From assembly GCA_051294375.1 (NCBI GenBank), contig CM119267.1:26241293-26305292 (forward strand): a stretch of 64,000 nt of DNA. The letters are read 5' to 3'. The translations under genes were made by a program, and so were the position numbers. The DNA is from Paraspadella gotoi. Its lineage: Eukaryota > Animalia > Chaetognatha. Under the pieces are notes generated by a model. That model made no database searches and was not told the DNA's origin. It saw only the letters and a program-made list of their open reading frames with translations. This document shows positions 1-64,000 of this stretch, one piece after another. Position 1 is the stretch's first letter. Every line of letters starts with the position of its first letter.

Positions 1-929
1 TGATGGCAATATTGCTATTTTTAAGTTCAAAAAAAAAATCCGACCATAAATATGAAAATATTAACCAAAATCTTCGGAAAATCCACCCCTTCTTTGGAAG
101 ATTTTCGCCATATAAGATTTTTTCCGAATCTGACTCCGGTTCAAACTCTTAGAATTCCGATCGTTAGCTCCTCTTTTACTTTTACTTTAAATAAAAATTT
201 ACACCAAAATGGACTAATTCACTTTAAACATGATTGTATCATATTAAAATAACAAATGAAATGTAAAGAAAAATTTTGAGAGCCCTTCAGACATATTGCT
301 ATGGATTCTGAATTCGAAGTTTATTGTAAAATGACAACATACCTTAAATGCGTTGACATTGTATTGAAGTTGAGAAATCCCTTTATTTTATATATAAAAA
401 TTGCGTCAAAATATTTTCCCGAGCGGACCAGTCCATTTGATCGAATGGTTCGATGTCAAAATGATGGTTATTTGTCAAGAGAAAAAAAATGCGAGCCCTT
501 CAGATGCAACAGGATCGGAATCGAGTGTTTTACATCTATTTTTTACCTGAATTTTTCCCAGGGGCGTTGACATTATTTGGTAGTCAGATTTTAACGAAAA
601 TCTCCATTGAAAAAGTCTTCCTCGATTTCTAAGACGACGTAGACTCCTAATATATATATATATTCTTTTCTTCTTTTTTCTTTCTGTAAAAATTAATTTT
701 CTGATATCATAACGTTTGGTTCTTCAATCTCCCCAATTCCAAAAAATGTAATTCTTTCTTCTCTAGTCAATGGAAAGTGGTCAAAAAATTCGATGTTGTC
801 AGCTCGCCTATTTTTGTTAAAAATTCGGTAAGGGCAAATCTTTTCCAAGTTTCAATTTTTTTTCATGTAAAGATGGTATAGAATTTCTTTTTTGTTTCCA
901 ACTTTAGACTAAAAATTAATTCTTGAAAT

Positions 930-1910
930 CCGACAATGACGACAACGAAACATAACGAAAAAGACGAAAAAGACAAAAACAATTGAATAGAGATGACGAA
1001 AACGACGGCGAAGACGAAAAAATGGATAACAAAACAAAAACGACGAAACGTCGACGAAAATGATAACAAAACGACAACAACAACAAAAAAGATGATGAAA
1101 GCAACAACAGATGATAACAACCGATATGAAGACGACAACGACGAAGATGACAACAATAACAACAACGACGAAAACAATGACGAAGACGACAACAATAACA
1201 ACACACGACGAAAACAATGACGAAGACGACAACAAAAACATCAAGACGACGACAACAATAACGATGACAAAAACGAAAACGCCGAAAACGACAATGAAGA
1301 AGACGACAACGACGACGAAAACAACAACAAAGACATGACGAAAACGACACAAAGACGATGACGACGACAACGACGAAGAAGACGACAAAAACGAAGGCGA
1401 AAACGACGACGAAAACGAAGGCGAAGACGAAGTAAAAGACAACAATGAGAACGGCAGCAAAAAAGAGAGAGTGAAAGAAAGAGAGAGAAAGAAAGAGAGA
1501 CTCGGAAAGAGAGAGTTTCAAATTTAAGCAAGCAGCGGGGATTTAATTAAAGTACAGATTAATAAGTTAATGATTGACATTTTGATTGTGATTATGACGA
1601 CGAAAACGACAAAACAATGACAAAAAATACGGCGAATATGACGAAAAAAAGTTAGAGGAAAACGACGACGAAGAGGAAGACAAAACCGACGACGAAAAAT
1701 AAGAAGACGAAAACGACGACGAAGAAGACAGAGAAGACAAAAACGACTGCAAAGACGAACTCATAATCACTGTCAATGATTTTTTATTATAAATTTATTG
1801 ACATAGTTGGTAATAACCTTTCTTTTTCGTTGGTATGTATATTAGAGGCAATTTGGTTTCCTCACCACTTGACCACTATTCTTTCTCAACTCTGTGTGGG
1901 AAACTTTGCC

Positions 1911-1955
<45 letters not shown>

Positions 1956-2645
1956 ACTCTCTCACTCTCTCTCCCTTCTTTCACACAAAAAACTGTCTAA
2001 CAATTCACAAATTATGATGAAGGCTTGCATTCAAAGCAGAAACGTTTCGAAACGTTTCTTTGAAATAAAAATTCGTAGTAAACTGAAACCAAATTGCCTA
2101 TAAATTTATTATAACGAAAACGACAACGAAAACGATGAAAACGACGACGAAAACGACGAAAACGACAAAGAAAACAATGACGAAGACGACGATGAAGACG
2201 ACGACGAAAACGACAACGAAAACGGTGAAGACGACGACAAAAACAACGTAAGATGACGACGAAGACAACGACGACGACGAAAATGACAACGAAAACGACA
2301 AGAAACAATGACGACGACGACGACGACGATGAAGACGACGACGAAAACGACAACGAAAACGATGAAGACGACGACAAAATCAACGTAAGATGACGACGAA
2401 GACGACGACGACGAAAATGACGACGAAAACGATGACAAAACGACGACGAAAATGACGGTGAAAACGACGACAAAAACGACGACGACGAACGGACGACGAC
2501 AAATGACGGTGAAAACGACGACGAAAATGACGGTGAAAACGACGACGATGAAAACTGACTGTAAAGCCGAAGACAAAAGCAACTCTCTCTCTCTCTCTCT
2601 CTCTCAAAACCGATGACGAAAAAGATGAAGAAACGACGGCGAACA
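930..2645. repeat. Degenerate (GAC/AAC)n and (CT)n simple repeats
   Basis: Low-complexity trinucleotide tracts that generate spurious ORFs in several frames. Confidence 0.9.
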
Positions 2646-3579
2646 CTTTGTCATTGAATTTTTTTTATTATAAATTTATTACAACGAGTGAGATAGAAAT
2701 GAGAGAGAAAGTAAAAAAAATATAATGAAACCAATATGCATTTTCAATTTTATTATAAATTTGATTTTGAAATTCATTAGCCTCGCAGACGTATTTTGCT
2801 GGTCGTCTTCTATTTCTTTTTGGTTAAGAGTTAAATTTCATTCATTCACTATTTACTAACTTTATAATAAGATTTTAGCATCAATATCTCCATTTTATTG
2901 TTGGAATTGGTACTACAGTCAACGGAAACCGGAAAGATATCACATAGGGCATGAGAAATGTTTACCAAATGAAATGACATCCTTGTTCGAATTTTAAGAG
3001 GGATTTGACCTTTTTTTCTGTCCTTTCCTGTGCGTGTATGAAGGAGATGATATCACTATTAAAATTCCTTTATCAGAGGAGGCCCAGATGCAAGAATTCA
3101 GCTTTCTGCATTAAAAAATAAAAATTCGAAATTCATAGAAAAATGACTTCCCAAGTGAAAGTAAGAGAATGGAGGGTATCAGTATTTAGGGGAGATCAAT
3201 TAAAAAATTTTCCAATAAATATCTCATCCTTGTTCGAATTGCAACAAGGAGATGGGAATTTTTTCTCCACTTTCCCGCGCGAAGAAAAATTAATGACTAT
3301 CACCATTCGAATTCCTTTAATGATAGACCCTTAAGCTTATGATATCACTTTTATCACTGGGTCCCTTAAGATTTTTTTTTATTTTCGTTTCGTTTGAATT
3401 TAAGAGGCAGAGAAATGTAATTTTTTTATGTTTGTTTGAAAACGACAATTGTTTTGTTTACATGGAAAATACAATTAAAACTGAAACATGCCCGTATTTT
3501 CGTGTTAATAAAGCTCTAGTTGTTTTTCATTTTATGTATGTTTATTGTTTAACCCCACTCTTTCCTTCCTCGTTCCCAG

Positions 3580-6500
3580 AGCTCGATCGCCGATATTTCC
3601 TGACCGAAAAACTTCTGTGGGAATTCGCTCGTTTCGACTTTTCCCGCGATGGAGTCATTTTTGTAGCGGAGGCGGAAAAGATCACCAGCCTCGTTTTGAG
3701 AGGAAAAGGAAGAGGATTCACGAAAAAAGCATGGCGCCGATTCGTTGAAAAGAGAGAATTCCCTCAAAGCAAAGTCGCTTTCGAAGAAATTCAGGTTTTT
3801 CTCTCTCACGTTCATCTCGATGAAAAGATGGAGGAGGAAGAGGAGGAAGAAGGGGATGAAAACGAGGACGATGTCGATCTCAGAAAAATTATGACTTGTA
3901 TCGATGAAAAGTTATTTGTCATGGAAGAAATGGAGAGACAGAGGAAAAGTCGGGAGAACAAAGAAAAAAGAAAAATAAAAGAGGAGAGAGAAGAAATGAG
4001 AAAAGAGGAAGAGAAGAAAGCGAAAGAGAAAGTAGACAGGCTCGCAAAGGAGAAAAAAAATAGACAATCAAAAGAGGAGGAAGAGAAGAGTGCAAAGGAT
4101 GAAAAAGAAAAAAGAGAAAAGGATGAGGAAGAAAGAAAAGCAAAAGAGGAGGAAGAAGCAAAAGCTAAAAAGGAAGAAGAAAGAAAAACAAAAGAGGAAG
4201 AAAAAAGAATTGCAAAGAAGGAAGAAAAAAGAATTGCAAAGGAGGAAGTAGAAAAAAGAGCAAAAATGGAGCAGGAAGGAAGAGTAAATGAGGAAGAAGA
4301 AAGAAAAGTAAATGAGGAAGAAGAAAGAAAAGTAAATGAGGAAGAAGAAAGAAAAGTAAATGAGGAAGAAGAAAGAAAATCAAAGGAGGAGCGAGAAAGA
4401 AAAACAAAGGAGGAGCGAGAAAGAAAAGCAAAGGAGGAGCGAGAAAGAAAAGCAAAGGAGGAGCGTGAAAGAAAAGCAAAGGAGGAGCGAGAAAGAAAAG
4501 CAAAGGAGGAGGAAGAAAAAATAGTAAAGGAGGAAGAAACAAAAGTAAAAGAAGAAGAAAGAAACGCAAAGGATGAGCAAGAGTGGAGAACAGCTAAAAA
4601 TCGGAATAAAATTATGAAGGAGACAATTCGGGTTGATGAAATGAAAATCCGTCAGCGTCTAAAAACCTCCATCGTCAAAAAAGATAAAAAGGATTTGGAA
4701 ATCTCTTTAAATGATTTTAAAAAAGCGAGACTCACCGATTCGGACGGGGATCTTGCCAAGGCAGAGCGACTGCTTAAAGCTCTCGTCGTCAAAGCCGAGC
4801 TGGTTCGCGCCGTCGACGAACGACTCCTTGCCGAACTGGAACGGCTCTTGAAGCTCATCGCCAGGGAGAAGCTTCGTGGGAGTGATGTCGACGAGCCGAT
4901 CGGTGAGGAACTCGTCGCGCGCGCGCAAGATTTAGTAGAGCGGCTGCGGAGGCTTAAGGACGCGCAAAAGAACGTTCTAGATCTAAAGCAATCCACCATC
5001 TCAGAAATCCGAAGATATTCTAACCCACCTCCCCTCGTCCACCAAATCATGACCGCTACTATCATGCTGGTTGGCTACCGAGAGAACGAACTTAAGAACT
5101 GGCAAAATGTTCAGGTCGGTATGAAGTAATTTACCATGATGGAAAAAAAAATTGTCGCGGTTTGGAAAAGTCAGTTAATTTCATTGTAAAATATATTTTT
5201 TAGATAATAAATTAGTTTTAATATATAATATGACCTTAGGACTGAATAAAATGATTATTTTTTAAAAGCATAAAATTATTTAATGCATTCAAATACAGAA
5301 GGCTTATTATTATAAAATGTGGTACCCCTTTTTTGTGACCAGAATCTGTTCCCACCAAACTACCGGATCGAATTTCTTGAAATTTTACATTTAGAGTTCT
5401 AATGACAATATAAATGGAACTATCGAGGCGAATTTTAATATTCAACCCCTGACAAAAGATACAGGGCCTTGGGGCTAGACCCCTAGGGGGCCAAAAAAGG
5501 CTAAAATTTTTTTTGTCATTTTTTATAATTTTTTAGTAGAATCAGGTTTATCAATGTTTTAAACATATAAAAATATTTTTTAAAACTAAAATTCTATCAT
5601 GTAGTTCTTCCCCACCAACAAGTGAGCATCTGCTCTGCAAACGCGACATCTCCCGAGAGAAAAACGAAGAGGAAACCTCCTCTTCCCCGCCCTCTCCTCC
5701 CCCTCCCGTACGCTACCTCAGTACGCCGTCACGAGACAGAATCACTTCTTCTGTTCGCGCTTTTGCGCTCACAGTCTCCCGGCTTTTTTCAAAAGCCATG
5801 CCCTCTTCTCCAAATTAGCAACGCTCTCTCTAGCGTTCGTCGCGAATTTCGCCGCTCGTCTCGTTCCGAGTTGGAGAGTCTTCAGCGGTGAGTTCTTCTC
5901 TTTTCGTTTTTGTTTTTTCGCCTTTGGCGTACATTCGGCGTACAGAGGGGTTTTCCTCCTGTGCCCCACCTAACTCGACTTTGTTTGTTTTTTGTCGGGC
6001 CTTCACCTGGTCTTGTTACAGGCTCACTTGTTGGTGGGGAAGAACTACATGATAGAATTTATGGTTCCAAATGGAACCGGGATTCTTCATGGTTCTTCCC
6101 CACCAACAACTACCCACCGTCCACCCCTGGCACCACCGGTGGTGGAGGGCGGCTCAGGCTTGCTTGTTCTTGTTTGGTGGGGTTTTGTTAGGGTTGAGAC
6201 TGTCACTTTTTCAATGATTTCTCTTTTTTCCATGTACGTTTTCTTCATGGTTCTTGGACGCCTCTGTTCGCCATTCGCCGTTCTTCGTCGGTCTTTGTTT
6301 GTACGCCAGTCTTCGCGTTCTTTGGCGGCCTCTTTGGCGGCGGATCGGCCTTCACGCTCCGAGAGGGTGACTGTGTCACGCCTTCCTCGTCGAGCCCCAC
6401 CTGCGCGAGTCGACGACGACGCCTCGGTTTCCGGATTAGAGGAGGGTTCCTCCTCTGAAGAGTCTGTTGAGGGGTTTGACAACTTCCTGTCTCGTCGTGC

Positions 6501-9500
6501 TTCTGTACAGCCTTCGGAGTGGGTCTTACAGCAGTGGAGGGACTTGCACAGAGTTGGCCAGGACGACGTTCTTTTACCGTCGTGGGACGTGTTTTCCGCC
6601 ATTAGCGTTTCAGGCGCTGGTCGGATGTCTCTTTGCCGGCGGATTTTCGTCCTCCTGCTTAAGAGAGTTGCCTTGCCGCTCAGTTCGACGCCGTTCGGAA
6701 GGACTCCAAGACGACGCGCGCTTTCAAGGCTTTTGAGCGCATCATGAGAGACGCTGGAGCGTCCCCTCATGCTGTCCTTTCTGTCGCTGACGCTCTCTGC
6801 CTCATGGTCGAGGCCCTTCGCTCGGAGGGGCTCGGTGCAGTGGATGCAGGCCACCTTGACGATCTTGCCAAGCCCCTTGGAGACGTCTCGTTGGGTTTGG
6901 CGGCGATTTTTGTTTTGGCCCTCTCCGAGTCTCGGCGCTTAGTTGTCGACGCTGCCCCTTCGGATCTCAAGACAGTTCTGTTCAGTTCTCCGCCCTCCAC
7001 GGCATTCTTTTTTGGAGACCGCTCCACAGACGTCACTCAAGCGTTCTATTTTTCGCTTCTCCGCTCCGGGGCACCACTGTTCTGCTAGCCGCAAGCGTGG
7101 GCGTGGCAGTCCGCGTAGTCCCGCTCGCCGTCCCTACCAGCCTCGCAAGTCTTCGCCGCCTCCCAAGCGTAGAGGCGGGGCTCCAGGGACGTCAAAGGAC
7201 GCCGACTGATTGCCCGACAGCTCTTTCGGCCATTGCCTCGTCCGGCCGTCAGTTTCTCCAGACCTGGTTTTCGTCCATGGACTGGTTTTTTGCGGTTTCT
7301 CATCCCCCCCTTCTACGACGTCCGGTCAAGTGGGCGTGGCGCTTCACCGGAAGTCTTCGCGGGATTCCCCCCTCTTGGTTTGCTTGGTTACGAGTGATTC
7401 TGTCTCTTGACGGCGTACCGAGGTAGCGTACGGGAGGGGAAAGAGAAGGCGGGGAAGAGGAGGTTTCCTCTTCGTTTTTCTCTCGGGAGATGTCGCGTTT
7501 GCAGAGCAGATGCTCACTTGTTGGTGGGGAAGAACCATGAAGAATCCCGGTTCTATTTGGAACCATAAATTAATAAATTTTTTGCTAATTAATCGGTATT
7601 TGAAGATGCATGGTTCATCTTTTTTCTCCAAATTTTCCAGAATTATTCCAAATCTGACTTGAACGGCTGATGTTCATGAAGCTGAAACTTATGGTAAACT
7701 AATATTTTTGTGGAAGAGTAAACGTCTGGGCAACTGTTCAAAACCAAAAAAAAAAAATTTTTTTTTAAATTTTTACCATTTTTTGCCCCCATGAGTGACC
7801 CCTACCGGGCCCCATATCTTGGCTCAGGGGTCAAATATTTAAATTTGCCTCCATATTTCTATTTGTATTCACATAGGGATCGTTCATACCAAATTTCATT
7901 AAAATCTATTCAATAGTTTTCTCGGAACGTGTTCTGGTCACAAAAAAAGGGTACCACATTTTATAATATGAAGCCTTCTGTACTTCCAAAAGAGGTTCTC
8001 TCTGTTTTCACTTTTTGATCAAAAAGACTACTCATTCGCCTCCCAACCCAAAGGTCCGGGGTTCTAGCCCGGTGGCCGCCTAGCAGTTAAGAGGGACGGG
8101 GCGCTTAACCCGCCTGTAACACGGTGTTACAGCCTGATCCGAAGCTCAGAGACTGCTTATATTGAACGGTTCTGTCACTAACACAATAATAATTACTGTC
8201 TTTTCATGATATTTTGCTTAAAAGAGAAACGTTTAGCGTGTCAAAAAAATAGGAAAAAAAGAGTAAAACGTTCTGACAAATTTAAAAATTTATGGAGGAA
8301 ATATAAAAATAAAAATATAAAAATAATATTCTGGAGCATCTACAGCATTTATATATTTTTAATACCATTATTTTTTTGATGTATGAATTAAGATTCATCC
8401 CCGAATCTATTCTAATGGAAATGGTACAATAATGAGACAGAGAAAAGGCAGAGATTTTTAATAATAATGGTTTAACTCAAAAAGTAATAAAAAAGAACTG
8501 GAAATTAGTATCAATAAAAAGTATAGATATGAAAAAGATAAAAAAAAGAATCATTTTTTTGAAAAACTCATTTTATTTTGTATGGAACTCTTGTATTTTT
8601 TGTTATACATAAATGAGATACACATTTATGTAAGCAGACAGGGATTTCGATATGAAATCAAGGTGGAATTTATTTGTAGAATAACAATCAAGAAGACGGT
8701 GTCAATTTTGAACAGATTGCTCCGATACAAAATCTACAGCTATTTATACAGTACAAGTGGATCAGAGACATGGGTAAAATTTACAGCCCATTCGCTTATT
8801 GGCCGATGCCATTTGGCTCTCAACCAATCAGAGCTTGATTCTATTTTTAGTGATTTCTCCCCGAGTCTTTGATCTGGTTCCATTCGATTCCACCTTTTGA
8901 GTTTCTGTTTTTCCTGTAATAGTTTTTGGATATCTAAATTTTATTTTTCGATTTTTAAATTAAAATGTTAAAAAATAGCTGGAAAGTAACCACAACAATT
9001 TTTTTTCCATCATGTTATTACAAAAATTATATATTGTATTAAATTGGTACAAACATTCATTTAATAAATAAGCTATCTGGTGGTTATCGTAAATTTATAG
9101 TAATTTTATAGAAAATCTTTATTTGTGGTTGTCTTTTTACTTTTTCCATATTAGTACCTTTTTAAGTCACTTTTTAGTCGGCTCATTTTAACGCATTTCC
9201 TAACTTTATAATCCACTTTGTTGGTCTTTCGGTCCCACACTAAAATTTTGTCTTTAAATCATTTTGATCATCTCAAACATCGAATTATAAAAAAACATAA
9301 AATAATATGCCTGTCTCTCAGTCTATTCTACCATCCATGCTTGAATGTGGGTATAAAAAGTTTAACCACCACAATAATCAAAACAGCAACCGCCATAACC
9401 TTAAAAATTAAAACCACAACCGTAATAACGACAATAACTTTTAAAATTTTAACAATAAAAACGGATACAATACTAATAACAACTATAATCATTAAAATAT

Positions 9501-10533
9501 CTATAATAACAACGATATCATCGCATCAATGAATGATTATTATCACATCAGTGAATGACTATTATCGCATCAATGAATGAGTATCATCACATAAGTGAAT
9601 GAGTATCATCACATCAGTGGATGAATATCATCACATCAGTGATGGAATATCATCACATCAGTAAATGAGTATTATCAAATCAGTGAATAAGTATCATCAT
9701 ATCAGTGAATGAGTATCATAACATCAGTGAATGAGTATCATCACATCAGTGAATGAGTATCATCACATCAGTGAATGAGTATCATCACATCAGTGAATGA
9801 GTATCATCACATCAGTGAATGAGTATCATCACATAAGTGGATGAATATCATCACATAAGTGGATGAATATCATCACATAAGTGGATGAATATCATCACAT
9901 AAGTGGATGAATATCATTACATCAGTGGTTGAATATCTTCACATCAGTAAATGAGTATCATCATATCAGTGAATGAGTATCATCACAACAGTGAATGAGT
10001 ATCATCACAACAGTGAATGAGTATCATCACATCAGTGAATGAGTATCATCACATCGCATCAATAATTTGTTTTCTTCGCATCAATAATTCATTATTGCAA
10101 CAATTATTATTACCTCAATCATTTGTGTTTTTTTACAGATTTTTTAATTAATTTTCTTTGATAGTAAAGTCTGGCGAGATCACTATACTTTTAAGATTTT
10201 TAGTCGGATCTGCTTATAAGCAGATCCCGACTCTATAATTCACTTTGTTGGTCCGTTGGTCCGCCCCCTCAATCTTGTCGGGCATTTACATATATCATGT
10301 CAGAACATCGAATTAAGATTTTTTTTTATCAGGCTATTCTCGGGAAGGCAGGAAAGGAGAGCATCAAGCGGCGTATCACTTCTTGCGCCCCGCAGTTCGT
10401 GAGTCGGGAGGCGGCGTCTCGTTCTAAGGAAATCCTCGCCGGAGTCGATCTTGTCGAAGTCAAGGACGTTTCTCTCGGCGCCGGAACATTTTTCGTTTGG
10501 GCCAACGACATGATTGATTCTTCTTTGGGTTAA
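3580..10533 (+). CDS. 3' exons of a charged coiled-coil protein with a C-terminal dynein heavy-chain microtubule-binding-domain-like module
   Basis: Exon 3580-5114 (cccag acceptor, CAG/gt donor) splices in frame to 10333-10533 (atcag acceptor, TAA, then AATAAA). An E/K/R-rich repeat is followed by LKQSTISEIRRYSNPPPLVHQIMTATIMLVGY..W..VQ/AILGK...VKDVSLGAGTFFVWANDMI, resembling dynein stalk-head helices. Upstream exons were not identified. Confidence 0.7.
5296..7980. mobile_element. TA-flanked MITE (Tc1/mariner-like), host of the DIRS element
   Basis: TIR CAGAAGGCTT(C/A)..ATTATAAAATGTGGTACCC with TA on both sides. Confidence 0.85.
5589..7571 (+). mobile_element. Non-autonomous DIRS-like (tyrosine-recombinase class) retroelement
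   Basis: ITRs 5604-5746 and 7393-7535. Internal complementary region 6022-6109 is the reverse complement of the right end plus left end joined across AAATT. GC-rich gag-like remnant; AAATT at both junctions. Confidence 0.85.
8032..8206 (+). mobile_element. 5'-truncated family T1 unit (twister fold 8082-8157)
   Basis: Nearly identical to 49092-49268. TAA of the predicted cleavage site is at 8106-8108; the unit ends in CA. Confidence 0.78.
9520..10060. repeat. 21-bp minisatellite (ATCACATCAGTGAATGAGTATC-type)
   Basis: About 25 tandem units; a related array lies at 48250-48600. Confidence 0.9.
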
Positions 10534-11020
10534 CAAATAAACCAAACTTAATTGGCCACAATATATCGTAGTCCGTCCGAATTTTAACTACTATTTTTGC
10601 CATTTTTAATTACTGACTTTACTAAGAGATAACAAATTTTTGTATTCAACAACGACAATTTTTAATTTTTTTTTTTTTTAAATAATGACTTTTATCTACT
10701 TTCTAATGGTTAAAATTTATTGTTGATCTCAATTTAGTATAAGCCATTCTATGAGTTGCATTTTTTACTCGTCTTTTTTAAATTTGTTTTCGTTCTTTGA
10801 ATTACTCGCGATATCAGGTTATGAGGAATTAAAAAGTTAAGTATTGGTAATGTGTCGAGAAATTCGTAGTTGTGCCGACTATTCGATCATTTCCATTTGA
10901 TCGTCGGCGCCTCGGATTGAAATCTTAAATCATCATCATTCGATCGTTGATTCTGGTTTCGGTCGGCGTCTAGTTTTGATTTGATCTTCGTCTCCGGATT
11001 TGAACTCTACTCGGTCGCCG

Positions 11021-12619
11021 ATGGATCAGGGTTACGAGCGCCGTCTTCTGTTCGGCGCGACGCCAGTCGCCGGCCCGGGGGCCGATTCGGCCGCGAGGCT
11101 CTTCGGTTCCCCACCCGGGCCTTCGGGAACCAACTTCAACGGTTCCCCGATTCCTACCCGTCGGAACCTGACGCCTGTAAATTCGCCTAACAAAGAAAAG
11201 TACGGCGATCGCTACATTCCAACGAGAATGGGAAACAACTGGGAACTGGCCTTTAACTCAGTCAGAGACAGAGAGGCAGCGTCTCCGACGGCGGCGCGCA
11301 AAGCTCGCGAGATTTCGTCGGACGCGGATCGCAACGGACTCACTTACAATCTCCTTTTAAAGAACGAGCTCTTCGGCGCCGGGATCGAAGATCTCAAAGA
11401 GGCAGGAGTCTCCCCCGGCGCCGGCCTCAACTCGGCCGCCAACACCGCCAACGCTGGGGACACCAACGCCGTTGGCTCCGTGGAGAAATCGCGCGCGCCT
11501 TTACAGCAAATGGAGCCGAGGAATCTATTTACTTATCGGGTCAGTCGACGTAGCATCGACTCCAACGACAGTTCTCCCTACTCGCTCTCCCCTGTCGGCC
11601 TTAAATCGCAGAAGCTGCTCAGTTCCCCGCGTAAGGCCACTCGTAAAATATCCAAGATCCCCTTTAAAGTCTTGGACGCCCCGGACCTTCAAGATGACTT
11701 TTACCTGAACCTGGTAGATTGGTCCTCCCAGAACGTCTTAAGCGTAGGGCTTGGGCCCTGCGTCTACCTGTGGAGCGCCTGCACAAGCCAGGTGACGCGT
11801 CTCTGCGACCTGGCGAGCGACAACGACTCCGTCACGTCCGTCGCTTGGAACGAACGCGGCAACCTCGTCGCTGTCGGCACGAACAAAGGTTTTGTTCAAG
11901 TCTGGGACGTCGCCGCCTCTAAGCGCCTCGCCGTTCTCGAGGGTCACTCGGCCCGCGTGGGGGCGTTGGCCTGGAACGCCGATACGCTTTCGACCGCTAG
12001 TCGTGACAGACTAATTCTTCAGCGAGACATTCGTACGCCACCCGTCGTGCCCGAGCGTCGCCTCGTCGGCCATAGGCAAGAAGTCTGTGGCCTTAAGTGG
12101 TCGCCCGATCATCAGCATCTGGCCTCCGGCGGCAATGACAACAAGCTCTTCGTCTGGAATCAAAGCTCGACGCAACCCGTACAAACCTACGTGGAACACG
12201 TCGCCGCCGTCAAAGCCATCTCGTGGTCGCCTCATCAGCATGGTCTGCTCGCCTCGGGTGGCGGAACGGCCGACCGTTGTATCCGCTTTTGGAACACTTT
12301 GACGGGGCAACCCTTGCAATGCGTCGACACTGGCTCACAAGTGTGTAACTTGGCTTGGTCCAAACACGCAAACGAATTAGTCAGCACTCATGGGTACAGC
12401 CAAAACCAAATTCTCGTGTGGAAGTACCCAGCCCTCGTTCAAGTGGCCAAGTTGACCGGCCACTCCTACCGCGTCCTTTATCTGGCCGTCTCTCCCGACG
12501 GCGAAGCCATCGTCACAGGCGCCGGCGATGAAACCCTTCGCTTCTGGAACGTCTTTTCCAAGTGCCGCTCCACCAAGGAGAGCAAATCGGTTCTCAACCT
12601 TTTTACGCGCATCAGATGA
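11021..12619 (+). CDS. FZR1: Fizzy-related protein (Cdh1), APC/C activator, single exon
   Basis: Starts MDQGYERRLL at ATG 11021. Has the C-box DRYIPTR, KIPFKVLDAPDLQDDFYLNLVDWS, WD40 repeats and the C-terminal IR tail. Confidence 0.97.
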   Translation: MDQGYERRLLFGATPVAGPGADSAARLFGSPPGPSGTNFNGSPIPTRRNLTPVNSPNKEKYGDRYIPTRMGNNWELAFNSVRDREAASPTAARKAREISSDADRNGLTYNLLLKNELFGAGIEDLKEAGVSPGAGLNSAANTANAGDTNAVGSVEKSRAPLQQMEPRNLFTYRVSRRSIDSNDSSPYSLSPVGLKSQKLLSSPRKATRKISKIPFKVLDAPDLQDDFYLNLVDWSSQNVLSVGLGPCVYLWSACTSQVTRLCDLASDNDSVTSVAWNERGNLVAVGTNKGFVQVWDVAASKRLAVLEGHSARVGALAWNADTLSTASRDRLILQRDIRTPPVVPERRLVGHRQEVCGLKWSPDHQHLASGGNDNKLFVWNQSSTQPVQTYVEHVAAVKAISWSPHQHGLLASGGGTADRCIRFWNTLTGQPLQCVDTGSQVCNLAWSKHANELVSTHGYSQNQILVWKYPALVQVAKLTGHSYRVLYLAVSPDGEAIVTGAGDETLRFWNVFSKCRSTKESKSVLNLFTRIR

Positions 12620-13030
12620 TTTAATGCAGAAGTCGTGGCTCGGATCGATCGCTCCAACGCGACATCGCCAACTTTGTGTAATTAGCTTTAGTAACGACGG
12701 TTATTTTCAGTTGGATAAGTTGTCAGGGCAGGATTGCAATTTTTCATCCATTTTCGTTTAAAGAAAGAAAAATAATAATTTGATTTTGATCGTGAGGTTT
12801 ACAGACGTAGTCTCTTCTCTCATGATTACATGGTGACAATTTTACAAGCGCCGGTAGAAAAACCCTGTCATTTGCAAACTCATAAAGATTTTTTCAATGT
12901 TAAATATGAATTAAAAAATAAAAACCCAAAGTATTTATATATGCAAATTTTATCAGAATCGACTTTGAAATGCCTCAGCAATGATAGCAGGAAGATGGAT
13001 TTGAAAATCGTCTCTAATTTTTAAACTCAC

Positions 13031-14018
13031 TTTTTTATCGTCGCAATCGCTTTGCGTTTGCGACGATATTGCTTTGGTTTTGCTCATTAGTGGCGTCGTC
13101 ATCGTCGTTGGCGTTCCAAATTATCGATCGCCTTTTTTATGATTAAATTTGGGTGTATGAAGCTGAAAATTTATATACAGCTTCTCTTCATCGATGTGCT
13201 TAAAATTGAGTCTGGACAGTTATTAAATATGTTTTGTTTACGTTTTATCAAAACAAACAAATTTTCTCTTGCTGCTTCTGCTGGGTGCCTCTGCTGCTGC
13301 CGCTGCTGATTCATCCGAAAACGATTTGGCTTCTCTCTCTCTCATTCTCTCTCTCCGTTTTAATTTTTAAAAAAAATTTGAAAACGATTTGGCTTCTCTC
13401 TCTCTCTCCGTTTTAATTTTTAAAAAAATTTGAATGAGGATTGAACTCTTAAAATTAGGCATCTCATTCGTGCATGTTATCATTTTGCAATCGCGGGTTT
13501 TTAATTCGTTCTTTTTCCTCGTCACTCTCTCTTTATTTTTATTTTTCTTTCTTTCCTTTCTATTCTTTTTTTCCTTTCTATTCTTTCTTTCCTTTCTATT
13601 CTTTCTTTCCTTTCTATTCTTCCTTTTCTTTCTAATCTTTCTTTCCTTTCTATTCTTTTTTTCCTTTCTATTCTCTCTTTCCTTTCTATTCTTTCTTTCC
13701 TTTTTATTTTTTTTTATTTCTATTCTTTCTTTCCTTTCTATTCTTTCTTTCCATTTTATTCTTTTTTTCCTTTCTATTCTTTCTTTCCTTTTTATTCTTT
13801 TTTTCCTTTCTATTCTTTCTTTCCTTTTTATTTTTCTTTCTTTTCTATTTTTCTTTCCTTTCTATTATTTCTTTATATTTATTCTTTTCTTCTTTTTCTT
13901 TCTGTTTATAAATTAATTTTATTTTTTCAAATTTTATTTATTTTTTTTAGTATCAAAATTTGTCGTCAATCCAGATTTTTCTTATGCGATTGCGACGATA
14001 CTTATGCTTTTAAGATTT
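13031..14018 (+). mobile_element. DINE-1/Helentron-associated-like element, ATCGTCGCAAT family (also 44805-45510, 51747-60352 interrupted, ~60645 onward)
   Basis: 5' subTIR ATCGTCGCAAT with a nearby inverted copy, internal CT-rich simple repeat, and 3' ATTGCGACGAT followed by a short stem-loop in T-rich sites. Confidence 0.65.
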
Positions 14019-14348
14019 ATTAGATTTAATTTTTTTCTCTTACTTTCAGTAAGTTTTCTGAAAAAAATTAAAATAAAATAATATTAATATTATTATTTTC
14101 TGAAAGCCCTTTCAAATCTAAAGAGAATGACGTACTTACTACGAATACTGTAATATAAAATTTAACTGACCCAGCTTTAATTTAAGATACTTAGGAAAAA
14201 CAGTTTTAAATTGTGGCAACGAATTTTTTGACAAAAAAAAAATTCGTTGCCACAATTAAAAACTGTTTTTCCTAAATCCTAAAACAACGAAATCGAAAGT
14301 CTATACATAATGTCTACAAATTAAGATACTCAAAAACGAGACATCTTT

Positions 14349-15416
14349 TTAAGAGGAAGGGTCATTCAGCATAACAATGCGTAATCATTTATGTATTAGA
14401 GCTAATACATCGAGAAATACATTATAGCCATCAGTAATCACAAAAAAATAAGTTTTTATTTATATATAAACATTCTGTTTTCAATAATTTTTTTTAAATC
14501 GGTAAATAACAAAATTGTCAAGTTAAATCGGTAAGCATATTTTTTAAAGATTTGTTTTTCAATCTGATTATTAAAAAATTCTAGGTAAGAAGTTAAAACA
14601 CAGTAAAGGGATATTTAGAAGAGGAGAATTAAACAATTAATCTTGTTACTCTGTCGGTTTTCCAGTCATGAACAAAATCTTCAGTTAAAAAGATGGTAAT
14701 GTGGACGCAACAAGAATTTTGAGCTACAATGAATTTACACTGAATTTGAGGTTCAGCCTAAACGACTAAATAATATGATTAAAATTTGATTAGCAATCTT
14801 AAAAACAATTTATCCATGGTATAATCCTTTCTTTCGTTGTTTTTGAGAGAATTACAAAGTTTTTGATTTAATTTGTACAACGATTTTATTTTTTATCTTA
14901 GCAGACATGTTTCGGCTCACAAATTCGAGCCTTCATCAGCGCTTTTTTACAGTTAAGATAAAAAATAAAATCGTTGTACAAATTAAATCAAAAACTTTGT
15001 AAAACAATTGTAAAAATGTAATAGAGAGACATTTTGATAAACGCGTTCCAGTTAGGAAGAATTCAGGGTTAAAGTTTAAAAATGTTTAATTTTCAAGGAT
15101 ACAAGTTGAAATTCAAAAATGTTTAATTTTCAAGGATACAAGTTGAAATTTAAAAATGTCTCTCTATTACATTTTTCGAATTCACTAATTGAAAATTGAT
15201 GAAAAATATCAGATGGATTGGCTTTTTCGTTTGACCTGTAACTCTTCAGATAGGTTCTTTTATTTTATATTATAATTAAAACCGATATAAAATGGTGAAG
15301 AATGTATCAAATGTTTAATGTGAATACATTTTGGGAATCGCCAGAAGCTCAGCTTTTTGAATCTGTACTCTCTTTTGGCCTATTTTTAAGTTGAATTGAA
15401 TGACCCTTTTTCTTAA
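14349..15416. mobile_element. TTAA-flanked TIR element (Kolobok-like); second copy 40501-41846
   Basis: ttaaGAGGAAGGGTCATTCA ... TGAATGACCCTTTTTCttaa; colinear similarity between the two copies. Confidence 0.7.
14900..14943 (-). ncRNA. Minimal Penelope-type hammerhead ribozyme
   Basis: AGCG CTGATGA aGGCTC gaatttgt GAGCC GAA ACATGT C TGCT: intact core, palindromic stem III, 4-bp stem I. Confidence 0.8.
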
Positions 15417-16403
15417 ATTTAAATATATGATTTTTATCAAATTGTGATTGGCTATCTTAAATCCTTTTTTCTCAGGCTCTTTTATGAATATATATAAATA
15501 ATAATATTTTATGTTATAATAATTTAAACATGTAATATATTTTGAAAAAAGATTTAAATTTTTAAATAATTCACTTTTGACACTTTTAATTGAACCAAGG
15601 CTGTGCAGCTTACTTTTTATGTTAGAGCTTTCGTAAGTATATCATTCTCTTCTTATTTTAAGAGCTTTCTGGGGTATTATATTGTTAATATTTTAATAAA
15701 TACTTTGTTTAAAAAACTGCTAAAAAGTTTTAAAAAAAAGAATTTAATTTAAAAACAGTGAGTTGGAAAATGAAACCCGATTTGAAAAGCCAACTTTCTC
15801 TACTCATTATCAGGGCATATCTTAACTGATCAATATAAAATTTTAACACATAAATGGTTTTAGTATTTTATACTTCACTAATTTTTAAAATCAATGAAAT
15901 AACCACTGGTTTACAAATGTATTTCTACCGGCGCTTGTAAAATTGTCACCATGTATCTTGTAACCCGGCTCTAGGCAACGTGGATGATTTTGGGTTGATA
16001 AGCATTTTTAGAATTTAGACAACGCGTATTTTCAGTTTCAATCATGTAAGTTTTTTAATAGTCTTCACATATTTATTTTCAATTTTTTGTCCGTTTTTTT
16101 AATAGCCTATCTACAGCTTTTGCTTGAACTCTGTTTGACATCAGGAAATTCTCCTTTTTTTAAAAAACCTTTCTCGATCCTAACTTATTTTCAGCTTTTT
16201 TTGTTTTTTTTTTGTCAAATAAAAATACAAATTTTCACTATTTTTCATCAGCGACTCTCTCGTTCATCATGTGCTATAAATCTTCCACTATCGAAACTTC
16301 TAATCATTCCTTGCAAAATGTCGTCGAAATAAAACGTATCCAAAAAAAAAAGGAAAAGTAAATAACTCGTCCACTGAGGATTTGTTCACATGTTATCCTT
16401 GTG

Positions 16404-19400
16404 ATGGCGTCTTCGAGTACGAGTTCTTACGGACTTCCTATGGGGGTTAACCCTGGACTTCCTCCACCTGGCGGCGGCACTGCGAGTGGAGGAATCGTCG
16501 GCGGTGGTGGTGGCGGTGGTGGTGGTGGTGGTCTGTTTAAAAACTGTCTTATGAATCGGTCTATGGGGAGAGACGGATCTTGGCAAGGACGCGTGGACGT
16601 TCTGCTCACAGCCTTCGTCCCTTCTGAATGGGAATTGTCGGAAGAGACGCTGAAGGTAAAACTAAACGAACTCTATTTCCTTTCCATGTTTCCTTTTCTT
16701 CATCCTAATCTCCTTCTTTCCCTTTTCCATTGGAGGTGGCGAAAGACGAACTGCACGAGGATCCCGAAACGCGGGGCGACTACGTGGAGACGGTGCAGGA
16801 GATGAGGATCTCGCGACCCGACCTCGACTTTCTCCGCACGGACGAGGCCTTCGTCCTCCGCTTCCTTCGAGCGCGCAAGTTTTGTCACATGGAAGCCTTC
16901 CAACTTTTCGCCCGCTACTTTGAATTTCGCCAACGAAATCCCGCCATTTTTAAAAACTTTTCCGCGTCGGAGCCGGACATCAGGGACGCCCTCTTCGACG
17001 GGTTTCCGGGCGTTCTTCCGCATCGAGACCATTTCGGCAGAGTCATCCTCACGATGTTCACCTCCAATTGGGATGAGAGCCATTACTCTTTGATATCCAT
17101 TTACCGCGCGGTGCTTCTCACTTTAGAAAAGTTGATAGAGGTAATTAAGACTATGGATCCTTTTCTTCTTGTTTTAAAAAAATAATTATAGGATGGCAAC
17201 AGCCGGGTTGCCTGTAATGGCCATTGGGATGGGGCATCTCACTGTTGGCTTTGGGGGCTTCCGACCCTCAGTGACGCCTCCAGTCACTGGCGCGGTTACC
17301 CTAGGACGATCTCGCTTTGCCAACGCAGAGGGAAGTCGTTAGGACTGTGGATGGAACACTACGCCTGGGATAGTGTGTTCCCCCTCTGAGCCAATGGATT
17401 TGGCTGACGGATGGTGGACGTGAGGCGGTGTGAATATACCACCACAATAGTTAATTTTTATGAGTAACATTTTAATGAAATGAATATTGATTAATTCCGA
17501 TTAGAATTTCTTACTCTCGTGTCTCGAACCGTCTCAGGTTCCGGAGACGCAAATCCACGGTTTCGTCATGATCGTGGACTGGACGGAATTCTCCTTCAAG
17601 CAATCCACCAAACTCAGTCCTAAAATGATGAAGCTGATCGTGGAGGGACTGCAAGTCAGTGTTTCAGTCTATTCTGCGATTCGTTTCAATTCGAGCAAAC
17701 TGAGAAAGAAAATCCTGATTTGAGTTTTTCCTTGATTCTTCAGGATTGTTTTCCCGCGAGATTCGGTGGAATCCACTTCATTAATCAACCCTGGTACGTC
17801 GAGGCTGCCTTCAAGATGGTGCGTCCCTTTCTTAAGGAGAAAAACAGAGAAAGAATATTCATGCATGGCAACAATCTTACGGGTCTCCACCATCAGATTC
17901 ACAAGTAAAGTCACACGGGAGAGGTGAAACATATACCCCGTGTCCGTTCGCGAGTGACATCAAAAAAATACATGTATTTACTATCTAGGAAAAAAGTTAG
18001 AAACATTTTTAATTGAGGATATCTACTTGAAAACTTGTTCGATTTTTAAAAAATCAGGATGTTTCAGATTCTACACTAAATTTCCTTTCAGTTGCTTCCT
18101 TCCATTTTTTCGTAGATCCAACCGTATAGAAGTTAGAGGCAAAATAAGATTGCTACCTCAAGTGAAAAATGGCGGAAAAAATATTAATAATTATAATTCA
18201 TAAGTATATCATTAGTTGGAAAACTACTGGACGTTTTTTATGTATAGGTTTCATTTCGTGTTTAATTCATTTACTATTAAAAGTTAAATTTTTTATCTAA
18301 CACAGTAAAATTGGCAAAAAAAGACCATTATAGGCGTCTTCTTGATTGAATTTTAAAAAAATTTTACATCATAAGAAATTCCTATTAAGGGTCTAATCAA
18401 TGGCGTATCTGAATTATTGTAATGTTGTTATTTTTTTAATTGTAAATCTTAAGTTTTCTTTATACAATTTGTTCAATTAGAAAAAAATGCTGTCCTGAGC
18501 ATGTTCTTGACCGTTTTGAATAATTATTTTATATCTTAAGGATTCCCAGATAATTCTTAATTTAATGGCGTAAATAAATTTTAATAATTTTAAGTAATTA
18601 ATGAGTAATTAATTTATGATAATTTTCTTTTTTAAAAGATTCAGTTTTTTACTGAAAATAAAATTTGATGACCATTAAAGAAAGGTTGTTTTACATAAGT
18701 AAATAACAAATTAATTTTATGAAATTAATATATAATAAACGTCCAGTACTATGCTATAGAATAATGAAAGAAAATTTAACACTCGCGAACGGACATAGGG
18801 TATAAAACAAAAAATATAAAAACTAGAATTATATGTTATTATCTTGAAAGAGAGATGGAGGCCTAAACCCACCATAGCCTGTCCAAAGTCAGAGTCAGGA
18901 TTAGATTCAATTTTGACCGGGAGAAATGTTCGTAGACCTCAACGGAGCACGTCTATCGATTCGTCTTTTCATGGGCTATCTTTTGGTATTAGTTTCAAAA
19001 GAAAAAAAAATTATCCTAGGGTGTTACAGAAGCGTCAAAGTGCCACGAGCGTCAATTATTAGATTTTTAATAAAATTATTTGTGTTAAATGATAGAAACC
19101 AGTTGTAATTGTAATTTTTTATAAATTTTATTAACATAATTTGTGCAGAATTATTATACTTAACTTAACTTTAAATCCTAAACCATAATTGATCCTCGAA
19201 AAAATTAGTATAGAAAATATTCAGTTTAAGTAACACTTCCGGTCCAGCAGCGTTAAAAACGCTGCTGGACCGGAAGTGTTACCCAAACTGAATATTTTCT
19301 ATACTAATTTTTTCGAGGATCAATTATATTCATTTATTTTTTTATTCAGCCTCAAAAAACAATAAAAGCAATAAAAATATACATTTATTAACATATTTTT

Positions 19401-22400
19401 GTATTTAAAGTCATTTTATTTCGTAGTTTTTTGGTGCTCTCTGTAAACTTTTCAATACCTTGCAGCATCTCGTCATGCTGCTTTTGGTCATAGGTAAATT
19501 CACCATAAAATTCAGCCACAACTAAGTGCTCTCATCATTTAAATTAGAGAATCCATTGAAAACAAAACAAAAACTGTAGTCAAATTCGTCTTTAGGGCTA
19601 TTCTGCGTAGGTTTGGTAAAAAAAGGGAAATTTATAAAAAAATGAATTTTTTTGAATTTAAAAAAATTATGTATAACAAATAAAATATAGTGGGCATTGC
19701 CAAGTTTCACGCCATATCGATATCAATCCTTGAAAAGATTAATAAATCATTTGTGCAGAATTATTATACTTAACTTCCCCTTCAAATGTAGCAACTCAGT
19801 CCCTTTCTCTGTGGGCCGAGTGTCCACCAAAACGACGGCTACAGGAGGAAGGAGAGGAGTCCACCACTCCTGTCGCAAAAGCGGCAAGAACGGACAACCG
19901 CCCACCTCGTCAGCAGGCGAGACGAGGGCAGTCGGAAGGCGTAACAGGCCAGAGAGACATAAGAGTGGCATTAGGAATTCTTCCACAAGGCGAAATCCCC
20001 GACCCATCCATCGTCAGCTCAGTAGCCCTCTCCTCTCAACCAATGACGCGCTCATGACCCAGCCTATCAGCCCCGTCCCCCATTTGCTCTACCAAGGGGG
20101 GCCAACTCATTTTGAGCTCTTTCTTAATTCTTACATTTCTCTTTTCTCTTTAACTTATCTATCCCTAATCAAATGCACATTTCAAATTTCACATTCTTCT
20201 TTTCACTTAATTTATTACTATTAGTTAATTGTTAAAAACCACTATTGTAAAGAATAGTCGTACGTTTACTGAATAGCTGTATTGCACTGCATAGTCGTAC
20301 TAGCGCTGCTTACGGCGTCGTCGATATTTGTTTATTTGAGTTGCCTAGTTACTGAAATCTTCACTACCGTTTTTGAGGCGCAGTAAGACGATTCGACGTT
20401 ACGAGTTTTTGAAACAAGATTATTTTGAGGAAAAACGTAAAAATCCCTAACTGCCCAAAATGTAAGATGAAATTGTAAAATGTAATTCGACATTGTATTT
20501 GATAAATAATATTTCTGCAGAGTTTGAACACTTCACTTCGCCTTCACTTCACATCCTACAATAAACTACTCTTCGTTGAAACTCACGGGCATTTTAACAT
20601 TTAGACAGATTTTTTGATAGGCTTTTGTAGTGGAAATTCGATTTCATAACTATTCAGTTTTAAAAACTTTATATCATTGTTGTACATTGCACTAATGTCT
20701 CTCTCTCTCTCTCAATTGACCATTTTCACTTCTTCTTCACAACTCACTCATTCTGCCCTTAACTTCAACCTGTCCTCACCTCTGACCACCATTCTTTCTT
20801 ACCACTTTGTTGGAAAACTTTTCTCTCTCTCTCTCTCTCTCACACTCTTCTTTAACACAAAAATTTTCACAATATTTAAAACTGATATTTGCTGATGAAG
20901 ACTTGTACAAAAGTCGAAACATGTCCATTGAATAAAATAAATCGTTGTAGTAAAAACTTTTTCGTCTCTTCTACTAAAAAATTAATTTTAAAAGAGCCAA
21001 AATTTATTTAAACTTGTTTTTAACCTATGTGAATTATGGTATTTACTGAACTGGTGTTGTAAGTAAAAGCAATTCAGAAAAGCAGAGTATCCTCCGGTAG
21101 ATATGCAATTCAGCGAATCATTTGGTTTAATCAAATTCTAGACAAAAACTTCCGGTTATTATTATAAATATTTAAAAACAAATGATAAAAAAGCAATATT
21201 ATAAATAGCTTCAGCATGTCATTTTCTAGTTCTAAATATGTTTCCAACTATGTTTTTATATAAATAAAAAAAAATTACCGACTTAGTCATGAAATTATGT
21301 TTTTGGCGCCAGTCACGTGACTTTAACGCTTTTGTAACACCCTAGAACATATTTTTAAACACTTAAAAACTACACCAATAGATAGCCCATAAAAAGACGA
21401 ATCGATAGACGTGCTCCGTTGTGGTCTACGAACATTTCTCCCGGTCAAAATTGAATCTAGTCCAGATATTGTAGCTTATTTATAAAATATATACAGAAGG
21501 CTTCATATTATAAAATGTGGTACCCCTTTTTTGTGACCAGAACACGTTCTGAGAAAACTACTGAAAAGAATTTAATGAAATTTTGCTTGCGGAGTACCAG
21601 TATTGATACAAATGGAACTATCGAGGCGAATTTTTACATTCCACCTCTAAGCTGAGATAAGGGGCCCTGAAGGGGCAGCCCCTGAGGGGCACAAAGGGTC
21701 AAAAAATTTTTTCAACACTTTTTTTATTATTTTTGTTTTGAACAGTTGAACGTACGTTACTCTTCACAAAAACATATTTATTACCTCAAAAATATTTATT
21801 TACCTTAATTGTTAGCTTCAGTGACATCAGCAGTTAAAGTCAGATTTGGAATAATTTGGGAAAATTGGAAGTAAAACGATGAACCATGCATCTTCAACCA
21901 TGCTTAATTATTGCAAATTTATCAATTTTAGTTCTAAAATGTTTTTTTTCTTATGTTTAAAACATCAATGCACCTGATGCTACTAAAGAATTTTGAAAAA
22001 TGAAAAAAAATTTTTAGCATTTTTGGGCCCCAGGGGTCCACCCCAGGGCCCTGTATCTCTTGTCAGGTTGAATATCAAAATTCGCCTCGATAGTTCCATA
22101 TAGTATTAGCACTCTAAATGTAAAATTTCATTAAATTCGCGAGTTGGTTGAGTTTTCTGGTCACAAAAAGGGGTACTACATTTTATAATATGAAGCCTTC
22201 TGTAGATTTTTTGTTTTTATGTTGTGGTTGTACCAATTTCAAGGTATTAGTACTTCTGCCCTCTCTACGAGAGACATTCCAGCGGAGTTGGGCGATCAGC
22301 GGCTCCCACAACATGCCTCGTGGCGCAGCAGCTCATGGGCGACGATTCCAGTTTCGCCTTTAGCGACAAACATATTTGGGCGAGAGAGGGCGCATCGCCT

Positions 22401-25400
22401 ACGAACGGTGAAAGAAGAAAAATAAGAGATAGAGAAAGAGAGAGAAGTGACAGAGAAAGAAAGAGGAGTGTCGTTTCAACTCGCTCCTTTTTCAACAACC
22501 AGATCTTAATCTCTTCTCGCGACACTGACTTCCTCGCCGAATCCAACGCGCCCCTCGCTTCCGAGACGATGATATACCGGAAGTGTCCGTCCACGCTGAG
22601 GCGCCTGCGATGCGGAGAGCGAATGGCGACCGACTTGGACGAAGACGACGTTCTTCGGCGGACTCCGCTTCGCTCTCGTCAGAGACATTCCCTGTGACCC
22701 ATACTCGACGCTGGCGCGACTCACTTGGACGTCGGAGTCCGCCTGGGCCGCAAGACTCGCGTGTCATTCAGCGACCATCTGTGTGAGCGTGCGCGCAGCG
22801 GCGGTTCCAGCTCCACCACCAGGTAGGCAAAGTTCGTCTCGATCATTGCAAGGGTAAACCGTCTCGCAACGCATTCGCTTGCAGACGTTATGGAACGATG
22901 GGCCCTAAAAATGCGGTGTCGTTGTTGTCGTCATTGTCGTCATCAGCGTTCCAAATTATAGTGCGCCTTTATATTTTATATTTGTATGAAGCTGAAAATT
23001 TAAATATATATATTCTTATCATCAAGGTTCTTGAAAACTGATGAGGTGATAAATTAAATGTATTTGCTTAATGTCATCACATGCACTAGTAGAATGTTAG
23101 ATACTTATTTTCACTATGGAGAAACAGTAGACCATTTTTCCCGCAAAATGTCATAGAAACTTCGGAAAACCACCATCGATTCGAAAAAAAAATTCTCTTT
23201 CGAATGATGTGCTATATGATTAACTTATTTAAAGATTTCGCTTGACCCAGCGGCGTCAAAGTTCCACATGCGTCAGATTCATTGATTTACGTATATTTTG
23301 AAACGTTAAAGGGATCTTATGTGATGTTTTTAATCATTATGGATTGAAATGAATGTAAAACTCCGATGTAGTTGTAGTTATTAAAAATTAATAAAAAGTA
23401 TTAAGCAAAATATACCGGAAGTGTAATTTTAATATTTTTAAACCAATTTATCTTCTCTCATGAAAGTGACGGCAAGAGCGAAACAATTCTTGCTTTGTTA
23501 TTGTTAACTGAATCTTTAAACTTGAAGTTCATAAGACACTTTGTTTGGCTTTGGGTGAGATGGACGATGTTCTTCAATGCCCTGAAGCATTGCTTCGTGT
23601 TGCGTTTTATTACGGGTTATTGAAACGTTGTAATCACTTGCAAATTACCTCTCCGCAGCATCATTGAGTGGCGAAAACCATTTACAAGCTTGCAGAATGA
23701 GTGGTAGTTGGGCGTTATCATTCCATTCTTCCACAGGTTTTGACAAAAAAGATGGCTCAAAGTGACAAAGCTGTGTAATAAATTATAATTGTCATTGAAA
23801 TTAAATATAATTAAATATAAAATTATTGATAAAATATTGCAAATGAACCTGAAAAAACAACCATGAATCAGCCGAAATGTAATCTTCTAATTTGCTGTTT
23901 TCATACACGCGTGGTATTTCCGGCTTCCCATTTCTACTTGGACCTTTTCAGAGCTCAAGAGGGCTTCAGCCATCGCCTTCTAGTTCAGATATTCGGTATG
24001 TAAATCAATCTTAGTGCAGCATGGGCCCCATCGCGATCCTTGATCGCCACGCCATTAGCAAGTATGACGCCGTCCGCAGTTTGAACTGGCTATAAGGGGA
24101 CAGTTTCAACTGCGCCTCTTTCTGTTCACGAAAACTGTCTTTTTTTCCCTCTGTTTTGGGGAATCCCCACCACTATTTTTTACGGGGATTACTGTTTGAA
24201 GCATTCTGCCTTATCCACGGCGGGGAATCCCCGCCACTATTTTGATGGGGATTGACGTTTGAAGCCCTGTCCCGCCGTGAATCATCATCATGGGCAGTCC
24301 TTATTATAAAAATATTTTAACTAAAAAGATAAGAAACCTTAACAATCCTAATTTAAAAATAAATAATTATTTGCATTTAGATTCATTCCTAAACCCTCTA
24401 TTTTATATCCTCCTCTCTCTCGGTCTACCTCTCTTTTTTATTTTCTATTTCATCTCTTTTCTCTCTCTCTCTCACTCTCTTTCAATCTATATCTCTCTCT
24501 CTCTCTCTCTCTTTCAATCTGTATCTCTCTCTTTTTCTCACTCTATTTCTTTTTTTTTCTATTTTTATCTCTCTCTCACTTTCTCTCTTTGTCTCTCTTT
24601 ACCTGTCTCTCTTTTTTTATTTTCATAAATCTCTCTGTCTCTGTCTCTTTTCTCTCTGTCTCTCTCTCTATCTCTCTCTCTCTTTCTCTCTCTTTGTATC
24701 TCTATCTCTATACTATATTGTGTTTCTTTCTTTCTTCTTTAATTATCTTTTCTTTTTTTCTTTTTCTTTTTTTTTTTTTCCTATATTTTTTCTTTCTTTT
24801 TTTTATTATTTTTTCTGTCATTAATATTTCTGTAGTGATTAAAAATATATTAAAAGAAAGCAAAGAAAAATTCAAATCTGTGACCCTCATTGTTATCGCT
24901 ATTGAGATACTTTAAGCCCAAAAAAACAAAGAACGTTTGAGAGAGAGAGAGATGAGAGAGATAGAGGAGAGAGAGTGGGCCATTTCTCGTCCCCGTCGAG
25001 AATTGGGGCGGGGATTTGCCGGGAATGATATCCCGGCGAAGACCGCCGCAGGGCGTAGTTGCGGTGAACTTATAGTTATCTTCCCCGAAACTGCGCAAAG
25101 TTTAACAGTTTAAACTGCGAGATATGCGCCGCGTAATATCTCGCCATTAGATCTTCATGAAGGGAGAGTAAGGATGGAGCATCCGCCATGAATGGACAGC
25201 AGAACCAGTAATAAAAATGAATGTACAAAATGTAATAAGACATCACCAAGACATCCATTTTCTGCTGGTGAATCAAAACGAAAAAATCACCAACGATCAG
25301 CATTTTGAGAATGTAGAGGCAGCTACCCATCCAACGGGCGTGATTTATCGTGCTAAGCCTTTTTGTCATGGGAAGTTGAGCTTCTTTGCCGATAAGAACT

Positions 25401-28400
25401 GAGAAGAAAAGAGACAAGATCAACTGACTTCATATTAATTTTATTATGAGTGTGCTTTTGGCAATATAAGATAATTGATTTCTAAAATCTAAATAAATCT
25501 GCAAACTACAAAGCATTTTGTGCATAATTATTTATCTAATTTTACTCTATTCGTATTCTACTAAAAAATATGACATTGTAACCTTTTTCCTTAGTTTTTT
25601 GTCTGAAAAAGAAATTCTAGAGCTACGACATTAGCAGTCTCGTTTTTATCTCGTTGGTTTTTAGGCTGTGTAAAAAATGTCAAAGAACCCCAATACTGCT
25701 GCCCCTTTTGGTGGTTTTGCCGGCGGTGGTCGAAAGTTCGCTAAGCGCTTGCAAATACCAAATTCGGGAAACAGAGGAAACTCTGCCCCTGTAGCAGAAC
25801 GAGTGTTCATGATTAATGGACTGTCTGTAAAAAAGATTATTCTTAATAAATTAAACAAAGAATAACTATCTATCAGTCACAGAAATTTAATAATTAACTA
25901 AATTATATCGAAAAATGATAAATATTGTAACTGAAAAAGAGTTCCAATTTGCATGTTGTGATCTAGTTGCTTTCAACTCGCCTGGGTCAAGCGAAATATT
26001 TTTAGAAATGAATTAAATTATATACCAAACGAAAGAGAATTTTATTTCGAATCGAATGGTGTTTTCCGGAAGTTCTATGACCATTTGTTGCGGAAAAAAA
26101 TGTGTCTAAACAGTGCATAAGAAACAAAAATTTTTAAAAATTTTTTGCCATATATTTCGACTTAATTTCTAAGTCATCATCAGTGGCTGAAAGAGACAAA
26201 ACAAGAAAAGGTAATAAATATCAAAAAATAAAAGAAAGGTTAACCATTAAGAGAGAGAGAGAGAGAGTGTAAGTCAAAAGTCAAATTGACCAAATGACCA
26301 AAAACCCAAGAAATGAATGAAGTGGAAAAATCGTGTCTGGTTCTGGAAAAACTAGGGAAATCAAAAGAAGCTGATACACTAAGGCACGAAACGGCCAGTT
26401 TACTCCGCAAAGCTAAGGCTCCTAAATCAAATCTCACAGCAGACCAAAAAAAAGGTTTGTCCTATCTAAAAAAACAAAATAATCTGTTTGTAACACCATT
26501 TAAACAAAGGCTTAGGGTTTGTTGTCCTCGACACGAAACACCTTATAGAAAAAGCTGAGCGCGAATTTCAAAATACCTCTCTTGATACTCCTAACACCAC
26601 AGCTTCTCTGGAGAGGAAAATTCAATCAAAACTAAGAGATCTACATAAAATTCATAAATTAGATGATGAAACTTATAAAAGTATTTACCCTTCAGGCTCT
26701 TTAACCCCGACAGCCTACCCTGTTATAAAAGCACACAAACCAGAAAAAAGTTATCCTGCCCGCGTAATAACTTCTTGTATTGGGTCCCTCAAGAACGCCT
26801 TGCGTCATTCCTAAATAAATTACTCCAACCTTACATTGAGAATTGCCCATTTAGCTGCAAAAACTCTTTTGTTTTTGTCGATAAGATTAAAAATTTGACA
26901 CTTTCACCGAATGAAAAAATGATTTCCTTTGACGCCTCTGCTCTCTTTCCCTCAGTCCCAATCTCTGACTGCCTCCTTTACATTAAAAAGCTTTTAGACG
27001 TTGACAATAAGTTGGCTCGCCGAACTCAACTTTCTCCAACTGAAATCATTGACCTTGCCTCACTCTGTCTTTCCACTTCAGACTTTATTTTCAATGAAAT
27101 GCACCACACTACAAACGAAAGTGGGCCAATTGGTTTATCTCTCATGGTCACCATATCGCAACTTTGGATGTCCCATACAATGAAAGAGGCGATATTAGGG
27201 TGTGTCATATTCCAAAAGTTGTTTGTATCTTCAACACAGCACATTTAACACGACGGGGCATGGCCTAAAACATAGGTTTGCACAACAATCGCCATTCAAA
27301 TTGGTCCAACGCCTTTAGCAGAACTCTCTGAAGGATTTTTTGGCACACCTTTCAATCATCCTCCTCACTGTGTCTAAAGTATGAGAGATTTGATCGTCCA
27401 ACATAATTTATTAGTTAAAGAAGTGCATTAAGTTTGTTCTATTAAAATTTAAGTCCGCAACTACTTCTAGCGGACACACAACAGCATCCAACAAGCTGCT
27501 GCACCAGGTAGTGGCGAATACACTTGCGTACCATACTTCTTGGTTTTTAGAGGTACTATAAAAATTTTCTACACAGTTTTATTCATAAATAGGTCCTCTT
27601 TCTAATTTAATATACATCTTTTAAAAAAATTGGTGTGCCTACATCCTGGAGAGATAATTCCTGCACAGATTCTTTTAAAATAAAATTATATACAAAATAT
27701 TTATTTATATTATTTGCTATAGGTTTAATTAATAGAGCATGATATAATTACAATACACGATAAATTTCATCTTGATTGACCTAATACTTTTTAAGATATC
27801 CTGTTTATAAGAATTTTTGAAAAAAAGTTTTTAACACACACAGAAATAAAAAAATAAAAGTTATGGCATCAAAAATTGCTTTATTAGTTGATAAAACCCT
27901 CTAGGTTTATATCCCAATCATAATTTTATAACACCAATCCCAGAGGCTCTGTGGGGCATTCTAATTTGTTGGAGGATGTGGACCAACAGTTGCAGATAAA
28001 AAAGTTTTATATCAAAATAATTTACATTCTATTATAGATGATAATTTGCTTCTTTTAGTGATATCAGACTTGTACCTGCACTCTTTATTAAGGTGAGCTT
28101 ACTTTTTTGTAGATACTTCCTGTCCAGACTGCTTGAAGGGAAAAAAATTTAGTAACAATCAATAACAACTGTAATTGGGAATTACAATATGTTCAAACCC
28201 GCCTATAAGCATTAAGCATGTTAAGTGTGAGGACTGAGGACACAGTTTGGGGCATGAACCTTAAGCTAGTTACAAGCTCAGGACCCGTTTTATGGCTACG
28301 AGAGGGTGTTAAAAAAGATCGACTGATTTACAAAATTGGAAACTTCAGATTATTTTTCAGAACTTTTTTTCTTAATATGTAAATATTTGTTTTATTGTTA

Positions 28401-31400
28401 TTATATGGCAGTGGCGAGCAGCTAAAAATGCGAATATCTGGGTCTGAAGTTTCCCCGTTTCATGATTAGAGTCGCATCAACGAATAATTTGAAAAAGAAG
28501 ACAGAATCGAAGGCCGGTAGACTATGCGGGTCTACAGCTCCTCTTCTCTCTCTTCCTCCTCCCTCCTCATCCTCCTCACGGGGATTCGGGGTCGCGTTCA
28601 AGTTTAGGTTCAGTTCATCTTCTCCTCTCTCTCAGACTCTTTCTTTCTCCCCTTTTTTTGAACCTTTTTATATTTTCGGATAGAGTATAGAACCCAGATA
28701 TGAAATATATTTATTCACCTCCCATCCCTCCAGTTAGAGTGGCGCCTAGTATCATCGCTCGAACTTTAACCACAAAAGACCCCATTCTCCGAGTCCTGTG
28801 CTGCTACCGGCAAAAAAAAGAGAAGGGGTTGGCATCGAGGCTATCTGAGTTTGTTTGCTTAATGTTGGAAATTTGTATTTGTAGAATCTTTAGTTGCTTG
28901 TGGAAAAATATGACGTATGTTTTTACGTTAGTTATTTTAAATTGTTTATAAATTGTTATAACCTGGACGTTTAAATTCTCGTCGTCAGTATTTTAATGTA
29001 AATAAACATTTAAAAAACACACTGTAAAAGATGTTTTGATTCTCCTTTACCTTTTATCCAATTTTCTTGTACAGTCAAAATTCGTGGGAAATGTTTCTCA
29101 CACCTTGAATTCCGTATAAAATAGAGCCAAAAAAATAAATATAAACTGAACAGCGATTCTTTTTTTTCATTGTAAATATGAATTACTTTAAAGTTATAGT
29201 ATAATCCGAGTTTTGTACATAGTAATGAATTTAAATATAATGATATGAATAATGTTGTTACAATTGTTGTGGTTATTACTAAATTTTGTTTACCTTCAAG
29301 CAGTCTGGACAGAAAGTATCTACAAAGAAGTAAGCACACCTTAATAAAGAGTCAGAGTACAAGTCTGATATCACTATAAAGAGCAAATTATCATCTATAA
29401 TAAATGCAAATTACTTTGATAGAAGCTTTTTTATCTGCAACTGTTGGTCCCACATCCTCCAACAAATTGAGGATGCCTCCACAGAGCCTCTGGGGATTGG
29501 TGCTTACAAAATCATGATTGGAATATAAATCTAGAGGGTTTTATCAACTATAAAGCAATTTTTGATGCATAAACTTTTTTTTTTATTCTGCGTGTATTAA
29601 AATTTTTTTTTCAAAAATTCTTATAAACAGGATATCTTAAAAAGTATTAGGTCACTCAAGATGAAATTTTATCGTGTATTGTTAGAGCCAAACTTCGTCA
29701 ATGGGGTGGGTCAGAAGTTTGATTTGGGAACCTTTCCAAATGAAACTTCATACATTTCTGAGAAAACTTTCAATGGAGCAAAATTTTATAAAATGGCAAG
29801 AAGCATTAGTAATTAATTTTTTAATATTTATTTATAGATAGGAAATGTCAAAAATTTTTTTTTGAATTTTTTATTTTTAAAAGCAGATTCAAATAGCTTA
29901 TGAAAAGTTATCTACACAAAGTATAATTCTTTTTTCAATATTTTGATGATAAGTGGGTTTAAATTGAGAAAAACCTTAAAAAATCATCATCATCATCATC
30001 ATCCGATGATTTTAGCAGTTTTTACTAATTTTTAGTAATAAAACATCAAAATTTTAAAAAGTTGTAATTATATTTTTTGCTTAACTTTTTAAGCTCTATC
30101 AGAATCAATTAAAAAAACTTAAAATATCCAAAAAAAATTTTGACATTATATAGCAATAAAATAATATTAATTAGCGAATTACTCATGGTTCGGAACATTT
30201 TTGTAAAAAAATATTTGAACACAATAATTAATACCAATAATGGATTAGTTTAATGCTGTTCCCATTAAAATTTGAATTTGGTCGGCTACTCTACTAATTG
30301 TAATTATATCATGCTCATTAATTAAACCTATAGCAAATAATATAAATAAATATTTTGTATATAATTTTATTTTAAAAAAATCTGTTCAAGAATTATCCTC
30401 CAGGATGTAGGCACACCAATTTTTTTAAAAGATGTATATTAAATTAGAAAGAGGACCTATTTATGAATAAAACTGTGTAGAAAATTTTTATAGTACCTCT
30501 AAAACCAAGAAGATATGGTACGCAATGTATTGGCCACTACCTGGTGCAGCAGCTTGTGGATGCTGTTGTGTGTCCGCTAGAAGTAGTTGCGACTCTAAAT
30601 TTAATAGAACAAACTTAATGCACTTCTTTAACTAATAAATTATGTTGGACGATCAAATCTCTCATACTTTAGACACAGTGAGGGATGATGTGAAAGGTGT
30701 GCCAAAAATCCTTCAGGAGAGGGTACTGCTAAAGGCGTTGGACCAATTTGAATGGCGATTGGTGCAAACCTATTTTTTTAGGCCATGCCCCGTCGTGTTA
30801 AATGTCGTGAAGATACAAACAACTTTTGGAATATGACACACCCTAAGGCGATATCCATTGCTGAGAGGAAAAATATGATTGTCCCTAGAAACATTAATGT
30901 CTATATGGATGATTGCTGGTGTACTGTAAAATATCCAACTCCACCCAGACGACCAGGACTCCGTAGCGGTACCGCACAAAACTCGGATCCAGCTGCTGAA
31001 TTCAATGATTGTTTGAATGAGGTTCATCCCCGAATCCAGTTCACCCGTGAAGAAGAATCTGAACAGTCAATTGCTTTTTTAGATGTACACCTCACACTCG
31101 CAAGACCGATGGCACACTTATAACACGTATTTACCGCAAACCCTCTAATACTAACCTCTGCAACAAACCCCAATCTTGCCAAAATCCCCAAATAACCATT
31201 GTTTCCTTCAAGGGTGAACTTTGTAGAGCTTTCCGCCTTTGCTCTTCACCTACCCAGACACAGAAAGAAATCCAATTTACACTTGACATGTACGAAGACA
31301 ATGGCCAAGACAGGAAAAAATTAGAAACCATTGCTTCTAACTACCAGCCACCATCTCTCAACGCAATAACACAGACAAAAAACATACTAAAAAACACATG

Positions 31401-33016
31401 AACAGCACTGAAGACATACCTAACAACCTCTTTGATGTTCTTTCATTTCGAGACCACTCCCCCTTTGCAGAAGAAACTCGCCCATACGCATGTATACCTT
31501 ACATTCCGAGCCTGGCACATTCACTTAAAAGATCACTTACCAAGGCAGGCGTCAATACTTGTTTTACTTCTGGGGCAAAATTGAAAGACATTCTTTGTAG
31601 CAAGAACCGCACCCATCCTGACCCAACTCTAAAAAAGGGAATATACAAATTTAATTGTCCTTGTTCCGAAAAATCTATTTATATTGGTCTAACATCTAGA
31701 AATTTTCAAACGAGATTGAAAGAACATGAACGGGCAATTGAAAAGCAGCACTGGAACCACTTAGGTATTACCCAACACCATGAACTTTGCCCTGAGACAC
31801 CAGACTTTTCAAATGCGTCAATTGTAATTATATAAGTTTTTTGAAAATACCTCTGAAATATTAGATAATTAGACAAGGGGAGTAAGCAGAGAAAACTTCC
31901 TATTCATAAAAAAATTGAAAATGAATTTGTCATATTGTTATTTAGATTAATTGACTAAAAAATATTTGGGTAAAAAATATTCATCTTTGTCTCGGTTAAC
32001 TATTAAGTTATTGTTAAAGTTTTGTTTTAATAATATTAATATTCTTTTTGTATTTCTAAAAGCAATGGTTTAAAATTTTGTAAGCGTTTCAAGCTATATT
32101 GCTTCATCTTTTTTTTACTATTTTTGATCTAGTAAGCTTTTTTATTGATGGTCAAGGGTTATGGTCAGACACAGTAATGTCCAGTAGTGTATATCGCACA
32201 TATTACAAAAAGTAACAATCAATTAATTTGGCTCAGAAACAATTTTAAAGGGACAAAATCAGCACGAGACCGTTTCGCCACGTTATTTTTCATTGTGACT
32301 TAATTAAATTCTTCCTATTTAATTAATTCAGTTCATACTTTTATGTTTATTTACTCAATTTCATTAAATAAATTTAAATTGAATTCATTTAATTTATTCA
32401 TTTTTTCAATTCATTTTATTTCATTCAATTCATTTTTTAATCAATTTATTTATTCATTTCATTCATTCATTTCATTCATTCAAGTCATTTCGTTTAATTC
32501 ATTTCACTCATTCATTCTATTCAATTCATTTCATTCAATTCATTCATTCATTCATTCAATTATTTCATTTATTTCATTCATTAAATTTATTCATTCAGTT
32601 CATGTGTGCGGCATTTATGAAAAGCTAAAAAAAGCGGGTGCTCATAAAACTAACATTCTTTTCTGTCATTTAAAAGCTTGTTTATAAAAATCGGAATAGA
32701 GTATGCTTCATTGCTACAACTTTTCCTTTGGTGTCATTTTACGTGGCTCGAGCTCGCCTGGTATTGCGAGGGTTTTTATGAAATTTAAAATTATTTGTTC
32801 ATTCTTTCGCCCCATCCAAGTTCTGGCGGCGTGAGCAGTACTTCCTCCGGCTTCAGCAGTGGATCGTCCGGGTCGTCCTTCTCGTCGTCGTCGTCGTCTT
32901 CTTACGGAGGCCGCTCATCCTCCGGCTTTCCCACTTCCTTCTCTTCTCACTCGGGCTATCGACTTCGACATCAACTAAAACCCGTTCAACTCGATGAAGA
33001 CTTTTTTCTCAGTTGA
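16404..33016 (+). CDS. CLVS: Clavesin-like CRAL-TRIO (Sec14) lipid-binding protein
   Basis: Exons 16404-16655, 16736-17140, 17538-17654, 17744-17904, ~22272-22822 (apparent frameshifts) and a probable last exon 32821-33016 (phase-2 join gives GSSSTTS/SGGVSS). Motifs: [59 protein letters not shown]. Confidence 0.85.
17192..17446 (-). mobile_element. Solo LTR with Pol III boxes and twister fold (family T2)
   Basis: 255 bp, minus strand TGTGGTGG...GTTGCCATC, ATAG TSD (17188-91, 17447-50), A box TGGCTCAGAGG. Lies in intron 2 of the clavesin-like gene. Confidence 0.8.
17244..17324 (-). ncRNA. Type-P5 twister ribozyme candidate
   Basis: GTTGGC aaa GCGA GA TCG tcctaggg TAA CCGC GC CAGTGAC tggaggc GTCACTG AGGG t CGG aa GC CCCC aaa GCCAAC. 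Confidence 0.78.
17936..18800. mobile_element. MITE with ~22-bp TIR
   Basis: CCC.TGTCCGTTCGCGAGTG and its reverse complement, flanked by TATA. Confidence 0.7.
19186..19328. repeat. Near-perfect palindrome with ~70-bp arms
   Basis: ...cacttccggtccagcagcgtt aaa aacgctgctggaccggaagtg..., with two mismatches. Confidence 0.9.
20890..20927 (+). ncRNA. Minimal Penelope-type hammerhead ribozyme
   Basis: CTGATGA aGACTT gtacaa AAGTC GAA ACATGT C; stem I is weak. Confidence 0.7.
21494..22202. mobile_element. Same MITE family, uninterrupted ~710 bp copy
   Basis: TIR CAGAAGGCTTCATATTATAAAATGT, TA TSD. Confidence 0.85.
23112..26115 (-). mobile_element. Decayed DDE DNA transposon with transposase remnants
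   Basis: Degenerate inverted ends 23112-23255 and 25980-26115. Minus-strand fragments [21 protein letters not shown] (25150-25360) and NDAAER...QGIEEHR (23540-23700). Superfamily uncertain. Confidence 0.6.
26147..26187 (-). ncRNA. Minimal hammerhead ribozyme inverted at the 5' flank of the Penelope-like element
   Basis: GCCA CTGATGA tGACTT agaaatt AAGTC GAA ATAT A TGGC. Confidence 0.7.
28190..28312 (+). mobile_element. Degenerate family T3 LTR fragment
   Basis: Shares ccgcctataagcat, gtgagga, ttggggc and caagctcaggacccgtt..atggctac with 40770-40975; the ribozyme core is decayed. Confidence 0.55.
29682..30294. mobile_element. hAT-like MITE nested in the right arm; related copy at ~34573-35187
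   Basis: TAGAG...CTCTA ends. Absent from the left arm. Internal similarity to the 34.6-35.2 kb copy, which is flanked by repeated GTCAAAG. Confidence 0.6.
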
Positions 33017-34375
33017 AACTCGCTCTTCTTTTTCCGCACCGAGTATAATAGTTTTGCAGCTATACGCACTGCTTGGCGGCGAATCAACTTTTCTCTACAG
33101 GGTTATCCTCCCTCTTATTTTCGATTAGGAGGGACTTTTTCATCCTTCTCTGTGGTCGAAAAATAGGAGGTCGTGTTAAAGTTTGGAATCGCGTCGCTGC
33201 TGCCGTTGCATTGCCACCTCCTAGAATTTTCTACCGTTTCTTTTTTAGACCTCTTGAATGAAATGGTTCTCGGCGTAAAAGCGCTTCCCTATTTTAATTT
33301 TTTCGAATACTTTTCATTTTCTCTCTTTATTACCCATTTCCTCTCCCTTAAGTTTTTCTTGGCAAGTGCTGCTTGTTTGCAACTCAATAGATTTCTAGTC
33401 TTTCTTCGACCTTCATGATTTTCATGATTTCGCGACTCAAAATTAAAATAGGAAAACCGGCGTCCATTGAATGAGATTTTGTTAACTGCGATGCCTCTAT
33501 TTTAAAATCGTGATAACTCAAATTTGCAAAACTGGAAAATATTTCGGATTCGCGCAATTTTATTTTTATTTTTCGTTTTATATTTAGTTTTATCGCAATT
33601 TTCGTATGAATTCTGCGCTTGTTTTTCGCTCGCTCTGTATATTTACTTACGATCTTGGAAAATGAATAAGTCGCCGAAAATATTTATAGTTTTGGTAACT
33701 TTTGTAACTTTTAATTCAAAGATCGAAACTAATATTATGTATATGTAAAAAAAATGAGCTTCTGATTCAAATGAGCCTATTATCAGAAATACCAGAGTGA
33801 GGAATAAAAAAAAGTGGTATTTGAAAACATTCTGCTTTGAAATAAAAATTTTTAAACGTTAAAGTTAATTTTTTTGTGTGTGTATAAATGTCTATTAATA
33901 TAATATGGCTTAATACTAAAATCAAACGATGATTAAAACTCTCAGAAGTTATAAGTATAGGTATACTAATATATTAATAAAATATTATCCTAATATGATA
34001 AATGATTGTTTTTGTAAAGTTGTCATAAAAATTGAGAATACCAGATTCTCGTTGACATCCTTATTTTCATTCAAAAACTTTTGGCGACTTCTTCATTTTC
34101 CAAGATGGTAGTAATTAAGTTTTTTTATAATTTGGCTTTTGTAATAAACATGCCACCTGTCATGCCCGAAGTTATTTAACTGACCGAGTTCATTTCTATT
34201 ATAATACCGTCTAAGAATCTTCAAGACAATCCGGCTTTATATGATAATCTCTTAATTAGCAGTTTCTAACAATCACATAAACTTTTATCTAAAAGTTATT
34301 CTTTAAGAAAACTTGAGCTGTGTTTAAATGATTAGAAAAATTTGATAACTTTGAATTTAGATCCCTCAAACACAG

Positions 34376-35224
34376 TACAGTAGCATCAGTCGAGAATTTC
34401 TGAGACAGCAAGCACTGTAACTCGAGTACAAATGATAATTTGAAAGCGAGTTTTTGTCTTGTTATCGAGTAAGGTAAGCCATTGCTCTACGACCACTTTT
34501 GGGACATAGCAGTTTATTGTAAAAATTGACCTTGAGTGGGATTCGAATTCTATCATTCCATACTGCGTCAAAGTAGGGGTAGCCGCACTCAATGGGGTGA
34601 GTCAAAAATTTAGAGTGAGTACATGCTCAAACGAATATTTAGACATTTTTAAGAATACTTTCAATGGACAAAAAATTTCTAATATGGCTCTATACCCTAG
34701 TAATTAATTTTTTAATATTTATTTATAGATAGGAAAGGCCAAAAAATTTCTTTTAGATATTTTTAATTTTAAGACCAGATTCAGATAGCTCATAAAAAGT
34801 TGTCTACACAAAGTATAATTCTTTTTTCAATATTTTTACGATAAGTGTGTCAAAAATAAGAAAAACTGTAAAAAATGATCATCATCATCATCTTTCGATG
34901 ATTTTATCAGTTTTTTTATATTTTCACTTAGAAAACGTAAGAATTTTTAAAAGCTGTAATTATATTTCTTGTTTAACTTTTTATGCTCTATCAGAATCCA
35001 TCAAAAAAATTTAAGATTTAAAAAAAAATTTTTTTGCTCTATATAGTAATATAATATTTTTAATTAGGCTAGTACCCTCAGAAGAAAGCATTTTTGACAA
35101 AAAATATTTTAATACCATAATCTATGGTCATGATAGATTATTTTAACGCTGTATACATTAGCATTTAAATTTCATCGGCTATGGCTAGTCAAAGTTTTAG
35201 TTTTTAACCACTCGGCCATCTCGG
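34376..35224 (-). mobile_element. tRNA-derived SINE interrupted by a MITE; oppositely oriented copy at ~35915-36142
   Basis: Minus-strand A box TGGCCGAGTGG (~35209-35219) and B-box-like TTCGAATCCC (~34538-34547). The body matches 35990-36142 in reverse. Confidence 0.6.
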
Positions 35225-36694
35225 AATTGAAAAAAAAAGTTTTAAAAACCTTAATATAAATTTTGGTTTTCCTATTTTTTTTAAGCCAACCAAAAACTTA
35301 AATTATTCTTTTTTCAAAATAATTTCATTCTTTCATTCTCTCAATCATTAGCCTATTTTTTGCTTTTTTATTTTAAAAAAATATCAATATAATGAAATTT
35401 ACTAAAAAAAGATATATTAGCTATAATCCGTCCAGGAAGGTTTCAGAAGGTTGTCATTCTGCCACAATTAGGGAAATCTGAGTTTCAAGGAATCGTAATA
35501 ATACTAATACCGATAGCGGTAATAGTTTAGAGATGAAAAATGATAGTGCGGTTTCTTACTTTTGTTAAAGGAAAATAGATTTTAAAACATATCACGAATA
35601 TTCTGTGAGAATTGTCGCTTATTCTCATGCAAGCGGGCAAGTGTCTGATGCTTCGCCCGTAACGAATTGTCTCATCGTGAGTCACCAAAGAAAAGTTGTA
35701 AAGGTTAAAACGGTTTAATTCTTTATAGAGATCCCTCAGAAACTTGTAAACGCTTAATAAAACACAAGCAACGTGAAAATGTTCGACGTCGCTGCTTAAC
35801 AACAACAACAACAAAATTTCAAACATTAATGAATTTTTTGTTTCCCCCCAAAAAAATAAAAGCGAACCTACAGCTTTATATAATTTAATTTGAACAAAAT
35901 TTTTTAGAAATCATTTGACCGAGCGCTAAGCGCGCCGGATTTCAGGTTTCAGGTTCAAATCTAGCCGAAGTTACTTTTTACCATAAGTTTCGATGTCCCA
36001 AATTGGTCGTAGAGCAATGGCTTACCGAAGGGGGAGTAGCCATATGTGTACTCGATATCAAGACAAAAACTCTTTAAAATTATCATTTGTACTCGAGTTA
36101 TAGAGGTTGCCGTCTCAGAAATTCTAGACGGATGCTACTGTATGAATTCAGTTTCAATATTTTATAGACGTAGATGACGTTGAGTCCCAATTCTGGTCAT
36201 TTTTAGCCTGCGAGTTTCAGTCGTAATGCTTACCACCTGTTGTATTATCAATAACAAAGATTTTGATAGTTAACAGTGAATACGGATTTGTAGTTTAACC
36301 TTGCCAAACATAACCCGCCTTTTCCGAGGCTAATTGTTAGCGACGGTGGTAGGACGAGTTCCTTATAATTTGTAATTAATTCATACAAGAATATGGATAA
36401 ACCGGTTAACGAACCAATCACGACGGCGCGACTGTCAGACTTAACGTTCTGTGATTTAATAATGCAACAGGACGCTAATCCTAAGCATTTGGGTTGGAAG
36501 GAACTCATGCTACATTCGTTGCGAACGTGAATCCCAGGTGAAATCCGCCGCAACAAAAAGTCATTTTGCAAAGATACGAACTGTTTGCATTTTTAAACGT
36601 TGCATAACGATTTTGATAAATTGGAATATCGTCTTTTGTTGTTTCATCTAGTTTTTACTCAGTTTTTTTTCTTTTCAATTATTTTTTTTTTTAG

Positions 36695-37468
36695 TTTTTA
36701 GTCGGATCTGCTTATCAGCAGATCCCGACTCTATAATTCACTTTGTCGGTCCGTCGGTCCGCCCCCTCAATATTGTCGGGCACACACTTATATCATGTCA
36801 GAACATCAAATTATGATAAATTATGCAAAAAAAATTATGTCCGTCTGTCCGTCCGTCCATCCCACCTTAGCAAAAAACACCAATTACTCGTGATTGGATG
36901 GATGGATTTGAATGAAATTTTGTGTGTGGGTAGGGAAGTGTGTGATTGAGCTGGATATAAAGTTTCGATGGAATTGTCTGAGTGAAAATGAGTTTGAATG
37001 GAAAAAACAAAAAAATATATTTCACTATTTGAACACCAATTGCTCATGAGTGGATAGGGCGATTGACCTTGAATTTGGTATGTGGGTAGGAAAGTGTGTG
37101 ATTAAGCTGGAAATCAAATTTCGATGGAATTGTCTTAGTGGAAATGAGTTTAAATGGAAAAAACAAAAAACCTGTTTAACTAATTGATTATGCTTATTTT
37201 TCCTTTTATATAAATTTAAATGCAGGATGTATTAATTAATCAAATAATTAATCAATTAGTCAATTAATTAATAAATAATTAATCAGTCAATAACTCAAGT
37301 CAATCATTATCGGCATTATTCTCATCATCGTCATTGCTTTTGTCGTGGTTAGTGACGAAAAGACCTAATTAATTAACTAATTAATTAACTTGAATAATTT
37401 AATTATTAATTAATTAATTACCGATAATGATCGTTGGCAGATCCGACATTGTTTGTTCAAACTTGTTT
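36695..37468 (+). mobile_element. DINE-1/Helentron-associated-like element, GTCGGATCTGC family (ends also near 10198, 38400, 43402, 54268, 54490)
   Basis: 5' GTCGGATCTGC..GCAGATCCCGAC hairpin, GTCC microsatellite, 3' GCAGATCCGAC plus attgtttg(t/c)tcaaacttg. Confidence 0.7.
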
Positions 37469-37737
37469 AGTAATAACAATATATAAGTATTCCGTCTCAT
37501 GTTAAGAGTATAAAGATTTAGCTGTAACACTAAAATTAAAATCATCCCTTTTTGATATGTAAATTCAAGTCCTTGTAACAGGTATATTTCGGCCAAAGCA
37601 GTGACTTTACATTCTTACTCTGTTTTGCATTATTGGTATCATTTAACATTCACTTTCCAAATAAGTTCTTATACATTTCCCGTCTTTTAATCATTATATT
37701 GACAGAAAATAACTTGAACTTTAAAATAATATAAAAA

Positions 37738-40700
37738 ATGGTTCGTTTAACCCCGGAGTTGATTGCACAAGCAGCTCAGTTCATGAATCCCGTCAAAGAC
37801 TACGAACTGGATCTGAGAGGTGAGTGAAAGCGATTAACTTATTTTTCTCGCCATAATTTTAACTAAACTTGAAAAGAAATATTCCTCTCCTCCTCGCCGC
37901 CGCCGCCGCTGCTGCAGGATACAAAGTGCCAGCGATCGAGAACTTGGGCGCGACGCTGGATCAGTTTGACACCATCGACATGACGGACAACGAGATTCGC
38001 AAGTTGGATGGATTTCCATTGCTCAATCGTCTGACCAATTTGTTCATCAGGTTTCCTTTTAATTTCCTGCTCCGCTTTTCAAAACAACTCATATAAATTA
38101 TTAATATATTTGAGATTTTCCTGCAGCAATAACAAGGTCTGCCGCATCGGCGAGAATCTCGAAGCGGTCTTGCCCAAACTGAGAACGTTGATCTTAACCA
38201 ACAACGCCATGGCGGAGTTGGGAGACCTTGACCCGCTGGTGACGGTCCCCACGCTCGAGATCCTCAGCCTCCTCAGAAATCCGGTGACGACGAAGAAAAA
38301 TTATCGCTACTACGTCATTCACAAACTTCCGCAGTTGAGGTAAGTTTCATATTTTGGGTTTTTCATCAGATCGATTTGATTAAATCAAAATTTCTCCTAA
38401 CAAGTTTGAGTAAACAATGTCGGATCTGCCTACGATAATTAAGCTGTAATAAGCTCATCTGATGATGAATCATGGTAATTTTTCTGACTCTCAATTTGTG
38501 AATTGTGGTTATAACAAATCATAACAGACTTCTTAATAAATCTACATGGTGACAATTTTACAATCGCCGGTAAAAAAACTCAGTCATTTCCAAACCCATC
38601 ATCGACGTTAACTGAACTGCCGTAATACTGAGAGGAGTAAGGAATCTTCGAAGTAACGAAACAAGAGTTTTATTCTCAGAACAGAGTGATCACAAAATAA
38701 TAGATGAAAATTCTTTGCTCTTTCTTTTGTGAGCCAGAAGAACCAAGTGACAAGCAAATTCACATCAAGCCACTATCTCTAATTTAACCAAGGCTGGGCA
38801 GTACACTGGTTTTTTTAACCATGCAGTCTTTGTGTATAGACTTTCTATTTCGTTGTGTTTTAAGATTTAGAGAAAAACAACCATGCAGTCTAAAATTTTC
38901 ACAATCCTGTACAGTTTCTGGTATAATTTCAAGTGCTTAAAACGATTAACAAGATGTCGTCAATCAGATTTTGCGTTAGACCTACGCACAATTGACCGGA
39001 AGTTGACGTTGACAACAACATGGAATTTTTCTATGTTCTTTAATTGCAAGATAAGAAAATAGTTTTATAAAAATAATAATTTCCTAAATTTTAAGTTCCT
39101 CTCATTATTTAATAAGTTTTACTTTAAAATTTTTTTTAAAAAAGGCTCTTACCTATAGTGGGCGTGTCCAAAACTGGAAAATGACGCTCAAAAACTGATA
39201 AAATACGCAATATTAATAGTTTTTGAACTACTATAAATATAATGGTTTTTTATTGTCAAATGATAGTTGTATCACAAAGAATTATCATATATATCATAAA
39301 AAACTTTCACAGCTCTAAATAGACAAAATAAATATCAGTTACAAAAGATTCGTTTCTTAGTAACTGTTAAAATTCAGAATTAATATTATTTCTTTATTCG
39401 TTGTTGAAGAAACATATGCACAGGAGATAATGATTTAGTATTAAGCATATAAACTTTTTTTTTTGACTACTTTTTTGCCAACATTTTGATTCTTATGAAC
39501 TAATCATTTTTAAAGGCAGTCCAGAGTAAAATTTCAATTGTTCCAGAAAAAGTCATGTAGAGAGAGAGAGAGAGAGAGAGAAAGAGAAAGAAGCAAAATA
39601 CAAAAGAACTGCCTTGAAAAATGATTTGTTCATAAGAATCAAAATATTAGCATGAAAGTAATAAAAATGAACTAAATATTTGTTATTCCTTGTCAAAACA
39701 ATAAAATATTTAATAATTTTACATTGCTGTATTATTTATTATAATGAAACTTGATATGATATACTCAAGGTTTGAATAAGAGTCGTCTTACTTCTAAAAC
39801 CCTTGGGATTAAAGTTAAATGAAACTAAATAGAAAAAAACTAATTCATAAAGTTTATACAGTTTATTAAAACTGATCTTATATTTGTATCAGATTTTAAA
39901 CAGTGAACATGTTTCAACTTTTAATTCAAGTCTTCATCCGCATTTATGAATTGCCAACAGTTTTTTACTTCACAAGAAATATTTGGGAGAGAAAGGAAGA
40001 TAGAGTGAGAATTAGGTGAGAGTAAGGGAAGAGAGAGAGAGAAAAAGAGAGAGAAAGAGAGGGGGAAAAAATTTCAACAAAGATTTGAGAAAAGGATAGA
40101 GGTCAAGGTGAAGACAGGTTAGGTTTAGGCCAGAGAGAGAGAGAGATAGATATTGAAAAAAAACAACATTTTCACTGTTTAAAGAAAAATCGTTGCTTGA
40201 ACTACTTCAAACTCTTTCTAATTCAAAAACGAGACGAAAGAAAGGATTTCACATAATGGTATAAATGATAATTTTTTTATTGCTGGATTAAAGGTTTTTT
40301 TTAAGGAAAAGAAAAGAAAATTATAAATCTGATTAACTTTTTGATGCATGGATATTGTTAGTTAATTTATTCATTAATAATTATGAGTAAAAATTAGGTT
40401 AACTTTTAAAAATAATAAATTTAAAATTTTATTCCTAGATTTGTATTCCTTGCAAAAAGTTGATATAAGAAAATCTAATTTTTATTCCAAAATTATGTCA
40501 TTAAGAGGAAAGGTCATTCGGCATAACAATACGTATTACGTAATCATTGATGTATTAAAGCTAATATATCGAGAAATACAGTATAATCATCAGTAATCAC
40601 AAAAAAATAAGTTTTTATTTATATGTAAACAATCCGTTTTTAATCTGGTTGTTAAAAAATTCTAGGTAAGAAGTTAAAACACGGTATGGGTTAGTTTAGA

Positions 40701-43700
40701 AGGGGAGAATTAAACAATTAATCTTGTTACTCTGTTGGTTTGTAGTCGGGCATTGCCTAGGTTCACCCCGCCTATAAGCATGACTCTTTCAGTTGTGACC
40801 CGGTGGCTCATTGAGTAAAGCCATCAGCTCATGACCACTAGGTACCGGGTTCAATACCAACCCGGTACCTACCCTGTGGGAAGCGTGAGGACGGCCGTAA
40901 GCCGCCTTGGGGCGTGGCAACCCCTCAAGCCTGTTCCAAGCCCAGGACCCGTTCCATGGCTACTAAAGGGGGTTATAGAAGTTACGGATAGTCTTCAGCC
41001 CACTTAGCGCCTTATCCACACTGGTGAGCCCATCCTGTCGAGCGCATTCCAACCTTCTGATTCCAGGCCCATGGACGTGCCAAAGATTGCTCCCCTTCCT
41101 CCACTGGAAGCAGTGCAGGGTGGGTTACAATCTGGGGGCATGTAGTCGGGCATTGCCTAGGTTCACCCCGCCTATAAGCATGACTCTTTCAGTTGTGACC
41201 CGGTGGCTCATTGAGTAAAGCCATCAGCTCATGACACACTAGGTACCGGGTTCAATCCCAACCCGGTACCTACCCTGCGGGAAGAGTGAGGACGGCCGTA
41301 AGCCGCCTTGGGGTGTGGCAAACCCTCAAGCCTGGTTCCAAGCCCAGGACCCGTTCCATGTCTGCTAGAGGGGGTTATAGAAGTTATGGATAGTCATCTT
41401 CTATAGTTAAATAGATGGTAAAGAAATTCGAGCTACAATGAATTAAAAATTTGATTAGCAATCTTAAAAACATTTATGAAAATGTAATAGAGAGATATTT
41501 CGATAAACATGTTTCAGTTAGAGAGAATTCAGGGTTAAAGTTTAAAAATGTTTCATTTTCAAGGATACAAGTTGAAATTTAAAAATGTCTCTCTATTACA
41601 TTTTTCTAATTCAGTAATAAAAAATTCATAAAAAATATCAGATGGATTGGCCTTTTCGTTTGACCTGCAACTCTTCAGATAGGTTTCTTTTATTTTATAT
41701 TATAATTAAAACCGATATAAAATGGGGTAGAATGCATCAAATGTTTAAAGTGAATACATTTTCGGAATCGCCAGGAGCTCGGCTTTCTGAATTTGTACTC
41801 CATTTTGGCCTATTTTGAAGTTGAATTGAATGACCCTTTTTCTTAAGTTGGTCAAAGTGAATTATAAATAATTATAAAAACTTTCATTGAATCAATTCCC
41901 CTTTTTTCGCTCAGAATTCTCGACTTTCGGAAGATTAAACAGAAAGAGAAGGATGCGGCCAAGAAGATGTTCGGTGGAACGCGAGGGGCGGCGTTGGCGG
42001 CCGAGTTGGGACAGAAGTCGAAAACGTTCACCCCCGGCGCGCCCTTAGCTCCAGGAGCAACTAGCGCCGTCCCCTCGCCTCAAGTCCGACAGGATATGGA
42101 AGCCATTAAGGTAATTATATCATTTACTAATGTACATGTAACGTTTAGAAAAAACAATTTATTTTAACTATAAATTTTTATGAATAAGATATAATAAAAA
42201 AATAAAATATAATGAGGGTTATAATTTTTCAGCGCGCCATTGCTAATGCAAAGTCTTTGGAGGAAGTGGAGCATCTGAAGAACCTTCTTCGCGCCGGCCA
42301 GGTCCCGTCCCCGCCGACCAATCCAATGGGCACGGCGGCCATCCTCAGTCAGTTGCATCAAGCGGCCAACGGGTCTGCAAATGGGACGACCAACGGTAGG
42401 AAAATGCCCTTCTTAATTCTCATTTTCATCCACTCTTACTGCTTACTGCTTCGTCAAAAGCCTTTTGTTTTAAGTCAATTTCCCTCCTTTTCCGAGGTAC
42501 AAACACAAAGTCTTTGTCAAAGACTCAAACCGGAGGATGACAAGTTCAGCACAGTCCTGCAAATCGGAGCATAAGTGACAGCTATGCGGTTATATTATAT
42601 ATATTACATGTATTTAATACAGAGATGTGGACGCAATCCGGAAAGCGTAAGCGAACACTGTGGAAGCGGCCGATTTTTGAAGAACCCGAAACCGGGAGCG
42701 ATAGAAAAATTGAGAATAAAGGATTGAACCCGGAAGCTATAATAACCCTGCGTGTTCGCTTCCTGGTCATTTGTTTTTATTGGTTAGAAATGAAAGATAT
42801 TTAATGTATTAAAATCTTTGCAACCCCCTGCTCTTTCTTGATTTTTATTTTTAAAATTTTTTTCCAATATTTATTTTCAACATTTAGAATTGTTTGCTCA
42901 TAATTTTTTTATTCACTTTTTCTTATTCTCTTCTTTTATTTTTTGGTTTTCTTTTGTTCTCTCTTCCTCTTTCGTCAAGAATCTATGAAAAAAATTACAT
43001 TTATTTTTTTAATTATTCTTTTTAATATATTGAAATAAAATCTGAGCTGAACAAAAGATTTTTTCTATCTGAAAATAACTGTAATTATAAGTTAAATTAA
43101 AATATAAATTAAACTTTTTTAATTCTATAAAACTAAAAATTTTATTTCTTATATTTTTGTTGTTTTTCTTTAAATGTAAGTTTACTTTTTTTTAAATCCA
43201 TAAGGTTTTTTATGTTACAAACAAGTTTGAACTAAAAGGATTGATCTGTTTTATTGGCAATATTGCATAATATTGTGCTTATACATACTTATATCTCTAA
43301 CACACTCTCTCTCTCTCTATCTTCTGTTTTTCCCCTCTCGCACTGAACAAAAAAGCAAACAAAAAAATATATATAAAATAAATAAATCCAAATTATTAAT
43401 AAACAAGTTTGAGCAAACAATGCCGGATCTGCCATGATCATTAGAGGTAATTAATTAATTAATTAGTTGAAAAATAATAAATTATTTAATTAATTATATA
43501 TTGATTAATTAAAAGAATAACATCGAACATTTGGGAGCTCAAATGTTTTGAACAAATACAACGATGACGAATACAATGACGAAGACGACGACGAATTCTT
43601 TGTACTTTGTGACCCGTAGTACAGTAGTGGTCAATAAGAATGAACTGTTCTTACCTGGCCTTGTCATGGCTGACCTTTTTTTCAGCCAATGTAAATACTA

Positions 43701-45947
43701 GTTGTTATTTTTTTTATCATTTTTGCTCTTTTACTGTTTTTGATAATACCAGTTTTTCTCTATCACAAAAAACACGCCTCAAATTTTTCTATAAATTCTT
43801 GTTTTGAGTCACCGCAAACATTATAAAAAAATTTCAATTAATTAAATAATTAATGATAGCGACCACGACAATGATAATACCGACGATGATAAATTGATTG
43901 ATTGCTTAATTTTTTGATTGATTAATTAAATATTTGATTAATTGATTGAATAATTAATTAACTGATCAATTTTGGCATTGTTAGCTCAAAATTTGTTTGT
44001 TTTTTCATCTTTTCATTATGATGATTATGATGATAATAATGATGATAACAAGGTCCAAGGATAACACCGTCATGATTAATTGAATGATTGATTGATCAAT
44101 TAAATGAAATTCATATCAGGCCTGTTAGTTTTTTAGTTCTTTTTGTCAGGTCACTGACCAGGACAAAAGCAACAACGAAGTTGGAGATGACGATAATGAT
44201 AACACTGACATTGTTTAATTGATTGATTAATTAATTGGTTCTTTTAATAATTTATGGATAAATAAATTTATTAATTAGATGATTGATAAATTCATTGAAT
44301 AATTGATTGATTGATAAAAAAATTGATTCATATATTTTTTGATTGATTAGTTAATTGACTGATTGATTAATTAATTGATTAATTGAATAATTAATGCAGC
44401 TTGTATTTACATTTAATAAAAAAGAAAAAAGCAAATAGGGAAACAGGTTTTTTGTTTTTTTCATTTCCACTCGACCGATTCTTACAATCTTACAAATCTT
44501 ACAATTTTTCATAATACAAATTTTACTTGTTATTTGTTAACAAAAAAGATTGTTTAAAATTATTCTACCAATGAATTACATGTCTAAAAAGAATATTTTT
44601 ATAAATAATAACAAATGTGAAATTTTTAAAGAAAGGAAGCGATGTGCACTCGAAACCGAAAGCGATCCGGGCTAAAAAACTAGGGATTGCACCCGAAAAC
44701 GGGAGCGGGAGGGGTCTTGAGAAGCGCCGAAAAATCGATCGCTTCCACATCTCTGATTTAATATATATTCTCTTTTTAATCAATTAGCCCGAATACAATC
44801 ATCATTTTTATCGTCGCAATCGCGACGATATTGCTGTGGTTTTGCACATGAGTGGCGTCGTCGTCGGCGTTCCAACTTATAGATCGCTTATTTGATGATT
44901 AAATTTGGGTGTATGAAGCTAAAAATTTATATACAGCTTCTTAAAATGTCCTTAAAATTGAGTCAGGACAGTTATTAAATGTTTTGTTTACGTTTTATCA
45001 AAACAAACAAATTTTCTCTTTCTCTTTTTTCTTTTAATTATATGTCTCTCTCCCTCTCTCTTTTCCCTAGTCACTGATTCATAGGAAAAAAGTTTGCAGC
45101 TGGTTCTGCAGGGGCTTATTCTTTTTCTCTCTTTTCTCCTGCTGCTTCTGCTGCTGCCTATTGAGTCTGCAGCTGGCTCTGCAGGGTCTTTTTTTTCTCT
45201 TTTCTCCTCCTGCTTCTGCTGCTGCCTTTTGATTTCTTTATTTTCCTCTCTCTCTGTCTGCGTTTTTATTAAAAAAAAATTGAATTAGGATTGAGCTCGT
45301 AAAATTAATCATTAATCTTTTTTTTTTTTTAACTTTAATTTTCCTCGGTACTTTATTATTTTTTTTAATTGACAATCGCAAAATATAATTTTTCTTTCTG
45401 TTTATAAATTAATTTTCTTTTTTCAAATTTTCTTTTTTTTTAGTATCAAAATTTGTCGTCAATCCAGATGTTTCTTATGCGATTGCGACGATCCTTATGC
45501 TTTTAAGATTTTTTTAATAGGCAAATATCAAAGCAGTGTATAGCTGATAATATTATGGTATGTATTTTTATTTTTAATTAATTTTTTTAAAAATTATTTA
45601 AAAGAAATTTTAAAATGTGATCAATGAAACCGCTAAAAATTTAAAAGCTGATACACAGTACAGATACTACCAATGATTTCAGCCTTTTGCCATGTTGCAC
45701 CGAGCTGTTATTACTTTTGATCTTGTCATTACCGGTTAAGGTTTACACAGACTAAAAAAAAAGCCGTGTGTAATAAGAGAATATTTAATATTATTTATTA
45801 ATTCAATATACTCATTTTCCCTCTTCGAATTCCCTTTCTTGCTTCAACCTCTAATCTCTTTCTTCTTTTCTCTCTCGCTCTTCCCACCGTCGCACCCCTT
45901 TCATTTCAGGTCTAGAGGAAGAAGAGGAAGAGATGCAAATGGGTTGA
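37738..45947 (+). CDS. SNRPA1: U2 snRNP A' protein
   Basis: Exons 37738-37819, 37918-38050, 38127-38339, 41915-42110, 42233-42395, 45910-45947, all GT-AG and phase compatible. Motifs: MVRLTPELI, YKVPAIENLGATLDQFDTID, LRRs, NPVTTKKNYRYYVIHKLPQLR/ILDFRKIK, AIANAKSLEEVEHL. Confidence 0.95.
40874..40959 (+). ncRNA. Type-P5 twister ribozyme candidate
   Basis: CTGTGGGA a GCGT GA GGA cggccg TAA GCC GC cttgggg..cccctcaag CCTG t TCC aa GC CCAGG acccg TTCCATGG. P4 lacks one G in this copy. Confidence 0.65.
41275..41360 (+). ncRNA. Type-P5 twister ribozyme candidate (second LTR copy)
   Basis: GAGT GA GGA cggccg TAA GCC GC [P3] CCTGG t TCC aa GC CCAGG, with intact P4/L4. Confidence 0.72.
42620..44755. 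mobile_element. Non-autonomous hAT-like element
   Basis: TIR CAGAGATGTGGA, 8-bp TSD ATTTAATA. Confidence 0.8.
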
Positions 45948-46173
45948 AAACAATTCTCACGTCTCCATTCATATCCTCTTCATTTCAATCTTCATATTTT
46001 TTTCATATTTTGAAAGATTCGAAAAATTCTTCGTTTAATTAATTCGAATTTGTTTGTTAACTTTCCTTGTCTATTTTTTCTGGAATTAATCGTATAAGCT
46101 AATCAGCTAAAGATTATTTCTTTTGCAGAGAAGGTGTAAGAAATAAATTTGTGGTTTTGAACGTAAAGAGAGG

Positions 46174-49100
46174 ATGAGTAAATCGATCTCCAAGCGAGCC
46201 AGGGCTCGGCCCAGGGCTCGACCCTACTCGAATCTGGCCTCGGCCCATTCTTTTCTCTTTCAACTAATGGGTCAAGAGCCAGAGTTAGACGTTGTGGCTC
46301 TTGACCACGCATATGCCCGCGCCTGGAACCTTCATCCTCAAGCTTCGCGTGCCAAGCCGATGGTGACACTCTTTATGACGCCTGGCCTCAGATCAACGGC
46401 GAGCTTGACGGGTCGGAACGGAAATCGCGGGGAAATGGCCACGGTTAGTCTTGTCTTTCGATTTCGAACAAATGTAGGGTTTTTACAATTTGAGCGTGAT
46501 TTTTATTTTTGAGGCGGATAACGGGGAGGAAATAGACGTGGTGGGCGTGGATGACAAACTCTCACTCTCCTATGACGTCGGAAGAGCGAAGACGTCGATG
46601 CGCGAGTGCGAGGAGGGACTCTCCTTCGTTCGAGAAGTCCAAGTCGCCGACGAAGGTTGGGAAGAAAAGCTCGTCAAGTCCGGTGAGTACTGAGTATTGT
46701 AGGACTAAGCTCTGACGAACAAAGCCAGAGGTTTTTTAAATATATTCTTATACCGGCCAAGGTAGAATGATGGCTATATAGTTAATATTAAGTTTCTAAA
46801 AAATCCTACCATAAATATAGAAAATATTAACCAAAATCTTTGGAAAATTCATACCTTCTTTGGAAGATTTTCGCCATAGAAGATTTTTCCCCAATCTGAC
46901 TCCCAGTTGAAAACTCTTAGAATTCCGATCGTTAGCTCCTCTTTTACTTTGATTTTGAAAAATTAAGGTAAAAAACTTTTATTTCTTTAGTTTTTCAATA
47001 TATAGACATCTTCATCTTGCCAATAATTTTTTGGCTTGGAAATTGCTTAGTCAGGCAGCTAGAATTATTTGAATAAAGGCTGGAGCTTCATTCTCTCAGG
47101 AACCAAAAGTTTTATGGACTTAATAGTGGGCTACATTATATCTGTAACATTGCCTTAAAAACTTAATACTCAATTGTTTATTACACTCTATTTTTAACAA
47201 ATACGATTCGCCCACAATTTGGCGATTTTACCATTTTTACCATTTAAAAAAATCTGAGTAAGTCTATCTCAACTCAGTAAAGTACGGCAGTGGTTTATTT
47301 CGTATCATTGGATTTGGCTCATGGGGTAGGTTAAGTGGAGACGAATCCGTTATTCTTTACTCGCTCAGTAGAACGATGATGATTTCTTAAGCTTCACATT
47401 TTTAGGATGGTCGTCGACGCAATCACGTTTTTTCAACAAGGTCGTCCGCGAATTGACCGCGGACAGATTGGCGCGACTTAGCTTAGTGGGGACGAAAGAC
47501 GAGGCCCTGCAGATTCGCCTTCTCGTAGACAAAACTTCCAAAAGATTCCGCCAGGTTTTAGCGACGTTCCAGTGGGACCGGAGACTGTGCGCCTGGCTGC
47601 ACAAAGTCGTCGTGGACCATTTCCCGAGATCATATATGGTTGCCTATCTGGACATTCTCCAAACTCTCAAGTAAATCGGCGTCATTCCACTGTAACTTTG
47701 ATTTGGTTTTTTACTCATTCACTCAGTCACATTCAGTCATTAATTTTGATAAAACGACGACGTAGGAGCAAACTTCCGAGTCTCGTCGATAGACTTCTCT
47801 GCGCCGCTCCACTTCCTTCTACCGCCGACGCCAAGCCGACGCCAAAGTCACCACCTCATCCTTCGCCCAAGTCTCCACCGCCCGCTTTGCCGACCGGTGA
47901 GCACGAAAGGAAAAAATCAACTCTGATTTTCTTCGCCATTTCATTTTTTGGTCTGCAGAAGTCGCCGATCCGGAAGCACTTGCCTCTCTTCTCAAGCGGC
48001 CCTGGGATCCGCTGGGAAGCGTTTTCATTCAGCAGCGCCTCCGCCGTATGCCCGCCAATCCCATATTTCTGTTAGCGGCCGACATTCCTCCTGCCCCAGG
48101 AACGACTTCCTACACAAAACGCAAGAAGTTTTGGCATCAACAGTTATCTGCCCTTGGGAAAGTGGTAAGTACAATAAATATACTAATCCATTAATGTTTG
48201 GGCGGAAACAAAATCTTAACTCGCCAGACGGGCTTATGCCTTAAGTCAATGAATCAGTGAATGACTATCATCGCATCAGTGAATGACTATCATCGCATCA
48301 GTGAATGACTATCATCGCATCATTGAATGACTATCATCGCATCATTGAATGACTATCATCGCATTAGTGAATGACTATCATCATATCAGTGAATAACTAT
48401 CGTCGTATCAGTGAATGACTAATTGACTATCATCGAATCAGTGAATGACTATCATCGCATCATTGAATGACTATCATCACATCAGTGAATGACTATCATC
48501 GCATCAGTGAACTACTATCATTGCATCAGTGAATTACTATCATCTCATCAGTGAATGATTATCATCGCATCAGTGAATGTCTATCATCGCATCAGTAATT
48601 AATTATCGTCGAATCAATAATTGGTTATTGTCGCATCAATTATTGGTTATCATCACATCAATTATTGGTCATCATCGAATCAATCAATTACTATGACATC
48701 AATCAATCAATTACTATTTCATCAATAATTCGTTATCACATAAATCATACTGAAGAGACACATTAAAATCCGATTCTTTTTAAGATAGAAATCACAGGAG
48801 AACGGCATTCTTTTCCTTTTTTTCCGTTCTATCTGAATATATGACTTTTGTTAGACTTTTTAAAATTCTTGGCCCTTCCCAGGAGCGCCAAAGTGCCATG
48901 AGCGTCAAAATTCACATATATTTGTAGATTTCTTGAACAAGTTCTATTTAAATTTAATTTTCTAATATAATTAGTTCATTCCTGACTAGAATATTGCATT
49001 GCAAGTTAATATATTAAAAAAATAGTTTTAGGTGTATGGTGGACTAAAATCCACCAACCGTTCATCAGCGGCCATTGGTGCCGGAGGCAAGTCATTCGCC

Positions 49101-52100
49101 TCCCAACCCAAAGGTCCGGGGTTCTAGCCCGGTGGTCGTCTGGCAGTTAAGAGGGACGGGGCGCTTAACCCGCCTGTAACATGGTGTTACAGCCTGATCC
49201 GAAGCTCAGGGACTGCTTATATTTAACGGTTCTGTCACTAACACATAACAATAATTACTGTCTCTTCAGGTGGTTATTATGTTGAAAAACTACTTTTACA
49301 AACCGGAAGTTACCAAAAACAGCAAAAAATAAGTTCTAAAGCTACGAACTAATTTTATAAATTCGCTAGATATGTTACATGTTCTTTTTTATCATTTATT
49401 TTAAAAGTTTAATTTAAATATTTTATTTTGTTATTAGATATTGTTTAATTATGCAGACGCGCAAGCTTTTTTACTTTAACTTTGATGTTTAAAATGGCTG
49501 ATGAACTTTCATTGTATTTTATGTCAGATACCTAAATCAATAATACCAATATACAGTCTAAGAGACAGTAATTAATGTTATGTGTTAGTGACAGAACTGT
49601 TCAATATAAGCAGTCCCTGAGCTTCGGATCAGGCTGTAACACCGTGTTACAGGCGGGTTAAGCGCCCCGTCCCTCTTAACTGCTAGGCGACCACCGGGCT
49701 AGAACCCTGGACCTTTGGGTTGGAAGGCTAATGACTTGCCTCCAGCACAAATGGCCACTAATGAACGGTTGGTGGATTTTAGTCCACCATAATACATTTT
49801 TTTTTCCGGATTTTTTCATTTATTCTCTTTGATAGTAACGTCTGATGAGATAGTAACTTTTTTAATTGCGCTGCAAATTCTCGCGAAGAAACTCAATATG
49901 CTAATAATTTTAAATGTTTATAATTTTTTTATTACAATATACAGAAGGCTTCATATTATAAAATGTGGTACCCCTTTTTTTGTGACCATAATCTGTTCCC
50001 ACCAAAGTACTCGATCGAATTTTATGAAATTTTACATATACAGTTCTAATGACGATACAAATGGAACTATCGAGGCGAATTTTGATATTCAACCCCTGAC
50101 AAGAGATACAGGGTTCTAGGGCTGGTTGCATCAGGTGCATTAATGTCTTAAACATGTAAAAAAAACATTTTTGAACTAAAATTGATAAATTTTCAATAAT
50201 TAAGCATTGTTTGAAGATGCATGGTTCATCGTTTTACTTACAATTTTCCAAAATTATTCCAAATTTGACTTGAACAGATGATGTTCATGAAGATGAAAAT
50301 TAAGTTAAACTAACATTTTTGAGGTAATAAATAGGTTTTTGTGAAAGAGTAAACGTCTGTGCAATTGTTCAAAACAAAAATATTTGAAAAATTTTTAAAA
50401 AATTTTTGATCATTTTTTGCCCCAATGGGTGACCCCCCAGAGGGCCCATATCTCATCTAAGGGGTCAATTATTAAAATTCGCCTCGATATTTCTATTTGT
50501 ATTCACATAGGGATCGTTCATTCCAAATTTCAATAAATTTGGTCCAGTAGTTATCTCGGAACGTGTTCTGGTCACAAAAAGGGGTACTATGGGAACGGAG
50601 ATAGCCTGTGATACCCGGGGCGCGGGGTATCTTACCAACTGGCGTAGGGGCTGCGGACCCTCAGTGACCGCCTCCTGTCACTGGCATGTTTATACCGGCA
50701 CCGTCACATTTAAGCCAGAACCGGGATACCCAGGGATTGAACCCGGGACGCACGGATGGAATGAGATGATTTAGCCTGCTCAGCCATTGAGACGAGGCTG
50801 AGGACGACAGCAGTGAGGCAGCTTTAAGTCTTGCTGCCACAGGATCCCCCACCAGACTTCTCCACAGGGGCCTAATCCTGAGGAGATGTCTGAGAGAAGG
50901 TTTTGATCTCATTGCCATAGTGAGAGCGAGCGGGCGAGCGAGCGAGCGAGTCTGGAGCGTTACCAGAGAAGTAGGGCATAGGCATGATATGCATACCCTA
51001 AGCGACGTAAGCGTGGGCGCACGGTGCGCAGCGGTTGCGTGTTCAAGAGTAGGGCTCACCACTTATGGCAACGGGAGGATAGCCTGTGATACCCGGGGCG
51101 CGGGGTATCTCACCAACTGGCGTAGGGGCTGCGGACCCTCAGTGACCGCCTCCTGTTACTGGCATGTTTATACCGGCACCGTCACATTTAAGCCAGAACC
51201 GGGATACCCAGGGATTGAACCCGGGACGCACGGATGGAATGAGATGATTTAGCCTGCTCAGCCATTGAGACGAGGCTGAGGACGGACAGCAGTGAGGCAG
51301 CTTTAAGTCTTGCTGCCCAGTACAATTTATATATGAAGCCTTCTGTAATTTTGTTTAAAACTTATGGAGCTTTGTTGTTTACGCGATATGTGATGATAAA
51401 GAAATACGATCAAAAAGTTATGGCGGCATAGTTGGTTTAATACACATTTAGTTATTTAAGTTAATGATGAGTTAGCTACTATAAAATATTTGTTAGTATA
51501 TATTTTATATTTGTATATTTTTTTAAAATTTATATTTGTTAAAATTCCTTTCTTGTTTTTATACTAAATATAAAAATGTTTTCTTTTAGATTCCGATTAC
51601 CGTTCATTCGAACTTAAACAATCCAGGAATGGCTCAGCAATGCCTCGAGAATATGATCAACACGATGCGTCTCAAGGTGAATTACGTTTTCCTTAAATTT
51701 TGCTTTTGTCCCTCTTAGTGGTCATCGTTTCTTTGTTTTCACTGTGTTTTTATCGTCGCAATTGCTTTGCGTTTGCGACGATCTTGTAACGCTTTTGCGC
51801 ATAACTTATCGATCGCCTTTTTGATGATTAAATTTGGGTGTATGAAGCTGAAAATTTATATACAGTTTTTCATCATCGAGGTCCTTGAAATTGGGTGAGA
51901 ACAGTTATTAAATATGTTTTGTTTACATTTTATCAAAACAAACAAATTTCCTCTATTATTTTTATGTCTCCTCTCTCTCTTTTAATTAATATAATTATAT
52001 GTACTATGTAGCTCTCTCTCTCTTTTCCCCAGGCTGATTTATCGGGGAAAAAAAGTCTGCAGCTGGCTCTGCAGGGGCTTTCTTTCTTTTTCTTCTGCTG

Positions 52101-55100
52101 CTGCCTTTTGCTAACTGATGGGTAGGTCCATCATCTCTATCTCTGGCAGTGATTTCTACTCGGGTATTTTCAAAACAATAAAATTGAAACTTATATAACT
52201 TATTATTCTTTTGTTTCACTGATTAATATAAAACAACGCTTTATTTAAAAAAACGGTTGGCTATAGTTATTTCTCCTTTATAACATCGAACTCACTGGTG
52301 AATTTCTATGCTTTCAAAATACGGTAAGACATAATTTCTTTTTACCTTAAGATGAAACTAAAACGATTTTTCATGGTAAGGGCAACTTTTAAAGATTAAA
52401 TTGCTCGTCAGATCTATTGCCTTTTTTAGATATACTACAGCTTAGGCAAAAAAAACGGCAAGCTATATTTTAAAATTTTTTTTTCCATTTTTTCCACTAT
52501 TTTTTTCTCTCTTGAACCTTCTCTCTGTCCCTTTCTTTCTCTCTCTTTCTCTCTGTCTTTTCTCTCCATTCTCCGACTTTTCTGTCCTCATATTTCTCTG
52601 TGTCATCCCTTCTTTTCTTCCTTTACATTTTTTCTCTTCCTCTCTATTCCTGCTTTTCTCTCCCTCTCTGATACTCTTTCTTCCCTCTTTCTTATCTTTT
52701 CTTTTCTCTCAATTGTTTTCGTTCTCCCCCTTTTCCCCATATATTAATTTCTTTCCACTCTTTTTCTCTCTCCCTGCAACTTTTTTTTCAACTATGCTCT
52801 CCTCTCTCTTCTCTTTTTCTCCTTCTCACTCATTTTTGGCATTATATCATACTGGATGTATAAAAATCTTTAAAAATGTATTGTAAGAAAGAAAATATTG
52901 GGTTGCGTATGATTTTTTTTCAAAGTTTGGTTGCCTAGCAGATTTAAAAAATCGACAGATTTTTGCGGAAATTTTTTCCGCAAAAACTGTCGATTGAAGG
53001 AGGAAAAAAATTACTGACGCTTTCCATTACATTAAAAGAATGCGGTTTTTTTTTAATTTGTTAACCTTAGTAATATTTCTCATCTATTAAAACTATAAAA
53101 TAAGTCAAAAACCGAGTTTTAATTCAATATAAACGCACCTCACAAATTCACAAATTAAAAGTTGATTTAAAAATTTAATTGCTAAAACTATTAATTTTTT
53201 GCCCTAATTTTTTAGGTACTAGAAGCACGTTGAAAGGGAATATTTGGCATCTCGACCAAAACCTCGTACGTTTTTAAAATCGGCTAATAAATAATGATTT
53301 TTCGCTTACGAAGTTTTTATTCGTTCACCGAATTCCGATCGAATAAAAAAAATTTAAAAAATTTTTAAAAATCGATTTTCGTTTTTTTGTTAAAGTTTTC
53401 GATCTTATAATTCATTATAATTTTTATAATGAGAAAATATTTTTAAAAAAAATGTATATGAAATTGGTACAACTAATATAAAAATTATCCATTCTTTAAT
53501 AATTAGCTATCTTGCCCATTACTTTGGACAGGTTTTGGTGGTTTAAGGCCTCCATCACTCTTCAAGATAATGGCGGTCTCTGCAAGCTTTTAATGAAGAC
53601 TCACTCACAGTCTGGTTTATACACTCCCAGAGTACCTGGCTTCCTTATCAAGGAAGTCGAATAATGTTTCAAAGAATATTACAATTCAAATTGCACATAG
53701 ATTTAAATGGTTCATCGCTTTTGTCTTGTAAGTCGCTATGCCTATGTTTAACATTAATTATTTTAGTTACTATGGTAATGGCAAAAAACAATTATAATTA
53801 TTAGCATTTTATCATAATTTTTTAGCCACACTACGAATAAGTAAGACGAATAATTAAGTGAAAAAGAATCAAATTATAATGAAAAAAATATTTTTTGAAC
53901 AATTTTAAATGTAAATATCAAAAGTAAACCAGAAGCGCAGAGACGACCGCTGCCAGGAAGATCTGGCAAAACGCTGCGTCTTAGGAGTGCCGAAGAGAAA
54001 CCGTGCAGCGGCACCAAATCCAAACAAAGAGCGAGCCAGGGTCGCCGCGCCTTTACTTGACAGTGAACGAATGAGAGGTGGCCTGAATCCCAGCGAAGAG
54101 AGACAATCTCTGAGGGCGATGGGCCGAGAAAAAGAGAGCGTTGGAACAAGGAACTCGGCGAGACTGGAAGTTGTGACGAGTCGAGATGCGCAGTGATGAG
54201 GCTGCAAACCAAGGGAAAATGACCACGTGACCACAAATTATTACTTTCTTTTAAAATCTTTTTTAAACAAGTTTGAGCAAACAATGTCGGATCTGCAAGT
54301 TAAGAAAAAGATGCAAGTTAAAAAATGATACAAGTTGAAAAAATGATGCGAATTTTAAAAATGATGCAAATTGAAAAAATGATATGAGTTGAAAAAATGA
54401 TGTGAGTGAAAAAAAATGATGCGAGTTAAAAAGAATTTTAAAAATTGTGATTTATCATCTGATTAGCTGATTACCGCTTAATTATCGTAAGCAGATCCGA
54501 CATTGTTTGCTCAAACTTGTTTTTTATATCCAGTTCACTAATCATAATTTAATCAAAAACCTGATTAAACAATGAAGCGCAAAAAAAAATTATTATAAAG
54601 TCTTGTCGGTTGACGGATATGAATAACAAGTCGGGTCACTCTCAATTCCCAATATTTTACCAACTGCAATACTTTATATCTTAAAAAATGATAATTTTAA
54701 TCTAAAGGTAATTTTTTTGTCAATCAACGTTTCATTTAACATATTTAAAATACAAACCTGAAAAGATATTCCAAAAAAACAATGAATTTGTTGAAGTTGA
54801 AACTCCAGTAGTTATTTTTTTCAATGTTTGGAAATCTGTTCTTTTGACGGATTCGTTGATGCAGGACCAAAAAGAAAAAAAAAACACGAAAAAAACGATT
54901 TCGGACGCGGTAAGATCTTTTCGATTCGATAAACGATCTTTTAAAACCGTACGAGGTTTTGTTTGAGATGCCGATTAGATTTGTGAACATTTTGAAGTAT
55001 TTTCGTTTAACAATTGTAATAAAATGTAAAAATGTAAATTTTTGATTAGTCAATTTAAAAATTAATTCATAGGTAACAATGGATGACCAACGGCAAATGA

Positions 55101-58100
55101 ACCAACTCAGAGGTAAAAGAGATGAGAAGTACCCGAAATCTGGAGTAAAAAAATTTTCTTCAATGATCTTGACGTTCAAATCTCAAGACAAAAGTCAAAA
55201 TGGACAAAAATGGCATAATTTTTTTTATTAAAAGTAGCAAAAATTATACCAATTCTTGATTAGAAAATGCAGCAGATGATTTTAATTAATCCGTAGTCCA
55301 GCCCACTTTGTCTTAGGGTTTAAATTTAATCAATTCTGTTGATAATATTCTAGCAATATTCAAAAAGTGGTTTTTTTTGCTGAACTTCCTCGATAGAAAT
55401 CACTGCCCTCTCTATTACTAAAGTCAAAGGAAAAGTCAAAAAAATAGGCAAAAAAAAGTATATTCTCTGAGAGGGAGCTCGCGAGCTGAAGTAGAACCCA
55501 AGACAGAACTCAAATCTCTCTCTTTGCTCCTTCTGTCGTCGCTCGCTGAGGAGGAAGGGAAAGGGAGGAAAAGAGGCGGAAGAGGAAGAAGAAAAGGTGT
55601 CTCGAACGAGAATGGGGAAGAGAAATGAGGGAATCCAGTGAAATATACTCATCCCTCTATCTGTGCCTCACCCTTTATCTGAGATGACTCGACGGGTCAT
55701 TGACTGACGTGTCGGGTCATCGTGAAGAAGAGAAAAGGAAAAAGGAGGAAAGGAAAGAAAGAGAGGAATGGGAAGAAAGGGTGAGGAGTGGGGTCCCGGG
55801 CATAATTTTATGAAGGGGGGCTGCGCATCAAGAGAGATTCTCTGTTCTGTGACGTCTAAATGAAGGTTAGTATGCATATAAATACAATGTCGACTTCTCA
55901 AGCTCTACTCAGCTTTGGGGGTTGTCCTAAGATAAGTGGGAACAAGGCCTAAATTAGCCATTCCGGTGTTAGTACACTGTTACAAAATTACAATAAAAAT
56001 TTAACACTAAACAAGACTTTGGAGGCAATCTTTTTTTTTTTGTTAGGAATCCTTGTCGTTGTCTTTGTCCTTAAAGGGTTTGTTTGGTCTTCTTCTTCAT
56101 GTGATTGCTGAGTTCTTCTACCATTGTGGCCAATCACCTCTTTGCCGGGAATCTGTCTCCTTCTGGAAATCGTTGTCCTTTCTCCTATCTGCTGAGGATC
56201 TTGTCTTTGTGGTATCCGTCAGAGTGACTTGAGTATTACTCCTTAAGTATATTTGGAATCCAATCTTCCGTAGGAAGCCGTCTTTGCAAGACCGAGATAA
56301 TCTTTGTTCCAGTCAACCTCTCATCAGGGCCGCAAGAGGAATCTGCAATCTTGTTAGGGAATTCTTCAGGGTTTGCCGTTGGTGGCAATAATATCCGCGA
56401 GTGCCGCGTGTGGCGATAATATCCGTTTTTGTTTCATCAGTTTTTTTTTTTTTTGTGTGTGTGTAATCAGCTTGGGTCGTAGCTACTTTGTATGTACAGG
56501 TCGGAGAGGGGACTACTGTGGCCACGAGTATTCCCCATTCCACGGTCAGCCTATACATTTGGGGCGGGTTGTTTCCGTTGTTTCCGCAGTTTCATGCCTC
56601 TGCTGTTCCCGGTTGTGAGGCGCGGTGACCGTAGGCGTTCGTATCGCATCTGGGCGCAGCTTCTTCAGCACTCTGCGGTGGACGACTCTGTCGTCGTTCC
56701 ATATTCTGGCTTCACCAGGTACATCATGACTCTCACTTCATGTTGACTGGATATTTGGGCCAGAGTTGACATTGCAGTCCTCTGAATCCCGACGTAAGTT
56801 GATCTTTCCAAAATTGATTTCTTGTCTTCTCAGAATTTGTATATGCCTGTTATTCCACTTTTGCTCGCCGACAGATTCCACTCTTGTTCGCCGACAGATT
56901 CCACTCTTGCTCGCCAACAGATTCCACTCTTGCTCGCCGACAGATTCCACTCTTGCTCGCCGACAGATTCCACTCTTGCTCGCTGACAGATTCCACTCTT
57001 GCTCGCCGACAGATTCCACTCTTGATCGTCATGTTCCACTTGATCGTCATCATTTTCCTGTTGATCGTCATCATGTTCCTCTCTTGATCGTCATGTTCCT
57101 CTCTTGATCGTCATCGTGTTCCTCCTCTGTTCACCGTCAGATTTTTCTCTTGTTCATTATCAGATTCTATTCTTTTATTTTCTTATCAAAATTTATTTTG
57201 TCCATCTGAAATGCTTTGAAGTTTTTGTATAAAGGTCAAATTTTTAAATTTTTCTTCCGGTGAAATATAGATTCTTGCGTCTCTCTTCCGATGGAAATAC
57301 GTCTCTCTTCCAATGGAACCGCGTCTCTCTTCCAATGGAACCGCGTCTCTCTTCCGATGGCACCGCGTCTCTTCCGATGGAACCGCGTCGCTCTTCCGAT
57401 GGAACCGCGTCGCTCTTCCGATGGAACCGCGTCGCTCTTCCGATGGAACCGCGTCGCTCTTCCGATGGAACCGCGTCGCTCTTCCGATGGAACCGCGTCG
57501 CTCTTCCGATGGAACCGCGTCGCTCTTCCGATGGAACCGCGTCGCTCTTCCGATGGAACCGCGTCGCTCTTCCGATGGAACCGCGTCGCTCTTCCGATGG
57601 AACCGCGTCGCTCTTCCGATGGAACCGCGTCGCTCTTCCGATGGAACCGTCTGATGGATTCTCATTTTTTCAGCATGTGCAGAACGCCTTGTTTGAACGT
57701 TTTGGATGCCTCGCTCTACCGTCCAGATTGCCTCGCTTGAGCATTTTGAATGCCTAGCTTGAACGTCCCAAATGTCTCGCTTGAATGTCCCGAATGCCTC
57801 ATTTGATTGTCCCAGATCTCTTGCTTGATTGTCCCGTATGTCACGCTTGACTGTCCAGATTGATTTGCTTGACTGTCCAGAACGCTTCACACGTTCGCCG
57901 AGAAAGATCTCCCATCTAAATTTCCGTCCTTTTTTCTTTTCCCCTCCAAATGAAATCCTTTTTTCTCAAAAATAACTTCTTCGATCGTCCATCGTAATAA
58001 AGGTCAACTTCTTAAAATCCTCGTCAGCCATCTTTCTTCCGCTCGAGACTTGGATCCTTCTGGCTTTGAACTTTGGATCCGCGGCCCGTGACTTCACTCC

Positions 58101-59770
58101 GTCTTTGTTGAAAGTTGAGAGCCGAATTCTGAGAGAAAGAGAGAGAGAGACTCTCTGAAATTTCGCATCTTTGGTCTTTTTCGAGGCTCGGTTTTCCTGT
58201 TTATTTTGGTGTCGTTTTTGCTGAATCCATCGCCAGTTTTCATCTTTGATCGCATCTTCCTGTTTCCATCTTCTTTCCATCTTCCATCTTTTAATTGATC
58301 GCATCGTCGCCTCTTCATCGCGATTGCCTTTATTTATAATTACGTAATTGTCTTCTATTTTTAAAGGGGTCTTTATTTTTATGTTTCGATCCCTCTCTTT
58401 TTTTTTTCTTGCTAGATCAAAGGTTTCATGCATTTAGATTAAATTGGAGTTAATCAAAACAAAACATTCCAATGTCAGGGACGCTCCCCTTTTTCACTTT
58501 CAGGAACAGGAATGAAAACAAAAATTGCGGAAATTGGCATCCCTCCAATATTTTACATAAAACAATCCCGAAATGCACATTTTGAAATAGACTTTTCCGC
58601 GTATAATTTAAGCGTCATTAAACGAGGAATTCCTCCAAGCAAGAAATGGATACTTAAATTAAAGCTGAGGGACCAAAATTTGAGTTCACATGTCCTTAAA
58701 GTTGCAGGGTGGGGCCACTCCGTTACATTGTTACAGCTCTGTCTGGGTTCCAGATTTTTTTTTTTTTTTTTTGGAAAGAATCATCTCCTAAAATGATTCA
58801 TCTACAGATGAAATCCATTCTGACGCTCTTCTAGGGCAAAATTCGTTTTCCAGGTGGCTCGCCCTCGTCATCCTTTTGCTCGCCCTCGTCATCCTTTTCC
58901 CGGCGTTTTCATCCAAGATGTCCAAGATGTCCATCTGCTTTGTCCGTTTCTTTCGTGTCCTCAGTCCCGTGTCCTCAGTCCATCTCCTTTATCCGTCTCC
59001 TTTGTCCGTTTGCTTTGTCCGTGTCCTCAATCCCGTGTCCTCTCGAAGATCTTGCACTTCGCCTTGGGATCCCGTCCTTGTCCCGGATTAACCGTCTTCA
59101 TCGTTGTCCTTATTTTGTCCACTTTGTCTCCTGGATCTTGTCCTTCCTTGTCTTCGAAATTCGCTGTATTTTTCTCGGATATTGTCGTCTCCCTCGTCGC
59201 CGTCTCCCTCGTCGCCGTCTCCCTCGTCGCCGTCTCCTGCGTCGTCTCCTTCTGCGTCGTCTCCTTTGCATCGTCGCCGCCTTCGTCGTCTCTTTCGTCG
59301 TCGCCGCCTTCGTCGTCTCTTTCGTTGTCGCCGCCTTCGTCGTCTCCCTCGTCGCCGCCTTCGTCGTCGACAGTTGAGAAACGAGCACAGGACTCATCCA
59401 CAGGGAGTGGGTTCGAGGCGCGAAAATGGCGACACTAACAGATGGGTAGGTCCATCATCTCTATCTCTCTATTACTAAAGTCAAAGGAAAAGTGAAAAAA
59501 ATAGGCAAAAAAAGTATATTCTCTGAGAGGGAGCTCGCGAGCTGAAGTAGAACCCAAGACAGAACTCAAATCTCTCTCTTTGCTCCTTCTGTCGTCGCTC
59601 GATGAGGAGGAAGGGAAAGGGAGAAAAAGAGGCGGAAGAGGAAGAAGAAAAGGTGTCTCGAACGAGAATGGGGAAGAGAAATGGGGGAATCCAGTGAAAT
59701 ATACTCATCCCTCTATCTGTTTTGATTTCTTTCTTTTTTTCTGGCTGCCTCTGCTGCTGCCAAAAACGAT

Positions 59771-59801
<31 letters not shown>

Positions 59802-60528
59802 GCGTTTTTATTTTAAAAAAAAATTAATTAGGACTGAACTCATAGAATTAGGCATCACATTCGTACATGTTATCATTTTGCTATCGCAACATCGAGTTTT
59901 TATTTAGTTCTTTCTTTTCGTCATTCTCTCTTTATTTTTTTTTCTTTCCTTCCTATTCTTTCTTTCCTTTCTATTTTTTCTTTCCTTTCTATTCTTTTTT
60001 TTCTTTTCTATTTTTTTTTCCTTTATATTTTTTCTTTCCTTTCTATTCTTTCTTTTCTTTCTATTCTTTTTCCTTTCTTTCCTTTCTATTCTTTCTTTCC
60101 TTTCTATTCTTTCTTTCCTTTCGATTTTTTCCTTTCTATTCTTTCCTTTCTATTCTTTCTTTCCTATTCTTTCTTTCCTTTCTATTCTTTCTTTCCTTTC
60201 TATTCTTTCTTTATATTTATTCTTTTCTTATTTTTCTTTCTGTTTATAAATTAATTTTCTTTTCTCAAATTTGATTTTTTTTTAGTATCAAAATTTGTCG
60301 TCAATCCAGATTTTTCTTATACGATTGCGACGATCCTTATGCTTTTAAGATTTTTTATTTAAAATTAATGTATTTACAGTTGCGCGAATTAAGGCAACAC
60401 TACTCGCCCGATGAGCGGCCCATCGTTCTCGTTGGTTGGGGCGTCGGCTCTCTGGTCTCGACTCACGTGGCTCTGCTGGAAGTCGCTTCTGCCGTCGTTT
60501 GCTTGGGTTTTCCTTTTTCTGGCATTGG
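46174..60528 (+). CDS. KANSL3: KAT8 regulatory NSL complex subunit 3 (Rcd1), 5' exons; the gene continues beyond the last exon found
   Basis: Exons 46174-46443, 46514-46682, 47406-47670, 47766-47896, 47959-48164, 51590-51676, 60380-60528. Motifs: DHAYARAWNLHP, DRLARL, WLH...YLDILQTLK/SKLPSLVD, FWHQQLSALGKV, and the hydrolase-fold PIVLVGWGVGSL..VVCLGFP. Confidence 0.9.
48250..48600. repeat. 21-bp minisatellite (CATCAGTGAATGACTATCATCG-type)
   Basis: Tandem units without spacers. Confidence 0.9.
49035..49268 (+). mobile_element. Solo LTR-like unit with B box and twister fold (family T1)
   Basis: TATGGTGG...CTTCA with GGTG TSD and B-box-like GGGTTCTAGCCC. Twister at 49143-49216: GCAGT taa GAGG GA CGG ggcgct TAA CCC GC CTGTAACA tgg TGTTACAG CCTGA t CCG aa GC TCAGG g ACTGC. 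Confidence 0.8.
49555..49791 (-). mobile_element. Solo LTR-like unit, family T1 (twister fold 49610-49683)
   Basis: Reverse-complement copy of 49035-49268, with a probable ATAC TSD. Confidence 0.78.
50639..50718 (-). ncRNA. Type-P5 twister ribozyme candidate
   Basis: Minus strand reads CTGGC ttaa ATGT GA CGG tgccggta TAA ACAT GC CAGTGAC aggaggcg GTCACTG AGGG t CCG ca GC CCCT ac GCCAG. P5, P2, T1, T2, P3 and P4 all pair; one normally conserved L4 A is C. Confidence 0.8.
51117..51196 (-). ncRNA. Type-P5 twister ribozyme candidate (second LTR copy)
   Basis: Same fold as 50639-50718 with one P3 mismatch, offset by 478 nt. Confidence 0.78.
52145..55407. mobile_element. TIR element with 4-bp TSD inserted in an LTR
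   Basis: GGCAGTGATTTCTA / TAGAAATCACTGCC with CTCT duplicated; removing it restores a match to the other LTR. Confidence 0.8.
56852..57024. repeat. 23-bp minisatellite GCTCGCCGACAGATTCCACTCTT
   Basis: About 7 tandem units. Confidence 0.9.
57277..57650. repeat. 22-bp minisatellite GCTCTTCCGATGGAACCGCGTC
   Basis: About 17 near-identical tandem units. Confidence 0.92.
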
Positions 60529-60802
60529 GTAAGGCTGGATAGTATAGCGTAGCAAAAATATTAAAATCAAGTAGAATCAAAATTTGAATAGTAGATCATG
60601 AACATGCTTGTACCTGTGAACATTTTTAAATAACAAAAAAATTTCGTTTGCGACGATTTTACCATAGTTTTGCACATAAGTGGCGTAGGCGTCGTCGTCG
60701 TCGTTCCAATTTATAGATCGCCTTTTTCATGATTAAATTTGGGTGTGAGGCCGAGCTACCTCGACTCTCTCTCTCTTTTCCCTCAACAGCCACATGACCT
60801 CA

Positions 60803-63800
60803 GACTTGACTTGACTTGATAGGCGTTCGTGCCTCACTCTCTCAATGCTGTCGTCGTATGTGTCGCGCCTCGATTTGATCTATCGAGATCCATTCCGCAA
60901 AGAATTACATCTAACTCGAACACTTTGAAAACTCTAGCTTCTTCAACTTCTCTTCCTGAGCTCATTAGACCAGCTATCTCACAGCTTCTCCGGTGCTTGC
61001 TTATATAATTCGGGCTATACTCTTTTCCCACAAACGCATCCTTCCTTTCTCGATGAGTCACTGGCCTTACACCCACATACCTTATAGTGGTTAATCAGGT
61101 TTGCTTCCTGACTGAAAGATTACATCACATTTTCCGCAACTGAAAGACTTCTTCTGACTGGATACCTTCGTGAATTCCTTTTTTGTGTGTCACAAGACCG
61201 GCTCTCGACTTGCATTCTGTTCTCCACAGTAAGACAAATAAATCTATTTTCTCTTCTCCCAACATTCCTTGTTATGCTGTCCCCCCTCCACTTATGCCCT
61301 AGACTCTTTTCCCATTCCTAACGGTGGTCCATCCTCTCCTTTACTCGAATTCTCCATAGCTTTCGGTCTTTTGTCATACTCCTATATCGCACACATCCAT
61401 CCCAGCTCTCTTAATATTTTTCTCCAGTAGTGGTGGGTCCTTCTGTTTCCTTTACACTTTTAACTCCATTTCTCTAGTTCGCTCATCCATCCAAGGATTA
61501 CAGCCTTGGCTATTCGGTCATCCTCCATCCTCATCACATGTCCTATCCTTTCTAAACACTCTCTTTTCAATTTTCCATCTTATGCTTTTTATCCTCAGGT
61601 GAGATCTCACATCCTGCATGTTAACACCTTCCTCCTGCATTTGAATCAACGGAGGCTTATTCCTCGTTCTCACACAACAAATCTATATGCTTTGTCTACA
61701 AAAGCTCTGAAGAGATTTTATTTCCCTTAGAGTCCAAACTCTTACGGCAATGTCCAAAAAGAGAGTTTTCTACGCATGCTTCTATTATTCTTGCCTGCAT
61801 CCTCTTGGATAGGCTCGACCCACTGAGCTGTTTTTAAGCTTCCACAAGTCTTATTTGCTCTCTTTGATTCTGTTCTTCACATCGTCCTTCCATCCCATCC
61901 AGTCTGCCTAACATCCTCACCCCCACCACTACCTTCTCTACAAATTCAAGTTTCTCTTCTTGTCATCATTGTTCCTTTCCATCATATCTCCCATGACCTC
62001 CTTAACTATTCCCACTCCTCCTTCCACTTCCTTTTCATCCCCTACTAGAGTTGTGTCATCACAAAAGGGCTCTTATCAATAACTATTCCAATGGACTCTG
62101 AATTTCTTTTGCCCACATTTCTCCCTGTATGAAGCTTCCGGTGTACCAGTTGTGTACTGTATTCAAATGTCATTCCCATTTCTCTTCCGCTCGAGATTTC
62201 CTTTCTATCGCTTGCTTGTCTCATCCACCTGCTGGTGATATTATGTTGAATAAAATCACAGGAGGTTGGGCATCCTTCCCTTAATCCTCTTTGTGGCACC
62301 CAGCTTTCACTAGTCCCCTCTTTCCCTCTTACAGCATATTCCGTCGTTTCATGTAGATTTACCAACACCTTCAGGAGGCGCCATTCAGTCCATACCTCTC
62401 CAAGAGCCTCCACAAGGCGGGCTTGTTGACTCTAGGATATGCTTTTCTCAGGTCGAGCAGTCTTGCTACTGGGTTGAAAGTGTCCACACCCCTCACCCTC
62501 CTTGCTTCCAGGTCTAAAGCATCTTCCTGCATTCTAAACATCATCTGTGTGGCATCTGCTGTTGATCTTCCGCTCCTGATCCGCGATTGATCGTCGTCCA
62601 GAAGCTCCATGTCTTCTGCCCATTTCTTTAGCCTGCTAGCTACAGTCCTCGCCAGTACTCTGCTTGCCAGGATAATAGGCAAACACCTCTGAAATTGTTG
62701 GGTCGTTCTTACCCTTTTCTTTCCATATTGGTACAAACATAAACCTTCTTTTTAAGCTGTCCTCCCAACTATCCGCATCCCTTTCAAACATGAAGAACCC
62801 AATCTTGACCAGCTCGTCTAATACAGGATTCCTCCTCCTCTCAGCAAGTACACCAGTCTGACTCCATCTTCCCTGAGCATGCCTCTCTCATTCTAGCACT
62901 AATTCCTTCACTATTTCTTCTTTCTCTGGGCTTTGTTAAGAGACTCTCGCCACTTCTCCGTCCTTGCATCTTTTCTTAGGTCTGTTCACAGTCCACAGCC
63001 TTCATGATCTCGTCCGGGCAGTTCTCAAACCTTTCGCACCCAACTTTGAGAATTGAGCTTTGAAATCTTCCTTTGTTAGCGTAGTTACATTTCTTTTCTT
63101 CACCCTCTTGTCCCTAGCTGACGTAACACCTTATACATTTTGCCTATGTCACCCCTGTTTCCTGCATCGCACACTCCTTATAATTTTCCATCCACCATCC
63201 CTTTCCCAATCTTCTCTTCGTCTTATTCCATAAGTTTCTTGCCGCTTTTAGCTCTATCCTCACTCTTCTCAGCTCTTCCCCTTCCTGTCGACTCTCCATC
63301 ATCTGGTTCCTCTTGTCCAGTAATTCCGTTACACCTCTTTTCATGAACACTTATCTCATCCTCTCTTCCTGCCATCCATGGATCTGACACGCCTCTGTCT
63401 CTCTTGCCACATGCTGATTCCGCCGCCTCATCACGCATTTCGCTAATCTGCACCAGTTGGATGAATAAATTGTCCGTGTCATCTTTGTTCAGCTCAAGCT
63501 TTTTCCTCACTTCCCCTTGATATTTTCTTCCGTTTCCTCGTCTTTTAACAGCTCCCATCTTATCTCCGCTCTCTTACCTTCACGAAATTCTTCCTCCACT
63601 TCTTGTTCTTCAACTTGAGGACCATCTTATTTTGCTTGTGGTCGGATAGAAACAGATTCGCCTACCGTCTTTACTTTTTTCACAAAATGATGTCGTTGGT
63701 TCATCCTCATGAATGAAGCCGTCGAGCTCATACCAGTTTCCGTTTAGGTCGAGAACCAAGTTCCCTGTTTTTTCTTTGTAGAGACTATTTACCCCAGCAT

Positions 63801-64000
63801 ACGCCATTTTCTTCACACCAAGTCATCAATTCTCTCCCTTGCTCATTTGATCTAACCAGTCCAAACACTCCTGTTTGTCCGGTTCTCCCTTCATCTCTTC
63901 CGATGTGTGCATTGAAATCGCCCCCTCAATTAGAGCAGGTTCCTCACGCTTGGCCCAGTTCATGTGTTCCTTCAGCGATTCTCCTCGTTCTCCTTATTTA
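60803..64000 (-). mobile_element. Decayed LINE (APE + RT, RTE-like), 5' end outside the window
   Basis: APE motif GDFNAHIG; RT motifs RSTADATQ, LLDLRKAYPRVNKPALW, GLREGCPTS; C-terminal zinc-finger-like remnant; (TCAAG)n tail; many frameshifts. Confidence 0.88.

Follow-up and report, generated by a model that had tools for sequence, protein, structure and literature searches.

A candidate LTR retrozyme in the chaetognath Paraspadella gotoi: a short non-coding LTR element with predicted twister ribozymes and tRNA-type promoter motifs in its LTRs

The element, its family and its primer site

The analysis covers one stretch of Paraspadella gotoi DNA of 64 kb, which is called the window in the following. 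It encodes Fzr/Cdh1, for which the best full-length named matches come from spiralians (70-76%). Elsewhere in the window a MITE-like inverted repeat is found, and a short TRIM with two LTRs has inserted into its right arm. The parts of this insertion are:

49927..51360, no strand assigned: MITE-like inverted-repeat host element, with the TRIM inside the right arm
50588..51319, minus strand: full element, a non-coding TRIM with two LTRs, 732 bp, with fixed family ends
51064..51319, minus strand: 5' LTR, 256 bp, at its 5' end one base short compared with the 3' LTR and most family contigs
50588..50841, minus strand: 3' LTR, 254 bp, starting with TGTGG and ending with CCATA
51320..51323, no strand assigned: TSD GTAC (4 bp) on the 5' side
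50584..50587, no strand assigned: TSD GTAC (4 bp) on the 3' side; the intact MITE arm has a single GTAC
50845..50853, minus strand: polypurine-tract-like G-run preceding the 3' LTR
51049..51061, minus strand: primer-binding site, of which 11/13 bases match the complement of the honeybee tRNA-Trp 3' end
51033..51063, minus strand: primer-side block of 31 bases shared with the LTR of a sister family
17192..17446, minus strand: solo LTR of the sister family, 255 bp, with a CTAT duplication, an A-box motif and a worn B box

The two direct repeats of about 255 bp that an earlier note on this DNA had reported are the LTRs, which are identical at 250 of 253 aligned bases, show four single-base gaps in addition and are spaced 478 nt apart. 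The 4-bp TSD GTAC of the same note is present on both sides, and the 222-nt non-coding interior, the TGG motif beginning 2 nt past the 5' LTR and the G-run (50850-50846, followed by 4 nt and then the 3' LTR) were all located as it had described them. The short inverted termini mentioned there exist as well, but they are imperfect (4/5). The intact left arm of the host MITE carries one GTAC, and the right arm differs from it by a few bases to the right of the insertion. Because of these differences there is no exact empty allele, and the TSD rests on the flanks together with the family consensus. A domain search of the six frames examined gave no retroelement domain and hence no helper element, and the 153-codon stop-free frame of the element had no Pfam match. 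With 40 codons in the longest Met-started frame of the interior and no match in Pfam, a coding role of the element was ruled out.

The ends of the family were examined by aligning public contigs of the runs X1, X5, X9, X10, X11 and X12 to the element. Among the 1,615 contigs of run X1 on the 5' LTR stretch, 40+21+6 exit at 51063-51065 and 49 at 51317; the corresponding figures for run X5 are 16+13 and 27 (460 contigs), where contig depth does not equal copy number and full elements are indistinguishable from solo LTRs. The flank consensus of the exiting contigs reaches an agreement of only 0.44-0.58. Exits at set positions into disagreeing flanks mean that the ends of the element are fixed, and its start in the contigs reads TGTGG. 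The 4-mers just outside the exit points read ATAT or GTAC, which indicates a target 4-mer of alternating purine and pyrimidine. Copies lacking fixed ends and TSDs had been named beforehand as evidence against the candidate; what the contigs hold are exits at fixed positions next to such 4-mers. The LTR-retroelement nature claimed in the earlier note is supported by the LTRs, the TSD and the family-wide ends, and the element is a member of a young, high-copy mobile family. Runs X11 (five contigs) and X12 (one contig) contributed short pieces with a depth of <11 per contig. The contigs of X9 and X10, two runs that may derive from RNA, also cover the flanking MITE and for this reason do not bear on transcription or circles.

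The primer-binding site was compared with the tRNAs printed in Fig. S2 of Kojima (PMC10886601). The best match among them is tRNA-Trp with two mismatches in 13 bases, the reference being the honeybee sequence. A contig of run X10 (record 13) joins an LTR of the sister type to 51033-51063, and its loose end equals window positions 17223-17252 at 30/30 bases. Over 51033-51094 this join shows eight differences, which are accounted for by nine LTR differences between the families. The 31-base block is common to both families, whose sequences diverge beyond it, and this suggests that the block is likely an extended primer-pairing site. Its part 51033-51046 resembles what we take to be the T-arm of tRNA-Trp. 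Among 12 viral loci looked at for a counterpart of the extended block there was no tRNA, and the motif is not printed in the papers searched.

Promoter motifs and the predicted twister fold of the LTRs

Each LTR contains motifs of a tRNA-type Pol III promoter in its 5' part:

51253..51264, minus strand: A-box motif of the 5' LTR (predicted Pol III promoter); the solo LTR retains one like it
51211..51222, minus strand: B-box motif of the 5' LTR
50775..50786, minus strand: A-box motif of the 3' LTR
50733..50744, minus strand: B-box motif of the 3' LTR
50576..50580, minus strand: first downstream T-run, in the flank (predicted Pol III stop of this copy)

These boxes, already recognised in the earlier note, were located at a distance of 43 nt from A box (51264/50786) to B box (51221/50743), and their role as promoter is a prediction. 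TRGCY and GGTTC are both present, and a purine stands where a pyrimidine is usual before the GG of the A box. The two motifs co-occur in 205 of 10,000 LTR shuffles. The tRNA-like part is found by ARAGORN only at a threshold that 648 of 1,000 shuffles pass as well, and the Rfam search of the window gave no tRNA match. The A-box-like motif of the solo LTR lies at 17393. The sense strand has no T4 before the flank at 50580, a property shared by 3,228 of 10,000 shuffles and not significant. The absence of TTT from the sense strand of the predicted unit was reproduced by 35 of 10,000 base shuffles and, no longer significantly, by 1,974 of 10,000 dinucleotide shuffles. On the sense strand, but not on the other, TT is scarce: 13 occurrences were seen against about 26 expected from base counts.

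Both LTRs and the solo LTR can be folded as follows:

51117..51196, minus strand: type-P5 twister fold of the 5' LTR, predicted cut 51170/51169, with one P3 mismatch private to this copy
50639..50718, minus strand: type-P5 twister fold of the 3' LTR, predicted cut 50692/50691; P2, P3, P4, P5, T1 and T2 all pair
50692..51169, minus strand: unit expected from self-cleavage at both sites, with 478 nt in this copy
51171..51178, minus strand: self-complementary P1 octamer of the 5' LTR, a 2-pair hairpin alone and an 8-pair duplex with the other LTR
50693..50700, minus strand: self-complementary P1 octamer of the 3' LTR
17324-17244, minus strand: type-P5 twister fold of the solo LTR, predicted cut 17298/17297

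Along the LTR the order is P5 strand, P2 strand, G, A, T1 strand, a short P1, U-A-A, P2, T2, P3, P4-L4 and P5. The general-base G, the U-A-A of the cleavage site and both pseudoknots (T1, T2) agree with the published layout of twisters, and a type-P5 fold with cleavage at U/A is predicted for both LTRs. This is the topology proposed in the earlier note, with the same two sites. Its description of the twisters as fully pairing is too strong: it applies to P2-P5, T1 and T2 of the 3' LTR, but the P1 of a monomer consists of two pairs only, the 5' LTR of this copy has one P3 mismatch, and one L4 base is off the published consensus. By our own mapping, this L4 difference is an A-to-C change at the trans A.A position, where such a change is tolerated (McKinley 2024). 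About 94% of the natural twister candidates in the same work cleaved. The exact monomer of 478 nt claimed earlier corresponds to the spacing of the predicted sites in this copy; the family unit is probably 480-481 nt long, because most contig depth of the runs X5, X9 and X10 shows one-base additions in two homopolymers of the interior.

A twister descriptor, which accepts both orders (P1 and P5 type), leaves one L4 base free and was composed after the element had been seen, gave three matches in the 64-kb window, namely both LTRs and the solo LTR. Any match occurred in 2 of 100 shuffles of the window and in 1 of 20,000 LTR shuffles. A core pattern of 17 bases is shared by 32 unrelated loci (2 viral, 30 metagenome), none of which passed the descriptor. 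As relatives they were dismissed as chance, since none aligns beyond the pattern. The Rfam search of the whole 64 kb, which had been proposed as a check, gave no match at gathering score. Below the threshold the twister-P1 model reached 18.3 bits (E 0.78, threshold 67.2) at the 3' LTR only, and neither twister-P5 nor a hammerhead was matched at E up to 10. Two Rfam matches to miRNAs (E 4-8) were considered chance. The type-P1 reading, which follows Rfam's alignment register, was ruled out because it breaks two of four P2 pairs.

The solo LTR is 72% identical to the LTR of the element over the aligned bases. Between the two, four pairs (two of P2, one of T1 and one of P5) are preserved by double-sided changes, and T2 and P3 are identical; the solo copy has lost a pair of P2 and the outer pair of P4. 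These four compensatory changes, a covariation that comes from two families only, indicate that the twister fold is maintained across the sister families. Within the family of the element 16 variant sites are listed, and five of these lie inside the ribozyme. P1 has two of the five and a junction has one; another, at the tolerant -1 base, stems mainly from one X12 contig, and the last is the P3 mismatch of the present copy. None of the 16 falls on G, A+1, A+2, T1, T2 or L4, in a young family where few variants are expected anywhere, the ribozyme core included.

Leaving the pseudoknots out of account, the predicted active fold of the isolated ribozymes is less stable than the minimum-energy fold by 6.3-6.9 kcal/mol. 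The 478-nt unit is more stable than 100 of 100 shuffles (z -3.6), and as a circle 63% of its bases are paired, compared with 70% quoted for retrozymes. The P1 palindromes differ in sequence between the two families and lie at the same place, with duplex energies of -10.9 and -11.0 kcal/mol. In isolated folds the two P1 pairs of a monomer have a probability of 0.0, as against eight pairs between the LTRs. When the 696-nt precursor is folded without constraint, P1 pairing between the LTRs and the two swapped P2 helices have a probability of 0.25. The double fold of the precursor lies 14.6 kcal/mol below two monomer folds and 24.5 above the minimum, again without the pseudoknots. According to these models the two LTR ribozymes may pair through their palindromic P1 into a double twister. 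Since the P1 stem is reported to be dispensable in published twister work, the inter-LTR dimer is a prediction and not a requirement.

A proposed life cycle and competing readings

With moderate confidence we read the element as an animal LTR retrozyme, whose cycle would lead from read-through by Pol III and cleavage at two sites to a circle that Gypsy enzymes copy; cleavage, Pol III transcription, the circular RNA and the Gypsy helper are what we infer from it. Transcription by Pol III would begin a few bases upstream of the A box in the 5' LTR and run across the element, meeting no T4 until 50580. Cuts at 51170/51169 and 50692/50691 would leave 5'-OH and cyclic-phosphate ends. The P1 octamers of both LTRs in one transcript would pair and form two active sites as a double twister; the monomer fold is also feasible. 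We propose that, through pairing between the LTRs, cutting would wait for the element to be transcribed in full. The doubly cut unit lacks a terminal repeat, so normal first-strand transfer would be impossible unless the RNA is circularised, and a host ligase of the RtcB type would close the unit of about 480 bases into a circle. tRNA-Trp would prime on this circle, and reverse transcription over more than one unit round would rebuild both LTRs. A Gypsy-type integrase would then insert the product at 4-mers of alternating purine and pyrimidine. Copying of the unit as a circle is also the model for plant retrozymes in the sections consulted of PMC4918200 and PMC7761336, and for Helenus the available text of PMC10886601 takes PBS and TSD to point to a Gypsy helper.

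A second reading, which we consider unlikely but serious, is that the active ribozyme substitutes for a terminator. The RNA would then be linear, with its start upstream of the A box in the 5' LTR and its end at the cut in the 3' LTR, a tRNA-like stretch of about 100 bases would serve as terminal repeat for ordinary strand transfer, and doubly cut RNAs would be by-products. Such a role would suit an element without a T4 terminator, given that most animal Helenus LTRs, inspected by eye, have a T-run after the B box, and the Pol III RNA used by Cassandra is a linear one whose terminal repeat is short (PMC10886601, in part). The site in the 3' LTR is also the cheaper one in the precursor of this copy (10.3 vs 14.6 kcal/mol for the 5' site), but this asymmetry is partly due to the mismatch private to this copy. 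The same ribozyme stands in both LTRs, however, and the doubly cut unit is unusually structured, as its z value shows; moreover, retrozymes of similar layout, those of plants with LTRs and those of animals without, accumulate circles, as described in parts of the literature on them. This linear alternative, with a cut in the 3' LTR only, was not weighed in the earlier note.

We judge it improbable that the element is a Helenus TRIM of the usual kind whose twister fold is inactive and was only carried along from a SINE-like repeat captured earlier. There are precedents for such an origin: SINE-like repeats with a tRNA promoter and a ribozyme are described from schistosomes (PMC6765202, in part), and the capture of a SINE is proposed by Kojima as the origin of Helenus (PMC10886601, in part). 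The sub-threshold Rfam score, the tiny P1 and an active fold above the minimum-energy structure would also fit an inactive sequence. However, the two families, 72% identical, both retain the catalytic bases and the two pseudoknots, with compensatory changes; no listed variant falls in the core, and most natural twisters with such imperfections cleave. The least credible reading is a retrozyme that is released from Pol II transcripts or from host transcripts reading through it, with A and B boxes that do not work as promoter. In its favour, two cuts would free the unit from any sense transcript, the tRNA-like part has weak statistics and the B box of the solo LTR is worn. Against it, the motifs, 43 nt apart, fit the description of the Helenus motifs, the sister family has retained the A box, and the depletion of TT is confined to the sense strand.

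Beyond the animal LTR retrozyme itself, a broader and more doubtful possibility is an unrecognised class of animal elements. These would be Pol III-driven, tRNA-Trp-primed LTR retrozymes with a slot for a ribozyme in the LTR, which a twister would occupy in the present element and a type III hammerhead in Synergus; a double twister, formed through the palindromic P1, would cut only the completed element and yield a promoter-carrying circle that is copied by Gypsy. If the element cleaves and circularises, LTR retrozymes are confined neither to plants nor to hammerheads, as they are in a 2026 preprint and a 2020 review, as far as their consulted parts go. It would add a second biological role for the twister ribozyme and join TRIMp3 and retrozymes, which have been described separately. 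In addition, it would offer a small and abundant system for asking whether circular RNA is a true intermediate of retrotransposition. A domain-swapped twister, if it occurs in nature, would be a counterpart of the double hammerhead.

Comparison with known systems

Helenus/TRIMp3 elements are TRIMs of animals with tRNA-type boxes in the LTRs, 4-bp TSDs and Gypsy-like primer sites (Kojima 2024, PMC10886601, in part). The present element shares with them a non-coding body of less than about 1.3 kb between two LTRs, the A and B boxes within the LTR (TRGCY...YGG; GGTTC), a primer site for a tRNA 3' end, a purine tract, the 4-bp TSD, solo LTRs and the proposed Gypsy helper, as these features are given in the available text. 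Its architecture is that of Helenus/TRIMp3, with agreement in all testable features save proof of tRNA origin. Most animal Helenus elements in the consulted parts of that work have B box, T-run and LTR end in succession, whereas here about 150 bases with the twister follow the B box and T4 is absent. In the available main text a ribozyme in Helenus is never mentioned, and among the families listed in the available supplement none resembles the element by eye or in a twister motif search (PMC10886601).

Two consensuses of that supplement, Helenus-2_SyJa and Helenus-2_SyUm from Synergus wasps, contain directly after the B box what appears by eye to be a type III hammerhead with three visible stems. 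They resemble the element in the TGTGG start, the A and B boxes in the 5' part, the tRNA-Trp PBS and a G-run with a short spacer. They differ in the motif, which is hammerhead-like and not a twister, and in an interior of about 485 nt; the motif passes unremarked in the available text of the paper. Its occurrence in wasp Helenus consensuses suggests that libraries of transposable elements hold more unnoticed ribozymes. The novelty claimed in the earlier note is smaller in one respect, because the design of an LTR with tRNA boxes is already that of Helenus/TRIMp3, and it stands in the other, since a ribozyme in such LTRs is unreported in the papers searched. Within that literature, partly represented by excerpts, neither an animal LTR retrozyme nor a twister in an LTR was found; Repbase, Dfam, Roth et al. 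2014 and the supplement of McKinley (PMC11662667, File S1) lie outside the search and could list the family.

In animals, non-LTR retrozymes (PMC7229834; bioRxiv 10.64898/2026.07.22.740005) are likewise non-coding and give a self-cleaved unit RNA, and some of them need dimeric ribozymes; the SINE-like repeats of schistosomes similarly pair a promoter with a hammerhead (PMC6765202). According to the parts of these papers that were available, both are tandem repeats with type I hammerheads and have ties to Penelope-like elements, and they are without LTR, PBS, PPT and 4-bp TSD. Twister variants of Perere-3/RTE also represent a twister in an animal retroelement and have a short or imperfect P1 (Liu et al. 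2021, PMC8501958, in part). That element, in contrast, is an autonomous non-LTR element with a single type-P1 ribozyme at its 5' end and no circle in the text at hand.

The LTR retrozymes of plants, as portrayed in excerpts of PMC4918200 and PMC7761336, share with the element a ribozyme in each LTR, a non-coding interior, PBS, PPT, a 4-bp TSD, a structured unit-length RNA and a Gypsy helper. They differ in having a type III hammerhead, a tRNA-Met primer and units of 600-1000 nt, in their occurrence in flowering plants and in that no Pol III boxes are described for them in these excerpts; circles and cleavage are demonstrated there and predicted from the sequence here. By the criterion of the hammerhead the element falls outside the LTR retrozymes, yet its layout is the same. 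It joins two known kinds, Helenus/TRIMp3 and the LTR retrozymes, with a twister in place of the hammerhead.

Setting and derivatives of the element

The non-coding two-LTR element (50588-51319, minus strand), with a predicted type-P5 twister fold in each LTR, is nested in the right arm of a MITE-like element, and its interior contains a tandem run:

49927-51360: MITE-like element present in high copy, its inverted arms long and imperfect
50920-50955: short tandem run of GAGC

Contig joints within 51086-51256 and 50622-50919 of the window give LTR derivatives that have neither the ribozyme nor the B box, examples being joints that skip 77 and 129 bases, each present in two runs. A back-jump of 298 bases (three runs) is also found among the joints. 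The skips and the back-jump are perhaps deleted or tandem derivatives.

The sister family and a possible switch

A related twister-bearing family is represented in the window by one copy:

17192-17446, minus strand: solo LTR (predicted twister fold), CTAT duplication

This LTR sits where a CRAL-TRIO-type exon (16709-17185) ends, probably within the intron. In assembled contigs of the sequencing runs X1 and X10 a sister-type LTR is linked to the element's primer-side block (51033-51063, minus strand). Both families share a possible alternative pairing (51196-51157, minus strand) of the five bases after P2 with the P5 5' strand, which could act as a switch keeping the predicted ribozyme inactive in the predicted unit RNA.

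Other genes and frames

10985-12619, plus strand: Fzr/Cdh1 gene, intronless
26679-27248 and 31341-31835, plus strand: open frames

The Fzr/Cdh1 protein is 83-86% identical to three database proteins; compared with most animal orthologues, it has an insertion some 50 residues long. A Pfam search with the two open frames returned zero matches; they read as worn fragments of an element encoding a reverse transcriptase, Penelope-type or other.

Comparison with wasp Helenus LTRs

In the supplement of PMC10886601, the wasp sequences Helenus-2_SyJa-LTR and Helenus-2_SyUm-LTR contain a motif, not mentioned in that article, which by eye reads as a type III hammerhead and has an 11-base loop-loop complement.
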